The position numbers and the translations under genes were made by a program. Shown here piece after piece: positions 1 through 64,000 of a stretch of 64,000 nt of DNA. Each line of letters opens with the position of its first letter. Position 1 is the stretch's first letter. The DNA comes from Escherichia coli. GTDB lineage: Bacteria > Pseudomonadota > Gammaproteobacteria > Enterobacterales > Enterobacteriaceae. The stretch lies in assembly GCF_030013595.1 (NCBI RefSeq), contig NZ_CP122768.1; one strand, written 5' to 3'. A model generated the notes under the pieces. It saw nothing but the letters and a program-made list of their open reading frames with translations, searched no databases and was not told where the DNA came from.

Positions 1-186
1 GAAGGGAGCCCGTCTTCAGGAATGGATGCCTGTCTTTTTCACTGTAAATATCCTGGCATTATTAATGTCAGGATATTTACAGAAGAGCAGCATAACCATG
101 ACGGAACGGGGTTAAGTCAGGTTGTCCTTAGCGCTATTCGCAACCTCGTGCCGCCTTCAGGTTTATGTCCAGACTTCATATCTCTC

Positions 187-882
187 TCAGCAATCCTCAA
201 TAATCAGATACACCGCTTTCACCGGACCATGAACCCCGACGACTTTGATAAGCTCAATATCCGCCGTTGAACTAGGGCCGCTAATGATGTTAATGCAGGA
301 CGGCATTCGTTCACCGGCCTGCGCTTTCTGATGCAATTTTTCTGCGAGTTGCGCTACACGCGGCAGGATTGTGCTTTTACGCAGGATAAAAAGAGAAGAT
401 TCCGGGAGCAGGCTCAATGAACGCCCGCGCTCGGCGGCGGAAAAAAGAACCACGCCTCCCGATTCGGTTAAACCATATTCAGCATACACGACACCCACTT
501 TAGCCTGCTCTGCCTGCGAGATATTCTCGGCACCTTTCGCCAGATCCCAAACAACGGCATTGCATTCCTGCTGCAAACGTTCGCTAATCCCCAATTCCTC
601 CAGCCTCGTGTCACCGCTAATCACGACCGACTGATCTCCCAGCTCTTTACACAGACGTATTGCAGCTTCTGCCGCCTTCGCCTCGCTGGTCAGCTCACAG
701 CGCGTCAACATAACATCGCTGGCAAACTGAATAAACGCGTCACAGCGCTGCTGTTGGTTAAGTGCGGTAAGCCGCTCGTTAGCATAGTTGTTAAGCGGCG
801 CATCTTCTGCTTGCGGTTCAAGTCGCAACGGGCGACCCAGTGCCTGAGCAACGTTATTCAAAAATTCGCTCCGATTATCCAT
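187..882 (-). CDS. ykgG: LutC-like protein YkgG (231 aa; ORF track extends to 1029 but conserved start is MDNRSEF)
   Basis: Translation matches remembered YkgG; 8-bp overlap with upstream ykgF suggests operon. Confidence 0.8.
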   Translation of the reverse strand: MDNRSEFLNNVAQALGRPLRLEPQAEDAPLNNYANERLTALNQQQRCDAFIQFASDVMLTRCELTSEAKAAEAAIRLCKELGDQSVVISGDTRLEELGISERLQQECNAVVWDLAKGAENISQAEQAKVGVVYAEYGLTESGGVVLFSAAERGRSLSLLPESSLFILRKSTILPRVAQLAEKLHQKAQAGERMPSCINIISGPSSTADIELIKVVGVHGPVKAVYLIIEDC

Positions 883-2302
883 TCTTTTTCTCCTGCGCCT
901 GATGTTTCTTAAACCAACTACGGAAACTCTCTCCGTCAGCTTCAGGAAGATCGCGTGCTTCCATCCAGTCGCTAATCGCGCCAAATTTGAGTGGTGTTTT
1001 GCCGCCATTGATAAACCAGCTTGCCGCATGAGCGCCGGCCATCATCCCGACTTTCCACAATCCTGGATGACTATTGGCATAAGCGAACATTTTTATCGCC
1101 CGTTGCTCTGCTTTTGCGGTGATCCCTTTTTCAGCCATCACCCGACGATGACGCAAAATCAGTTTTGACAGCGGAATACGCACCGGACACACGTTGTCAC
1201 AAGCAGTGCATAAAGAGCAGGCGTAGGGTAAATCTTTAAAATCTTTATAGCCGCCAAGTAGCGGAGAAATCACCGCACCAATTGGCCCTGGATAAATAGA
1301 GCCATATCCATGACCGCCAATATGGCGATATGCCGGACAAGTATTCATACAAGCCCCGCAGCGAATACAGCGCAGCACATCCCGAAATTCAGAGGCCAGC
1401 ACCTCAGAACGCCCGTTATCGACAATAACCAGATGAAACTCTTCAGGACCATCAACGTGCCCAGCTTCGCGCGGTCCTGTCAGCCAGGTGTTGTATCCCG
1501 TCAAACGTGCACCAACGGCACTGCGCGCCAGCATGGTGATCAATACATCTACCTCGGCAAACGTGGGAGCAATACGCTCCATTCCCATCACTGCAATATG
1601 CGTTTTAGGCAGCGTGGTACACATTCGCGCATTACCTTCATTGGTCACCAGGCATACCGAACCGGTCTCTGCCACCGCGAAATTACAGCCGGTAATACCT
1701 ATTTCAGCACTGAGGAAATCTTCGCGGATTTTTTGCCGAATGAATAAGGTCATTGCTTCAGGCGTTTCCGGCCCCTCATAGCCCAGACGTTCATGTAGCA
1801 CTCGACGGATCTGATGGCGATCTTTATGAATTGCCGGGACCACAACATGAGAGGGCGGATCTTGATCCAGCTGGAGAATGTATTCACCCAGATCGGTTTC
1901 AATCACCTGAATCCCAGCATCCTGCAACACATGATTGACACCAATCTCTTCGGTCACCATCGATTTAGATTTCACCACCTTCCGGGCATTTTTGCGTTGG
2001 GCAACCTGTAAAATATAGCGGGTGGCGTCTTCTTTGGTTTTTGCAAAATAGACGTGACCGCCGTTTTGCGTCACTTTTTCTGAGAGCTGGTACAGATAAG
2101 CGTCGAGATTACTCAGAACATGATCACGTATCTGGGCGGCCCGATCGCGCCACTCCTCCCAGTGCCCCAATTCATCGACCATTTTTTGCCGATTTGCCCC
2201 AATACGCTGCTGCGCGTTTGCCACCGCTTTGCGCATGATCGGATCTTCAATTTGCTGACGGATGCGTGTCTTAAAATCTGTATTACTGGTTTTGATCGAC
2301 AT
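875..2302 (-). CDS. ykgF: LutB-like iron-sulfur oxidoreductase YkgF (475 aa)
   Basis: Cys-rich 4Fe-4S ferredoxin-like motifs (CIRCGACMNTCP, CSLCTACDNVCP); operon context ykgEFG. Confidence 0.85.
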   Translation of the reverse strand: MSIKTSNTDFKTRIRQQIEDPIMRKAVANAQQRIGANRQKMVDELGHWEEWRDRAAQIRDHVLSNLDAYLYQLSEKVTQNGGHVYFAKTKEDATRYILQVAQRKNARKVVKSKSMVTEEIGVNHVLQDAGIQVIETDLGEYILQLDQDPPSHVVVPAIHKDRHQIRRVLHERLGYEGPETPEAMTLFIRQKIREDFLSAEIGITGCNFAVAETGSVCLVTNEGNARMCTTLPKTHIAVMGMERIAPTFAEVDVLITMLARSAVGARLTGYNTWLTGPREAGHVDGPEEFHLVIVDNGRSEVLASEFRDVLRCIRCGACMNTCPAYRHIGGHGYGSIYPGPIGAVISPLLGGYKDFKDLPYACSLCTACDNVCPVRIPLSKLILRHRRVMAEKGITAKAEQRAIKMFAYANSHPGLWKVGMMAGAHAASWFINGGKTPLKFGAISDWMEARDLPEADGESFRSWFKKHQAQEKKNG

Positions 2303-2312
2303 CTTTATATCC

Positions 2313-3032
2313 TCAGCGGCTCATCAACACTTCAGCAATATGCATCACTTTGACTTTCTGCCCTTCCCGTTGTAATCGCCCACTGATGTTCAGCAGGCAA
2401 CTCACGTCAGCACCAATTAAATACTCAGGGCGGACTTCCATCAGGTGCGCAACCTTTTCTTTCACCATCTCGCCGGATATTTCGGCCATTTTGACCGAGA
2501 ACGTGCCGCCAAATCCGCAGCAGGTATCCTGTTCAGCAAAGGTCAACAGCTCCAGTCCACGCACATTTTTCAGTAACGTAAGTGGCTCGTCCTTCACCCC
2601 CAGCTTACGGGCCAGGCTACAAGATGGGTGATACACCGCTCTCCCTTGCAAACTGGCACCTACATCGACTACCCCTAATGTATTAACAATAAAAGAGGTG
2701 AGATCCTGCATACGCGCGGCAACCTTTTCGGCACGTGATACCCATTCAGGTTCATCCGCCAGATACGTCGGGTAACTTTTTACGGCATAGGTGCAAGAGC
2801 CAGCCGGTGAAATAATGGGATCGTCGTTATCCTCCAGTGCGGCGATCAGATTTTTCATCCCTGGAATCGCTTCTTTGATATAACCACTATTGATCGCAGG
2901 CTGACCGCAGCATCCCTGTTTCTCCGGGAAATTTACGCGACAGCCGAGTTTTTCCAGTAGCAGCACGGAGTCTCGTGCCATTCTTGATTTCAGGGCGTCA
3001 CCAATACAGGTGACAAAGAAATTGACATTCAC
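2313..3032 (-). CDS. ykgE: LutA-like Fe-S oxidoreductase subunit YkgE (239 aa)
   Basis: CCG-domain cysteine pairs (GCCGQP, CCGFGG); first gene of ykgEFG operon. Confidence 0.85.
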   Translation of the reverse strand: MNVNFFVTCIGDALKSRMARDSVLLLEKLGCRVNFPEKQGCCGQPAINSGYIKEAIPGMKNLIAALEDNDDPIISPAGSCTYAVKSYPTYLADEPEWVSRAEKVAARMQDLTSFIVNTLGVVDVGASLQGRAVYHPSCSLARKLGVKDEPLTLLKNVRGLELLTFAEQDTCCGFGGTFSVKMAEISGEMVKEKVAHLMEVRPEYLIGADVSCLLNISGRLQREGQKVKVMHIAEVLMSR

Positions 3033-3560
3033 AACTAATACTCCATTACTTCATGCCCATTTATGCCCGATGGTTCCCCCCTTCCGGGGGATCAATCATC
3101 AATAAATATGGCGTTCTTTTTTAATTGGCTAGCAACATACCACCCCTCATTTGTATGACAAATGATAATCTTTCATCCAAACTTCAAATGCAATAACTAA
3201 TTTTATTTCTTTCGGCATCGCTCACATTTTATAGGGAAATCGACGATCATTTTTGGCATAAGAAATCCATTTAAAAAGGCTACATCCCTTATACCTATTC
3301 AGTGCTACTTATTCAGGGGTTATTGAGATATACACTGATGGTGTACAAACAAAATCACCAACAATAATTACGTATCAAGTAATAATCGGCATTTTATTTA
3401 ATTGAAGCAATTTAGTTTGCATTTTTATTTAAAAACTGAGCTAGAGTCCATCAGAAAAAAAATATATAAAGCCCAAACCACCGTTGGAAATAGAAATAGT
3501 TGAAAGGCTCACAACTCCCGGAATGCGGATTATCTTTGCCCTGATTTCTGGCGGTTTTAT

Positions 3561-4415
3561 TCAGGGTGCAAGCTGTCTGACCCTTTCCCGATATTCTCCC
3601 GGAGTACAACCAAACTCGCGGACAAACGCCTTGTGAAAAGATGATTCACTGGCATAGCCTACTGACTCAGCGATCACCACAACAGGGAGCGTTTCCCGGG
3701 AAAACATCTGGGCCGCTATTTGTAGACGCAACTTTGTTAATACAGCTAGCGGCGTGGTTCCGGAAACATCACGGAAAAGCTGGGCAAAACTTGCCCGGGA
3801 CATGTGGGCGATGCTGGCCAGCGATTCGACGGTCCAGGCATGTCCTGGCATTTCCAGCATTTGCTGTATTACCGCACCAAGACGTGGATGCAGAAGCAAA
3901 CTGAGAATGTTTTTCTCTGTATTAACCTGTGCAATCCACTCACGCACCGCGAGGGTAAAGAATGTAGCGCAGATCTGGCTACACAGAGCATCCACTCCCG
4001 GCATTGCCGATCTGGATTCCTGTTGTAAAAACGGGATCGCCTCCCTCAGCCAGTTATATTCCACGCTATGGTTCACTGGTGCTACAAACAGCGTTTCCGG
4101 CAAAGACGTTAAAAAATAACGCGCCGAATGTTGCAGCCGAAGAGTGCCACAGACAATACAGGTCGATTCATTATCGACATGACTCAGGCGATGAGCTGAA
4201 TTTTGTGGTAGCAGGACCACATTTCCCGGGCGTAATGTAAAAATCTCTCCCGTCGGCATTTCCAGCTTCGCCGCTCCTTGCGTTAACGCATGCCAACGAA
4301 TAACCGACAATTCCCCGGCACCATGTGGAAGTTGCCAGTCACTTCCTAACACGCAATTCTTATCGATCGTTCCTTGTGGAGCGTTAAGCATCAACAAACG
4401 GCTAAGAGCATCCAT
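3561..4415 (-). CDS. rclR: AraC-family reactive-chlorine regulator RclR (284 aa)
   Basis: C-terminal AraC HTH; divergent from rclA; length matches RclR. Confidence 0.8.
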   Translation of the reverse strand: MDALSRLLMLNAPQGTIDKNCVLGSDWQLPHGAGELSVIRWHALTQGAAKLEMPTGEIFTLRPGNVVLLPQNSAHRLSHVDNESTCIVCGTLRLQHSARYFLTSLPETLFVAPVNHSVEYNWLREAIPFLQQESRSAMPGVDALCSQICATFFTLAVREWIAQVNTEKNILSLLLHPRLGAVIQQMLEMPGHAWTVESLASIAHMSRASFAQLFRDVSGTTPLAVLTKLRLQIAAQMFSRETLPVVVIAESVGYASESSFHKAFVREFGCTPGEYRERVRQLAP

Positions 4416-4641
4416 ATCAGACTCCTGAGTAGTTTTTTAATTACAAACACCAACAATCTTAGTCAATAATTAATCTAATACCATCAAATAGTTAATCATG
4501 ATTTTTGTTTTGTGATTCTGATTAAGAAAAAGAAAATACCAGACGATAAGACAAAATATCAAGCGTTGTGAAGAAATGTTATGTGCTCTTTTGCGTCTAT
4601 AGTCATGATGTCAAATGAACGCGTTTCGACAGGAAATCATC

Positions 4642-5862
4642 ATGAATAAATATCAGGCAGTGATTATTGGTTTTGGCAAGGCTGGAAAAACATTAGCCGT
4701 CACGCTGGCAAAAGCAGGTTGGCGTGTGGCTCTCATCGAACAATCAAATGCAATGTATGGCGGGACCTGTATTAATATCGGCTGTATCCCAACCAAAACA
4801 TTGGTTCATGACGCACAGCAGCACACAGATTTTGTCCGTGCCATACAGCGTAAAAATGAAGTGGTTAATTTTTTACGTAATAAGAATTTTCATAATCTTG
4901 CGGATATGCCCAATATCGACGTGATCGACGGCCAGGCGGAGTTTATCAATAATCATAGCCTGCGTGTTCATCGGCCTGAGGGAAATCTGGAGATTCATGG
5001 CGAGAAAATTTTTATTAATACCGGTGCACAAACCGTGGTTCCGCCAATTCCTGGAATTACCACCACGCCTGGTGTATATGACAGCACCGGATTACTTAAT
5101 CTAAAAGAATTGCCTGGGCATTTAGGTATTTTGGGCGGCGGATATATTGGCGTTGAGTTCGCCTCTATGTTCGCTAATTTTGGCAGCAAGGTAACCATTT
5201 TAGAAGCAGCTTCGCTGTTTTTGCCTCGGGAAGATCGGGATATTGCTGATAATATCGCGACGATTTTACGCGATCAGGGCGTCGATATTATCCTCAATGC
5301 CCATGTGGAGCGAATCAGTCACCATGAAAATCAAGTGCAAGTGCATAGCGAGCACGCCCAACTGGCGGTGGATGCACTGTTAATAGCTTCCGGTCGTCAA
5401 CCAGCTACCGCTTCGTTACATCCAGAAAATGCCGGTATCGCAGTAAACGAGCGCGGGGCAATTGTCGTTGACAAGCGATTACATACCACCGCAGACAATA
5501 TTTGGGCGATGGGAGATGTTACCGGCGGGCTGCAATTTACTTACATATCACTAGATGATTACCGCATTGTACGTGATGAGTTACTGGGTGAAGGCAAACG
5601 TAGTACTGATGATCGGAAAAATGTGCCTTATTCCGTATTTATGACACCGCCCCTGTCCAGGGTTGGTATGACAGAAGAACAAGCCAGAGAGAGTGGTGCT
5701 GATATTCAGGTGGTGACATTGCCTGTAGCTGCAATTCCGCGCGCCAGAGTGATGAACGATACCCGTGGGGTATTAAAAGCGATTGTTGATAATAAAACCC
5801 AACGTATATTAGGGGCATCACTGCTGTGTGTTGACACGAGAGTATTCAAAACACGCCAATAA
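4642..5862 (+). pseudogene. rclA: rclA (pyridine nucleotide-disulfide oxidoreductase), 5' portion; reading frame leaves native sequence after ...LLCVD (about 5835) and ends in element-derived codons TRVFKTRQ*
   Basis: GFGKAG Rossmann motif, CINIGCIPTK redox-active disulfide; K-12 RclA is 441 aa, here first 398 aa then insertion. Confidence 0.8.
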
Positions 5863-5903
5863 CCTCTTGATTCAATTGAAGTCGAAAATTTTAAGTCAAA
5901 AAT

Positions 5904-5929
5904 CGTATAGCTTAACGTGTAGCTAAAAA
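5904..5929. repeat. Sub-terminal repeat cgtatagctTaacgtgtagctaaaaa (left copy), probable integrase-binding/att-associated site
   Basis: Near-identical copy at 16432-16457 (1 mismatch). Confidence 0.55.
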
Positions 5930-6479
5930 TGTTTGCTGCAAAAGTATACAATTTTAACCGTTATGACTCCCTGTTATCCGTTATCAAGCTGGTGGATGAT
6001 CATGGATAACCCGTTATGGGAATCCCCATATCGGCATCAGGCCCATGCCATAACAAAAACCCCATATTCGTGGGTTTTCTGTGTTGTGGCTATTCTGCCG
6101 TTGCCGTGCTGGTGGATATTTCCGGTATGTGGCTCACCATATCGGCATCACGCCCACCAGCGCGACGCATTTTTTTAATTTCGCGGGTGTAAAAATTTGA
6201 CGGGGCGGGCGGTCCTATAAGCAATGGGGGGTAGGGATTTCGATCCCCCCTCCTGAATGCAATTTTCCGTATGTGGCTGTGCGGCAATCATACTCGTCAC
6301 ATGTTTTTGACAATAAAAGGCCCGACCGTGAGACTCACAAACAAAAAAGTTACGGAGAAACAGGGGATCGGGCTCGGTTGCCGCTAAATCTATTCAATTA
6401 AAAGAAGATGTCAATAGGGAAAACGAAAAAAAACAATGCTGATATTGTCATAATTTGAACAAAACCACTATATGTAGTT

Positions 6480-6710
6480 TTAGTTCATGAGGTTAGTCGC
6501 TACCAGATGCGTCAATAGTTTTTTGCTATTAATAATCCCTCTTTTTCCATCGGGAGCTTTGCACTTGTCACTACCTGGTAACTCCTGGTGGCGTTCCTGT
6601 TGCAGCACAACGGAAACAGGCGCTGAACACCTGTTAATTTTGCTTGCAGGTTGTTTGATTTCGGCAATGCTGCGGATCATCTCCAGCATATCGGCTTCGG
6701 TGATGGTCAT
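6480..6710 (-). CDS. Hypothetical small protein (76 aa) in satellite
   Basis: ORF only; lies just beyond the cos-like repeat block. Confidence 0.25.
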   Translation of the reverse strand: MTITEADMLEMIRSIAEIKQPASKINRCSAPVSVVLQQERHQELPGSDKCKAPDGKRGIINSKKLLTHLVATNLMN

Positions 6711-6718
6711 GATTTACA

Positions 6719-6995
6719 CCTTAGGAAATCTTAGGGGCTGGTTGACACTTTCCGGCTTAAGACCTTAACAAATCTTAACATCGCAGGTTGACACACTTGA
6801 CACTTTTTCGCGAAAAACCTTATCAAACCTTAGCATTTCTAAGCATGGCAACTTGACACTTTTCGCGATTTTTTCGGCTTTTTGACGTGGTAAATCTGGC
6901 GCAAAGCCAGTAACGGCGGGGTTTACAGCGAGGTTGACACTTTTTCGCGTTCAGAGTGTAAAGTGTCAACCTGGCAAGCTGCTCAACTTGACACT
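6719..6995. repeat. Cos/pac-like repeat block: at least 6 direct copies of TTGACAC(TTTT) (6742, 6788, 6797, 6853, 6934, 6988) plus one inverted copy (6963) interleaved with CTTAnnAAAnCTTA repeats
   Basis: Repeats counted directly; adjacent to TerS-like gene. Confidence 0.5.
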
Positions 6996-7003
6996 TTTTG
7001 AGG

Positions 7004-7531
7004 TCATTGATGGCCTGATTTTTCCCACTCAGCCAGGGCGTTTAGTCCGGCTTCACTCCAGTTATCCAGCTCATCGGGACAATCACCTGCAACATAGCAG
7101 AGCTCACAACGCAGCATACGAATTGCCAGCCTGGCATTTTCCCGAAAATCATACTGCTCAAAGTAATATTGCCCAGCATAATCCTCAAGGCAGATAGCAC
7201 CATCATCAAGAAATTGCACTTCACAGCATAGTTCCCCGGCTGCATCCTGTACACGCTGCTGTATGTCATTGTCCGTTACTGGTGCAGGGATTTTACCGTC
7301 TCTGGCCTTAACTGCTTTCCAGAACTCGCCCCACGTCATTTCCAGCGTTCTCTCTGGCCACATTTCAGAAACGGTATCTTTTCCCTGTGCTGGTGGGCTG
7401 TTCCGCTGCTCTGTCGCTTCCACATCGATTTTTTTACCGGACATGACCACTTCGCCTTTCTCGATCCAGTCGTAAACTGTCTGGCGGCTTACGCCTTTGT
7501 GTTTGGCATATTCTGCCTTGCTCATAAACAT
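7004..7531 (-). CDS. Terminase small subunit-like protein (Nu1-type N-terminal HTH); candidate packaging-redirection protein (Rpp-like)
   Basis: N-terminus KAEYAKHKGVSRQTVYDWIEKG resembles lambda Nu1 HTH; no large terminase or capsid gene in element. Confidence 0.55.
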   Translation of the reverse strand: MFMSKAEYAKHKGVSRQTVYDWIEKGEVVMSGKKIDVEATEQRNSPPAQGKDTVSEMWPERTLEMTWGEFWKAVKARDGKIPAPVTDNDIQQRVQDAAGELCCEVQFLDDGAICLEDYAGQYYFEQYDFRENARLAIRMLRCELCYVAGDCPDELDNWSEAGLNALAEWEKSGHQ

Positions 7532-7701
7532 GACACTTCCCCTCAGACTGTATTAATGCGCCGGAAAGCGCGTGTATTTAAATCATCCCAGGAACCGTTG
7601 AGCACCAATTAGTTGCGCGAAGTAATCGGCACCAGCGTTCCGAACAATTTCCAACTTAACGTTCTGATCATTGTTTCCTGCTGCAGGGACAATCCCACGA
7701 T

Positions 7702-8355
7702 TCATAGCCAGCGCCCGGATATTTCTTCCAGTTTTTCCAGAGCTGGCTTGCAGGCCGCATCAATAACTTCACGGACCATTCCGGCGAGCTGTTCTTCTTC
7801 TGTCGGCGTTGTTACTTCCACACCTGATGGTTTCCCGCCCTTATCCCATACGCCCAACGGTACGAGCGCAACGTGATCGATAAGAAATGGCGTACCCTCA
7901 ATGAAAAAATTGTCCTCGCCCATTACATCAGGAACTTCTGCCCCACCGGACGCACCACAAAACACAACCGACGGGCTGGTGGATACCTCCCCCCGTGCTT
8001 TCTGGATGTAATCGATGATTTCCTGCCCGTAAATCCGGCATACGCCCCACACCTCGTCACCGCGAATATACGGCAACATGACGGTGCCAATAATGCGCGA
8101 CCGTTCGCCCACGTCTTCAAGGGTTTTGCTTTCGGGATGGTCGATAATGACGGGTACTCCGGCGCAACGTTCCAGGAACTGCGGATTGAGATAAGTTTGC
8201 GGTGAACGCCAGACAAATTCTTTTTCTTCGGCGCGATAGGCCATTCCGGTTCCTGTGATACGCAGGTTAATCAGCCACATGTTGGAAAACTGATAAGGCG
8301 ACGGTAGCTGACCGTCCCGAATCTGCTTTGCCGCCTCAATTTCTGTTAAAAGCAT
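7702..8355 (-). CDS. Hypothetical protein (217 aa), satellite morphogenesis/packaging region
   Basis: ORF with coding-like composition; no motif recognised. Confidence 0.45.
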   Translation of the reverse strand: MLLTEIEAAKQIRDGQLPSPYQFSNMWLINLRITGTGMAYRAEEKEFVWRSPQTYLNPQFLERCAGVPVIIDHPESKTLEDVGERSRIIGTVMLPYIRGDEVWGVCRIYGQEIIDYIQKARGEVSTSPSVVFCGASGGAEVPDVMGEDNFFIEGTPFLIDHVALVPLGVWDKGGKPSGVEVTTPTEEEQLAGMVREVIDAACKPALEKLEEISGRWL

Positions 8356-8419
8356 AATGTCCCCCGGTTATAAGCAATAAGCCCCACCAAATCCGGCAGG
8401 GCTGAAATCAGCACGTTTT

Positions 8420-9013
8420 TCATGCCCCCGCGAGGCTTGCAACGTTAATTTTAACCAGGCGACGGGGAGGGATTTTGAAAGCACTAAGCCAGTTATTCGG
8501 ATCCCCCTGATATTCAGTAATCCGCCGTCCGGCTTCATCCATTCTTACGGTTTTACGCAAATAGCCCGGCGTATTTTCCACAGCCCACTGAACACTGTCT
8601 TTTGCAGCCTGGTAAATCTGATCTTCCAGCACCGCCAGCGTTGCAGAATCTGAAACGGAACGAATATCCACATCACTGAATTTTTTAGCCAGCTTCTGTG
8701 CACCAATTAATGCACGCTTGCGGTAATCCATCGACTTTTCACCAGCAAACGGGGCTGGAGCGCGACGGCCCATATTGCTGTATGCGGAATCCGCTTTAGC
8801 CTGGGCTTCTGCCAGTGAGGATTCATCTTCGACTGACGCGACGATGTTTTTATTCGCGTCATCCTCGTCCGCTTTTGTGAAATCCTGTGCGGGGATCGCA
8901 TTCAGAATTTCGATAATCTCCTGCGGAGTGCTGCCCTGCGACTCTGACAGAGCGTTAACCACCTCCATCAGTTTTAATCGCAAATCTTCTTTGCTTGCTG
9001 GCATTTTTACCAC
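8420..9013 (-). CDS. Hypothetical protein (197 aa), acidic and Ala/Glu-rich, scaffold-like
   Basis: ORF; composition resembles phage scaffolding proteins (inference only). Confidence 0.4.
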   Translation of the reverse strand: MVKMPASKEDLRLKLMEVVNALSESQGSTPQEIIEILNAIPAQDFTKADEDDANKNIVASVEDESSLAEAQAKADSAYSNMGRRAPAPFAGEKSMDYRKRALIGAQKLAKKFSDVDIRSVSDSATLAVLEDQIYQAAKDSVQWAVENTPGYLRKTVRMDEAGRRITEYQGDPNNWLSAFKIPPRRLVKINVASLAGA

Positions 9014-9043
9014 CTCTCTTTTTTCACCAAAAAATCACGACCA

Positions 9044-9241
9044 TCAGGCCGGACGTTCTACGGGATAAAGCGCCCGCTGCATTAAACGCCGGGCGACCTC
9101 ATGAATGCTCGGAGCAATCCCCAGCGGAGAATTGCGGCGTTCCTCGTCCTGGATGCGCTGTAATGCTTCAATCTGATCACGAGCGAGTAAAACGGGTTTC
9201 ACGCTGGCTTTTCTCATAGTCATATCTCCTGAACAAAACAA
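9044..9241 (-). CDS. Hypothetical small protein (59-65 aa)
   Basis: ORF between PerC-like gene and the 197-aa gene. Confidence 0.3.
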   Translation of the reverse strand: MFCSGDMTMRKASVKPVLLARDQIEALQRIQDEERRNSPLGIAPSIHEVARRLMQRALYPVERPA

Positions 9242-9418
9242 TGATTATGATTGCACAAACTGAAATAACGATCTACATCATTGCAATTTATGAAACAATA
9301 ACGCATGATGATCGCGTTCTTCCCATTGACTTCAATCACCTGAAAAACAAAGCCCGCAACACTTCTGGCTGCGGGTTTTTTACTGGCACAAAAAAGCCGG
9401 GAAAAATCCCGGCCTCCG

Positions 9419-9706
9419 TCACTGACTGCAATTTTTCGATCCAGGGTATTTCCTGAATGCCTTACCATTGGGCTGATGTAATCCCATCCCGGCATGTGCC
9501 CGGCTGATGGTTTCGCGCATTTCCCCGAAATTATCCTGCCTTGCTGGTGGGCGTGCTGCCTTGCGGATACATTCCGCGCGACGTTTTGCCGCCTGTTCCC
9601 GTGCCTTGTCATCATTCGCCAGCATGATGACCTCAGCCCACCGCGCCGCCGCTCTCCGGTACAGACCACGCGCTTCCAGTGCTTCCGCTTTGCTGTCGTG
9701 AATCAT
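9419..9706 (-). CDS. PerC-family-like transcriptional activator (95 aa)
   Basis: Small basic protein with N-terminus MIHDSKAEALEARGLYRRAAARWAEV typical of prophage PerC homologs (from memory). Confidence 0.45.
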   Translation of the reverse strand: MIHDSKAEALEARGLYRRAAARWAEVIMLANDDKAREQAAKRRAECIRKAARPPARQDNFGEMRETISRAHAGMGLHQPNGKAFRKYPGSKNCSQ

Positions 9707-10245
9707 GCGCCTGTTTTCTCCTTTGCTGCCCGGCGCTGACGTTTGCGCTTCTCATTCAGCGCCACCAGCCGCGTTTCTGCGTCCTGTTGTTCCTGTGGTG
9801 TCACCTCGCCGCACGGCTGGCCTTTCAGGTCGTAGCGTACCCCACCAGCCATTAAGGCGCGGTAATAGCGCGGACACTGCGCATAAGATGCCAGCGTCGC
9901 ACGCAATGCCCCTGGACCGAATGCCAGCCCCCTGACGGCGAGATCCTGCATCAGGTCGTCGAATATCCCCACCTTAAGCGGCTTCGGTGCTTCCCGGCTG
10001 AATAATTCAGGCCACAACTCAGTGAGGCGGTTAACGCGCCTGCGGTTTTTGCGCTGGCGTTTGGTCATATGCCGCCACGGTGTCGCCCCTGTGGGCTTCT
10101 GCTGCGCTTTCTGGTTACCGGGCATCACTTTATGCGCCGATGTGGTTTTATCCTGCTCCTGCGCCGCCTGCGTCGTTTTCTGCGGCGTGCCGTAAATGCC
10201 TTTCGGTTTTCTGTTAATGGTCAGCTTAGTCATGCTTTGCCCCAT
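9703..10245 (-). CDS. ProQ/FinO-domain RNA-binding protein (180 aa)
   Basis: PKPLKVGIFDDL ... YAQCPRYYRAL ... RYDLKGQPCGEVT matches ProQ/FinO N-terminal domain pattern; K/R-rich tail. Confidence 0.6.
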   Translation of the reverse strand: MGQSMTKLTINRKPKGIYGTPQKTTQAAQEQDKTTSAHKVMPGNQKAQQKPTGATPWRHMTKRQRKNRRRVNRLTELWPELFSREAPKPLKVGIFDDLMQDLAVRGLAFGPGALRATLASYAQCPRYYRALMAGGVRYDLKGQPCGEVTPQEQQDAETRLVALNEKRKRQRRAAKEKTGA

Positions 10246-10392
10246 CGTTTTTACTGGTTGCTACGTTGCCCAACGGCACTGACACAACATTCTGTTTTCA
10301 TTTTTAACATTCCTGATTTTTTAATTCCTCACCTGCTGCACAGTGAAAATTTATGAAGTTAATAACAATATGATTTTAAATGTATTTTTAAG

Positions 10393-10713
10393 TACTCACT
10401 TTTTAATCCTTATATATACGCAAAAGTGAGGTAAATAGTTAAGTTTTAGTTAATATCTTGCATGGTGTGTTTTTTAACCTACCTGTTATTTTTATTACCT
10501 CATTTCTATTAACTCACCATTCCTCACTTTTGTTCCTCACTTTTTATTATTCTTGTTCTGCTCCTCAGTCGTTTTCTTTATTGTTGTAATCTGTTGTTTT
10601 GCAATGTGTTTTTAACTCCTCACTTTTTGACCTATATACAGGTGAGAAAGTGAGGAGTGGCGTTGATTTTTTGTTAAATTACCCGCCATCCTCACTTTTG
10701 CTCCTCACTTTTT
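10393..10713. repeat. Iteron-type replication origin: at least 7 copies of CCTCACTTTT (direct and inverted) in AT-rich DNA immediately 3' of rep
   Basis: Copies at about 10395, 10421 (inv), 10522, 10534, 10617, 10645 (inv), 10691, 10703. Confidence 0.6.
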
Positions 10714-12127
10714 ACAGTGGGCGCACATAATCACCGTCAATAGCGATTACGCCGTCGCTTTCCAGCTTGTACAGCCAGCGCCGGAAGTTTTTCATTTCAT
10801 ACCCCAGCTTTTTCATATCATCGCGGAGAAGGGCGATAGTGCACGCCTCCCCGTGTGCTGTTCGCGTTCTGATGCACTGCCATAGCGCAGCGTGATTTTC
10901 CGTCTTGTTCCCGGCCTCCTCGATGCGTTCCAGTTCAACAGGTGGGCGCGGCTTATCCACAACCACCAGCGACGTGATTAACTCCCCGTCAGTGTCGGTA
11001 AAAAGCTCCACCACGCGTAAATCATATGCAGCCTCTTTCAGTTCCTCCGCGTCCTTCATTTTGGTGCAGGAGATAACCAGGGCTTCACTGTCCGCACCTT
11101 CACGGCGAATACGGTATTCAGCGTCCAGAGATGCACGAAATGCACTGGAACCACGCGCCCCTTTTGTTTCATCCTTGCCGGAATGGTGAACCACCAGTAC
11201 CGTGGCCCCTGTGCGTCGTTTCAGTTCGTCACATCCACGGATAAACGCCCCCATATCCCGCGCGTCATTTTCATCATTACCGCCAAAGCAACGCGCCAGC
11301 GTATCCAGAATAATCATGCGTACCGGTTTACCCGTTTCCCGTTCAACCTGACGGGAAGCGATGACCATTTCATCAACATCAAGCGGGACCGCCGGAAAAA
11401 TCGGGCGGTTTACCAGGTACAGATTTTTCACCCGTTCATCATTAACGATTTCCCATGCTTTGATACGACGAGGAACACCGATCCCGCCCTCACCAACGAC
11501 ATACATAACCGCACCATGTACAACCCTGCGACCTCCCCAGTGGCGACCAGTGGCAACATGACACGCCCAGGAACACGCGAGGAACGATTTATAGGAACCG
11601 CTCGCGCCGTATGTGCTGCACAACGAATTAGCCGGAATCACGCCCTTAACGACATAATCAAGCTGTGTGTCGTATCCTGCAGATCCAATACTCATTGGTA
11701 GCGTGGTTTTTCGCTGGCTGTATTGCTCGTCAGTAAGTATTTCCCCGCGCTCTGCCTGTTCGCGGATCCGTTGCAGGTAGTCGTGCCAGTTCTCCAGCTT
11801 CTGGCTGTGCATTCCCTCAGGGTAATAATTCGCATCCCGTACACCTGCCGCCGCCAGTTTTTGCCCGATGGCATTAATATTTGACGGCTTGATGTGGCCT
11901 GCCTTGTACAGCCGGACACAATAGCGACCATCGTCGATAATTTTCAGGTCTGCCAGTTCGTCAAGCTGGCTGTCTCCCAGCCATACAGGCGGAACATTGT
12001 CGCCAGCAAGTCGCCCGTCCTGTTCCTGCCATTGTTTCGCGTGCGCCCAGGCATCACTACCCGCAAAAATAATGACTTCGGTCATTTTGTCGTGTGGCTG
12101 TTTTTTTAAGTTCGGTGCCAGTTTCAT
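10712..12127 (-). CDS. RepA-like replicative helicase / AAA_25-type ATPase (471 aa)
   Basis: Walker A GASGSYKS, Walker B MIILDTL, VVHHSGK; adjacent iterons. Confidence 0.7.
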   Translation of the reverse strand: MKLAPNLKKQPHDKMTEVIIFAGSDAWAHAKQWQEQDGRLAGDNVPPVWLGDSQLDELADLKIIDDGRYCVRLYKAGHIKPSNINAIGQKLAAAGVRDANYYPEGMHSQKLENWHDYLQRIREQAERGEILTDEQYSQRKTTLPMSIGSAGYDTQLDYVVKGVIPANSLCSTYGASGSYKSFLACSWACHVATGRHWGGRRVVHGAVMYVVGEGGIGVPRRIKAWEIVNDERVKNLYLVNRPIFPAVPLDVDEMVIASRQVERETGKPVRMIILDTLARCFGGNDENDARDMGAFIRGCDELKRRTGATVLVVHHSGKDETKGARGSSAFRASLDAEYRIRREGADSEALVISCTKMKDAEELKEAAYDLRVVELFTDTDGELITSLVVVDKPRPPVELERIEEAGNKTENHAALWQCIRTRTAHGEACTIALLRDDMKKLGYEMKNFRRWLYKLESDGVIAIDGDYVRPL

Positions 12128-12423
12128 TTTGTGCCCCTGAATGCGTTAATCATGTTTTTCATTTTCTGAATATTTGCCCGTGCCTTTGCGTTGCTGGTGG
12201 GCTGTTTGCGTGGTGTGGCCTGTATCAGTGAAAAATCACGCCGGAACTGATAAACAGGCATCACGCAGTCGTAGCTGTACCCATCACGGCGGTAAGTAAC
12301 GCACCGTCCGGCAATACTTTTAATCGTTACCGTGCCGCCGTAGTTATCCCGGAAAATATCGCCGGGGCGGATTTCAGGCCGAGGGAGACCACTGGCAGTA
12401 AAGCCAGAATTTTTCTTTTTCAT
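12124..12423 (-). CDS. Hypothetical protein (99 aa), translationally coupled to rep (4-bp overlap)
   Basis: ORF; operon packing. Confidence 0.45.
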   Translation of the reverse strand: MKKKNSGFTASGLPRPEIRPGDIFRDNYGGTVTIKSIAGRCVTYRRDGYSYDCVMPVYQFRRDFSLIQATPRKQPTSNAKARANIQKMKNMINAFRGTK

Positions 12424-12427
12424 GGTT

Positions 12428-12628
12428 TTATTTTCCTGTCAGCAGTTCCGGTTTTATTTCCGCACGAATACAGAGTTCAGAAAAAAATTCAGGAGAACCA
12501 ACAATCTCATTACTTTTCAGTCGGCATTGTGATTTCACTTTCCCTTTATCCAGGTAAACCAGTATGCGTCCGGTGAAATCATCTGGCACACTCAGGGTAA
12601 TTGTCATTGTTGCTTGCTGATTATCCAT
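12428..12628 (-). CDS. Hypothetical protein (66 aa) with one FTG-x-LV repeat unit
   Basis: Shares about 50-aa repeat with upstream 121-aa protein. Confidence 0.4.
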   Translation of the reverse strand: MDNQQATMTITLSVPDDFTGRILVYLDKGKVKSQCRLKSNEIVGSPEFFSELCIRAEIKPELLTGK

Positions 12629-12986
12629 GATTCACCCCCTGAATAACCTGATAACCGCAACTGGTCAGCAATTCGATAAATTCCGGCAGTGTTCCGAAAC
12701 AGCAATCATCTCGCAGCCGTTCTCGGGATACTTCAACGCCGTTTTCGTAGTGACTCACCATGCGTCCGGTAAAATGCAGATCATCATCGTGATGGCTCGT
12801 TAACGGCTTAATCAGTCGCGCACGTTCTGCCAGCTCCAGCAATGCTTCAACGCTTCCGGCAATTGCACCATCCGGCAGGTGATAATTACTTGCCACGCGT
12901 CCATTCTCCACGTTAACCAGTAGCTGCCCGGTGAATTTCTCATCAAACTGAATGCTGTTAAGGTCAGAAATTGACAGGTTAATCAT
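12621..12986 (-). CDS. Hypothetical protein (121 aa) with two internal FTG-x-LV repeat units
   Basis: Internal duplication visible in translation; 8-bp overlaps with neighbours. Confidence 0.45.
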   Translation of the reverse strand: MINLSISDLNSIQFDEKFTGQLLVNVENGRVASNYHLPDGAIAGSVEALLELAERARLIKPLTSHHDDDLHFTGRMVSHYENGVEVSRERLRDDCCFGTLPEFIELLTSCGYQVIQGVNHG

Positions 12987-13344
12987 GGCGTACCTCCTGG
13001 CGAATACGGGCAGCGAATACCATCACGCAGCCATCAGGAGATTGCTGGCGTGCTTCCTGTTCGCTGGTGGCCACGATGTGAATCACGCGCGGTTGTGCGG
13101 TGCTCAGGGCGATAAAACGCCAGATAAAATTGTTTTCGCATTTCTGAATAAACAGCGTGTTTTCTTCGCGCCCTTTCCATGTTGCCGAGATATAGCCCAT
13201 GCCATTGAGCATCTCGCAGGCATCAACCAGCGTATCAGCGGCTACGTGTACAGTGTTTTTACCGTCAGCTATGCAATCACGGTGCACCGCCAGGAAGGTG
13301 TATATAAATTTAGGGTGAGTTTGGGTATGCTGTGTTCCAGCCAT
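12979..13344 (-). CDS. Hypothetical protein (121 aa); first gene of alpA-distal operon
   Basis: ATG at 13344 with AGGT RBS; the 478-aa ORF-track extension to 14415 is judged spurious. Confidence 0.45.
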   Translation of the reverse strand: MAGTQHTQTHPKFIYTFLAVHRDCIADGKNTVHVAADTLVDACEMLNGMGYISATWKGREENTLFIQKCENNFIWRFIALSTAQPRVIHIVATSEQEARQQSPDGCVMVFAARIRQEVRHD

Positions 13345-13545
13345 AATCGTTACCTCATTTAACGGTTTGGTTAGAAGCCCCGTTACTGCTCCAACAGTGC
13401 GGGGCTTCGTCGTTTCAATTGCTGAATTGCATGTATCAGCCCTTGTGGTATTCAGATTACATTTTGGTGAATACCATTTCAAGTCTTTTTTGGTATTCAC
13501 TTTTGTATTACACTGCATCCCGTTATTAATCGGAGGTGCAAACAT

Positions 13546-13849
13546 GTCCACGAGTTCTGTTAACAATAAGTCACAGCAACTGAATGCCAGATTTCCACAT
13601 GAAGTAGTGAGTGGCATTGAGGCATCCCTACAGCCAGGGGAAACTAAAGCGAATTTTATAGTTACGGCTGTACGCGGTGAGATCGCCCGCCGCCAGGCAG
13701 AAGGAAGCGGAGAAAACCCCCTGGTTTCTTCGCTCGATGCGCTGGCGCAGGTGGAAAAAATCGGAGTCAAAGCTGCCGAGGAGATCGGGCAGCTCGTCAC
13801 CGTCGCACGTGAAGAACTCCAGCGCCGCAAGGCCAAAGAATCAGAATAA
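13546..13849 (+). CDS. Putative ribbon-helix-helix-like DNA-binding protein (101 aa), divergent from the rep operon
   Basis: GGAGG RBS; inverted repeats TGGTATTCA / TGAATACCA at about 13445-13500 upstream. Confidence 0.4.
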
Positions 13850-13906
13850 TAACTATCATCGCCGTGGTGTGAGGAACTCCGGCGCATTGCTTTACAGGTA
13901 CACAGA

Positions 13907-14107
13907 ATGACCAACAAAGAATCAACCAAAACACCATCACCAACCCGGAAGAGACGTCGCAAAAATATGACGCACGAGCATGAATCAGACAGATTCGCGC
14001 CGTGTGCGTTTGTCCTTGAGACGTTCCTTAAAGAGTACAGGCGCACAAAATTAGGGCCACATACCTGGAAAACATCGCGACATAGCGATATTAAAGAGCA
14101 GGAATAG
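13907..14107 (+). CDS. Hypothetical small basic protein (66 aa)
   Basis: ORF downstream of RHH-like gene; R/K-rich N-terminus. Confidence 0.3.
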   Translation: MTNKESTKTPSPTRKRRRKNMTHEHESDRFAPCAFVLETFLKEYRRTKLGPHTWKTSRHSDIKEQE

Positions 14108-14240
14108 CCCACCAGCAAGTCAGCATATTCACCATAATGACCCTCGGTTAAACCTAGAGTCATTGGTGCAAACCTGACACATTGCCCACCAGCCAGCAAA
14201 TCGCTATGATATTTGGGCTTATGTTTAGTGTTTTCCCATT

Positions 14241-14268
14241 GGCGACCGCCCCCGGTCGCCTTTGTTTT
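14241..14268 (+). terminator. Rho-independent terminator (GGCGACCG-cccc-CGGTCGCC + T-run)
   Basis: Perfect 8-bp stem followed by TTTGTTTTG. Confidence 0.55.
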
Positions 14269-14321
14269 GCCCGTTATCCGGCAATTGTGGCGCTTCGCCA
14301 CACGGTTGATATAATTCCCCT

Positions 14322-14392
14322 GCACTGATCCATTTTTTTCGCAGCAGGTTAATTGTTCGCAAGGGCGCTCCGGCAACGGGGCGCTTTTTGTT
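14322..14392 (+). ncRNA. Candidate ~70-nt small RNA: extended -10 (TGaTATAAT, 14307-14315) to terminator hairpin 14361-14389 with GNRA-like loop and T-run
   Basis: Promoter-like element and terminator ~70 nt apart in a 310-bp non-coding gap, convergent with alpA 3' end. Confidence 0.3.
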
Positions 14393-14419
14393 ATGTTCAT
14401 CGCGTTACGCCTCACACCA

Positions 14420-14626
14420 TTACGCAGCCGTTCCGCGCGCTTCTTCCTCGCGCTCTTTCAGCCAGGCCAGCACTTCATCTTCATACCAGCCAACACGACG
14501 CAGACCGATTTTGAAGCCTTTCGGGAATTTTCCGGCGTTGATCATGTCCTGTAGCGAACTGTCTGCCTTGATGCGCAGAATATTTTTTACTTCCTGACGG
14601 GTAAGTATTTTTCTGATTGTTTCCAC
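14420..14626 (-). CDS. alpA: AlpA-family transcriptional regulator (68 aa)
   Basis: Typical AlpA/Vis-like size and HTH (LRIKADSSLQDMINAGKFPKGFKIG) next to integrase. Confidence 0.75.
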   Translation of the reverse strand: METIRKILTRQEVKNILRIKADSSLQDMINAGKFPKGFKIGLRRVGWYEDEVLAWLKEREEEARGTAA

Positions 14627-14690
14627 TATGTTTTACCTCGTTAATCCGGCGTATTCCGGTGATAAATACGGTAAAACAGGGCAGGGCGGG

Positions 14691-14732
14691 AAAAACAGTA
14701 CCCACCGTTTTAAAACGGTACCCACTGTTTTT
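14691..14732. promoter_or_regulatory. Tandem operator-like sites AAAAC(A/G)GTACCCAC(C/T)GTTTT x2 upstream of alpA
   Basis: Two 20-bp near-identical units in the alpA promoter region. Confidence 0.4.
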
Positions 14733-14795
14733 ATCTCATTGATTACGCTTTTCTTTCTGCAAAAAAATAGCGACCGCAAAGGGCCGCTATTGTGA

Positions 14796-15026
14796 TTACC
14801 GTTTCCACTTCTTAGGTCGCCCACCGCATTTAAGGCTGGTGGGCCTCAGCACCTTGTCGATGCTTTCAGCCAGATTTTTCGATGCACCACGCGAGCGCAA
14901 AAAACTGACTACCTCGTGTTTTGTGGGGGCTGTTGATTTGTCTTCCGGATCGTATGTTGACCAGAATTCACGATTTGCCATTAACGCCAGTTGCAGCCCT
15001 TCGCCGTAGGCGGTGGTATTTTGCAT
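14796..15026 (-). CDS. Hypothetical small protein (76 aa) between int and alpA
   Basis: ORF only. Confidence 0.25.
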   Translation of the reverse strand: MQNTTAYGEGLQLALMANREFWSTYDPEDKSTAPTKHEVVSFLRSRGASKNLAESIDKVLRPTSLKCGGRPKKWKR

Positions 15027-15124
15027 AATAGAATTTTCATATACTCCGGCCTTGTCGTTAAATTTGTGGCAATTATACGATGGTTTGGCATGGTTTGCAT
15101 CGCTTTTACTGGCTTTTTGTACAG

Positions 15125-16366
15125 CTACACGGCACGGATACCCCTTTTACCGCTGGCTATGGTCACTCCGGTAGCTGCAGCCTCCACAAATTCACCCCAC
15201 CAGCGCATAAGCACCACGCGCTTTTCCAGGTAGTTACTTCGGTTATATGCCCGCCTTACCTCGTTCGTGTCCACGTGTGCGAGTGCGGCCTCGATTACGT
15301 CCGGTTCGAATCCTTCCTCGTTCGCTGCTGTGCTGAATATGGCGCGTAATCCGTGAGACACCAGCACACCAGCGTAACCCATCCGGCGTAATGCAGCGTT
15401 AGCGGTCTGGCTGCTCATTGGCAGCATCGGATTTTTAAGGCTGGGAAAAACGTGTTCCCTGTGTGCGCTGATTGGCTTCATGGTTTCCAGTACAGCCATA
15501 GCCTGACCGCAAAGGGGGATCACATGGTCACGGCGCATCTTCATGCGTCCGGCTGGAATCGTCCAGGTTTCGGCATCGAGATCTATTTCTTCCCAGCGTG
15601 CGGCGGCTGCTTCGGCTGGGCGTGCTACGGTCAGCAGTTGCCACTCAATCAGCAATCTGGTTTGCCGTTCTATGCTGGCGACCGATAAATCGTGCATTAG
15701 CTGCGGTAGCTGTTCCGGTCGGATGGTTGGCATGTGCTTTTTGGTGGGTGAGGGGAATGCCTTGCGGACGTTCGCGGCGGTGTTGATGTCAATCAGCCCA
15801 CTGTTGGCGGCAAAATCCATCACTTCATTGATGCGCTGCAAAACGCGTTTCAGAGTTTCCAGGTTGCCGCGTGCTTTAATGGGGGTGAGTATCTCAACAA
15901 AGCGGCGAGCGGTGAGGGTATCTATTGGCGTGTTTCCGATGTACGGGAATACGTATTTTTCCAGGGATCGCCAGATATCCTTAATCGTGTTGTAAGCCAG
16001 ATTCTGGCCTTTTTTCATCTCGTACCAGTCCGAGGCAACTTTTTCGAACGTGTTGCCCTTTTTCCGGCTCTCTGCTTCACGTTTCCGGCGTTCATGGTCC
16101 TGTGGGTCAGTTCCCTTTGCTATTAGTGACCTGTATTCATTCCGTCGCTCTCTGGCATCAGACAGGGAAACATCATTCAGCGATCCAAGGCTGATAATAG
16201 TCCGTTTTTTATCTGCCGGGCGGTAGTACGTAAAACGCCATATTTTTGATCCGGAGGGCTTCACCAGAAGAAATAATCCTCCGCCATCCTGCAGGGTGTA
16301 TTCCTTTTCCCCTGGTCGTGCGTTTTTGATCTCCGTAATGGTTAGTGGGGTGGTTTTTCGTGCCAT
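15125..16366 (-). CDS. Tyrosine site-specific integrase (P4-type, 413 aa)
   Basis: N-terminal arm-binding-like region and C-terminal catalytic domain (HGLRAIFST ... R..Y); adjacent repeat cluster. Confidence 0.85.
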   Translation of the reverse strand: MARKTTPLTITEIKNARPGEKEYTLQDGGGLFLLVKPSGSKIWRFTYYRPADKKRTIISLGSLNDVSLSDARERRNEYRSLIAKGTDPQDHERRKREAESRKKGNTFEKVASDWYEMKKGQNLAYNTIKDIWRSLEKYVFPYIGNTPIDTLTARRFVEILTPIKARGNLETLKRVLQRINEVMDFAANSGLIDINTAANVRKAFPSPTKKHMPTIRPEQLPQLMHDLSVASIERQTRLLIEWQLLTVARPAEAAAARWEEIDLDAETWTIPAGRMKMRRDHVIPLCGQAMAVLETMKPISAHREHVFPSLKNPMLPMSSQTANAALRRMGYAGVLVSHGLRAIFSTAANEEGFEPDVIEAALAHVDTNEVRRAYNRSNYLEKRVVLMRWWGEFVEAAATGVTIASGKRGIRAV

Positions 16367-16380
16367 GTTTTTTTACCCAT

Positions 16381-16457
16381 CGGTAGCTATATGCCTGGTC
16401 GTAGCTATACGGCTTTAGCTACACGCTGGACCGTATAGCTAAACGTGTAGCTAAAAA
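16381..16457. repeat. Integrase-proximal repeat cluster (GTAGCTATAC / CGTATAGCTA / CGTGTAGCTA inverted and direct units) including right copy of sub-terminal repeat (16432-16457)
   Basis: Matches left copy at 5904-5929. Confidence 0.55.
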
Positions 16458-16509
16458 ATCCGGTTATAACCCTATCTTACCGATTCAATCCGGCGACTGA
16501 AAACAACAA

Positions 16510-16543
16510 AAAAGCCCGTTAATCAGTAAATTAACGGGCTTTC
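16510..16543 (-). terminator. Hairpin AGCCCGTTAAT-loop-ATTAACGGGCT with T-run on minus strand
   Basis: 11-bp stem; on the minus strand followed by TTTTTTGTTGTTTT. Confidence 0.4.
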
Positions 16544-16555
16544 AATAGGTTACCG

Positions 16556-16710
16556 ATGCTGTCCGATATTCAATTTGGTCGGCACGAGATGATCAATATA
16601 GTGAAAATGGTGATGGATGCCGGGCTGCCTTATAGCATATTACGCGATCAGATATTTACTCATCCGTCGATGAGCGAATCACTCAATGATCTATTTTCAT
16701 TAGTCAAATA
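16556..16710 (+). pseudogene. rclA: rclA 3' remnant encoding ...HEMINIVKMVMDAGLPYSILRDQIFTHPSMSESLNDLFSLVK*
   Basis: Matches remembered RclA C-terminal dimerisation region; in-frame ATG at 16556 is element-derived. Confidence 0.7.
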
Positions 16711-16819
16711 AACTCAAAATCAGACGCCAGAACAAATATTCTGGCGTCTCAGAGAAAAGAATCTTATTAATTCCCTGTTACTTTATAACTTCTTAATCAC
16801 TTCATTGATGGTATTTTAT

Positions 16820-17056
16820 ATGTTTAAAAAACCTGTTTTATTTGCAACACTATTATCTGGCGTTATGGCATTTTCCACCAATGCAGATGATAAAATAATT
16901 CTGAAACATATCAGCGTCTCGTCAGTATCAGCATCACCGACAGTTCTTGAGGATGCCATTGCTGATATGGCCAGAAAATATAATGCTTCATCCTGGAAAG
17001 TTACATCGATGCGAATTGATAATAATTCAACCGCAACAGCAGTATTGTATAAATAA
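16820..17056 (+). CDS. rclB: Small periplasmic DUF1471 protein RclB (78 aa)
   Basis: Signal peptide then YdgH/BhsA-like domain; position between rclA and rclC. Confidence 0.8.
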   Translation: MFKKPVLFATLLSGVMAFSTNADDKIILKHISVSSVSASPTVLEDAIADMARKYNASSWKVTSMRIDNNSTATAVLYK

Positions 17057-17058
17057 GG

Positions 17059-17661
17059 ATGTTCACAATGGAAAAATACCTGCACCTGTTAAGTCAGGGA
17101 GATAAAATTGGCCTGACATTGATTCGTCTGAGTATTGCGATTGTTTTTATGTGGATTGGGTTATTAAAGTTTGTCCCTTACGAGGCAGACAGCATTACAC
17201 CATTCGTCGCAAACAGTCCACTAATGTCGTTCTTTTATGAACACCCGGAAGACTATAAACAGTATCTGACTCACGAAGGCGAATACAAACCAGAAGCAAG
17301 GGCATGGCAAACGGCCAATAATACCTATGGTTTTTCCAACGGTCTTGGCGTCGTGGAGGTGATTATTGCTCTGCTGGTTTTGGCTAATCCTGTCAATCGC
17401 TGGTTAGGTTTATTGGGAGGGCTGATGGCATTTACCACACCGTTGGTAACACTCTCATTTTTAATCACCACCCCGGAGGCATGGGTACCCGCATTGGGTG
17501 ACGCTCATCATGGTTTCCCTTATTTATCCGGTGCTGGTCGCCTGGTATTGAAAGATACTCTGATGCTGGCAGGTGCTGTCATGATAATGGCAGATTCGGC
17601 GCGGGACATTCTTAAACAACGCAGTAATGAATCCAGTTCAACGTTAAAAACTGAATATTGA
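17059..17661 (+). CDS. rclC: DoxX-like inner membrane protein RclC (about 197-200 aa)
   Basis: Multiple hydrophobic helices; operon position. Confidence 0.8.
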   Translation: MFTMEKYLHLLSQGDKIGLTLIRLSIAIVFMWIGLLKFVPYEADSITPFVANSPLMSFFYEHPEDYKQYLTHEGEYKPEARAWQTANNTYGFSNGLGVVEVIIALLVLANPVNRWLGLLGGLMAFTTPLVTLSFLITTPEAWVPALGDAHHGFPYLSGAGRLVLKDTLMLAGAVMIMADSARDILKQRSNESSSTLKTEY

Positions 17662-17820
17662 TAATCCGAACACTGTCTGTTGTTCACTTTTTCAGGCGTC
17701 AGGCCCCCTTTCTGATGATGAAGCCTGACGCCATATTACCGGAGATATGACAGAGTGAAGATCAATATCACTCCCCTGTTAAAAGATTCTTGTCGTCTCA
17801 GGTAAAATACATGATTAATA

Positions 17821-18705
17821 TCAATCATGTATTTTTACAGCAAGACAACCACGAACAAACTCAGGATTAAAATGTTTTACCGATTCCCCAACATAACCCA
17901 AATCAAGCGAACTAATTTGCGCCATTTCTTTCTCTGTCAGTGAGAAATCCCAAATAGCAAAATTTTCTTCGATACGCTGTTGATGTGTCGATTTCGGAAT
18001 AACGACCACTCCCCGTTGAATATTCCAACGCAGAATGACTTGAGAAATCGATTTTTGATGGGCATCTGCAATACTCTGAAGCAGATTATTTTCAAAGGGT
18101 TTATGTCGTCCACCACCTAACGGAGCCCATGCTTCAGGCTGCACGATATAATACTTCATGGTTGCCAGCGCCTCTGGTTGGGCAAAATAGGGATGCAACT
18201 CGACCTGGTTGACCATCGGTTTAACTCTTACCGTTTCACAAAAGTTCGCCAGAACATGAGGATAGAAATTGGAAACCCCAATCGCTTTTAATTTGCCCTC
18301 TTCATAGGCATCTTCGAGTGCACGCCACGCACTGAAATAATCGCGCATAGCCTGGTGCAATAAATAGAGGTCGAAGTATTCTAGTCCCGATTTTTTTAAT
18401 GACGCTTCAATACCTGCTTTTGCCGTATCCTGATTCAACATATCCTGCACCCACAATTTAGACGTTATAAATAACTCTTCTCGGGTACATAAACCTTCAG
18501 ATATGGCTTCACGAACGGCTTCACCGACGGCATCTTCATTACCGTATACCGCTGCAGTGTCGATGAGTCGATAACCCGTGCGGATAGCATTCAGCACTGA
18601 CTGTTTGCACACGTCTTTATCGGTAACCTGAAAAACACCAAATCCCATCATCGGCATTTTCAGATTGTTACTTAATACGGAAAATTCCACTGTCAGTCCC
18701 TCCAT
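17821..18705 (-). CDS. Aldo-keto reductase (294 aa)
   Basis: AKR signatures ([27 protein letters not shown]). Confidence 0.8.
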   Translation of the reverse strand: MEGLTVEFSVLSNNLKMPMMGFGVFQVTDKDVCKQSVLNAIRTGYRLIDTAAVYGNEDAVGEAVREAISEGLCTREELFITSKLWVQDMLNQDTAKAGIEASLKKSGLEYFDLYLLHQAMRDYFSAWRALEDAYEEGKLKAIGVSNFYPHVLANFCETVRVKPMVNQVELHPYFAQPEALATMKYYIVQPEAWAPLGGGRHKPFENNLLQSIADAHQKSISQVILRWNIQRGVVVIPKSTHQQRIEENFAIWDFSLTEKEMAQISSLDLGYVGESVKHFNPEFVRGCLAVKIHD

Positions 18706-18904
18706 TAGGCATGAACAATGAGTCTACGTTAAAACGTAACCTCAAATTAGTATGTGGATTTTGATATCACTTATGCAAAAAATTCATTAATAATGTAGGA
18801 CTGAAACCTCTCTATTTTTGGGGCAATGAAGCAGACGCTATCAGTGCTTTTGCCTTGGGCCTTGCTGTTTTTGATACACTTAGGGCCCAGGGCATAACGA
18901 AAAT

Positions 18905-19795
18905 GTGCGATATGACAAAGAATTAATGGAGAATGTGATGATCAGGCAGAAGATTCTACAGCAGCTCCTGGAGTGGATTGAGTGCAATCTCGAGCACCCT
19001 ATTTCAATCGAAGATATCGCACAGAAATCTGGCTACAGCAGACGCAACATCCAGCTTCTTTTCCGAAATTTCATGCATGTGCCTTTGGGAGAATACATTC
19101 GCAAACGAAGGCTTTGTCGTGCCGCCATTCTTGTCCGGCTCACCGCGAAATCTATGCTTGATATTGCACTCTCTTTGCATTTTGATTCACAGCAGTCATT
19201 CAGCCGCGAATTTAAAAAGTTATTCGGCTGCTCTCCCCGTGAATACCGCCACCGTGATTATTGGGATCTCGCAAATATCTTCCCTTCTTTTTTAATACGT
19301 CAACAGCAAAAGACGGAGTGTAAATTAGTCAACTTTCCTGAGACACCTATTTTTGGCGATTCATTTAAATATGACATTGAAGTGTCGAATAAATCACCGG
19401 ATGAAGAAGTCAAACTGCGACGTCATCATTTAGCCAGATGTATGAAGAGTTTTAAGACGGATATCTATTTCGTCTCCACATTCGAACCGTCAACAAAATC
19501 GGTCGATTTGCTCACAGTTGAAACTTTTGCCGGTACGGTATGTAAACAAACCGATTCAGAGATGCCGAAAGAGTGGATAATTAACCGAGGACTGTATGCC
19601 TCTTTCCGCTATGAAGGTGAGTGGGAGCACTACTCTGAATGGGTGCGAAACCTCTATCTGATGGAATTACCTGCCAGGGGGTTAGCCAGAGTGAACGGCA
19701 GTGATATTGAGCGGTTTTATTACAATGAAAACTTCGTCGAAATCGATAGCAATAACATTGTTTGCGAAATTTTTATCCCCGTTCGTCCGGTTTAG
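18905..19795 (+). CDS. ykgA: AraC-family regulator with GyrI-like effector domain (296 aa), YkgA-like
   Basis: N-terminal AraC HTH (IEDIAQKSGYSRRNIQLLF); position next to eaeH. Confidence 0.65.
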   Translation: MRYDKELMENVMIRQKILQQLLEWIECNLEHPISIEDIAQKSGYSRRNIQLLFRNFMHVPLGEYIRKRRLCRAAILVRLTAKSMLDIALSLHFDSQQSFSREFKKLFGCSPREYRHRDYWDLANIFPSFLIRQQQKTECKLVNFPETPIFGDSFKYDIEVSNKSPDEEVKLRRHHLARCMKSFKTDIYFVSTFEPSTKSVDLLTVETFAGTVCKQTDSEMPKEWIINRGLYASFRYEGEWEHYSEWVRNLYLMELPARGLARVNGSDIERFYYNENFVEIDSNNIVCEIFIPVRPV

Positions 19796-19845
19796 CTGTA
19801 GCGATGTTTACATGAATTTATAACGAGACTACTGTCAGGCAATTC

Positions 19846-19890
19846 AATAAATAATGGCGTTGAAGATGTCAACGCCATTATTGTTTATTA
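19846..19890. terminator. Bidirectional terminator hairpin (TAATGGCGTTGA / TCAACGCCATTA) between convergent ykgA and eaeH
   Basis: 12-bp perfect stem with T-run. Confidence 0.6.
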
Positions 19891-19915
19891 GAATGTTACT
19901 TTCATATTCTCAATA

Positions 19916-22900
19916 TTATTTCATCGCCTCCTCGCCCTTTGCCGTATCGGCATCCACCGCGGTAATGGTCACCGTCACTGGCTTCATTTCGTACCCGCCA
20001 TACGTCAGGGCGTTAAATGTAAACGTATAGACACCTGGCTTGTTGGTACTAAATGTACGCGTGATTTTTCCGCTCACGAAATGGTCATTTTTCGACGGCA
20101 GGAATTGATAATCCTTCTCCGTCACTCCTTCCGGCGTCTGAATGTCGACCCACACATTCCCCCCAACAGGGTTATTTGCCGAGAACAGGGTCACCTCCAG
20201 CTTCGCAGTCGATTTCCCATCCGCCACCAGCGATTGCACATCAGATGATGCGGTGAGCTCCGCGTTTTTATCATCCGCGACGAATTTAGATTCGGCAGTT
20301 TTCGTTGATACCTGACCGTTGGTCTGACTCACTTGCGCCTTGAGTGTGTATGTCGCCGCAACAGTAGTGGTAGCGGTGAAAATAGCCTGCCCTTGCTCAT
20401 TCGTTGTCGCAGTGCCATTCGGTTCCAGGTTTAACGAAGCCGGGCTGGCAGTCAGCGTCACTTCGCTATCTTTCACCAAATTCTTATTGGCATCAGTCAC
20501 CGTAACTTTATACGTTTGTTTGGCTTTGCCGTCCGCCAGTGCATAGTTGCCAATCACCTCAATACCGGAGACGGTTGCGGTAGCCTTATCGGCTACAAAC
20601 GTTATAGTCTGCGTATTCGAAGGCTGGCTATTCCCTGCCGATGCCGTGATCTCATACGTTCCGGCAGTCACTGAAACCACCTGCAACTCTGCTTTCCCCT
20701 CATCGTTGGCTTTCACCCAGACATTATCGCCTGTAAGCGGCTTGACACCCCGAGGCAGATTAAAGGTCACCAGAGTTCCTGGAACAGGGTTACCGTTTTT
20801 ATCCTCAACGGTCGCCGTCAGCGTAAAGGCATCTTTGCCGTTTGCCACTTTTTGAACGGCGGTGTCTACCTGCAGGTTTGCCTGACCGGTGCTGGCATCC
20901 GCGTTGAATTTCACCGTGACCGTCTTCTGAGAGTTTTTCACCGCGGCCGCGATTTCAAGTTCCCCTGCAACGGTTGATATCAATTCAATATCCGCTTTAC
21001 CTGCCGCATTGGTTGTTACTGTATTCCCCGTCTTGCTAGTCACACCCTGCGGTAAAGTCAGCGTAACTTCTTGCCCCTGCAACGGGTTACCATAGCTGTC
21101 CACGACGGTCAGGGTTACCTGGTTAGCAGACTGTCCATTTGCCAGTTGGTTATTCACCTTCACCGCCATATCACTGATCACTGCCCGGGAAGCGTCGCCT
21201 GCAACATTCAGCACCAGTGGCTGAGCAACGGCATTTTGGCCGTTCACTCGCGGCATCACAGACAACTGACCCGCGGCAGATCCCAGCGTTAAGGTCGCCA
21301 CGTAGACCCCATTACCTTTCTCTGTCCAGTTTCCTGCTGAAGGACGCTCACTCCCCGTGCTGGCGGCACCGCTAAACACTGGTGCATCTGGCTTCAGCCC
21401 GGTGACCGGGTTCCCGTACGCATCCTTCACGGTGAAGGTGAGTTCCGTCGTCGTTTTAACCGTTGGAGTCTTATTGTCCGCAACAAGCGTAGAGTTCGCT
21501 GATGACATCTCCCCGGCGATGACCGTCAACTGCGCGGCTTCGGTGGCTGCTGGCTGGCCGTTGAAGAGAGGCATGACACGAAGCTCGCCCGTCTTTCCGC
21601 CTGTGGTCAACGTAGCAACATAGGAACCGTCACCTTTTTCGGTCCAACTGGAAATAGTCGCCCCTTCAGAGGCGGTCCCCGTCAAACTTGCCGACAACGA
21701 AAGACCACTGATAGCGTTGCCATGCGCATCTTTCGCCACCAGCGTCACGGTTGTGCTTTCGCCGGCTTTTACGCGATCTGCGGCTACAGACACTGTCGAC
21801 TGGCCTGAAGATAACGCATCAGCCACCACGGTTACTTTTGCCGCGTTTGCTGCCGCATCCTGTCCATTTAGCTTCGGCATAACTTCTAATTCACCCGCCG
21901 TAGAGCCGAGAGTAATCTGCGCAGTCCACGTCCCATCACCATTATTTGTCCAGCCAGATGCCGTAGAACCTACAGCAGCGGCACCCGCTAATGACGGCGC
22001 TTCCGGCGTGAGGCTGGTCACAGGGTTGTCATTGGCATCTTTTGTCGACCAGATTGCCGTAAGCGTACCGCCGACCACCGGTTTATCAGGATTCAGTGTG
22101 ATGGACGAATGTGCTGCATCAAGCGGCCCGGCAACAAACTTCAGCGTTTGTTGTAATGTGCCCAGCTGATACTGCTCGCTGAAGGCACGCACAACAACGT
22201 TTCCGGCACGGGTCGAAGAAACCGTGGCGCTGTAAACCCCTAGTTTTATTTCCGAAATGGCACCAACGGTTACACCATTAGTGTCTTGCGGAACAAGTCG
22301 CAGGCGGCTGGCTTCTCCCGTCACCGGATTACCCTCGGAGTCCACCGCTGTCAGTGTCAGCGTGTAGGCTTGCTGACCATCAGCAACCACATCACCTGAC
22401 TGCTCGTTAGCGCTCAGGGTGGAGTTTGCCACATCCATCATCGTGGCCCGCAGTTCTGCAGTGACAGTTTTGCTCATGTCATCAACGCTAACAGTAATCG
22501 TTGCCTCACCTGACTGCGTTCCGGTAGTAAAGACAGACTGATACACCCCTGCTTCAGTTTCGGTGAACTCACCCAGTGTTGGCTTTGCCTGTGATTTAGT
22601 GGCCTTCAGGGTACGAGTCACAATATTTCCAGCCGGTTTGAAGGTTAGTTCAGTCTTGATCTGATCTTTCATGCCCGTGACTGGCTGGCCCTCGGCGTCG
22701 CGCAGAGACAGCACCAGCGGCTTTTGCTCATTACCGTTAGCAAGCATTTGAATACGGCTCTGACCGTCAAGCGTTAACACCGTACGATCGGCGCTCATAC
22801 CAGCTCCGCTAATAACCACTTCTGTCTGCACACGTTTCGAGGCATTGCCTTTGTTATCGTAGGCAATCGCTGAAATCGCATAATAATTGTCTTTGCCTGC

Positions 22901-24169
22901 CTGATAAGCCGGGAGCGTCACTTGCCACTGATTGCCCTGTCCCGTAATTTTTCCGCCTGCGGCCAGCAAAGACGGCGCTTCCCATTGCACATTTTTCAGA
23001 CCGTGTGTTGCTTTGCTGACCACAAGCCCCAGGGAAACCGTCTGACCGCCCTTACCTTCAATCCGCTCAGGCAGAGCAATACGGATCACTTCAGATTTGC
23101 GGTACTCAAGAACGATGTTGTTATTACGCTCAACCAGGTCATAGCGGCTGCCTGCCAGCATTCGACGCTCGCGAATGCGGTCTGTATCGAGTTGTTTTTC
23201 CAGAGGTTCGCCAATCCGATAATTAACTTCCAGGCCAAAGCGAGTGTCATTCTCACCACTCTTGCCCTGCTTATGCCCGGCACTCAGGGTCAGAAGAGGC
23301 ACTGGCGTGTAATTCACTTCAGCGGTAATCGCATGTGGATCTTTCTGGCGTTTATCTTTACCAAACAGCCCGACTTCATCGCCATAATACTGTTCATACA
23401 TCAGGCTTGCGCCAAGCTGCGGCCAGGCAGGTAAATAGCCCTCAGCACGAATATCCCAGCCATTCGCCGGGCGTTCCTGATAATCCTCAACATCCGGCGA
23501 TTTTTTCCAGCCAGAAGCCCGGATATAACCATTGGCGCTCAATTTCAAATAATCACGCCAGTATTCCGCACCAACACCAATGCGGGTATGACTACGGGAT
23601 AAATCATGATCGATAAAAGTATTCACCCCCGCCATCCAGTCATTTCCTGAAAAATGACGCCAGCCAAAACCAATATTTGACTGAGTACGATCGTCGGTAC
23701 GATGTATTGCTCCCTGAGTGAACAACATATTTGTCGGCGTATCATAAATCGGATAAAGCATTTCCAGCGAAGAATCCTTCAGCGAGAAATCTTTATCGAC
23801 ATTCAGTTTGACGCGCGCAGTACCATATTTCCCGAGCCACTCCTGTATTTCCTGGTTAGCTTTAGCGGTGGCCATTCCGGTAATAAAGTTACGTGTCGCA
23901 TCGCTATCTGGCTGACTGCTTAAAAATGTCCCGGCATTTGCGGCAAACGACGCGACATTTTGCTCCACGTTATTATCAGCAGTTACCGTAGTATTTCCCA
24001 TGCTCAACCGTGGCTGAACCGCATGCTGCGCATGTGCCGCCATTACTGGGGTAAAGGTGACAGCGAGTGGGAAAAGAACCTGAACAGAGATATTTGCCCA
24101 CGCCACGCAGCGGGCCAGAACTGAATAACGAAATCGTGGTTGTTTATGACCTGTTTTATAACGTGACAT
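19916..24169 (-). CDS. eaeH: Intimin-like inverse autotransporter adhesin EaeH/FdeC (1417 aa)
   Basis: N-terminal beta-barrel region followed by many Big-like repeats. Confidence 0.85.
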   Translation of the reverse strand: MSRYKTGHKQPRFRYSVLARCVAWANISVQVLFPLAVTFTPVMAAHAQHAVQPRLSMGNTTVTADNNVEQNVASFAANAGTFLSSQPDSDATRNFITGMATAKANQEIQEWLGKYGTARVKLNVDKDFSLKDSSLEMLYPIYDTPTNMLFTQGAIHRTDDRTQSNIGFGWRHFSGNDWMAGVNTFIDHDLSRSHTRIGVGAEYWRDYLKLSANGYIRASGWKKSPDVEDYQERPANGWDIRAEGYLPAWPQLGASLMYEQYYGDEVGLFGKDKRQKDPHAITAEVNYTPVPLLTLSAGHKQGKSGENDTRFGLEVNYRIGEPLEKQLDTDRIRERRMLAGSRYDLVERNNNIVLEYRKSEVIRIALPERIEGKGGQTVSLGLVVSKATHGLKNVQWEAPSLLAAGGKITGQGNQWQVTLPAYQAGKDNYYAISAIAYDNKGNASKRVQTEVVISGAGMSADRTVLTLDGQSRIQMLANGNEQKPLVLSLRDAEGQPVTGMKDQIKTELTFKPAGNIVTRTLKATKSQAKPTLGEFTETEAGVYQSVFTTGTQSGEATITVSVDDMSKTVTAELRATMMDVANSTLSANEQSGDVVADGQQAYTLTLTAVDSEGNPVTGEASRLRLVPQDTNGVTVGAISEIKLGVYSATVSSTRAGNVVVRAFSEQYQLGTLQQTLKFVAGPLDAAHSSITLNPDKPVVGGTLTAIWSTKDANDNPVTSLTPEAPSLAGAAAVGSTASGWTNNGDGTWTAQITLGSTAGELEVMPKLNGQDAAANAAKVTVVADALSSGQSTVSVAADRVKAGESTTVTLVAKDAHGNAISGLSLSASLTGTASEGATISSWTEKGDGSYVATLTTGGKTGELRVMPLFNGQPAATEAAQLTVIAGEMSSANSTLVADNKTPTVKTTTELTFTVKDAYGNPVTGLKPDAPVFSGAASTGSERPSAGNWTEKGNGVYVATLTLGSAAGQLSVMPRVNGQNAVAQPLVLNVAGDASRAVISDMAVKVNNQLANGQSANQVTLTVVDSYGNPLQGQEVTLTLPQGVTSKTGNTVTTNAAGKADIELISTVAGELEIAAAVKNSQKTVTVKFNADASTGQANLQVDTAVQKVANGKDAFTLTATVEDKNGNPVPGTLVTFNLPRGVKPLTGDNVWVKANDEGKAELQVVSVTAGTYEITASAGNSQPSNTQTITFVADKATATVSGIEVIGNYALADGKAKQTYKVTVTDANKNLVKDSEVTLTASPASLNLEPNGTATTNEQGQAIFTATTTVAATYTLKAQVSQTNGQVSTKTAESKFVADDKNAELTASSDVQSLVADGKSTAKLEVTLFSANNPVGGNVWVDIQTPEGVTEKDYQFLPSKNDHFVSGKITRTFSTNKPGVYTFTFNALTYGGYEMKPVTVTITAVDADTAKGEEAMK

Positions 24170-24720
24170 TGAGATAATTTCCTGATGAACGAATTAACGA
24201 ACATAGGCAGACACAAATAGTGGCGTCTGCTTGTCAGAAAAACCGGGGATTTCCCGGTTTCCTTTTCCGCAGAAAAGGAAATACCTTTATGTAAGAAAGT
24301 ACACCGCCACCTAATATATCCAGTGTCTGTAGCCACTCATCAGGTGGTTGGGCGCGGGATTATATTTTTATTTATGGGTTAAAAATTTAGCTTTTTGTGC
24401 AAGTTATTAAATAGATACTTAAGTTATATTTCTTACTCTGCGGGCAGTGAATAATTCATTATTAAGAGTGAATAATAATGACCTGTCTTTAATTAATCGC
24501 TATTGGGAATACGTCGAAGTAGGTATATACACCAGGATAAACCAATATATTTTTTATGGATATTCATTTTCCTTCATCAGACTGTGAATTGCAGGGATAT
24601 CGAACTTGCACGACTCATCGCAACACTTAAGCAGATTTATGAATTTCGTTCATAACCCCTGACAAATCCTGCCGTCTAATCGAGCTTTTCCCTTTACGTT
24701 ATGCTTCTCATGAACGATAA

Positions 24721-27644
<2,924 letters not shown>

Positions 27645-27887
27645 CTAAACTTTCAGGAGATTTATTATGAATAAACGTATCCTCACGATTGCGCCATTCT
27701 TCTTACCGATATTCTGACACACATCATTAACTTTCTATTTTTACTCTTTTCTCCACCATAAATTCAATAAAAGCACTAACAGTAATTATAAATAAAAACA
27801 AAGCCAAAAATCCTGGTTCCAAAGCTGGTAACAACTAACCAGTTAAAATATACGCATCAAAATCAGATAAACATTTGAGGTATTGTC

Positions 27888-28135
27888 ATGACAAATAAAC
27901 ACCTATCACTGTTTTCTCCTTTTATGCTGACAGAAAAAAAATAAAGCCATGTAATCGTATCGTTATGGCTCCTATGACGACCTGGTCAGCTAATCCTGAT
28001 GGAACCATCTCTGAGCAAGAACTCGAATATTATAAACGTCGCTCACAAAATATTGGTTTAGTAATTACAGGATATACCTATGTCACGCCAAGGAAATTCA
28101 GGCATCGAAAGGAACTGGCTGGTTTCCGTTAATGG
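27888..28135 (+). pseudogene. Decayed fragment of Old Yellow Enzyme-type NADH:flavin oxidoreductase
   Basis: Frameshifted ORF with OYE N-terminal pattern (LFSPFML ... NRIVMAPMTTWSANPDGTISEQELEYYKRRSQN); stops and frameshifts. Confidence 0.4.
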
Positions 28136-28611
28136 ATTAAATATCTATTACTCTCCCGAGTGTAAAACTATCAAACCAATGAGTAACCGATACAGCCTCG
28201 CAAATTCTTTCAGATAATTAACCCGTCACTGCGGCACGTTCTCTCATAAGGCGTGCCTGCTGTGTAATCCAGTATGGATCCAGCATAGTTGACGGCTTAA
28301 TAGACTCAATTCCTTTCCCAGGTTACCAACAACGATATCTTGTATAACACCCCAGAAGATACGACATTATGATGAGATGAGGTATGCTCCTCAGCGCCAA
28401 TCAACGCCAGGGCTGGGCCAGTTTTGAGATCAGACTCATTCCCGGACTGACTTCAGGCGACATATATCAATGACGTTGGGGCAATAAAAGATAGCCGATG
28501 TAATACATCTATTCAAATTTGTGATACATGTCAAAAAATTGGTTGACCAAACTCGTTATTTATATAAGGGCACTTACGAAGTGCACTCTTTTTTAAAGCG
28601 AGGAAGTACCA

Positions 28612-28713
28612 ATGAAAGAGAATAAAGTACAACAAATCAGTCATAAACTGATTAATATCGTTGTTTTTGTCGCAATTGTAGAATACGCCTATTTATTTCT
28701 CCATTTCTATTAA
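28612..28713 (+). CDS. ykgR: Small hydrophobic protein (33 aa), YkgR-like
   Basis: ATG with RBS; position upstream of ykgM; name recalled from memory. Confidence 0.45.
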   Translation: MKENKVQQISHKLINIVVFVAIVEYAYLFLHFY

Positions 28714-29042
28714 TAACGGCAATAAACTGTTCACTTCAGTGATATTAAAAAATATGCATCCTCTCCCTTTTTTGTAAGTAATTATTATATCCGTGGGAGA
28801 GGAATACACGCTGTCCGGCAATCAATCAAACTGCGATAAATCATCGGCCAGTAAAATGGAGATAGCCTCCATTCTCGAAAAATTCATACTCTCAGCGAAA
28901 CCATCACTCATCAAGGCGTTTATGGGAGCGTCGCCAATGGCTGCTAACAATGCCAGACTTCCCCGTTGCCGAAATTCCACATACCACAAATGGTCACAGG
29001 GATTGGGTGTTGAAATGATCCGGATGAGCATGTATCTTTATG

Positions 29043-29062
29043 GTTATGTTATAACATAACAG
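29043..29062. promoter_or_regulatory. Zur box (TGTTATAACATAACA palindrome) upstream of ykgM
   Basis: Palindrome resembling the Zur consensus, about 10 bp before ykgM start. Confidence 0.55.
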
Positions 29063-29068
29063 GTAAAA

Positions 29069-29335
29069 ATGATGAAGCCCAATATCCATCCTGAGTATCG
29101 TACTGTGGTGTTCCACGACACCAGTGTTGATGAGTACTTTAAAATCGGCTCGACTATCAAAACAGACCGTGAGATTGAGCTGGATGGCGTAACGTATCCG
29201 TACGTGACAATTGATGTCTCCTCTAAATCGCACCCGTTCTATACAGGGAAGCTGAGAACAGTGGCATCAGAAGGAAATGTTGCACGATTCACCCAACGTT
29301 TTGGTCGTTTTGTTAGCACGAAAAAGGGGGCATGA
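29069..29335 (+). CDS. ykgM: Ribosomal protein L31 paralog (type B, zinc-independent)
   Basis: [17 protein letters not shown] ... L31 signature. Confidence 0.85.
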
Positions 29336-29475
29336 TGAAAGTCCTTAACTCTCTGCGTACCGCAAAAGAACGCCATCCAGACTGTCAGATTGTGAAGCGA
29401 AAAGGACGGCTATATGTGATTTGTAAATCTAATCCACGTTTTAAGGCCGTTCAGGGTCGTAAGAAAAAACGTTGA
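29335..29475 (+). CDS. ykgO: Ribosomal protein L36 paralog (46 aa), start overlaps ykgM stop
   Basis: [46 protein letters not shown]; not in ORF track because short. Confidence 0.8.
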
Positions 29476-29525
29476 TTCAAAATTCGACGAATTAACGATA
29501 TTTGTCTGATTAATAATCAGACCGG

Positions 29526-29565
29526 ATTAATGTTGGTGTATTTATTACACCAGCATTAATTTTCC
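29526..29565 (+). terminator. Rho-independent terminator after ykgMO
   Basis: Stem TTAATGTTGGTGTA / TACACCAGCATTAA followed by TTTTCC. Confidence 0.55.
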
Positions 29566-30489
29566 TGAGGATGTATCTTCCTGTTCATTTAAGGTCAACT
29601 GCCTGACGTTTCTCTCCGAATATTCCATTATATTAATGTTGACTTGTTGACCAGGTGCGCCCTGTATGCTGGCATCAACTCTCTTTTAGACTGAACACGC
29701 CACTCAGTTTCCTCCCTTTGCGACGCAGCCTGCATTTACACTCAAACGGTTAAGATGATAAATGTGGTAAATCTGTTGGTACTGACATAAAAACGTTTAC
29801 GCCACAGGAACGGCCTGATCCACCGGTAACCCCATCGCCGACGTTCGAGTGCCAGTTAGAGTAACGCGCACAGATGACTGAATGCAGTGCCCTGGCAAAG
29901 AGGCCATCGTTCCTGTGACAACTGGCAGTCTTCGTTTAACTTCACTTAATTTGGCTCTTAGGGGGCTTACCGGACAGATGACGTACTTACACCTGTTTAA
30001 TTTTTCATCACTTATTGGGATGAACACCCATAACCATTTTGTGCGGCATGTTAATCCATTAAAACACCTTACTGATTGGCAAATCATCTTTAATTATGAC
30101 TCATGATAGTTTTATATTCTATTTCTTATCATTTAAACTTGTTTTTTTACTAGTCCATTACACAACACATTAAGACTATTCCTAACACCTCAGGGCAAAG
30201 TTCCTGGCTAATATAAAATGCAAGTAAGAATTGAACGTTATATTGCCAATAACCTTATGAAACTGAATGTCTTTTTCTTCTTATCAAAAAAGCAATATTT
30301 TCATTTTTTGTAAATATTGACTTAACCATGGAATTCCTTTTCTGTTCACATATTGACACTCATCAGGAAAAAAACATAAATTTAAACCTAATCGAAATAA
30401 TTAAAACTTAATCTCGTTTAACCTATATTGATATGTGCTACGTATCTTATTTACTTCCGATTTACTAAAGAAACTGAATGTACCTGTAA

Positions 30490-31101
<612 letters not shown>

Positions 31102-31175
31102 ACTCCAGGCAAGTTAGTTTTAAAAAATGACTCACAGGGACATCACGTCCTCAATTCAACTCGGGAAGAAAAGCA

Positions 31176-31763
31176 ATGAAAAAAAAGGTTCTGGCAATAG
31201 CTCTGGTAACGGTGTTTACCGGCATGGGTGTGGCGCAGGCTGCTGACGTAACAGCTCAGGCTGTAGCGACCTGGTCAGCAACAGCCAAAAAAGACACCAC
31301 CAGTAAGCTGGTTGTGACGCCACTCGGTAGCCTGGCGTTCCAGTATGCCGAAGGCATTAAAGGTTTTAACTCACAGAAAGGTCTATTTGACGTAGCTATC
31401 GAGGGTGACTCAACGGCTACCGCCTTTAAACTGACCTCACGTCTTATCACCAACACCTTAACCCAGTTGGATACCTCAGGTTCCACACTGAATGTGGGCG
31501 TTGATTATAACGGCGCGGCAGTCGAAAAAACTGGCGATACCGTGATGATCGATACCGCCAACGGCGTACTGGGCGGCAACCTTAGCCCACTGGCTAACGG
31601 TTACAATGCCAGCAATCGTACCACCGCACAGGATGGTTTCACTTTCTCCATCATCAGCGGCACCACCAATGGTACCACCGCAGTAACCGATTACAGCACT
31701 CTACCGGAAGGCATCTGGAGCGGCGACGTTAGCGTACAGTTCGACGCTACCTGGACCAGTTAA
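31176..31763 (+). CDS. ecpA: E. coli common pilus major subunit EcpA/MatB (195 aa)
   Basis: Signal peptide; sequence matches remembered EcpA. Confidence 0.9.
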
Positions 31764-31818
31764 TCTCTCTGATGTACCAGCAGGGGTCCCCCCTGCTTTA
31801 TTCCTGGACGGAATTGTT

Positions 31819-32487
31819 ATGAAAAAGCACCTTCTGCCTCTCGCTCTGCTGTTTTCCGGAATATCTCCGGCCCAGGCGCTGGATGTCGGCGATATATCAT
31901 CGTTTATGAACAGTGACAGCAGCACGCTGAGCAAAACGATCCAAAACAGTACCGACAGTGGCCGCCTCATCAATATCCGTCTCGAACGGCTCTCTTCACC
32001 GCTTGACGACGGGCAGGTTATCGCAATGGACAAGCCGGATGAGTTGCTACTCACTCCCGCCAGCTTGCTGCTACCCGCCCAAGCCAGCGAAGTGATCCGC
32101 TTCTTCTATAAGGGACCAGCAGATGAAAAAGAGCGCTACTACCGCATTGTCTGGTTTGATCAGGCCCTCAGTGATGCGCAGCGCGATAATGCCAACCGTA
32201 GCGCTGTGGCCACTGCTTCCGCCCGCATCGGCACCATTCTGGTCGTCGCCCCCCGCCAGGCGAACTACCACTTTCAGTACGCCAACGGCTCCCTGACAAA
32301 TACAGGAAATGCGACGCTGCGGATCCTCGCCTACGGCCCCTGCCTGAAAGCCGCCAATGGTAAAGAGTGTAAAGAGAATTACTACCTGATGCCGGGCAAG
32401 TCGCGTCGTTTTACCCGCGTGGACACGGCGGATAACAAAGGACGGGTTGCACTTTGGCAGGGTGATAAGTTCATTCCCGTGAAATAG
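31819..32487 (+). CDS. ecpB: ECP chaperone EcpB (222 aa)
   Basis: Operon position, signal peptide. Confidence 0.85.
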
Positions 32488-32506
32488 ATAGCTGTGCAGA
32501 TGGATA

Positions 32507-35038
32507 ATGACAATGCCTTTACGACGGTTCTCCCCAGGACTGAAAGCCCAGTTTGCCTTCGGCATGGTCTTTTTGTTCGTTCAGCCCGATGCCAGCGCTG
32601 CTGACATAAGTGCGCAGCAAATAGGTGGGGTGATTATTCCGCAGGCCTTCAGTCAGGCGCTTCAGGACGGCATGAGCGTCCCACTTTATATTCATCTCGC
32701 CGGTAGCCAGGGGCGCCAGGACGATCAGCGAATCGGCAGCGCTTTTATCTGGCTGGATGATGGACAGCTACGCATCCGGAAAATACAGCTGGAAGAGAGT
32801 GAAGATAACGCCAGTGTCAGCGAACAAACTCGACAGCAGCTGATGGCTCTGGCGAACGCCCCGTTCAATGAGGCCCTTACCATCCCCCTGACTGACAACG
32901 CGCAGCTGGATCTCAGCTTGCGCCAACTGCTGCTGCAGCTAGTGGTCAAGCGCGAAGCGCTGGGCACCGTACTACGCTCACGTAGCGAAGACATCGGGCA
33001 GTCCAGTGTTAACACCCTCAGCAGTAATCTGAGCTATAACTTCGGCGTCTATAACAACCAGTTGCGTAACGGCGGGAGCAACACATCCAGCTATCTGTCG
33101 CTGAATAACGTTACTGCACTGCGCGAACATCACGTGGTGCTCGACGGCTCGCTGTACGGGATCGGTAGCGGTCAACAGGACAGTGAATTATATAAAGCGA
33201 TGTATGAACGCGATTTTGCCGGTCACCGATTTGCCGGTGGAATGCTCGATACCTGGAACTTGCAGTCCTTAGGGCCGATGACCGCCATTTCAGCAGGGAA
33301 GATTTACGGCCTTTCCTGGGGAAACCAGGCCAGCTCCACCATCTTCGACAGCAGCCAGTCAGCCACGCCAGTGATCGCCTTTTTACCGGCGGCGGGCGAA
33401 GTACATCTCACCCGTGATGGGCGGCTACTAAGCGTTCAGAACTTCACCATGGGCAATCATGAAGTGGATACCCGGGGTCTACCGTACGGTATTTACGATG
33501 TGGAAGTTGAGGTAATCGTTAACGGTCGCGTGATCAGCAAACGCACTCAACGGGTCAATAAGCTGTTTAGCCGGGGGCGCGGCGTCGGTGCACCACTGGC
33601 GTGGCAGATATGGGGCGGTAGCTTTCATATGGATCGCTGGTCGGAAAACGGGAAAAAGACGCGACCAGCTAAAGAGAGTTGGCTGGCAGGTGCCTCGACC
33701 TCCGGCTCACTGAGTACGCTTAGCTGGGCGGCAACGGGATATGGATACGATAATCAGGCGGTGGGCGAAACCCGTCTGACGCTGCCGCTTGGGGGGGCGA
33801 TCAACGTTAACCTGCAAAATATGCTGGCCAGTGACAGCTCATGGAGCAACATCGCCAGCATCAGCGCCACTCTACCGGGAGGCTTTAGTTCGCTGTGGGT
33901 TAATCAGGAAAAAACCCGCATTGGCAATCAATTGCGACGTAGCGATGCCGACAACCGTGCAATCGGCGGCACACTCAACCTGAACTCACTGTGGTCGAAG
34001 CTGGGCACATTCAGCATCAGCTACAATGATGACCGCCGTTACAACAGCCATTATTACACGGCAGATTACTATCAAAATGTCTACAGCGGTCCCTTTGGTT
34101 CGCTTGGCCTGCGGGCCGGTATTCAGCGCTATAACAACGGCGACAGCAACGCCAATACAGGGAAATATATCGCTCTCGATCTCTCGCTACCACTGGGCAA
34201 CTGGTTTAGCGCAGGGATGACCCATCAAAACGGCTACACCATGGCAAACCTGTCAGCACGCAAACAGTTTGATGAAGGAACCATTCGCACTGTTGGTGCC
34301 AATCTGTCACGAGCCATCTCCGGCGATACCGGTGATGACAAAACCCTCAGCGGTGGGGCGTATGCACAGTTCGACGCTCGTTACGCCAGCGGAACGCTGA
34401 ACGTTAATAGCGCGGCGGACGGCTACATCAATACCAATTTGACCGCCAACGGCAGCGTCGGCTGGCAGGGTAAAAACATCGCTGCCAGCGGGCGGACCGA
34501 TGGCAACGCTGGGGTGATATTCGACACTGGCCTGGAGAACGATGGTCAGATCAGCGCCAAAATCAACGGGCGGATTTTCCCGCTTAACGGCAAGCGTAAC
34601 TATCTCCCGCTCTCTCCCTATGGAAGATATGAGGTGGAGTTGCAGAACAGCAAAAACTCACTCGACAGTTACGATATCGTCAGCGGTCGCAAAAGTCATC
34701 TGACTCTCTATCCAGGCAATGTCGCTGTCATTGAGCCAGAGGTGAAGCAGATGGTTACCGTCTCCGGTCGTATCCGTGCGGAAGACGGCACACTGCTGGC
34801 TAACGCACGGATTAACAACCATATCGGCCGAACCCGAACCGATGAAAACGGCGAGTTTGTCATGGACGTGGATAAGAAATACCCCACTATCGATTTTCGC
34901 TACAGTGGCAATAAAACCTGCGAAGTGGCACTGGAACTCAACCAGGCGCGCGGTGCCGTCTGGGTCGGTGATGTGGTCTGCAGCGGCCTCTCATCGTGGG
35001 CGGCGGTGACGCAGACAGGAGAAGAGAATGAGAGTTAA
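32507..35038 (+). CDS. ecpC: ECP outer-membrane usher EcpC (843 aa)
   Basis: Size and position in ecp operon. Confidence 0.85.
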
Positions 35039-36671
35039 CCTACTGATAGCGATGATAATCTTTGCGCTAATCTGGCCTGCAACCGCGCTCAGAGCGGCAG
35101 TGAGCAAAACAACCTGGGCGGATGCTCCGGCACGCGAGTTTGTGTTTGTCGAAAACAACTCAGACGACAACTTTTTCGTCACGCCTGGCGGGGCGCTGGA
35201 TCCGCGCCTGACCGGTGCCAACCGCTGGACCGGTTTAAAATACACTGGCTCAGGAACCATCTATCAGCAAAGCCTCGGCTACATTGATAACGGTTACAAC
35301 ACCGGCCTTTATACCAACTGGAAGTTTGATATGTGGCTGGAAAATTCACCAGTTTCATCTCCTTTAACTGGCTTGCGCTGCATCAACTGGTACGCAGGGT
35401 GTAATATGACCACCAGTCTTATCCTGCCGCAAACCACCGACGCCAGTGGATTTTATGGCGCGACGGTGACCAGCGGCGGCGCGAAGTGGATGCACGGCAT
35501 GTTGTCAGACGCGTTTTACCAGTATCTGCAACAAATGCCCGTCGGCAGCAGCTTTACAATGACCATCAATGCCTGCCAGACCTCTGTGAACTATGACGCC
35601 AGTAGCGGCGCACGCTGTAAGGATCAGGCCTCCGGCAACTGGTATGTTCGCAACGTCACCCATACGAAAGCAGCAAATCTGCGGTTGATAAATACCCACT
35701 CGCTGGCGGAAGTATTTATCAACAGCGACGGAGTACCGACTCTGGGCGAAGGGAACGCCGACTGCCGGACGCAAACCATCGGCAGCCGTTCAGGATTAAG
35801 TTGTAAGATGGTTAACTATACCCTGCAAACAAACGGACTCAGCAACACCTCAATCCATATCTTCCCGGCGATCGCCAACTCGTCGTTAGCCTCGGCCGTC
35901 GGGGCGTACGATATGCAGTTCAGTCTGAATGGCAGTTCATGGAAACCGGTGAGCAATACTGCCTATTACTACACCTTCAACGAGATGAAGAGCGCAGACT
36001 CGATCTATGTTTTCTTCTCGAGCAACTTCTTTAAGCAGATGGTGAACCTCGGGATCAGCGATATCAACACCAAAGATCTATTCAACTTTCGCTTTCAGAA
36101 CACCACATCACCGGAGTCTGGCTGGTATGAATTTTCTACCTCCAACACGCTGATTATCAAACCCCGTGATTTCAGCATCAGTATTATCTCCGATGAATAT
36201 ACTCAGACACCGTCGCGGGAGGGATATGTTGGCAGCGGCGAGTCGGCACTCGATTTCGGCTATATCGTAACCACCAGCGGTAAAACAGCTGCCGACGAAG
36301 TGCTGATCAAGGTGACCGGACCCGCGCAGGTGATTGGCGGGCGCTCCTATTGTGTCTTCAGCTCCGATGACGGTAAGGCGAAAGTACCGTTCCCGGCGAC
36401 ACTTTCCTTTATTACCCGCAACGGAGCTACAAAAACCTACGATGCCGGGTGCGATGATAGCTGGCGGGATATGACCGATGCGCTGTGGTTGACCACACCG
36501 TGGACTGATATCTCTGGCGAAGTGGGGCAGATGGATAAGACCACAGTCAAATTTTCGATTCCAATGGATAACGCCATTTCGCTGCGTACGGTAGATGATA
36601 ACGGCTGGTTTGGCGAAGTCAGCGCTTCAGGAGAAATTCATGTTCAGGCGACGTGGCGTAACATTAACTAA
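35028..36671 (+). CDS. ecpD: ECP tip adhesin EcpD (547 aa)
   Basis: Operon position; overlaps ecpC stop. Confidence 0.85.
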
Positions 36672-37350
36672 GGCCCTGCTGACAGCGGTCTGTATGCTGG
36701 CGGCACCTTTGACACAGGCGATTTCGGTCGGCAATCTGACATTTTCGCTGCCGTCCGAGACTGACTTTGTCAGCAAACGTGTAGTGAATAACAACAAAAG
36801 CGCACGGATATACCGTATTGCCATCAGTGCTATCGATAGCCCGGGCAGCAGTGAATTGCGCACCCGACCGGTGGATGGTGAACTGCTTTTCGCCCCCCGC
36901 CAGCTGGCGTTGCAGGCTGGTGAGAGCGAGTATTTTAAATTTTACTATCATGGTCCACGGGATAACCGCGAGCGCTACTACCGGGTCTCATTTCGCGAGG
37001 TCCCCACTCGCAACCAGACAAGACGCAGCCCAACCGGCGGCGAGGTCAGCACGGAGCCGGTGGTGGTGATGGATACCATTCTGGTAGTACGACCTCGTCA
37101 GGTTCAGTTTAAATGGTCCTTCGACAAGGTGACAGGAACGGTAAGTAACACTGGCAACACGTGGTTTAAGCTACTGATTAAGCCAGGATGTGATTCGACC
37201 GAAGAGGAAGGCGATGCCTGGTATCTACGTCCGGGAGACGTAGTTCATCAGCCTGAGTTACGTCAGCCGGGGAATCATTATCTGGTCTATAACGACAAAT
37301 TCATTAAGATTAGCGATTCCTGTCCTGCTAAGCCCCCTTCGGCGGACTAA
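36640..37350 (+). CDS. ecpE: ECP chaperone EcpE (236 aa; ORF track starts at 36595)
   Basis: Homologous to EcpB (shared PLKIGIF..RYYRV-like pattern); signal peptide after [14 protein letters not shown]. Confidence 0.8.
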
Positions 37351-37663
37351 GACTTATCCATCGGACGAGGGAAGAACTCCACCTCAGAGACTCAAATAAT
37401 CGTTTAAATGATGTGGAAGCGATCGTCAATGTCACCTGTAATGATGGGCTTTCTCATATGTACACCATAGTGTTCAGGAGACACGGAAAGGTACCAGGCA
37501 GCCTGCTAACGAGTGGTTTATTCACGAATTAGTACGTAAAATCGGTAACGGCTGGAAATCATTCAATACTCACACTATCGAAAGTACACCAGCCAACCGC
37601 GGTACGTTCTTACATACGATGTACCGCTGTTCTCTTTACGATTTATAGCTGTACTGGTGAATT

Positions 37664-37993
37664 ATGAGCAATCTGAATCCATGCATGACGTGTGGTGCCT
37701 GTTGTGCATTTTTCCGCGTCTCTTTTTACTGGGCCGAAGCCGACGATGCTGGCGGTACCATTCCCGCCAGGCTCACTGAACAAATATCCCCTTTTCACCG
37801 ATGCATGAGCGGTACCAATCAGAAAAACCCCCGATGTATTGCCCTTGCAGGAACACCGGGCAAAAATGCCTGCTGCACGATATATAAAAATCGATCGTCC
37901 ACGTGCAGAGAATTCGCCATGTCTGGTGAGAACGGAGTCGTCAATGAGGCTTGCAATCGTGCAAGAGCTAAATACGGGCTGACACCGTTATAA
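37664..37993 (+). CDS. ykgJ: YkgJ-family putative zinc/iron-chelating protein (109 aa)
   Basis: Cys-rich N-terminus [11 protein letters not shown]. Confidence 0.8.
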
Positions 37994-38025
37994 ATATGCA
38001 ATAATTAATTGCACTGCCCCGCCAG

Positions 38026-38059
38026 CTATAATCGCGGGGCTTCGTTTTTCAGGGATAAC
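38026..38059 (+). terminator. Terminator after ykgJ (GCCCCGC ... GCGGGGC + T-run)
   Basis: Stem-loop with TTCGTTTTT. Confidence 0.55.
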
Positions 38060-38241
38060 AAAACCCGAAACTTCTTCCATCTGCCAGCAACAATGCCTCT
38101 TCCTCTATAGTGTTCTCCGGATCTACAGCATCCTGAAGTAGCGCGATGTACTCATTGGCTATCTGCATCAGAAAGTTAAAAACAATGTTTTTAACCTATA
38201 AAAATGGCGCTTTATTTGCGCCATTTTTATCATTCAATGCA

Positions 38242-38856
38242 TTATCTGTTTGAGCCTAAAGGGATCTCAGGGTCTGGCTCATGAGTAATTCTGTTTCGTA
38301 AATCTCTGCGAATAATTTCAATGGACCAGAACCAGACTAAATGTCCAAAAATTTCAGAAACATTCTCATACCAAGGGAGATCAAACAGAGGTGGCGTCAG
38401 TCCCATGAGAGGGAATGAAATCATATGAACAAAAAGTTGGGCTAAAGCACCTGCCAGTAAGCCCTGCCAGAGTTTAATTTTTGGAAATACTTCAGCGACC
38501 ACACAATAACCGACAGCAAACACTATCGAAAAGATAATGTGCGTAACACCAACCCAGTTAAAGACATGCCCGGCAAAGGTATAAACAGCCGCATTGGGAT
38601 CTGTCAGCCCCAACCAGTCTCGAAGAAAAATATACGGAGGATTGAGAAAATTACGGGAGCAATCAATTTGCCCAGCAGCCCTGATTAATGATTCCGGGCC
38701 ACACGCTGCATTAAACATATCCACCGGGCTACGTGGCGGCAATGGAACTTCAGCCCCCCACTTCACAAATGCGGAAACAACGCCAGCAATCAGCCCAATG
38801 AATGCAGCAAGACCATAACGTCTGCGGTTCGGTGGAGTTTGTTCAAATATATTCAT
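38242..38856 (-). CDS. yagU: DUF1440 inner membrane protein YagU (204 aa)
   Basis: Sequence and length match remembered YagU. Confidence 0.8.
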
Positions 38857-39261
38857 ATCTACCCTGCTTGTACCATTATGTTATACACCTCTTCAGGAGT
38901 ATTCATAAAACAAGACAAATGTAAAGAACCGTATTGTTTTGTATAATGCAATGGTGCCTAATCGCCAATTAATATAAGCACCATCATTTCTCCCTATTTT
39001 TATATTAGAAGTGACAACGATTTGCAGGGTAATGCAGAGCTGACAATCACAGGTTTCCTTATCGGTTTTTGCATCGCACAACTAAAGCAATAAACTAGCT
39101 CCCGTCATCGGCGAATATGAATTAATTAGCCGGGCTCATAGCTGCATTCGCGTTTTAAGAATAATCCTCCTGCTCTCACCGACTATGCTTAACGTTTAAA
39201 AAAGCATCAGCACTCTCGCAACGCACTCTTATTTTCCCCTTTAGAATACCGGAGGCCTGGT

Positions 39262-39951
39262 ATGAGCAACCAAGGCGAATACCCCGAAGATAATCGGGTT
39301 GGGAAGCACGAGCCGCACGATTTTAGTTTGACCCGTCGCGATCTGATTAAAGTCAGCGCCGCAACGGCGGCGACCGCCGTGGTTTATCCTCATTCTACGC
39401 TTGCAGCAAGCGTTCCGGCAGCTACACCCGCGCCAGAGATAATGCCCCTGACACTTAAGGTGAGCGGCAAAACCGAGCAGCTTGAGGTGGATACCCGAAC
39501 CACGCTACTGGACGCTTTGCGTGAAAATCTGCATCTGATCGGTACCAAGAAAGGTTGCGATCACGGGCAGTGCGGAGCCTGTACCGTGCTGGTCAATGGT
39601 CGCAGGCTTAATGCCTGCCTGACGCTTGCAGTCATGCATCAGGGGGCCGAGATCACCACCATTGAAGGCCTGGGTTCACCAGATAATCTTCACCCCATGC
39701 AGGCGGCCTTTATCAAGCATGATGGCTTCCAGTGCGGCTACTGCACCTCCGGGCAAATTTGCTCATCAGTAGCGGTGCTAAAAGAGATTCAGGACGGCAT
39801 TCCCAGTCACGTCACGGTCGATTTGGTTTCCGCTCCAGAAACAACTGCCGATGAGATCCGTGAACGTATGAGCGGCAACATCTGTCGCTGTGGTGCATAC
39901 GCTAACATCCTTGCCGCCATTGAAGATGCTGCGGGGGAGATAAAATCATGA
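39262..39951 (+). CDS. paoA: Aldehyde oxidoreductase 2Fe-2S subunit PaoA (Tat signal)
   Basis: Tat motif RRDLIKV; two 2Fe-2S Cys clusters ([11 protein letters not shown]; [10 protein letters not shown]). Confidence 0.85.
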
Positions 39952-40904
39952 AGGCGTTTACCTATGAACGAGTGAACACCCCGGCCGAGGCGGCACTTAG
40001 CGCTCAGCGCGTACCCGGCGCAAAATTTATCGCTGGCGGGACCAATCTGCTGGACCTGATGAAGCTGGAAATTGAAACGCCAACCCACCTTATCGATGTG
40101 AACGGGCTCGGGCTCGATAAGATTGAAGTGACCGACGCGGGTGGGCTGCGCATCGGCGCACTGGTACGGAACACCGACCTGGCAGCTCACGAGCGCGTGC
40201 GTCGTGATTATGCGGTACTCTCCCGCGCCCTGCTCGCTGGCGCGTCTGGTCAGTTACGCAATCAGGCAACCACCGCAGGTAATCTGCTCCAGCGCACGCG
40301 CTGCCCCTATTTTTACGACACCAATCAGCCCTGCAATAAGCGCCTGCCCGGAAGCGGCTGCGCGGCACTTGAAGGCTTTAGCCGTCAGCACGCGGTGGTA
40401 GGCGTAAGCGAAGCCTGCATTGCCACCCATCCGAGCGATATGGCGGTCGCAATGCGGTTGCTGGATGCGGTGGTGGAAACCATCACGCCGGAGGGAAAGA
40501 CTCGCAGTATCACACTGGCTGATTTTTATCACCCTCCGGGAAAAACGCCGCACATTGAAACCGCCCTGCTTCCCGGTGAGCTTATCGTTGCGGTGACGTT
40601 ACCTCCGCCGCTCGGCGGAAAACATATCTACCGCAAGGTGCGCGATCGCGCCTCCTACGCCTTTGCCCTTGTATCGGTCGCGGCGATTATTAAGCCTGAC
40701 GGCAGCGGGCGCGTCGCGCTGGGCGGAGTAGCACATAAGCCCTGGCGCATTGAGGCTGCGGATGCTCAGCTATCCCAGGGGGCGCAGGCCGTGTATGACG
40801 CGCTGTTCGCCAGCGCCCATCCCACCGCTGAAAATACCTTTAAACTCCTGTTGGCGAAGCGAACGCTTGCCTCCGTACTGGCTGAAGCGAGGGCACTGGC
40901 ATGA
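39948..40904 (+). CDS. paoB: Aldehyde oxidoreductase FAD-binding subunit PaoB
   Basis: FAD-binding CO-dehydrogenase-like medium subunit pattern; operon position. Confidence 0.85.
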
Positions 40905-43099
40905 AATTTGATAAACCCGCAGGGGAAAACCCGATCGATCAGCTGAAGGTTGTCGGTCGTCCCCATGACCGCATCGACGGACCGCTGAAAACTACCGGCA
41001 CGGCACGCTACGCCTACGAATGGTATGAAGAAGCTCCCAACGCCGCCTATGGTTATATCGTCGGTTCCGCCATTGCCAAAGGATGCCTCACCGCCCTCGA
41101 TACGGACGCCGCGCAAAAAGCGCCGGGCGTACTGGCTGTCATTACCGCCAGTAACGCCGGGGCACTCGGCAAAGGCGACAAAAACACCGCCAGGCTGTTA
41201 GGCGGCCCGACTATTGAGCACTATCATCAGGCCATTGCGCTGGTAGTGGCCGAGACCTTCGAACAGGCGCGAGCGGCGGCCTCGCTGGTGCAGGCGCACT
41301 ATCGCCGTAATAAAGGAGCTTACTCCCTGGCGGACGAGAAACAGGCCGTCAGTCAGCCGCCGGAAGACACGCCCGATAAAAATGTTGGTGACTTTGACGG
41401 GGCTTTCACCTCCGCTGCGGTGAAGATTGATGCTACCTACACGACCCCGGACCAGAGCCATATGGCGATGGAGCCGCATGCCTCGATGGCCGTCTGGGAT
41501 GGGAATAAGCTTACCCTCTGGACCTCAAATCAGATGATTGACTGGTGCCGCACCGATCTGGCAAAAACGCTGAAAGTGCCCGTGGAGAATGTGCGTATTA
41601 TCTCCCCGTATATCGGTGGAGGGTTTGGCGGCAAGCTGTTCCTGAGAAGCGATGCGCTGCTGGCGGCCCTCGCCGCCCGTGCGGTGAAACGTCCGGTTAA
41701 AGTGATGCTCCCCCGCCCCACTATTCCCAATAACACAACGCACCGCCCCGCCACCCTTCAGCACCTGCGTATCGGTGCCGACCAGAGCGGGAAAATCACT
41801 GCTATCTCACATGAAAGCTGGTCCGGAAACCTGCCCGGCGGCACGCCGGAAACGGCGGTACAGCAAAGCGAATTTCTTTACGCAGGGGCGAATCGTCATA
41901 CCGGCCTGCGGCTCGCCACGCTTGATTTGCCGGAAGGGAACGCCATGCGTGCGCCCGGCGAAGCCCCCGGTCTGATGGCGCTCGAAATCGCGATCGATGA
42001 ACTGGCGGAAAAAGCAGGCATCGATCCCGTCGAGTTTCGCATCCTGAATGACACTCAGGTTGACCCCGCCGACCCGACGCGCCGCTTCTCTCGCCGTCAG
42101 CTTATTGAGTGCTTGCGCACCGGAGCGGATAAATTTGGCTGGAAGCAGCGCAACGCCACACCCGGACAGGTACGCGACGGGGAGTGGCTAGTCGGCCACG
42201 GTGTTGCGGCGGGCTTTCGCAATAATCTGCTGGAAAAATCGGGTGCTCGGGTTCACCTAGAACAAAACGGCACCGTTACCGTGGAAACGGACATGACCGA
42301 TATTGGCACCGGCAGCTACACAATTCTGGCTCAGACGGCAGCGGAAATGCTTGGCGTACCGCTGGAGCAGGTTGCGGTTCACCTCGGCGATTCCAGTTTC
42401 CCGGTTTCTGCGGGTTCTGGTGGACAATGGGGCGCGAATACCTCCACCTCCGGCGTTTACGCCGCCTGTGTGAAACTTCGCGAAATGATTGCCTCGGCAG
42501 TCGGGTTTGATCCTGGGCAGTCGCAGTTTGCCGACGGCAAGATTACCAACGGTACCCGAAGCGCCACGCTACATGAGGCCACCGCAGGCGGCAGGCTGAC
42601 AGCGGAAGAGAGCATTGAATTCGGAACACTGAGCAAGGAGTACCAGCAATCGACCTTTGCCGGGCATTTTGTGGAGGTCGGCGTGCATAGCGCGACGGGA
42701 GAAGTTCGGGTCCGGCGTATGCTCGCTGTGTGTGCTGCAGGACGCATCCTGAATCCGAAAACCGCACGCAGCCAGGTCATTGGCGCAATGACTATGGGCA
42801 TGGGCGCGGCACTGATGGAGGAGCTGGCGGTGGATGACCGTTTGGGCTACTTCGTTAATCACGATATGGCGGGGTATGAGGTGCCGGTTCATGCGGATAT
42901 CCCAAAACAGGAGGTGATTTTCCTGGATGATACCGACCCCATATCCTCCCCGATGAAGGCCAAAGGTGTCGGTGAGCTGGGCCTGTGCGGCGTGAGCGCG
43001 GCTATCGCCAACGCGGTGTATAACGCCACCGGTATTCGGGTACGGGATTATCCCATCACTCTGGATAAGCTGCTCGATAAGCTGCCGGATGTGGTTTAA
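40901..43099 (+). CDS. paoC: Aldehyde oxidoreductase molybdopterin subunit PaoC (732 aa)
   Basis: Xanthine dehydrogenase-family large subunit; operon position. Confidence 0.85.
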
Positions 43100-43108
43100 G
43101 GAGGAACA

Positions 43109-44062
43109 ATGTCATACCCACTTTTTGACAAAGACGAGCACTGGCATAAGCCAGAGCAGGCGTTTCTCACCGATGACCACCGGACCATTCTGCGCTTCGC
43201 CGTAGAGGCGCTAATGTCCGGTAAAGGAGCGGTGCTGGTGACGCTGGTGGAAATACGCGGCGGCGCGGCGCGCCCGCTCGGGGCTCAGATGGTGGTGCGC
43301 GAAGATGGTCGTTACTGCGGTTTTGTCTCTGGCGGCTGCGTGGAGGCCGCTGCCGCTTTTGAAGCGCTGGAGATGATGGGCTCAGGCCGCGATCGCGAAA
43401 TTCGCTATGGCGAAGGTTCGCCGTGGTTTGACATCGTTCTGCCCTGCGGCGGTGGGATCACGCTGACGCTCCATAAACTACGCTCGGCACAGCCTCTGCT
43501 CGCCGTGCTGAACCGCCTGGAACAGAGAAAACCGGCGGGTCTGCGCTACGATCCGCAAGCACAATCGCTGGTGTGCCTGCCCACGCAAACCCGGACAGGC
43601 TGGAATCTCAATGGCTTTGAGGTGGGGTTCAGGCCATGCGTCAGGCTGATGATTTACGGACGTTCTCTTGAGGCGCAGGCAACCGCGAGTCTTGCAGCAG
43701 CCACAGGCTATGACAGCCATATCTTCGATCTTTTTCCGGCCTCAGCCAGCGCTCAGATCGATACCGATACGGCGGTCATTTTGCTGTGCCATGATCTCAA
43801 CCGGGAGCTGCCAGTGTTGCAGGCCGCGCGAGAAGCAAAACCCTTTTATCTCGGCGCATTGGGCAGCTATCGAACCCACACTTTACGTCTGCAAAAGCTC
43901 CACGAGCTGGGATGGTCCAGGGAGGAGACAGCGCAAATCCGGGCACCCGTCGGGATATTCCCCAAAGCCCGGGATGCGCATACTCTGGCACTCTCCGTGC
44001 TGGCAGAAGTCGCCGCTGTACGTCTCCGTCAGGAGGATTCATGCCTGCCCCCATCGTCCTGA
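43109..44062 (+). CDS. paoD: XdhC-like molybdenum cofactor insertion chaperone PaoD
   Basis: XdhC/CoxI family pattern; operon position. Confidence 0.8.
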   Translation: MSYPLFDKDEHWHKPEQAFLTDDHRTILRFAVEALMSGKGAVLVTLVEIRGGAARPLGAQMVVREDGRYCGFVSGGCVEAAAAFEALEMMGSGRDREIRYGEGSPWFDIVLPCGGGITLTLHKLRSAQPLLAVLNRLEQRKPAGLRYDPQAQSLVCLPTQTRTGWNLNGFEVGFRPCVRLMIYGRSLEAQATASLAAATGYDSHIFDLFPASASAQIDTDTAVILLCHDLNRELPVLQAAREAKPFYLGALGSYRTHTLRLQKLHELGWSREETAQIRAPVGIFPKARDAHTLALSVLAEVAAVRLRQEDSCLPPSS

Positions 44063-44148
44063 TCCTCGCGGCGGGGCGTGGGGAGCGCTTCCTCACCTCC
44101 GGGGGAAATACCCATAAATTAAGAGAAAAATCTGCAGTAGCCGTTTAA
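44041..44148 (+). pseudogene. Truncated MobA/MocA-like nucleotidyltransferase start (35 codons, MPAPIVLILAAGRGERF...), overlapping paoD stop
   Basis: GGAGGA RBS and classic LAAGxGxRF N-terminal motif, then premature stop. Confidence 0.4.
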
Positions 44149-44173
44149 GAAAATCACCTAAATCGTTTAAAAG

Positions 44174-44197
44174 AGCGCCCAACCCATAGTGGGCGCT
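44174..44197. terminator. Bidirectional terminator hairpin AGCGCCCA / TGGGCGCT
   Basis: 8-bp stem between convergent genes. Confidence 0.45.
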
Positions 44198-44240
44198 TAT
44201 CGCCTTGTGTAACTTATTCAGCAACGCGCGCCTCGCCGGA

Positions 44241-45434
44241 CTAAAGCGCACCGGCCTTCTGGCGTGCGGTAACAAAGGTCAGTACGCCAGCGCAAAGGAG
44301 CAGCACGCTACTCATAGCAAACGTGCTCTGCCAGCCAAGGCGGTCAAACACAATGCCTCCTGCCGTTGATCCAAGGGCGATGGCGAGCTGAATCACCGCG
44401 ACCATGAGCCCGCCTCCGGCTTCGGCGTTGTCAGGCAACGTACGCGCAATCCATGTCCACCATCCGGTTGGCGCGGCGGTGGCCAGCATGCCCCAGAGTC
44501 CTAACAGCAGCGAGACCGTCCAGACGTGATGCCCGGTAAGCATCAGACCGATGGCAATGACGGCCATCAGTCCGGGTATGGCCATCAGCGTGGGGTAGAA
44601 TTTTCTGTTGAGAAATGCCGAAACAACCAGCGTGCCAATAAAACCGGCCACGCCGATAATCAGCAAAATCGACGACAAGCCTAAGGAATTAACCCGTGTC
44701 ACCGACTCCAGAAACGGGCGCACATAGGTGAATAGCGCAAACTGCCCCATGAAAAACAGGCCACAAGCTATCATGCCGACCACAACCATGCGGCGGCTAA
44801 ATAAGCGGAATACCGCGCCACATGAAGTGTGGCTTTTATTCGCATCCATGCTTGGCAGGCTGATGCACTGCCAGATAAAGGCGACAACCGCGATGGGCAC
44901 CAGGCACAAGAAAGCGCCTCGCCATCCGACCGTAGCCCCCAGATAGCTTCCCAGCGGTGCGGCCACGACCGTCGCCAGCGCATTACCGGCGTTGAAAATT
45001 GCCAGCGCACGCGTGACCTGATGCTGCGGCACCAGACGAATCGCCGTTGCCGCTGACATCGACCAGAATCCGCCAATAGCCACACCAATCATCGCACGAC
45101 CGACCATATACATCAGATAACTGGAAGCCAGCGCAATAATAAGCCCCGATACGGCCATCAGAACCGTCATCCCCAGCAGCAGGAACTTACGATTCATCTT
45201 TCCAGCTAGCGTTGAAAGCGTCAGGCTGGTCAGAACCGCCAGCGCGCCGGAGATAGCAATCCCCTGCCCTGCCAGCCCCTCCGTCACGCCTAAATCGCGG
45301 GTAATCGGCGTGAGCAGGCTGACGGGCATAAATTCAGAAGCAATCAGCACAAACACGCACAGGGTCATGGCAAAAATACCGCCCCAGTATGCGCGCTGAT
45401 GATGAGGTGATAGTGTTTGGCTTAGTGTCGACAT
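44241..45434 (-). CDS. MFS transporter (397 aa)
   Basis: About 12 hydrophobic segments, MFS-like motifs. Confidence 0.8.
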   Translation of the reverse strand: MSTLSQTLSPHHQRAYWGGIFAMTLCVFVLIASEFMPVSLLTPITRDLGVTEGLAGQGIAISGALAVLTSLTLSTLAGKMNRKFLLLGMTVLMAVSGLIIALASSYLMYMVGRAMIGVAIGGFWSMSAATAIRLVPQHQVTRALAIFNAGNALATVVAAPLGSYLGATVGWRGAFLCLVPIAVVAFIWQCISLPSMDANKSHTSCGAVFRLFSRRMVVVGMIACGLFFMGQFALFTYVRPFLESVTRVNSLGLSSILLIIGVAGFIGTLVVSAFLNRKFYPTLMAIPGLMAVIAIGLMLTGHHVWTVSLLLGLWGMLATAAPTGWWTWIARTLPDNAEAGGGLMVAVIQLAIALGSTAGGIVFDRLGWQSTFAMSSVLLLCAGVLTFVTARQKAGAL

Positions 45435-45509
45435 AGTGAAATTTCACAAAGATCAGGATAAAAGCCACCAGCCTATGGCCGATGGCTTTGCATCAATTCA
45501 GGAGAGGTT

Positions 45510-46646
45510 TTATTTCAGTTTGGTCTGGAAAAATTGTTCGAACTTCGCGAAAGGTATTTTTCCGGCCACGTTATCGTACAGGTCCACGTGATTTGCCCCT
45601 GGTACCACCACCAACTCTTTGTCGTTACTGCCAACCGCCTTGTAAGCATCTTCAGCAAAATAACGTGAATGCGCTTTCTCACCGGTCACAATCAGCGTCG
45701 GAATGGTGATTTCACTGGCGTAGCTCAACAGCGGCATATTCATAAATGACAGCGGCATCGTTGCCGTCCACGCCCCGGTAGAGTTAACGGAACGTTCGTG
45801 GAAGCCGCGCGGCATGCGATAGTAGTCAAAGAACTCTTTCAGTACCGGATGAGGATTTGCCGGCAGCGTTTCTGGCAGAATGCGCTCGCCCGCACTGACC
45901 TTGCCGTTGCTGTCGACATTAATATCATGACCACCGTGAGCGAACGTTCCGCTCTTCGCATCCTTCCAGCGCTGTTCATTCAGATATTGCAGAACAGCAC
46001 GACGGTCGGCGGTAGAATAACGGTCTTTGCCATCCCCCACACCATGACCCATCGCCCGGCTCATGTCATACATCACGCTGGTAGCTACCGCTTTAACGCG
46101 GGTATCCATCGCTACGTCGTTCAGCGCCATGCCGCCCCAGCCACAAATACCGAGCAGCCCGATACGGTTGCGATCTACCTCTTTTTGCAGCCCTAAGAAA
46201 TCCACCGCCGCGCTGAAATCTTCAGTGTTGATATCCGGTGAGGCGACGTTTCGCGGATAGCCGCCGCTTTCCCCGGTGTAAGAAGGATCGAACGCCAAGG
46301 TAACAAACCCTCGTTCCGCCAGCGTCTGCGCATACAGGCCGCTGGATTGCTCTTTCACCGCGCCAAATGGCCCACTGACCGCAATCGCCGCCAGCTTGCG
46401 ATCGCCACGGTCTTTAGGCAGGTAAAGATCGCCCACTAAGGTGATGCCATATCGGTTCGGGAACGAGACTTTACGGTGATCGACTTTCTGGCTCTCGGCG
46501 AACGTTTTATCCCATTTATCTGTCATGGACACAGGGGCATTAGGATTGGTTGAATCAGCATAACTCATTGTCGTGACTCCACTTAATGATGCGAAAAGCA
46601 GCATGGTCGGCATCGCGGTTTTTAGCGTGCGGGTGAAGGCTTTCAT
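45510..46646 (-). CDS. Secreted alpha/beta hydrolase, dienelactone hydrolase-like with Cys nucleophile (ORF track start 46667)
   Basis: Signal peptide; GICGWGG nucleophile-elbow variant. Confidence 0.65.
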   Translation of the reverse strand: MKAFTRTLKTAMPTMLLFASLSGVTTMSYADSTNPNAPVSMTDKWDKTFAESQKVDHRKVSFPNRYGITLVGDLYLPKDRGDRKLAAIAVSGPFGAVKEQSSGLYAQTLAERGFVTLAFDPSYTGESGGYPRNVASPDINTEDFSAAVDFLGLQKEVDRNRIGLLGICGWGGMALNDVAMDTRVKAVATSVMYDMSRAMGHGVGDGKDRYSTADRRAVLQYLNEQRWKDAKSGTFAHGGHDINVDSNGKVSAGERILPETLPANPHPVLKEFFDYYRMPRGFHERSVNSTGAWTATMPLSFMNMPLLSYASEITIPTLIVTGEKAHSRYFAEDAYKAVGSNDKELVVVPGANHVDLYDNVAGKIPFAKFEQFFQTKLK

Positions 46647-46832
46647 AAAAATCCCCATAAAAAACAACAGAGAGATACAGGTTTCCGACGGACAACGCTG
46701 CGGTGCTTTGCTTTGATGGGGTCATTATAGTGAGCAGAATTAGTGCTGATTAGGGGGCGATTAATGCTAAGATTAATACCATATTGTTATAAATTAATGT
46801 GGAGATTGCCGGCATGAAGGGGGGATGTTTCA

Positions 46833-47717
46833 ATGGCGAAAAGGGAGAACTACAACGAGCTGTACCTGTTTATGCAGGTGGTGCGAGAAGGCAGCTTTAC
46901 CGCAGCGGCTCAGCGGCTGGGTCTTGCTCAGTCAGGAGTCAGCCGTTCTGTTCGCGAGCTTGAAGAAAGGCTGGGCGTCCAGCTGCTAGTGCGCACCACG
47001 CGTAAACTGTCGCTGACACAAGCAGGCGAGCAGCTCTACCAGAAGACGGCATCTGGATTTGAAATGTTAGATCTTGGGCTTGCCACGCTGGCGCACTATC
47101 GAGAGACGCCCTCCGGCACGGTGCGTATCAATGCCAGCCAGCACGCGATTGATAAATGCCTGCTGCCAAAGCTGGCGGTATTTAAACAGAGATATCCTGA
47201 TATCCGGCTTGAACTGATAAATGAGAGCCGGTTCGTCGATATCATCGAGGAAAGATTCGATGCAGGTGTCCGCCTGGGGCCTGAAGTCGGCCAGGGTATG
47301 GTCGCGGTACGCATCACGCCCGATATGGAGATGGCAATTGTGGGGACTCCGGAACATTTTCGTCGCTATGGTTTTCCGCAAACCCCGGCGGATTTAAAGG
47401 CGCATCCCTGTATCGCCTATCAGTTTGCCGACGGCAGCGTATACCAGTGGGAACTCAATCAGGATGATAAAAAAATCACTCATCGCCCTGAAGGGCAATG
47501 GGCCCTATCCGACAGCTATATGGAAGCAGAAGCCGCCCGGCTGGGCCTCGGATTGGCCTATGTTCCTGTTGAACTGGTCGCGGATGATTTAGAACACGGT
47601 AAGCTTATCAGGGTGTTGCAGCGTTACAGCCTGCGAATGGAGGGATTGTTTCTCTATTACCCTCATCGCAACGTCTCCCCCGCCCTGCGGATGGTCATTG
47701 ATACATTGAAAATCTGA
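46833..47717 (+). CDS. LysR-family transcriptional regulator (294 aa)
   Basis: N-terminal HTH LYLFMQVVREGSFTAAAQRLGLAQSGVSRSVRELEERL. Confidence 0.8.
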   Translation: MAKRENYNELYLFMQVVREGSFTAAAQRLGLAQSGVSRSVRELEERLGVQLLVRTTRKLSLTQAGEQLYQKTASGFEMLDLGLATLAHYRETPSGTVRINASQHAIDKCLLPKLAVFKQRYPDIRLELINESRFVDIIEERFDAGVRLGPEVGQGMVAVRITPDMEMAIVGTPEHFRRYGFPQTPADLKAHPCIAYQFADGSVYQWELNQDDKKITHRPEGQWALSDSYMEAEAARLGLGLAYVPVELVADDLEHGKLIRVLQRYSLRMEGLFLYYPHRNVSPALRMVIDTLKI

Positions 47718-47930
47718 ACGTTAACAACGACCGACTCTTCACTGTGCAAAATTGTGTCAGGTAGTCCCTCTGCGTTCAATTCCAGGGTCTGTACAGTCTG
47801 CTTTGAGCGAGAAAGAGGGGACTATCCAGCAATGGAGATCACCCAAAAGAAAAAACCACCTGGCTCCCTCGACAACCTTCATCCAGGCATTTAGCCTCAA
47901 TCAACATTTTTATATCTGTCAGGTTACTTC

Positions 47931-48215
47931 ATGATGAAAACTGATCATTATCGTTGTTTTTGTTGCAATAGTAGAATACGCGTATTTATTCCTCCATCTC
48001 TATTAATAACGGCAATAAACTGTTCACTTCACTGATATTTAAAATATGTATCCTTTTCAAGCTGTTCAGCGGCGTAAGAAAAAGTATTAATTATGAATTC
48101 GATGATTTAACCATATCTGTCTGATTGGTAATCATCCGTGATTAATGCTGGTCTATTGATTACGCCAGCATTAACCGCTTAGGGATGTATTCTTCCTGTT
48201 CATATAGCCCTCGAA
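47931..48215. repeat. Degenerate paralogous copy of the ykgR - ykgO-downstream flank (copy 1 at 28612-29600) with ykgM/ykgO coding part deleted
   Basis: Aligned by eye: shared ...attaataacggcaataaactgttcacttca... and terminator-like ccagcattaa segments. Confidence 0.55.
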
Positions 48216-48301
48216 AAAGAGAGAAAATAAAACTGTGTCCAATATTAATTTACCACTCCAGACCGAAGCATCGGTGGGATTAGCAGAATGATCTGCGTCT
48301 G

Positions 48302-48517
48302 ATGTTGAGGCTGGCTCTTGCCGGCGCAGGCATAACAATTGCCACTCAGGAAACTTTCAGGCCATATATTGAAAGCGGTAAGCTTGTATCGCTGCTTGAT
48401 GACTTTCTTCCACAATTTCCGGGCTTCTATCTGTATTTCCCACAGCGTCGCAATATTGCACCAAAGCTCCGCGCCCTGATTGACCACGTCAAGGAATGGC
48501 GGCAGCAATTGGCTTAA
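48302..48517 (+). pseudogene. yagP: LysR-family C-terminal fragment (yagP-like remnant)
   Basis: 71-aa ORF matching LysR substrate-binding C-terminus only. Confidence 0.5.
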
Positions 48518-48644
48518 ATGTCTGCACCTGCACTGCCTGATGTCAGAACAGTATTTTGATGAATTGCCAGGGTTACAATGGCACAAATACGGCACAGGAG
48601 GAAAATGTGGTGTAATTGAATGTGAGGTAACTACTTGATTTAAA

Positions 48645-48692
48645 TGGTGCCGATAAGAGGAGTCGAACCTCCGACCTTCGCATTACGAATTA
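48645..48692 (-). other. tRNA-Thr(CGU) 3' fragment (anticodon loop through CCA); att-site remnant at island boundary
   Basis: Reverse complement reads ...ctaattCGTaatgcgaaggtcggaggttcgactcctcttatcggcacca; 5' half lacks D-arm and acceptor pairing. Confidence 0.6.
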
Positions 48693-48855
48693 GCGAGACC
48701 AGTGATTCAAGATGTTCACATCCGTTTCAGCATACAATAAAAAATATATAAAAATCAACAAAATAGACATAAATGCAGTATCAAGATGTTTCGCCTTGTT
48801 TCTGATGATATCATGTTAAATGTGTACCCCACTGTGTACCCAAAAGGCTGAAGAT

Positions 48856-50175
48856 ATGACTTTTACTATTACACAAGACAGACAATTGGCTTCATTGACC
48901 GTTACTAAAGAAGAAAAAGAAATCTTATTTGCTGTAAAATCTAAAGCTGGGGGAGGACTCTTTATACGCGTTCGTTATGGTAGCGACAATAAAAGCTGGA
49001 TTTATCGTTATCGAATAGCTCAAAAGCCAGCTAAATTAACACTAGGTAGTTACCCTGCCATGGGATTAGCTCAAGCTCGTAAAGCTCATGCGGATGCAAT
49101 TGAATTAGTAAGAAAAGGTATAGATCCTCGTCATATTAGAAAAAATGAAAAACAAAAAAATGAACAAATGATTATTTACTCTGAATTATGGAAAGATTGG
49201 ATAGAATTCAGAAAGACAAGTAAACCAATTAGCACCAGACCCCTTGCAGATTATGAAGGGACTTATCACCGCCACCTTGAAAAAGCATTAGGAAACCTTC
49301 GCATTGACGAACTTACCAAAAGCGTTATTTTTGAACATCTCAGTAATGTAAGAAAAACCAGTTCTGAAGCAGTTCGTAAAGGATTAATTATTCTAAATAT
49401 GACTCTTGATCATGCCAACTTACAGGGTATGCTTGAGCATAACCCAGCACGACTGCTCAAACCAGCAATGTTTGGTGCATCGATGAATAAACCTCGCGAG
49501 CGATGGCTTCCTGAGAATGAACTCCGGATGCTATGGAAGGCTTTGGATGATGCTACTGTTGGAGGAGGCTCCATTGCATCTGGTGGCTATGGAATTTCCT
49601 CTAGTGTGGTATTATCTCATTCTGTCGCAAATGCACTCCGTTTGATTATTTTCACAGGAGTGCGCCGCTCTGAAGCGGCACAAATGCGCTGGGATCAAAT
49701 TAATGGAGAGCGTTGGACCATACCAGCCACTAAAAATGGGAAAAGCCATATTGTTACTTTACATCCGTATATGCTTTCTTTAATAAAAACACAACGTGAA
49801 TTCACTGAAGGTGCATATGTTTTTGGTTCTACTAGCAAACCTGGCTTTCCCATCACAAATGACGCTCTGACTCGCGCGTTAGAAAGGGTTCGCTCTAAGT
49901 ATCTAGCCGAACTTACTCCATTTTCTCCTCATGATCTGCGTAGAAGTGTTGCGACTGGATGCGCTGAATACCTTGATGCTCCAGAGCGCCTAATAGAGTT
50001 ACTGTTAAATCATGTACCCAAAGACCGTTTAATACGAACATATCAAGTCGGACAACAAGCTGAAAAATTAAAAAATTTATTTATAGAATGGGGGAATTTT
50101 ATTATGAATAACGTCATTACTGTGCAGCAGAATGCTCCGGATAATGTTATTCATATAAAATTTGGGAACAGATGA
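48856..50175 (+). CDS. Tyrosine integrase of CP4-type island (IntF-like; alternative start 48820)
   Basis: Integrase domain (R...HDLRRS...Y); adjacent to tRNA fragment. Confidence 0.8.
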   Translation: MTFTITQDRQLASLTVTKEEKEILFAVKSKAGGGLFIRVRYGSDNKSWIYRYRIAQKPAKLTLGSYPAMGLAQARKAHADAIELVRKGIDPRHIRKNEKQKNEQMIIYSELWKDWIEFRKTSKPISTRPLADYEGTYHRHLEKALGNLRIDELTKSVIFEHLSNVRKTSSEAVRKGLIILNMTLDHANLQGMLEHNPARLLKPAMFGASMNKPRERWLPENELRMLWKALDDATVGGGSIASGGYGISSSVVLSHSVANALRLIIFTGVRRSEAAQMRWDQINGERWTIPATKNGKSHIVTLHPYMLSLIKTQREFTEGAYVFGSTSKPGFPITNDALTRALERVRSKYLAELTPFSPHDLRRSVATGCAEYLDAPERLIELLLNHVPKDRLIRTYQVGQQAEKLKNLFIEWGNFIMNNVITVQQNAPDNVIHIKFGNR

Positions 50176-50267
50176 TAAAAATACATGCATGGTCTGAGAT
50201 ACCCTGTCTACTCGACCATGCAGTATGGTTCAACTAAATCAGTCACAACAAGAAATGATTAGTTTTA

Positions 50268-51116
50268 TTAGATATTGTATGGGATTATTTCTGGATAATA
50301 CTTCGCAATGATGTCATTTAGCCGATCAACCAGTTCTGGTTTTCTGAACGTGATATGCGCGGAGCCCTTCTTAAAGTATCTGATGCTGAACATCTCATCT
50401 TCATAGCAGGCTTTGCCCTGAACGGAGCGGATGTGATCATCCAGCCGAATAATGATATTTTCCCGGCTGTCGGGGATCGGTTTGCCGCTGAACAGGTGCA
50501 GCATTCTTTCCAGGTCGGCAAGTCGATCTGCCTGTTGCCCGGTGATAAGATGCAATCCCCACCGGTCCCACCTCACCAGATTGTTGACGATAATTTTACT
50601 GCCAAATTTACAGGGGCAATTGGTTTTGTAATCCCAGCTCAGTCCCCTGAAGACGTTGATGCCCCCACGCTCAAACACTTCATCCTTATTCTGGTGTAGT
50701 TGCTCAAACGTACTCAGTATATTCTCTTCACTGATTTCCGGAAAATTATCGTACTCCAGTGACCGGTACCATGTATCACGGGCCTGTGCATCCATTAAGG
50801 AAAGCATCCCTGAACGTTGCATCAGGTCACGCCAGATTTCACGGTCAAGGTTGCGGGTGATGGCTTTCATTGCCGTTTCAGGTTTCTCCATCAGCCAGCA
50901 ACCGCAGCGAAAATCCTGTTTCATGGCCCAGTCCGGAGCAGTTTTACCTCCAATACTTTCTGTCATTGCTGATATTTCAGCCAGTTGCCGGATAAGTGTG
51001 TCGATTTGCAGCAGTGTGCTCTTTCGTACAGCCAAAATGTGGCGGATACTGGTTGAGCAGATAACGTCCGTATGCCCGTTGACCACTTCCGGACGGGAGA
51101 TTGTGATGTCTGACAT
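50268..51116 (-). CDS. Hypothetical protein (282 aa), possibly DUF4942-like
   Basis: ORF downstream of yeeW-like gene; family assignment from memory only. Confidence 0.45.
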   Translation of the reverse strand: MSDITISRPEVVNGHTDVICSTSIRHILAVRKSTLLQIDTLIRQLAEISAMTESIGGKTAPDWAMKQDFRCGCWLMEKPETAMKAITRNLDREIWRDLMQRSGMLSLMDAQARDTWYRSLEYDNFPEISEENILSTFEQLHQNKDEVFERGGINVFRGLSWDYKTNCPCKFGSKIIVNNLVRWDRWGLHLITGQQADRLADLERMLHLFSGKPIPDSRENIIIRLDDHIRSVQGKACYEDEMFSIRYFKKGSAHITFRKPELVDRLNDIIAKYYPEIIPYNI

Positions 51117-51200
51117 TATCGGTTTCCCTTTTGGTTTATAAACGAAAACGCCAGCCCTGTTCAGGCTGACGTCAGTGGAATGAAGTATGGTGAGTGATAT

Positions 51201-51623
51201 TTACCGCTTCTGGTGCAGAAGCTGCAGATGACGAAGAGTACGGACATCCTCCCGGGCCTGTTCGATACAGGGCAACAGTGCTACCGAATCCGTTTTATCC
51301 TCATCGTTGTCAAAGATAATTCCCGATTCGCAGTCGATATTGTCCTGCAGCCACGCAATGAGGATATCCAGCGCTGTTTCAGTGGTTAATGGCATCACGC
51401 TCTGTATCACTGTATTGTCTTCCGGCAACTGATGAGGGCTGGCAGAAGTCGCCGGTGTTTCGGTAGCGTCACGTTCATTCACCACGCGGAGTGAATAACC
51501 GTTTTCAGCGACTTTGTTAATCAGTTCAGCGAGCTCAATACCATCGACGTCAACGACAATGCGCCCCATGTTCAGCGCCTGCGCATTAATGCTGTCGGCT
51601 TCCAGCGTCAGGGCCAGTTTCAT
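51201..51623 (-). CDS. YeeW-like protein (140 aa)
   Basis: Position immediately downstream of CbtA-like toxin; acidic. Confidence 0.5.
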   Translation of the reverse strand: MKLALTLEADSINAQALNMGRIVVDVDGIELAELINKVAENGYSLRVVNERDATETPATSASPHQLPEDNTVIQSVMPLTTETALDILIAWLQDNIDCESGIIFDNDEDKTDSVALLPCIEQAREDVRTLRHLQLLHQKR

Positions 51624-52000
51624 TGTTTCGCCCCCGGATGTTTACCCAGGGTAATGTTATTTACCGTTCTGTAGTTGTCGCGTGTCATCAGGCCGGTTGC
51701 CCGGCGTGCCCGGAGGATATCAATACTGTTTATTAACTGAGAACGGGTACAGGCGCTGAATCCCGGCTGGTCGGTACGTACCAGTGCGTATTTTTCAACG
51801 AGAAAGTTCACCGCATCGCACAGTGAAATGCCTGCCTCAATATGCTGCTCAATCACACGTTCATCAGCGAACGGTGTGTCATTCAGCGTAAGGCCGTAGT
51901 GCTGATCCAGCAGTCGGGTGAGCAGTGTCTGCCAGATTTCAACCGGAGACGGGCGTGAACTGGCCGCCTGCCCGGGTAATACAGGTAATGTTTTCATACT
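51620..52000 (-). CDS. CbtA/YkfI/YeeV-family type IV toxin (about 126 aa; ORF track extends to 52138)
   Basis: MKTLPVLPGQAASSRPSPVEIWQTLLTRLLDQHYGLTLNDTPF matches CbtA family N-terminus. Confidence 0.75.
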   Translation of the reverse strand, partial: SMKTLPVLPGQAASSRPSPVEIWQTLLTRLLDQHYGLTLNDTPFADERVIEQHIEAGISLCDAVNFLVEKYALVRTDQPGFSACTRSQLINSIDILRARRATGLMTRDNYRTVNNITLGKHPGAKQ

Positions 52001-52086
52001 GAAGATTTTCCTGAAATGCAGAGATGAAAAATGGAAAAGTGGCGTGGTGAAAGCACCAGGCCGGAGCAGAAGGTTATTCTGGAGAG

Positions 52087-52455
52087 TTACTTTTTCGTTT
52101 CGGGCGTCGGATAAACAGCCATATAAACGTAGCCACAACTGCCGAGGGTGTCGGCTTCGCAGGTCAGCCCTTTTGCATACAGCGTGACGGTATGCTGATG
52201 GCGGGGATTCAGTTCACCGCTGGTGAGCATGAGCTCCAGTTGTTTCATCAGCAGCGGAAAGGCCTGGTCTAGGTGGTACGAATCCGCGTCGCTGAACCGC
52301 CCTCTGATACCGGCGCGGTCGGCAAGGTAATGCAACCGGTTGCCTTCCTGTACCAGACGGGCACCAAAACAGGGCGTCACGGTGCAGGGCAGTCCCCACC
52401 AGGTGCGGTCGTTATTGTCGTCGGGAAGCGTTGTCCCGGGGAGTGTGTCTGACAC
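52087..52455 (-). CDS. CbeA/YafW/YeeU-family type IV antitoxin (122 aa)
   Basis: Family pattern; immediately upstream of toxin. Confidence 0.75.
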   Translation of the reverse strand: MSDTLPGTTLPDDNNDRTWWGLPCTVTPCFGARLVQEGNRLHYLADRAGIRGRFSDADSYHLDQAFPLLMKQLELMLTSGELNPRHQHTVTLYAKGLTCEADTLGSCGYVYMAVYPTPETKK

Positions 52456-52534
52456 GATAAAATCCTCACAGAAAATTGGTTAAGAATGGTCCGGTGGTGG
52501 CGATAATTCTGCTCTTCTGAATGCCCTTCCAGAC

Positions 52535-52756
52535 TCAGTTCAGGGTGACGCTCATCAGCCGGACATACGGACCAAAACTGTCCTTCCGGCGTTCTGCAAA
52601 CACAGCCAGCACACCGGGAATATCCTGTACTTCACGGCCGGTATATGTATCCGTGCTACCGTGCCAGCGGTATTTACCGGTACAGAACGGAAAAAGACGG
52701 GATGCAGGATGCTGACGGTGAATACGCATGGCTTCACCACGGGTGATGATTTTCAT
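52535..52756 (-). CDS. DUF987 protein (YkfH/YeeT-like, 73 aa)
   Basis: Position and size in CP4 module. Confidence 0.6.
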   Translation of the reverse strand: MKIITRGEAMRIHRQHPASRLFPFCTGKYRWHGSTDTYTGREVQDIPGVLAVFAERRKDSFGPYVRLMSVTLN

Positions 52757-52842
52757 GAGAATAGTCCTCCTGAATGTGAAAGTAAGAAACAGCTGAGAAA
52801 GAGAAACTGAAGTGATATGAAGGTGATTGTGACGGTGACGGG

Positions 52843-53334
52843 TTAAAGCAGACCGTGTTCCGCAAAGGAGAAAACCTGGCTGCCACCGATTATCAGATGG
52901 TCCGGTACCCGGATATCCACCAGGGCCAGTGCCTGTACCAGACGCTCAGTGATAAGGCGGTCTGCCTTGCTGGGGGTGACTTCACCGGACGGGTGATTGT
53001 GCGCCAGCACCACGGCAGCGGCATTGTGGTACAGGGCGCGTTTAATCACCTCCCGGGGATGGACTTCTGTGCGGTTGATGGTGCCAGTGAAGAGGGTTTC
53101 ACCGGCAATCAGCTGATTCTGGTTGTTCAGATACAGCACCCGGAACTCTTCCCGCTCCAGTCCCGCCATGTTCAGTATCAGCCATTCCCGTGCCGCATGC
53201 GTGGAGGTGAAGGCCACGCCGGGTTCATGAAGATGGCGGTCCAGGGTTTTCAGGGCCCGTTGAATGAGGCTGCGCTCGCCGGGCGTCATCTCTCCGGGCA
53301 GAAAGGAAAGCTGTTGCATTGTGCTTCTCTCCAT
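52843..53334 (-). CDS. RadC-like JAB-domain protein (YkfG/YeeS-like)
   Basis: JAMM motif HNHPSGEVTPSKAD. Confidence 0.8.
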   Translation of the reverse strand: MERSTMQQLSFLPGEMTPGERSLIQRALKTLDRHLHEPGVAFTSTHAAREWLILNMAGLEREEFRVLYLNNQNQLIAGETLFTGTINRTEVHPREVIKRALYHNAAAVVLAHNHPSGEVTPSKADRLITERLVQALALVDIRVPDHLIIGGSQVFSFAEHGLL

Positions 53335-53820
53335 TCAGTCGATGATGCGCATAATGGCGCTGCATTCCGGATGCTGCAGGGCGTAATCCCGCAGCCGGTA
53401 ATAATGGACCGTCATGGCATAACACTCCGTACGACAGGCATGATGACTGTACGTCATCAGACAGGCAGCAATGCCGGCGGCTTCCGGGCTCATTTCAGCG
53501 CGGTTGCCGTTCATGACATTGAACAGTACCCATATTTCGTCATCATCGTCATCCGGTTCGGGTGCCATAAATGCCCCGCCGTTGTTCAGAGTGTACAGAT
53601 TCCAGATACCACCGCAGTAGTCTTCGCTCAGACGGTCCATCCAGCCGAAAACACGGGGCTCCAGGGTCACCCACTGTGGAATGAGACCAAAGTGCTGCGG
53701 CCAGAAGCTGATGCGCTGTTCATCAGGGACTATGGTGGCAACCAGCTGAGGCTGGTCATTCCCTGATGCAGCGGTTACGGAAACAGAAGGAGTGGTGGAA
53801 TTATGCGAGACGGTTGTCAT
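53335..53820 (-). CDS. Anti-restriction protein (YafX/YfjX-like, 161 aa)
   Basis: Position in CP4 module; acidic stretch PEPDDDDDE. Confidence 0.6.
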   Translation of the reverse strand: MTTVSHNSTTPSVSVTAASGNDQPQLVATIVPDEQRISFWPQHFGLIPQWVTLEPRVFGWMDRLSEDYCGGIWNLYTLNNGGAFMAPEPDDDDDEIWVLFNVMNGNRAEMSPEAAGIAACLMTYSHHACRTECYAMTVHYYRLRDYALQHPECSAIMRIID

Positions 53821-53911
53821 GAGATTATTCCTTATAAAAAGTAAATGAATGGAAGAAACCCCGGGGGAAGGGACAAACGTGAGTCAGAACTGCGCTTTCA
53901 GGGAAAAGGCA

Positions 53912-54730
53912 TCAGCACATGCTCTCCAGCAGCGTTTCAGCCATTACCCACAATGCGCGATTGAGCTTAATGTCGGTGTCGATGCTGTGAATGGCACGGG
54001 TATGGATACGTTTCCCTCTGGCACTGCGACCGGAAATTCCGCCTTTCAGCATATTCTCCTGAATGGTCTGATAAGCACTCCACAGGTCCTTACCGTAATC
54101 CTCCCGGCGTCGTGGTGTCAGAATGTCGGCGGTGGTGACGGGCTGATGTTCGTCACCATAACGGTAAGTCAGTGCCGCCTGTGCCAGCGCCTGGCGTGCC
54201 GGTGGCGGCAGAATCAGCGACTGCATGGCATCACGCTTTTCCTCAATCCGCTCAAACACGCCCACCACCTCGTAAGCCCCTTCAATAACTTTCTCCACCA
54301 CATTTCCCCGGTGTGGAACACGCAATTCTCCCAGAGACTGACCGCAGACCAGTCCATTGGTACAAATGGCACGAAAATATCCGGGTAACATCTGGTAGCT
54401 GGATGAACCGTCATGGGAGTTGAGCAGAATAATTTCAGGGACATGCTGACCGGTTATCTGCCCGGCCCGCCGCAGACGCAGCATGTGTTTTGTGTATTCC
54501 CGGCGGCTCTGGTCGCGCACGCGGGTCTGGCAGGCAAAGAACGGCTGAAAGCCTTCCTGCTGCAGATTTTCCAGGACGGTGATAGTGGGAATGTACGCAT
54601 AGTGTTCACTTCGGGAGGTATGTCGGTTTTCCCCAAAAATACTCGGTACATGGCGCATCAGTTCTTCGTGTGTCAGCGGACGGTCACGGCGTATCTGGTT
54701 TACATGACCAAAACGACTCGCTAATCGCAT
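53912..54730 (-). CDS. YafZ/YfjQ-family protein (DUF932-like, 272 aa)
   Basis: Family pattern from memory; CP4 module position. Confidence 0.6.
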   Translation of the reverse strand: MRLASRFGHVNQIRRDRPLTHEELMRHVPSIFGENRHTSRSEHYAYIPTITVLENLQQEGFQPFFACQTRVRDQSRREYTKHMLRLRRAGQITGQHVPEIILLNSHDGSSSYQMLPGYFRAICTNGLVCGQSLGELRVPHRGNVVEKVIEGAYEVVGVFERIEEKRDAMQSLILPPPARQALAQAALTYRYGDEHQPVTTADILTPRRREDYGKDLWSAYQTIQENMLKGGISGRSARGKRIHTRAIHSIDTDIKLNRALWVMAETLLESMC

Positions 54731-54849
54731 TATTTGCTCCTTATGAATGAGTTAGCGGTATAAATGAATAAATATCCTCCGGCATAGCCGGAGGTTTTTC
54801 AAATGCGCCTGTAAGGCTCTGTTACCAGCCGCGCCCTAACAGGCGCATA

Positions 54850-55525
54850 CGATCTGACATTTGCATTCAACTTCGTTACTTACGGCCCGTAAACGGGCTG
54901 CCCGGATATGGAATCGATAACTGCTCCCCCATTTTATCCTCTTCAAGCTGGTGCTTTATGTAGTCCTGTATCTTCGCCGTGTTCTTACCCACCGTATCGA
55001 CATAGTACCCTCGGCACCAGAACTCCCTGTTTCTGTATTTGAATTTCAAATCCCCAAACTGCTCGTAAAGCATCAGACTGCTTTTCCCTTTCAGATATCC
55101 CATAAAGCCGGATACGCTCATTTTGGGTGGGATTTCCACAAGCATATGGATATGATCTGCGCAGCACTCTGCTTCCAGAATCCGTACGCTTTTCCACTCA
55201 CACAGCTTTCTCAAAATACTGCCTATCGCCCTACGCTTCTCTCCGTAAAACGCCAGTCTTCGGTATTTCGGCGCAAAAACTATGTGATATTTACAGTTCC
55301 AGCGGGTGTGCGCTAAGCTCTTTTCGTCCCCCATTGGGACCCCCTTTTGATTTCTTGTTTGACACTTGCAGTTGCCAGACCGCAAGGTGTTTTAACAAAT
55401 CAAAAGGGGTTTTAATAACTGGCTCAAAGCTGAAAGCTTTCCGGAACCCCCAGCCTAGCTGGGGGTTTTCTGTGCACAAAAAGCCGCGTCTCCCGGAGAA
55501 GACGCGGCCTGATGGGTGAAATGAA
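54850..55525. mobile_element. IS200/IS605-family insertion sequence (approximate ends)
   Basis: Y1/HUH transposase ORF flanked by structured ends; hairpins at 55340-55520. Confidence 0.65.
54876..55334 (-). CDS. tnpA: IS200-type transposase TnpA (about 152 aa)
   Basis: HUH motif HIHMLVEIPP and catalytic Tyr region YYVDTVG. Confidence 0.8.
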   Translation of the reverse strand: MGDEKSLAHTRWNCKYHIVFAPKYRRLAFYGEKRRAIGSILRKLCEWKSVRILEAECCADHIHMLVEIPPKMSVSGFMGYLKGKSSLMLYEQFGDLKFKYRNREFWCRGYYVDTVGKNTAKIQDYIKHQLEEDKMGEQLSIPYPGSPFTGRK

Positions 55526-55530
55526 GACGT

Positions 55531-55800
55531 TTATTGCCTGAGAATTCCCTCACTGGCGAGATACGGATTTAGCTGTTTTCCGGCATCAGGTTCAAAATTC
55601 CAGTACCGCCAGCGCAACTGACCTTCAGCATTACGGATAACCAGCCGGAAATGCGTTCCCTGGTCATCTTCAATAAGCACATTGCGGTAAGCTGTTGTGA
55701 CGGCAACCGCCTGTTCGCGTGAGAAAGGGCCTTCGGGTAATAAACGTGATGTACAACCCGGCATATCTGTTGCTCCCTGAAAGTAAAAGGCCCCGGTCAT
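55531..55800 (-). CDS. Hypothetical small protein (89 aa) downstream of Ag43
   Basis: ORF only. Confidence 0.4.
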
Positions 55801-55834
55801 GATGACCGGGGCCTGAAGGGGAGTGACCTGATTA

Positions 55835-58681
55835 TCAGAAAGTCACATTCAGCGTGGCCTGACCGTTATAACCTTCAGCGCTGCTGCCGCTGACGCTGTG
55901 GGCATAACCGGCCTGAACGCCCAGGGTGATATTTTCCCGGACACGGGCTTCCAGTCCGGCCTGCAGGTCCAGTGACGTGCCATTCTGGGATGGTGAGAAC
56001 GTCATGTTACTGCCGGCTGCGGCTGTACCCATGCTCATGTCACCCCGGGAGCTGAAGGTGCGGATAACAGAAGGCTGTACCCACCAGTTCACCGGCAGTT
56101 CACGCACACTGTGTTTTGCACTGTCGCGCAGGGTGTCACGGGATGAGGTGCCTTCACCAAAGGTCATATCGTTGTGGCTGCCCAGACGGAAACCGGCACG
56201 CACATGTTGTGCACTGCCATGCCCGAACTTCACATAACCGGCGTTATCCTGGCCGTCATCCAGGGAAAGTCCCTGCCAGGTATACTGCAGTTGTGGCTCC
56301 AGCATCAGGTTGTCAGTGATACTGAAGGGCAGACCGGTTTCCAGTGAGCCCAGCCAGCCCCAGCCCCGGGCGCGGAAGTCGTTATTGTCCGATGACGCTT
56401 TCATGCTGTGGCGGGTTCCCTGTGCCACAATGTCAGCCCACAGGCCGGAGGACGTGTGTGTCAGATTCAGGTATCCGCCCAGGCTGCCGGCATCATCCCG
56501 GACCGTGCCGGCACGGGAGCCGTCATCATCCTTAACATCAACGGAAGAATGGCCTGCAGCGCCATATACCCCCGTGGTCACAGACATACCGGCAACCTCT
56601 GTTCTCAGCAGGTCACCCTCCAGACGGACGAAGCCATAGCTGCCGCTGCTTTCCGGCGTGGCCCCACGGGCAATACCGCCGTTGTTATCGTGACCGAGAT
56701 GACCGCCCTGAATGCTGAGACGGACGCTGTTATTTTCACCGTTTACACCGGTCTGATGGCTGCGGGAGCCTGCCAGAATCCGGTCATAGTCCATTGCCTG
56801 TGTCAGCATGGAGGCATACAGGGGGACTTCAGCACGATAAGCATTTTCACTGCGCAGGTACCAGTCTTCATCGCTGTCACGGTTCAGGGTGTAGTTAAAG
56901 ACACCGGCCTGAAGCGGGCGACTCAGGGCAAACGCACCTTCTTCTGTGGTGGCACCATTCTGTGCATCCACAACCCGGATACCCTGTCCGGAGGTTGCCA
57001 CCCCGAGGTTACTGTTTCCGACATTTGTGAACGCAAGCCAGGTTTTGCCGGTTGCCTGACCACCATTAATCACCAGCTGGTCAGGGGCATTGCTGCCATC
57101 AAGGCGAACACGCATATTGATGGTGCCACCCTGACCGGTGAGGTTACTGGTGGTCAGTTTATGGAACGTTACCGGGGCGTCGCCTTTTGCAACAGCACGG
57201 CTCAGGACGGCATCCTGTGTCGTCTGATTATCAAAGCGAATCTCCCCTGCGTTAACAATATCGCCGGTACTGACCACATCACCATTCAGTACCATGCTGG
57301 CGCCTTTACTGAGCTGTGTTCTGCCACTCAGACTTCCCCCGGCAGCCAGCATCAGTGTCCCACGATGTCCGACAGTGGTGTTGCTGGCCTGTCCCCCGGC
57401 ATTAACCGTAAAGCTACCGCCATTTTCCAGCAGCAGGCCGCTGGCCTGACCGGATATACCATCAATACTGAACTTACCGCTGGCATTGGTCCCCTCAACA
57501 GTGGCACCACTGTCTGCAATCAGGGCACCACCGGATGTCATGGTGACACCTGTTGCCTTACCACCGGCAGACACTGCCAGGGTACCGCCGTCATCCACCC
57601 GTGTTTTCTGCGCTGAATGGCCCTCCAGTACATCCAGGCGACCGCCGGACTCCAGAACAAGGCCGTCAGCCTTACCGTTTTCCACCGTGAAATTGCCCAG
57701 ACGGTTGCTGCCGGTGACGGTTGCCGCCGTACTGGTGACCAGTGCGCCCCCCTGCTTCAGGGTGACATTCGTGGCTGTACCACCGGCGTTCACCTGCAGC
57801 TTGCCTTTCTGGTTAACGGTGGTGAAATCCGCCAGACCACCTTCCTTGATAATCTGCCAGCCGTCACTGTTTACAACAGTGCCAGACGCCGTACCGCCGT
57901 TGTGCACATACTGGTACCCCCCATTCAGCGTGGTATCCAGTGCGTGACCATGTACAGTCTGGTCGCCGCCGGCATAAACCACAGTGGTATTTACCGTTCC
58001 TTCAGCAGCCACAATCTGACGACCATTTTTATTGATGGTGGTGCGTACGGCATCTCCGTAGACGGTCTGCCCGGTATCACCATTTTCTGCATCCGGTCCC
58101 CCTTCCGCGCCGGTATTCACAACCGTGTCGGTTGCCACTGCGCCGGATTTGACGGCCTGCCAGCCCTTCTCATTAATGACAGTACCCGTTGCAATCCCGC
58201 CTTCATGTACCCACTGCTCACCGCCGTTCAGAGTGGTGTTCACTGCCTGCCCCTGAAGGCTCTGTCCGCCTCCGGCACTGATAACCGTGTCTGAAACGCT
58301 TCCTCCGGCATTCACTCTCTGAAGACCACCACCGGTGACAGTAGTGTTGTTGGCGATACCGCCATTTTGTATCCATTGTCCGCCGGTATTGGCCTCGTTA
58401 TCCGGCCCATACTCCAGACCGGTACTGATGGTCATTCCGTTGGCCGTACCGAAGACAATCTGGTTGTCATGATTTTCCAGTGTTCCGCCGCTCACGGTTT
58501 CTCCCGTCTGTACAACCGTGTCAGCAGCCAGTGCCGGGACTGATGTGACAGCAGCAAGAGACAGCGCAACCGCCACACCGGCGCGTTTTCCCCGTGAGCG
58601 GGCCAGTTCGGAGGTCACCACCAGGGTGCCCGTAATGTGATTCCATACCAGCCTGTAGCTGGTGTTCAGATGTCGTTTCAT
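55835..58681 (-). CDS. flu: Antigen 43 self-associating autotransporter adhesin (about 948 aa; ORF track start 58756)
   Basis: [35 protein letters not shown]... extended signal peptide; repetitive beta-helix passenger; C-terminal beta-barrel. Confidence 0.85.
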
Positions 58682-58898
58682 CAGCTTTTCCTTACAGAGG
58701 GTGAATAAAAAAGCCGGTACCCACAAATATGGGTACCGGCAGGTACAAAACAGCATGGTCAGATAAAGTGGTTTTTCCCGGACATAAATGCTTCTCCTCT
58801 CTCATCCGCCAGAGAAGTATCAGTCCGTTGTGTGCAATTCCGTTCTGCATGATGAAGAGATTCAGCTGCCTTTTCGCAGACCATTAACCACTATAAAC

Positions 58899-58934
58899 GA
58901 TCGATGGTAACGATCGATACATGTTTTATCGATC
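58899..58934. promoter_or_regulatory. Three GATC (Dam) sites at 58899, 58912, 58931 in Ag43 upstream region: OxyR/Dam phase-variation switch
   Basis: cGATCGATggtaacGATCGATacatgttttatcGATCGtttt, 220-250 bp upstream of flu start. Confidence 0.65.
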
Positions 58935-59052
58935 GTTTTATTCTATTAACAGCAAGGCAGTCACGCAAGAGAAAGAGGTGGGTATGAGGTGTTTGTGTCA
59001 TGTTTTCAGTTGGTTAACGCAATGTAATCAGGCATTTCCCCTGGCAGAGTGT

Positions 59053-59925
59053 TCAGAAGAAAATCCAGTTCCATACAGCGCGGGCAACAGAGACCACCGT
59101 GTCACGGACGACACGCAGAACCGTACGAGCCACAGAGGCAATACAGACGCTCTCCGCCGTGTCAAATATCCGGTCCACCGCACCGGTAAACTGTTCACGG
59201 GCCTGCCCCCGGACAGATTCCGTGCACAACTCGTCCTGCAGGCGGGTCATCAGGGGACTGGCGGCATGGTCGGGAAGTGCTGTCATGAGCGCACTGACCA
59301 GCGTATCCAGTTCCCAGCCGGTGCGGGCCGATACGGCCACAACCGGATGTACGGGCCGGAACAGCCGGAATACCGCATCTGTTTTCTCACGAATGTTCTG
59401 TTCCTGTGCGGGAGAAGGCTGAATACCTGCCATATCCCATTCATGGCAGGGCTCCGTTTTGTCGGCCTGCGTCACCACAAACAGCACCTGCTGATGTCCC
59501 CGGTGCAGGATGTGTCGCCAGAAATACTCATCCACAGACAGGGCACGGTCATCGGCTTTAATCAGCCACAGTACCAGGTCAAGTTCAGGCAGAATGTCAC
59601 GGTACAGGGCTTCATACTCTGCATCCCTGTCCCGGCTCTCGCCCACCCCGGGTAGGTCAGTGATAACCATGCTGTGACCATGGCCACTCAGACGGAAGCG
59701 CTGCGCTTCCCGGGTGCCGGCGTGAACATCACTGACCGGGGTGACCTCCCCCTGAAACAGTGCATTACAGAGTGAGGATTTACCGGCCCCGCTTTTCCCC
59801 ATAATGCCAATCACGGGTTCGTGGCTGGTGAGTTTGCGCAGATGTTCCAGGATGTGACGGGAAAGTGAGTAAGGAAGAGAAGAAAGTGGTTTTTCAATTG
59901 CCTCAATGGCATCAGACGGATTCAT
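59053..59925 (-). CDS. YeeP/YkfA-family GTPase (about 290 aa; ORF track start 59964)
   Basis: P-loop GKSGAGKSSLCNALF; DLPG G3 motif. Confidence 0.75.
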   Translation of the reverse strand: MNPSDAIEAIEKPLSSLPYSLSRHILEHLRKLTSHEPVIGIMGKSGAGKSSLCNALFQGEVTPVSDVHAGTREAQRFRLSGHGHSMVITDLPGVGESRDRDAEYEALYRDILPELDLVLWLIKADDRALSVDEYFWRHILHRGHQQVLFVVTQADKTEPCHEWDMAGIQPSPAQEQNIREKTDAVFRLFRPVHPVVAVSARTGWELDTLVSALMTALPDHAASPLMTRLQDELCTESVRGQAREQFTGAVDRIFDTAESVCIASVARTVLRVVRDTVVSVARAVWNWIFF

Positions 59926-59954
59926 ACATGTATTCCCGGTGAAAAAAGACAAAA

Positions 59955-59980
59955 CCCCGCGCACCGGAAAGGTGGCGGGG
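59955..59980. other. GC-rich hairpin CCCCGCGCACC-ggaaa-GGTGGCGGGG; on minus strand followed by T-run
   Basis: Perfect inverted repeat seen directly. Confidence 0.4.
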
Positions 59981-60255
59981 GATTCACGGAGATAATATCT
60001 GTCTGAAATTATTTAGGATGCAGGTATCTTCAGATAATCGCACCCCCAGAATTTTATTCTTAATAGTTGAATAGTGGTATTTGGTTTCCCTGAGAGAATA
60101 TAAAGATGAATCATGCTGTATTGAGTTTGATTCTATTTGTACTGAGACAGGTATCTTCATGATTATAATCAAAAGCCGGGTGGATTGGTCTGGCGCTAAT
60201 TATTTTCTCGAATAAACTCACTAATTATTGTAACCATCCCAAAGGAGATGATTTT

Positions 60256-62400
60256 ATGTATAATTGTGGTGAATCATATTCAGAATACGACATATCATTA
60301 TCTGACGATGAAAACTATAACGATGACTATTATCGTGAGCGCCCGTGCCCGGGAGAAGTTTTCGGCTATGATAATGATGTACCACGGTTTAGTAAGATTG
60401 CACGGTCTTATTTGCTCCACGTGGGTAGCCTTGACTGGACCAAGATAAATCCGGATATCTTTGGCTCCATGATTCAGGCAATTGCCGAAGATGAAGAGCG
60501 CGGAGAGCTGGGTATGCATTACACCAGCGTACCCAACATCTTAAAAGTTTTGAATCCACTATTTCTTGACGACCTGCGTGCACAGCTGGACGAGGCTGGT
60601 GACAATCCACGTATGTTGCTGAACCTGCGCAAACGCATTTCCCACATTCGTGTGTTCGACCCAGCGTGCGGTTCTGGGAACTTTTTGGTTATCGCGTATA
60701 AGGAAATGCGTGCCATTGAGGCCGAAATCAACAAGAGGCGCAGTGAGCCGGATCGTGCCTCGGATATTCCACTTACCAACTTTCGCGGGATTGAACTACG
60801 AGATTTCCCGGCAGAAATCGCCCGCCTTGCGCTTGTTATCGCTGAGTACCAATGTGATGTGCTGTACCGTGGGCTGCGGCTGGCCTTGGCTGAGCTTCTT
60901 CCTTTACGCAACGAAAATTGGATTACTTGTGGCAATGCACTGCGGCTCGACTGGTTAAGAATTTGTCCGCCAACGGGAACCAGTGTGAAATTACATGGTG
61001 ACGACTTGTTTGGATCACCGCTTGATCAGGCAGAGATTGACTTTGAAAATGAAGGAGGAGAGACATATATTTGTGGAAATCCTCCATACAAGGGTAGCCA
61101 AACCCAAACTGATGACCAAAAAAATGATCTAAAAGCCATATTCGAGAAACGCACAACTAATTGGAAGTCATTGGATTATGTTGCAGGTTGGTTTATGAAG
61201 GCTGTCGACTACGGTAGTCAAACTAACTCGTCTGCTGCGTTCGTCTCAACTAATTCCATTTGTCAAGGTAGACAGGTCGAAACCCTTTGGTCGTTGATTT
61301 TTGCAGCCAAGCATGAAATATCCTTTGCTTATACGTCCTTCAAATGGGCAAATCTTGCTAGCCACAATGCGGGAGTGAGTGTCATTGTTGTGGGAATTTC
61401 TAATCATGTTAAGGGCCCCCGGAAAATATTTTCCACAACTGAGGATTTGGGGACCATCATAAAAGAAGTAGACAACATCAATGCGTATCTTGTCGCGGGT
61501 AAAAGCACAATTGTTGCACAGCGAAGTTTTCCTTTATCCGAAGTAAGTGTAATGGATTTTGGTTCAATGGCGAACGATGGTGGTGGCCTTCTTTTTGACA
61601 GTTCAGAATCAAGTCGTGCAGTTAATGATTATGGTGCTGATATTTGTTATTTTCGAAAGGCTTGGGGAGCTAAGGAGTTTATTTCTGGAACTCCTAGAGC
61701 TTGCCTGTGGTTAAATAAAGACAGTGCTAAAAAAGCAATTCTGAACTCTTGGATTTCAGACCGAATTGAGATCACACGTAAGGCCAGAGCAAATAGTCCT
61801 CGGGCAGCGACAAAAAAACTAGCAGATATTGCTTACAGATTTGGTGAAGTGAGGCAAGACGGCAGCGAGCGAATCATTATTGTTCCCAGTGTCAGTTCTG
61901 AACGTAGGGAGTATCTTCCATGTGGTTATCTCGATGTTGGTTCAATCGTTATCGCTCCGAATCTTGCTTTCTATGATTCCCCGCTTTGGAATATGGCGCT
62001 TATTGCTTCTAGGTTGCATTTGGTATGGGTGGCGACAGTCTGCGGGCGTATCAAAACTGACTATCGCTACTCTAATACCCTTGGCTGGAATACTTTCCCT
62101 GTCCCACCACTCACTGAGAAAAACAAGGCCGACCTTACGCGTTGCGCAGAGGATATCCTACTGGCGCGGGAACACCACTTCCCTGCGACTATTGCGGATT
62201 TGTATGATCCCGCGAACATGCCCCCTGACCTGCGTGCTGCCCATGAACGAAACGACGAAGTGCTGGAACGCATCTATATAGGGCGACGATTCAAGAACGA
62301 CACTGAGCGGCTGGAAAAGTTGTTCGACCTCTACACGAAAATGATTGCTTCGACTGCACCGGTCAAAGGTAAGAAGCGCAAAGCAGGAAATAACGAATGA
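60256..62400 (+). CDS. Gamma-class N6-adenine DNA methyltransferase with large C-terminal putative target-recognition region (714 aa)
   Basis: SAM motif I VFDPACGSGNFLV (about aa 135) and catalytic motif IV ICGNPPYKG (about aa 270); GGAG RBS. Confidence 0.75.
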   Translation: MYNCGESYSEYDISLSDDENYNDDYYRERPCPGEVFGYDNDVPRFSKIARSYLLHVGSLDWTKINPDIFGSMIQAIAEDEERGELGMHYTSVPNILKVLNPLFLDDLRAQLDEAGDNPRMLLNLRKRISHIRVFDPACGSGNFLVIAYKEMRAIEAEINKRRSEPDRASDIPLTNFRGIELRDFPAEIARLALVIAEYQCDVLYRGLRLALAELLPLRNENWITCGNALRLDWLRICPPTGTSVKLHGDDLFGSPLDQAEIDFENEGGETYICGNPPYKGSQTQTDDQKNDLKAIFEKRTTNWKSLDYVAGWFMKAVDYGSQTNSSAAFVSTNSICQGRQVETLWSLIFAAKHEISFAYTSFKWANLASHNAGVSVIVVGISNHVKGPRKIFSTTEDLGTIIKEVDNINAYLVAGKSTIVAQRSFPLSEVSVMDFGSMANDGGGLLFDSSESSRAVNDYGADICYFRKAWGAKEFISGTPRACLWLNKDSAKKAILNSWISDRIEITRKARANSPRAATKKLADIAYRFGEVRQDGSERIIIVPSVSSERREYLPCGYLDVGSIVIAPNLAFYDSPLWNMALIASRLHLVWVATVCGRIKTDYRYSNTLGWNTFPVPPLTEKNKADLTRCAEDILLAREHHFPATIADLYDPANMPPDLRAAHERNDEVLERIYIGRRFKNDTERLEKLFDLYTKMIASTAPVKGKKRKAGNNE

Positions 62401-64000
62401 ACAATAAAATCAAGAATGTACCTTCCGTTTCCGTTACTTATGCACGTAATGGCGCATCAACCAAAGCTAATGTGCTTGGGATGCGTCCTATGCAGGAGAG
62501 AGCTTATGAAAAGCGCGGCGAGCAGTACTTGCTTATCAAATCACCACCGGCATCAGGTAAAAGCCGCGCACTGATGTTCATAGCACTCGACAAACTCGAA
62601 AACCAAGGGATTAAACAGGCAATCATCGTTGTGCCGGAAAAATCTATCGGCGCGAGTTTCAACGATGAACCGCTATCGCAGTTTGGATTCTGGGCTGATT
62701 GGCATGTCGAACCTAAGTGGAACCTATGCAACGCGCCCGGTAACGACAACGGGGGCAAGGTAAGATCTTTTGGCTCTTTTCTTGAAAGTAGCGACAAGGT
62801 GCTTGTTTGCACACACGCAACCTTTCGCTTCGCGGTCGATGCCTATGGCGTAGAAGCGTTTGACGATCGCCTGATCGCCGTCGATGAATTCCACCATGTG
62901 TCAGCTAACCCGGATAACAAGCTTGGTCAGCATCTGGGGCAGTTCATCGCGCGTGATAAGACACACATCGTTGCCATGACCGGCTCCTACTTCCGTGGTG
63001 ATGCGGAGGCCGTTTTGGCTCCTCAGGATGAGTCCAGGTTCGATACCGTCACCTATACCTACTACGAACAACTCAACGGTTACGAATACCTCAAGCAACT
63101 CGATATCGGCTACTTCTTTTACAGTGGCTCCTACGTCGATGACATCCTTAATGTCCTCGATCCTGACAAAAAGACCATTATCCATATACCCAACGTCAAT
63201 TCGCGCGAGAGCACGAAGGATAAAATCAAGGAAGTGGAGCATATTCTTAGCGAGCTTGGCGATTGGCAAGGTGCGGATCCTGCGACTGGTTTCCAGCTAG
63301 TCAAATGCCTCGATGGCCGAATGTTGCGTATAGCTGATCTGGTGGACCCAACTAGTCAAGGCAAGATTCAGGAAAGCCTTCGTGCTGCAGAAATGAAGAC
63401 AGACCGTGACTATGTAGACATCATTATTGCACTTGGTATGGCGAAGGAAGGTTTTGACTGGATTTGGTGCGAACATGCGCTGACCGTTGGCTACCGTGCC
63501 AGCCTGACTGAGATCGTGCAGATTATCGGTCGCGCTACTCGCGACGCGCCGGGTAAAAACCGCGCAAGGTTTACTAACCTGATCGCCGAGCCGGATGCTG
63601 TTGAGGGGGCTGTCACCGAGGCAGTCAACGATACCTTGAAAGCCATCGCGGCAAGCCTGCTGATGGAGCAAGTATTAGCTCCGCGCTTCGAGTTCAAGCC
63701 TAAGAACCCAGAAAGTGGTCCGGCCCCAGGCTTTGATTATGGTGATGGTGGATATGACCCGGATAGCTGTAATTTTGGTGTTAATGAGCAGACAGGGACG
63801 TATCAAATCGAGATTAAGGGACTTGCCGAGCCCAGGAGCAAAGAGGCGGCACGCATCTGCCAGGAAGATTTAAACGAAGTGATCGCGGCCTTTGTGCAGG
63901 ATAAGCCCGCCATCGAACGAGGCCTGTTCGATGAAGAGCTGATTCCTGAAGAGTTAACTCAGGTTCGTATGGGTAAGATCATCAAAGAAAAGTATCCTGA
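62397..64000 (+). CDS. SF2 helicase/translocase, 5' partial (first about 534 codons, continues past window end); translationally coupled to the methyltransferase (ATGA overlap)
   Basis: Motif I SPPASGKSRAL, motif II VDEFHH, motif III MTGSY, motif VI QIIGRATRD; not in ORF track because no stop in window. Confidence 0.7.
   Translation, partial: MNNKIKNVPSVSVTYARNGASTKANVLGMRPMQERAYEKRGEQYLLIKSPPASGKSRALMFIALDKLENQGIKQAIIVVPEKSIGASFNDEPLSQFGFWADWHVEPKWNLCNAPGNDNGGKVRSFGSFLESSDKVLVCTHATFRFAVDAYGVEAFDDRLIAVDEFHHVSANPDNKLGQHLGQFIARDKTHIVAMTGSYFRGDAEAVLAPQDESRFDTVTYTYYEQLNGYEYLKQLDIGYFFYSGSYVDDILNVLDPDKKTIIHIPNVNSRESTKDKIKEVEHILSELGDWQGADPATGFQLVKCLDGRMLRIADLVDPTSQGKIQESLRAAEMKTDRDYVDIIIALGMAKEGFDWIWCEHALTVGYRASLTEIVQIIGRATRDAPGKNRARFTNLIAEPDAVEGAVTEAVNDTLKAIAASLLMEQVLAPRFEFKPKNPESGPAPGFDYGDGGYDPDSCNFGVNEQTGTYQIEIKGLAEPRSKEAARICQEDLNEVIAAFVQDKPAIERGLFDEELIPEELTQVRMGKIIKEKYP

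Follow-up and report, generated by a model that had tools for sequence, protein, structure and literature searches.

An Escherichia coli cassette of the YeeA(DnmA)-YeeB-YeeC group carrying a lineage-specific deletion in its methylase gene

Genes and domains at the locus

The window, meaning the whole 64,000-nucleotide stretch of E. coli DNA analysed here, ends in island cargo beside the gene for a YeeP-like GTPase, as a sequence-only reading had placed it. The ORF listing of the window gives a plus-strand ORF of 714 codons (Table 1), whose product comprises an MmeI-family gamma-class N6-adenine methyltransferase, a target-recognition domain (TRD) and a C-terminal bundle; the N-terminal domain is missing, as is most of the helical spacer. 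Motif I (FDPACGSGNFL; residue 134, nt 60655) precedes motif IV (NPPY; residue 275, nt 61078), which is the gamma-class order. The ORF, its motifs and the MmeI Pfam domains of the full-length allele bear out the earlier description of a gamma-class m6A enzyme that carries a TRD in its own chain, although the 'roughly 400-aa' recognition region then proposed in fact takes in the remainder of the methylase domain, a TRD of 205 aa and a C-terminal helical bundle of about 80 aa.

Table 1. Cassette features located in the window
Feature	Position	Strand	Evidence
Chimeric, 5'-truncated yeeA/dnmA-like gene, 714 aa	60256..62400	+	ORF; PADLOC PDLC03598; alignment to full-length allele
First 39 codons, derived from a hypothetical ORF for an acidic 60-aa product (WP_000282126.1 elsewhere in E. 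coli)	60256..60372	+	Small-ORF translation and alignment
Deletion junction, TAAT microhomology	60372..60375	.	blastn of window against L001
MmeI-type methyltransferase domain (full-length residues 325-606), motifs I and IV inside	60586..61431	+	Pfam PF20473 MmeI_Mtase, E 1.3e-115 on full-length allele
MmeI-type target-recognition domain (full-length residues 629-833)	61498..62112	+	Pfam PF20466 MmeI_TRD, E 7.5e-73 on full-length allele
MmeI C-terminal helical bundle (full-length residues 835-911)	62116..62346	+	Pfam PF20467 MmeI_C, E 1.1e-17
yeeB-like gene for an SF2 helicase of DEAD/ResIII type, first 534 of 681 codons (the rest lies beyond the window)	62397..64000	+	ORF; Pfam DEAD and ResIII

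The full-length allele of this gene encodes 928 aa with all five MmeI Pfam domains, including MmeI_hel, MmeI_Mtase, MmeI_TRD and MmeI_C, and scores 925 bits over its full length on the PADLOC Type IIG model, while the window ORF matches PADLOC model PDLC03598 (E 9e-226) at profile positions 260-910 of 912 only. A phmmer alignment of the full-length allele to MmeI (PDB 5HR4; E 4e-132) covers residues 88-927, beginning only at residue 88.

The TGA of the methylase ORF (62398-62400) overlaps an ATG at 62397-62399 (ATGA), from which the frame stays open for 534 codons to base 64000. Its product carries the helicase motifs ASGKS (residue 52), DEFH (163), TGS (195) and QIIGRATR (375), all invariant among 10 diverse homologues, and it matches the Pfam families DEAD and ResIII, the ResIII match (E 2e-5) spanning no more than the generic SF2 core. 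The overlapping helicase of the sequence-only reading is therefore upheld, and the ORFs, motifs and overlap described lie far beyond chance.

That reading had also proposed extension downstream and a search against defence-system models. Contig L088, of the same lineage and 99.98% identical to the window, extends past its edge and carries an intact 681-aa helicase gene (10142-12187), identical to E. coli H8, followed at 12180-13358 by a third gene for a 392-aa GIY-YIG/T5orf172 nuclease (Pfam T5orf172 and MUG113, residues 262-372), in which the GIY, YKIG and R motifs are conserved. The nuclease domain envisaged at the helicase C-terminus is absent. In the profile search the methylase matched the Type IIG model; the helicase and nuclease gave only weak PbeA and dnd-restriction matches in PADLOC and NCBIfam (E 2e-5 to 3e-3), which probably reflect generic SF2 similarity. 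Neither protein found a match in a PDB sequence search, and the 120 helicase homologues among the matches listed are all at least 90% identical and come from Enterobacterales and Alcaligenaceae. IS debris surrounds the cassette, the annotated neighbours in L001, L002 and L088 being IS remnants, the GTPase and an ISL3 element; no tRNA gene that could mark the attachment site of an island was found on scanning the window.

A deletion that created the 714-aa reading frame

Relative to 67 complete E. coli genomes, 2291 bp are missing from the window, and because of the deletion the first 39 codons of a small ORF lying upstream now read in frame into the part of the 928-aa MmeI-family protein that comprises residues 254-928. 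Residues 1-39 of the window protein hence derive from the unrelated 60-aa ORF, which also gives the fusion its start codon and its ribosome-binding site, AAGGAG at 60242-60247, and residue 40 corresponds to full-length residue 254, with no mismatches past the join. The removed segment held the remainder of the small ORF, remnants of IS66, the region natively upstream of the 928-aa gene and the first 253 codons of that gene, so that the protein has lost its N-terminal domain and some three quarters of its helical spacer. A promoter scan upstream of the fusion returned one site, no more than shuffled controls. The 714-aa 'methyltransferase' is accordingly a product of deletion and not a native gene; that it is a 5'-truncated chimera without an N-terminal domain had been missed by the earlier reading.

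The junction occurs in none of 5426 complete E. coli genomes. The deletion is nevertheless real and not an artefact, because a protein identical to the 714 aa of the window is present on 19 public contigs, L088 among them, and the 100% identity after the junction indicates that it is recent. The helicase and nuclease of the truncated lineage are identical to those of full-length strains, but given so recent an event, their integrity says little about selection. In L002 the methylase gene has been disrupted independently, by ISKpn26, and the helicase and nuclease are again intact; this pattern is consistent with cutting that depends on the specificity subunit, as in Type I systems.

In this lineage the cassette as a whole might alternatively be dead cargo, its chimera unstable or inactive and neither methylation nor cutting taking place. 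One end of the deletion falls within the helical spacer (MmeI residues 156-300), leaving a partial spacer behind 39 foreign acidic residues, and the IS debris and the separate inactivation of this gene by an IS in L002 point the same way. This outcome is possible if rather doubtful, as every methylase and TRD motif of the window allele is intact, and M.TaqI, a gamma-class enzyme superimposable on the methylase-TRD core of MmeI, works without the N-terminal domain and spacer (PMC4833311).

Assignment to a described group and its distribution

In the YeeA/YeeB/YeeC group, the 'second group' that Morgan et al. (2009; PMC2731913) distinguished among MmeI homologues, the PD-ExK nuclease motif is missing, and the methylase gene is always succeeded by one for a DEAD-type helicase and one for a GIY-YIG protein; Type I-like restriction-modification was proposed for the group. 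The E. coli proteins share these features. Similarity to MmeI extends over the spacer, methylase, TRD and C-terminal regions, of which the window allele keeps residues 254-928. Divergence from MmeI falls in the first ~100 residues of the full-length allele, a region deleted in the window, and PD-ExK is absent: no (D/E)xK is conserved in the first 170 aa across five homologues, the only one in residues 1-170 of the full-length allele being D95-G-K, whose lysine is not conserved. A DEAD-superfamily helicase gene lies directly downstream, ATGA-coupled, followed in L088 by the third gene with GIY-YIG motifs in a C-terminal T5orf172 domain, and no second methyltransferase or specificity gene flanks the cassette among the annotated neighbours of L001, L002 and L088. 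The assignment is made by domains, gene order and the published description; the nearest sequence proxies for B. subtilis YeeB (AAB66475) and YeeC (AAB66476) are a plasmid cassette of Niallia (Bacillaceae) and the Bacillus mediterraneensis locus L013, and B. subtilis is not among the best 80 loci of the genome scan, which had the Niallia helicase as its leading query. No newer literature on the combination of MmeI, helicase and GIY-YIG was found beyond the papers cited here.

Hence the window holds a damaged E. coli copy of the YeeA(DnmA)-YeeB-YeeC cassette, a known kind and not a new system. We put the probability of this reading, an MmeI-family three-gene restriction-modification-like cassette with a lineage-specific deletion in its first gene, at roughly 0.8. 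The architecture had been offered as unclassified, and an already classified restriction-modification type had been named as what would refute that proposal; with the trio described in 2009 (PMC2731913) and since studied in B. subtilis and Vibrio, this is largely what has been found. Resemblance to a helicase-methylase(-ATPase) module of the Hma type likewise fails. A methylase does adjoin a helicase in an island, and PADLOC offers no system model for the helicase or nuclease apart from the weak PbeA match; however, the third gene encodes a GIY-YIG nuclease and no ATPase, none of the three proteins matches a PADLOC model named Hma, the methylase belongs with the Type IIG model, and the architecture was already on record, leaving a new module of this kind barely conceivable.

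The cassette is widely distributed. In a collection of species-representative genomes at least 574 stretches were confirmed as matches, from many bacterial phyla and one archaeon, and the same gene order is found on plasmids of Niallia, Rhodococcus, Vibrio and Ligilactobacillus. Among the best 80 genome loci, which span many phyla, a GIY-YIG gene lies directly downstream of the helicase in all 79 that could be tested and a YeeA-like gene upstream in 69 of 72. Genes already known from defence, namely Shedu, AbiU, SoFic and PDC-S05/S13/S32, sit between the yeeA-like and yeeB-like genes in the loci examined. A Moraxella osloensis plasmid carries helicase and GIY-YIG genes with no annotated methylase beside them, where an annotation gap is possible as the PLSDB gene table is incomplete; for want of that methylase the plasmid, considered for a connection with the MslORFHP protein of Morgan et al. 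(2009), was set aside.

This linkage across phyla makes it very improbable that the locus is a stand-alone Type IIL (MmeI-like) enzyme lying beside a helicase by chance. Such an enzyme would explain the five MmeI Pfam domains of the full-length allele and the PADLOC label, but the PD-ExK residues that would align with MmeI D70, E80 and K82, by which Type IIL proper is defined (PMC2731913), are missing, and neither YeeA nor MslORFHP, both PD-ExK-less, acted as an endonuclease when expressed on its own (PMC2731913). Other classes were also rejected. The earlier view that this is no canonical Type I or Type III system holds: no copy has an S or HsdR gene, the helicase has no HsdR match in NCBIfam or PADLOC, the HsdM family gave no match either, and the methylase scores only 21-22 bits on Type I methyltransferase models, while the gamma-class motif order, the MmeI-type methylase and a helicase C-terminus without a nuclease domain exclude Type III. 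BREX and DISARM are excluded by the lack of PglZ, BrxC, DrmA/B or YprA-type partners nearby and by scores far below the family models, the methylase reaching 74 bits on DrmMI over part of the protein only and 24-25 bits, at most 29, on PglX models with cut-offs of 400-900 bits. For annotation, the lesson is that defence-finder tools label the locus Type IIG and miss both partner genes as well as the fusion origin of the 714-aa ORF.

Function of the cassette, effect of the truncation and relation to known systems

Experimental work on the group is in conflict, and its mechanism has been a guess since 2009. B. subtilis DnmA methylates GACGAG and can be deleted without a growth defect (PMC7261158), and the B. 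subtilis trio neither restricted transformation nor protected against three phages (PMC7261158, PMC9973331), whereas yeeAB of Vibrio crassostreae protects from some phages; restriction by the family is thus proven only genetically, in one Vibrio strain. Defence or restriction is still most likely the ancestral function of the cassette, in keeping with the role first suggested for the locus. The expected logic is a restriction from which methylation protects, not the Type IV-like attack on modified DNA implied by the term 'modification-dependent'.

The 928-aa YeeA-like protein would combine specificity subunit and methylase in one chain. Its TRD would read a short asymmetric site, and its gamma-class domain would place m6A on one strand of it, as shown for B. 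subtilis DnmA at GACGAG. Applying the MmeI-family specificity code (PMC2731914) to S759/N783, L784/R818 and K814/D816 of the full-length allele (S545, N569, L570, K600, D602 and R604 in the window protein, by alignment to MmeI) yields NNCGAG as the predicted site, a prediction transferred from a code established on nuclease-bearing MmeI enzymes. The N-terminal domain, a homologue of the MmeI nuclease domain minus its D...ExK catalytic residues, may link recognition of the site with the action of the helicase and nuclease, a role speculatively suggested by Morgan et al. (2009; PMC2731913). The YeeB-like SF2 helicase or translocase and the YeeC-like GIY-YIG nuclease would then cleave incoming DNA that lacks the methylation, much as Type I systems do. 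Conservation of the N-terminal domain across phyla (invariant F23, L28, I38, N58, T94, D95, D103 and others) without catalytic residues argues for a function.

The 2291-bp deletion took residues 1-253 from the protein and fused the remainder in frame to the small-ORF start, leaving the helicase and nuclease genes intact and translationally coupled. Methylation may be retained by the window allele and restriction has probably been lost; somewhat favoured is a chimera that still binds and methylates its site and no longer directs the helicase and nuclease, a restriction-defective remnant that would effectively be an orphan methylase. As the coupling role dates from a speculation of 2009, the truncated allele might instead still restrict, or misfold and not even methylate.

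Continued restriction would mean that the N-terminal domain is dispensable and that the methylase-TRD-C-terminal core recruits or licenses the helicase and nuclease, for instance through the C-terminal bundle. The in-frame fusion with its strong ribosome-binding site and retained ATGA coupling, the intact partner genes identical to those of full-length strains and the persistence of the allele on 19 contigs are all compatible with a working system; retention of a catalytically dead N-terminal domain across phyla and the recency of the deletion, which robs the intact partners of most of their weight, make it unlikely. We regard as equally unlikely any new function of the truncated allele, whether through licensing by the core or as a stably expressed orphan epigenetic methylase beside an independent helicase-nuclease pair. 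The orphan version has a parallel in what is argued for B. subtilis DnmA, and the M. osloensis pair likewise stands without an annotated methylase. Were the core alone to license the partners, the nuclease-like N-terminal domain would not be the coupling module. E. coli, a tractable host, offers natural isogenic alleles, namely a full-length operon, an N-terminal deletion and an IS-disrupted copy, which could show whether the dead-nuclease domain couples recognition to the helicase and nuclease.

Of the known systems, DnmA-YeeB-YeeC of B. subtilis and yeeAB of V. crassostreae share with the E. coli cassette the PD-ExK-less MmeI-like methylase/TRD protein, the DEAD-type SF2 helicase, the T5orf172/GIY-YIG protein, the absence of an S subunit and second methylase, and an island or defence context; the window allele differs in lacking the whole N-terminal domain and in its foreign 39-aa leader, and the predicted NNCGAG differs from the GACGAG of DnmA. 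MmeI and Type IIL enzymes have in common with it the five-domain layout, the gamma-class m6A methylase, an in-chain TRD with alignable specificity positions and probably one-strand methylation, but the E. coli protein lacks D70/E80/K82, so that cutting presumably falls to the separate helicase and GIY-YIG nuclease, and the window allele lacks the N-terminal 253 aa besides. PglX (BREX), DrmMI (DISARM) and ArmB (ARMADA) are distantly related methylase/TRD proteins. With EcoKI-like Type I systems the cassette shares a methylase/specificity component, an SF2 motor and a nuclease, an apparent tolerance of loss of the specificity component and, in many taxa, other defence genes inside the operon; by contrast, its TRD lies in the methylase chain with no HsdS, its asymmetric site would be contiguous and methylated on one strand, and its nuclease is a separate GIY-YIG protein in place of the PD-(D/E)xK domain of HsdR. 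Type ISP enzymes (LlaGI, LlaBIII) likewise unite nuclease, SF2 helicase, adenine methylase and TRD with one-strand methylation of an asymmetric site, in a single polypeptide with an Mrr-type nuclease there and in three proteins with a GIY-YIG nuclease here.

Genes of the cassette and their family

The open reading frames, motifs and stop/start overlap described in the sequence-only reading were re-derived and all are present. The methylase ORF, with an AAGGAG ribosome-binding site 8 nt 5' of its ATG, carries FDPACGSGNFL at residue 134 and NPPY at residue 275, in gamma-class order, and its TGA overlaps the ATG opening the helicase frame. Following the locus past the window edge, as had been advised, in a same-lineage contig (L088) and in E. 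coli H8 (CP010172) reached an intact helicase C-terminus. The full helicase, identical in both, is 681 aa long and matches the Pfam families DEAD and ResIII; the start of a third gene (392 aa, again identical in both) overlaps its end, and IS debris follows. At its C-terminus the third protein carries a T5orf172/MUG113 (GIY-YIG-type) domain, and G-x-x-Y-V, Y/H-K-I/V-G, E-x-R-I and P-x-E-W-F elements have been preserved across phyla. A PDB sequence search found no sequence relatives of the helicase or the third protein.

The full-length E. coli allele of the methylase, of 928 aa, fits a PADLOC Type IIG model over its whole length (925 bits) and contains all five Pfam MmeI domains (Table). It aligns to MmeI (5HR4; E 4e-132) starting only at residue 88. 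The catalytic residues of MmeI are D70, E80 and K82 (PMC2731913), and comparison of the first 170 residues of the E. coli protein with those of four homologues (Bacillota, Actinomycetota, Vibrio) showed no conserved (D/E)xK. Morgan et al. 2009 (PMC2731913) sorted MmeI homologues into those with and those without a PD-ExK motif; in the latter the first ~100 residues differ, and the flanking genes 'invariably' encode a YeeB-like DEAD-type helicase and a YeeC-like GIY-YIG protein. A later study (PMC9973331) confirmed that the helicase gene at +1 and the T5orf172 gene at +2 are conserved in position across genomes. The window cassette belongs to this family as a damaged E. coli copy, and the supposition that its architecture was unclassified does not stand; nor does the proposed likeness to helicase-methylase-ATPase (Hma) candidates, the third gene being of the T5orf172/GIY-YIG type.

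The MmeI specificity code (PMC2731914) was transferred through the alignment of the 928-aa allele to 5HR4. S759/N783, as S761/N783 in NmeAIII, predict C at position 3; L784 with R818, a large residue at the A774 position and R at the R810 position, predict G at position 4; and K814-x-D816, a KxD pattern, predicts G at position 6. The predicted recognition site is NNCGAG, methylated at A5, and its CGAG is common to GCCGAG of NmeAIII and to GACGAG of B. subtilis YeeA (now DnmA), which is methylated at 99.7% of sites (PMC7261158). In the window's 714-aa protein the code residues are S545, N569, L570, K600, D602 and R604.

The deletion and its surroundings

Among 5426 complete E. coli genomes searched by megablast, 67 cover 60000-64000, and in the best 20 of these the match is split into two or three pieces over 6.3-7.5 kb. 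The two-part alignment to the H8 locus (L001; Table) shows that the window is without 2291 bp, with TAAT microhomology at the junction. In L001 the missing DNA comprises the 3' end of the hypothetical ORF WP_000282126.1 (60 aa), IS66 remnants and codons 1-253 of the 928-aa 'class I SAM-dependent DNA methyltransferase' gene. Residues 1-39 of the 714-aa protein are those of WP_000282126.1, and residue 40 onward equals 254-928 of the 928-aa protein with zero mismatches. The junction was found in none of the 5426 complete genomes. As 19 public contigs nevertheless encode precisely this 714-aa protein, and one of them, L088 (part of a 3.4-Mb contig), matches window 52256-64000 at 99.98% identity, the deletion is real, lineage-specific and recent. 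Assembly GCA_900448395.1 comes from a strain with the chimeric allele. MmeI comprises a nuclease (1-155), a spacer (156-300) and a methylase (301-620) domain (PMC4833311); since residue 253 corresponds, on our reading of the alignment, to about MmeI residue 265, the deletion takes out the degenerate nuclease-like domain together with roughly three quarters of the helical spacer.

A second natural hit on the yeeA-like gene, independent of the window's deletion, is an ISKpn26 insertion in E. coli DSM 103246 (L002), where the adjacent helicase and GIY-YIG genes are intact.

The 60-aa ORF that donated the fusion N-terminus is very acidic (about a third D/E), has a strong ribosome-binding site and is divergent from the adjoining YeeP-like GTPase gene. 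About 850 complete E. coli genomes contain this region, and the product of the ORF is, at a guess, a small DNA-mimic-like protein; the island also has an antirestriction gene.

The island layout is CP4-44-like, with DUF905, DUF932, antirestriction, RadC/JAB, DUF987 and CbeA/CbtA genes in the collinear islands, and no tRNA genes were found in the whole 64,000-nt window. A Y1 transposase insert between the DUF932 and DUF905 genes is present in L088 and absent from the otherwise collinear H8 and DSM 103246 islands.

Coordinates of features in the window and in related loci
Feature	Position	Strand	Remarks
IS200/IS605-type Y1 transposase insert	54772-55478 (ORF 54876-55385)	-	
Ag43/Cah-type autotransporter gene	55835-58756	-	directly upstream region of cassette
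YeeP-like GTPase gene	59053-59964	-	directly upstream region of cassette
60-aa acidic ORF	60256-60372; L001 9257-9439		
Methylase ORF	60256-62400	+	714 codons
Helicase frame	from 62397, no stop until 64000	+	534 codons; ASGKS, DEFH, TGS, QIIGRATR
First aligned part	55478-60375; L001 4479-9376		
Second aligned part	60372-64000; L001 11668-15296		100% identity
ISKpn26 insertion	L002 13062-14042		window-equivalent 61693-61697
MmeI_N	residues 1-159		Pfam, 928-aa allele
MmeI_hel	residues 170-250		Pfam, 928-aa allele
MmeI_Mtase	residues 325-606		Pfam, 928-aa allele
MmeI_TRD	residues 629-833		Pfam, 928-aa allele
MmeI_C	residues 835-911		Pfam, 928-aa allele
Examples of inserts	L063 2312-3514; L024 3342-4976; L039 986-2149; L038 3859-4941; L020 4125-4991; L033 3230-4879		loci of other taxa (within L017-L085)
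Helicase/GIY-YIG pair	L007 4995-8561		Moraxella osloensis plasmid AP031476.1
Archaeal cassette	L061 5001-6908		Methanococcoides seepicolus

Synteny across taxa

The helicase family comprises 553 clusters (50% identity) at E below 1e-30, and at least 574 matching stretches were confirmed in species-representative genomes of many bacterial phyla and one archaeon. Among the best 80 of these loci, a YeeC-like gene lies directly 3' of the helicase in all 79 with enough flank, and 69 of 72 have a YeeA-like gene 5' of the helicase on the same strand (38 adjacent, 31 at 0.2-4.4 kb). Annotated plasmids of Niallia, Rhodococcus, Vibrio parahaemolyticus and Ligilactobacillus show the same three-gene order.

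Those inserts between the yeeA-like and yeeB-like genes that were examined carry further defence genes: Shedu SduA, AbiU, SoFic, PDC-S05, PDC-S13/DinD, PDC-S32, PD-Lambda-2_B/RmrA-like and PDC-M59A. Embedding defence genes within the operon is a habit typical of Type I restriction-modification operons, and lends independent support to a defence role for the cassette. A ~550-aa family with, at best, a weak SIR2/pAgo-associated match occurs in the inserts of 10 loci.

The archaeal locus holds the full three-gene cassette. On the Moraxella osloensis plasmid, the helicase and GIY-YIG genes have toxin-antitoxin flanks and no annotated methylase adjoining; the pair may occur without YeeA; alternatively, PLSDB's gene table may have gaps. 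Some helicase homologues are far longer than 681 aa (P0163, 1181 aa; P0140, 838 aa), which suggests fusions with another domain.

Proposed mode of action

One-strand, site-specific m6A formation by YeeA-type proteins has been demonstrated in relatives. Neither YeeA nor a Moraxella member showed endonuclease activity when expressed on its own (PMC2731913). Morgan et al. 2009 speculated that the N-terminal domain contacts the helicase and GIY-YIG subunits in a Type I-like arrangement with one-strand modification (PMC2731913). In such a system the specificity/methylase subunit would direct the helicase and GIY-YIG nuclease to cut DNA that is unmethylated. Resistance of Vibrio crassostreae to one subclade of phages depends on yeeAB (bioRxiv 10.1101/2021.05.05.442762). 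In B. subtilis, loss of dnmA, yeeB or yeeC leaves infection by three Bacillus phages unchanged, and the locus was termed a relic by its authors (PMC9973331).

The truncated 714-aa protein retains every methylase and TRD motif, and in M.TaqI a gamma-class methylase-TRD core works without N-terminal modules (PMC4833311), so methylation may survive. If the conserved, non-catalytic N-terminal domain is the putative coupling module, restriction is probably lost. The natural E. coli alleles could settle how a widespread, mechanistically uncharacterised cassette works. Deletion of dnmA leaves the transformation efficiency of B. subtilis unchanged. As it does not impair growth either (PMC7261158), and as both E. 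coli hits left their partners intact, damage to the specificity/methylase subunit appears to be tolerated; such tolerance fits cutting that depends on the specificity subunit, as in Type I systems.
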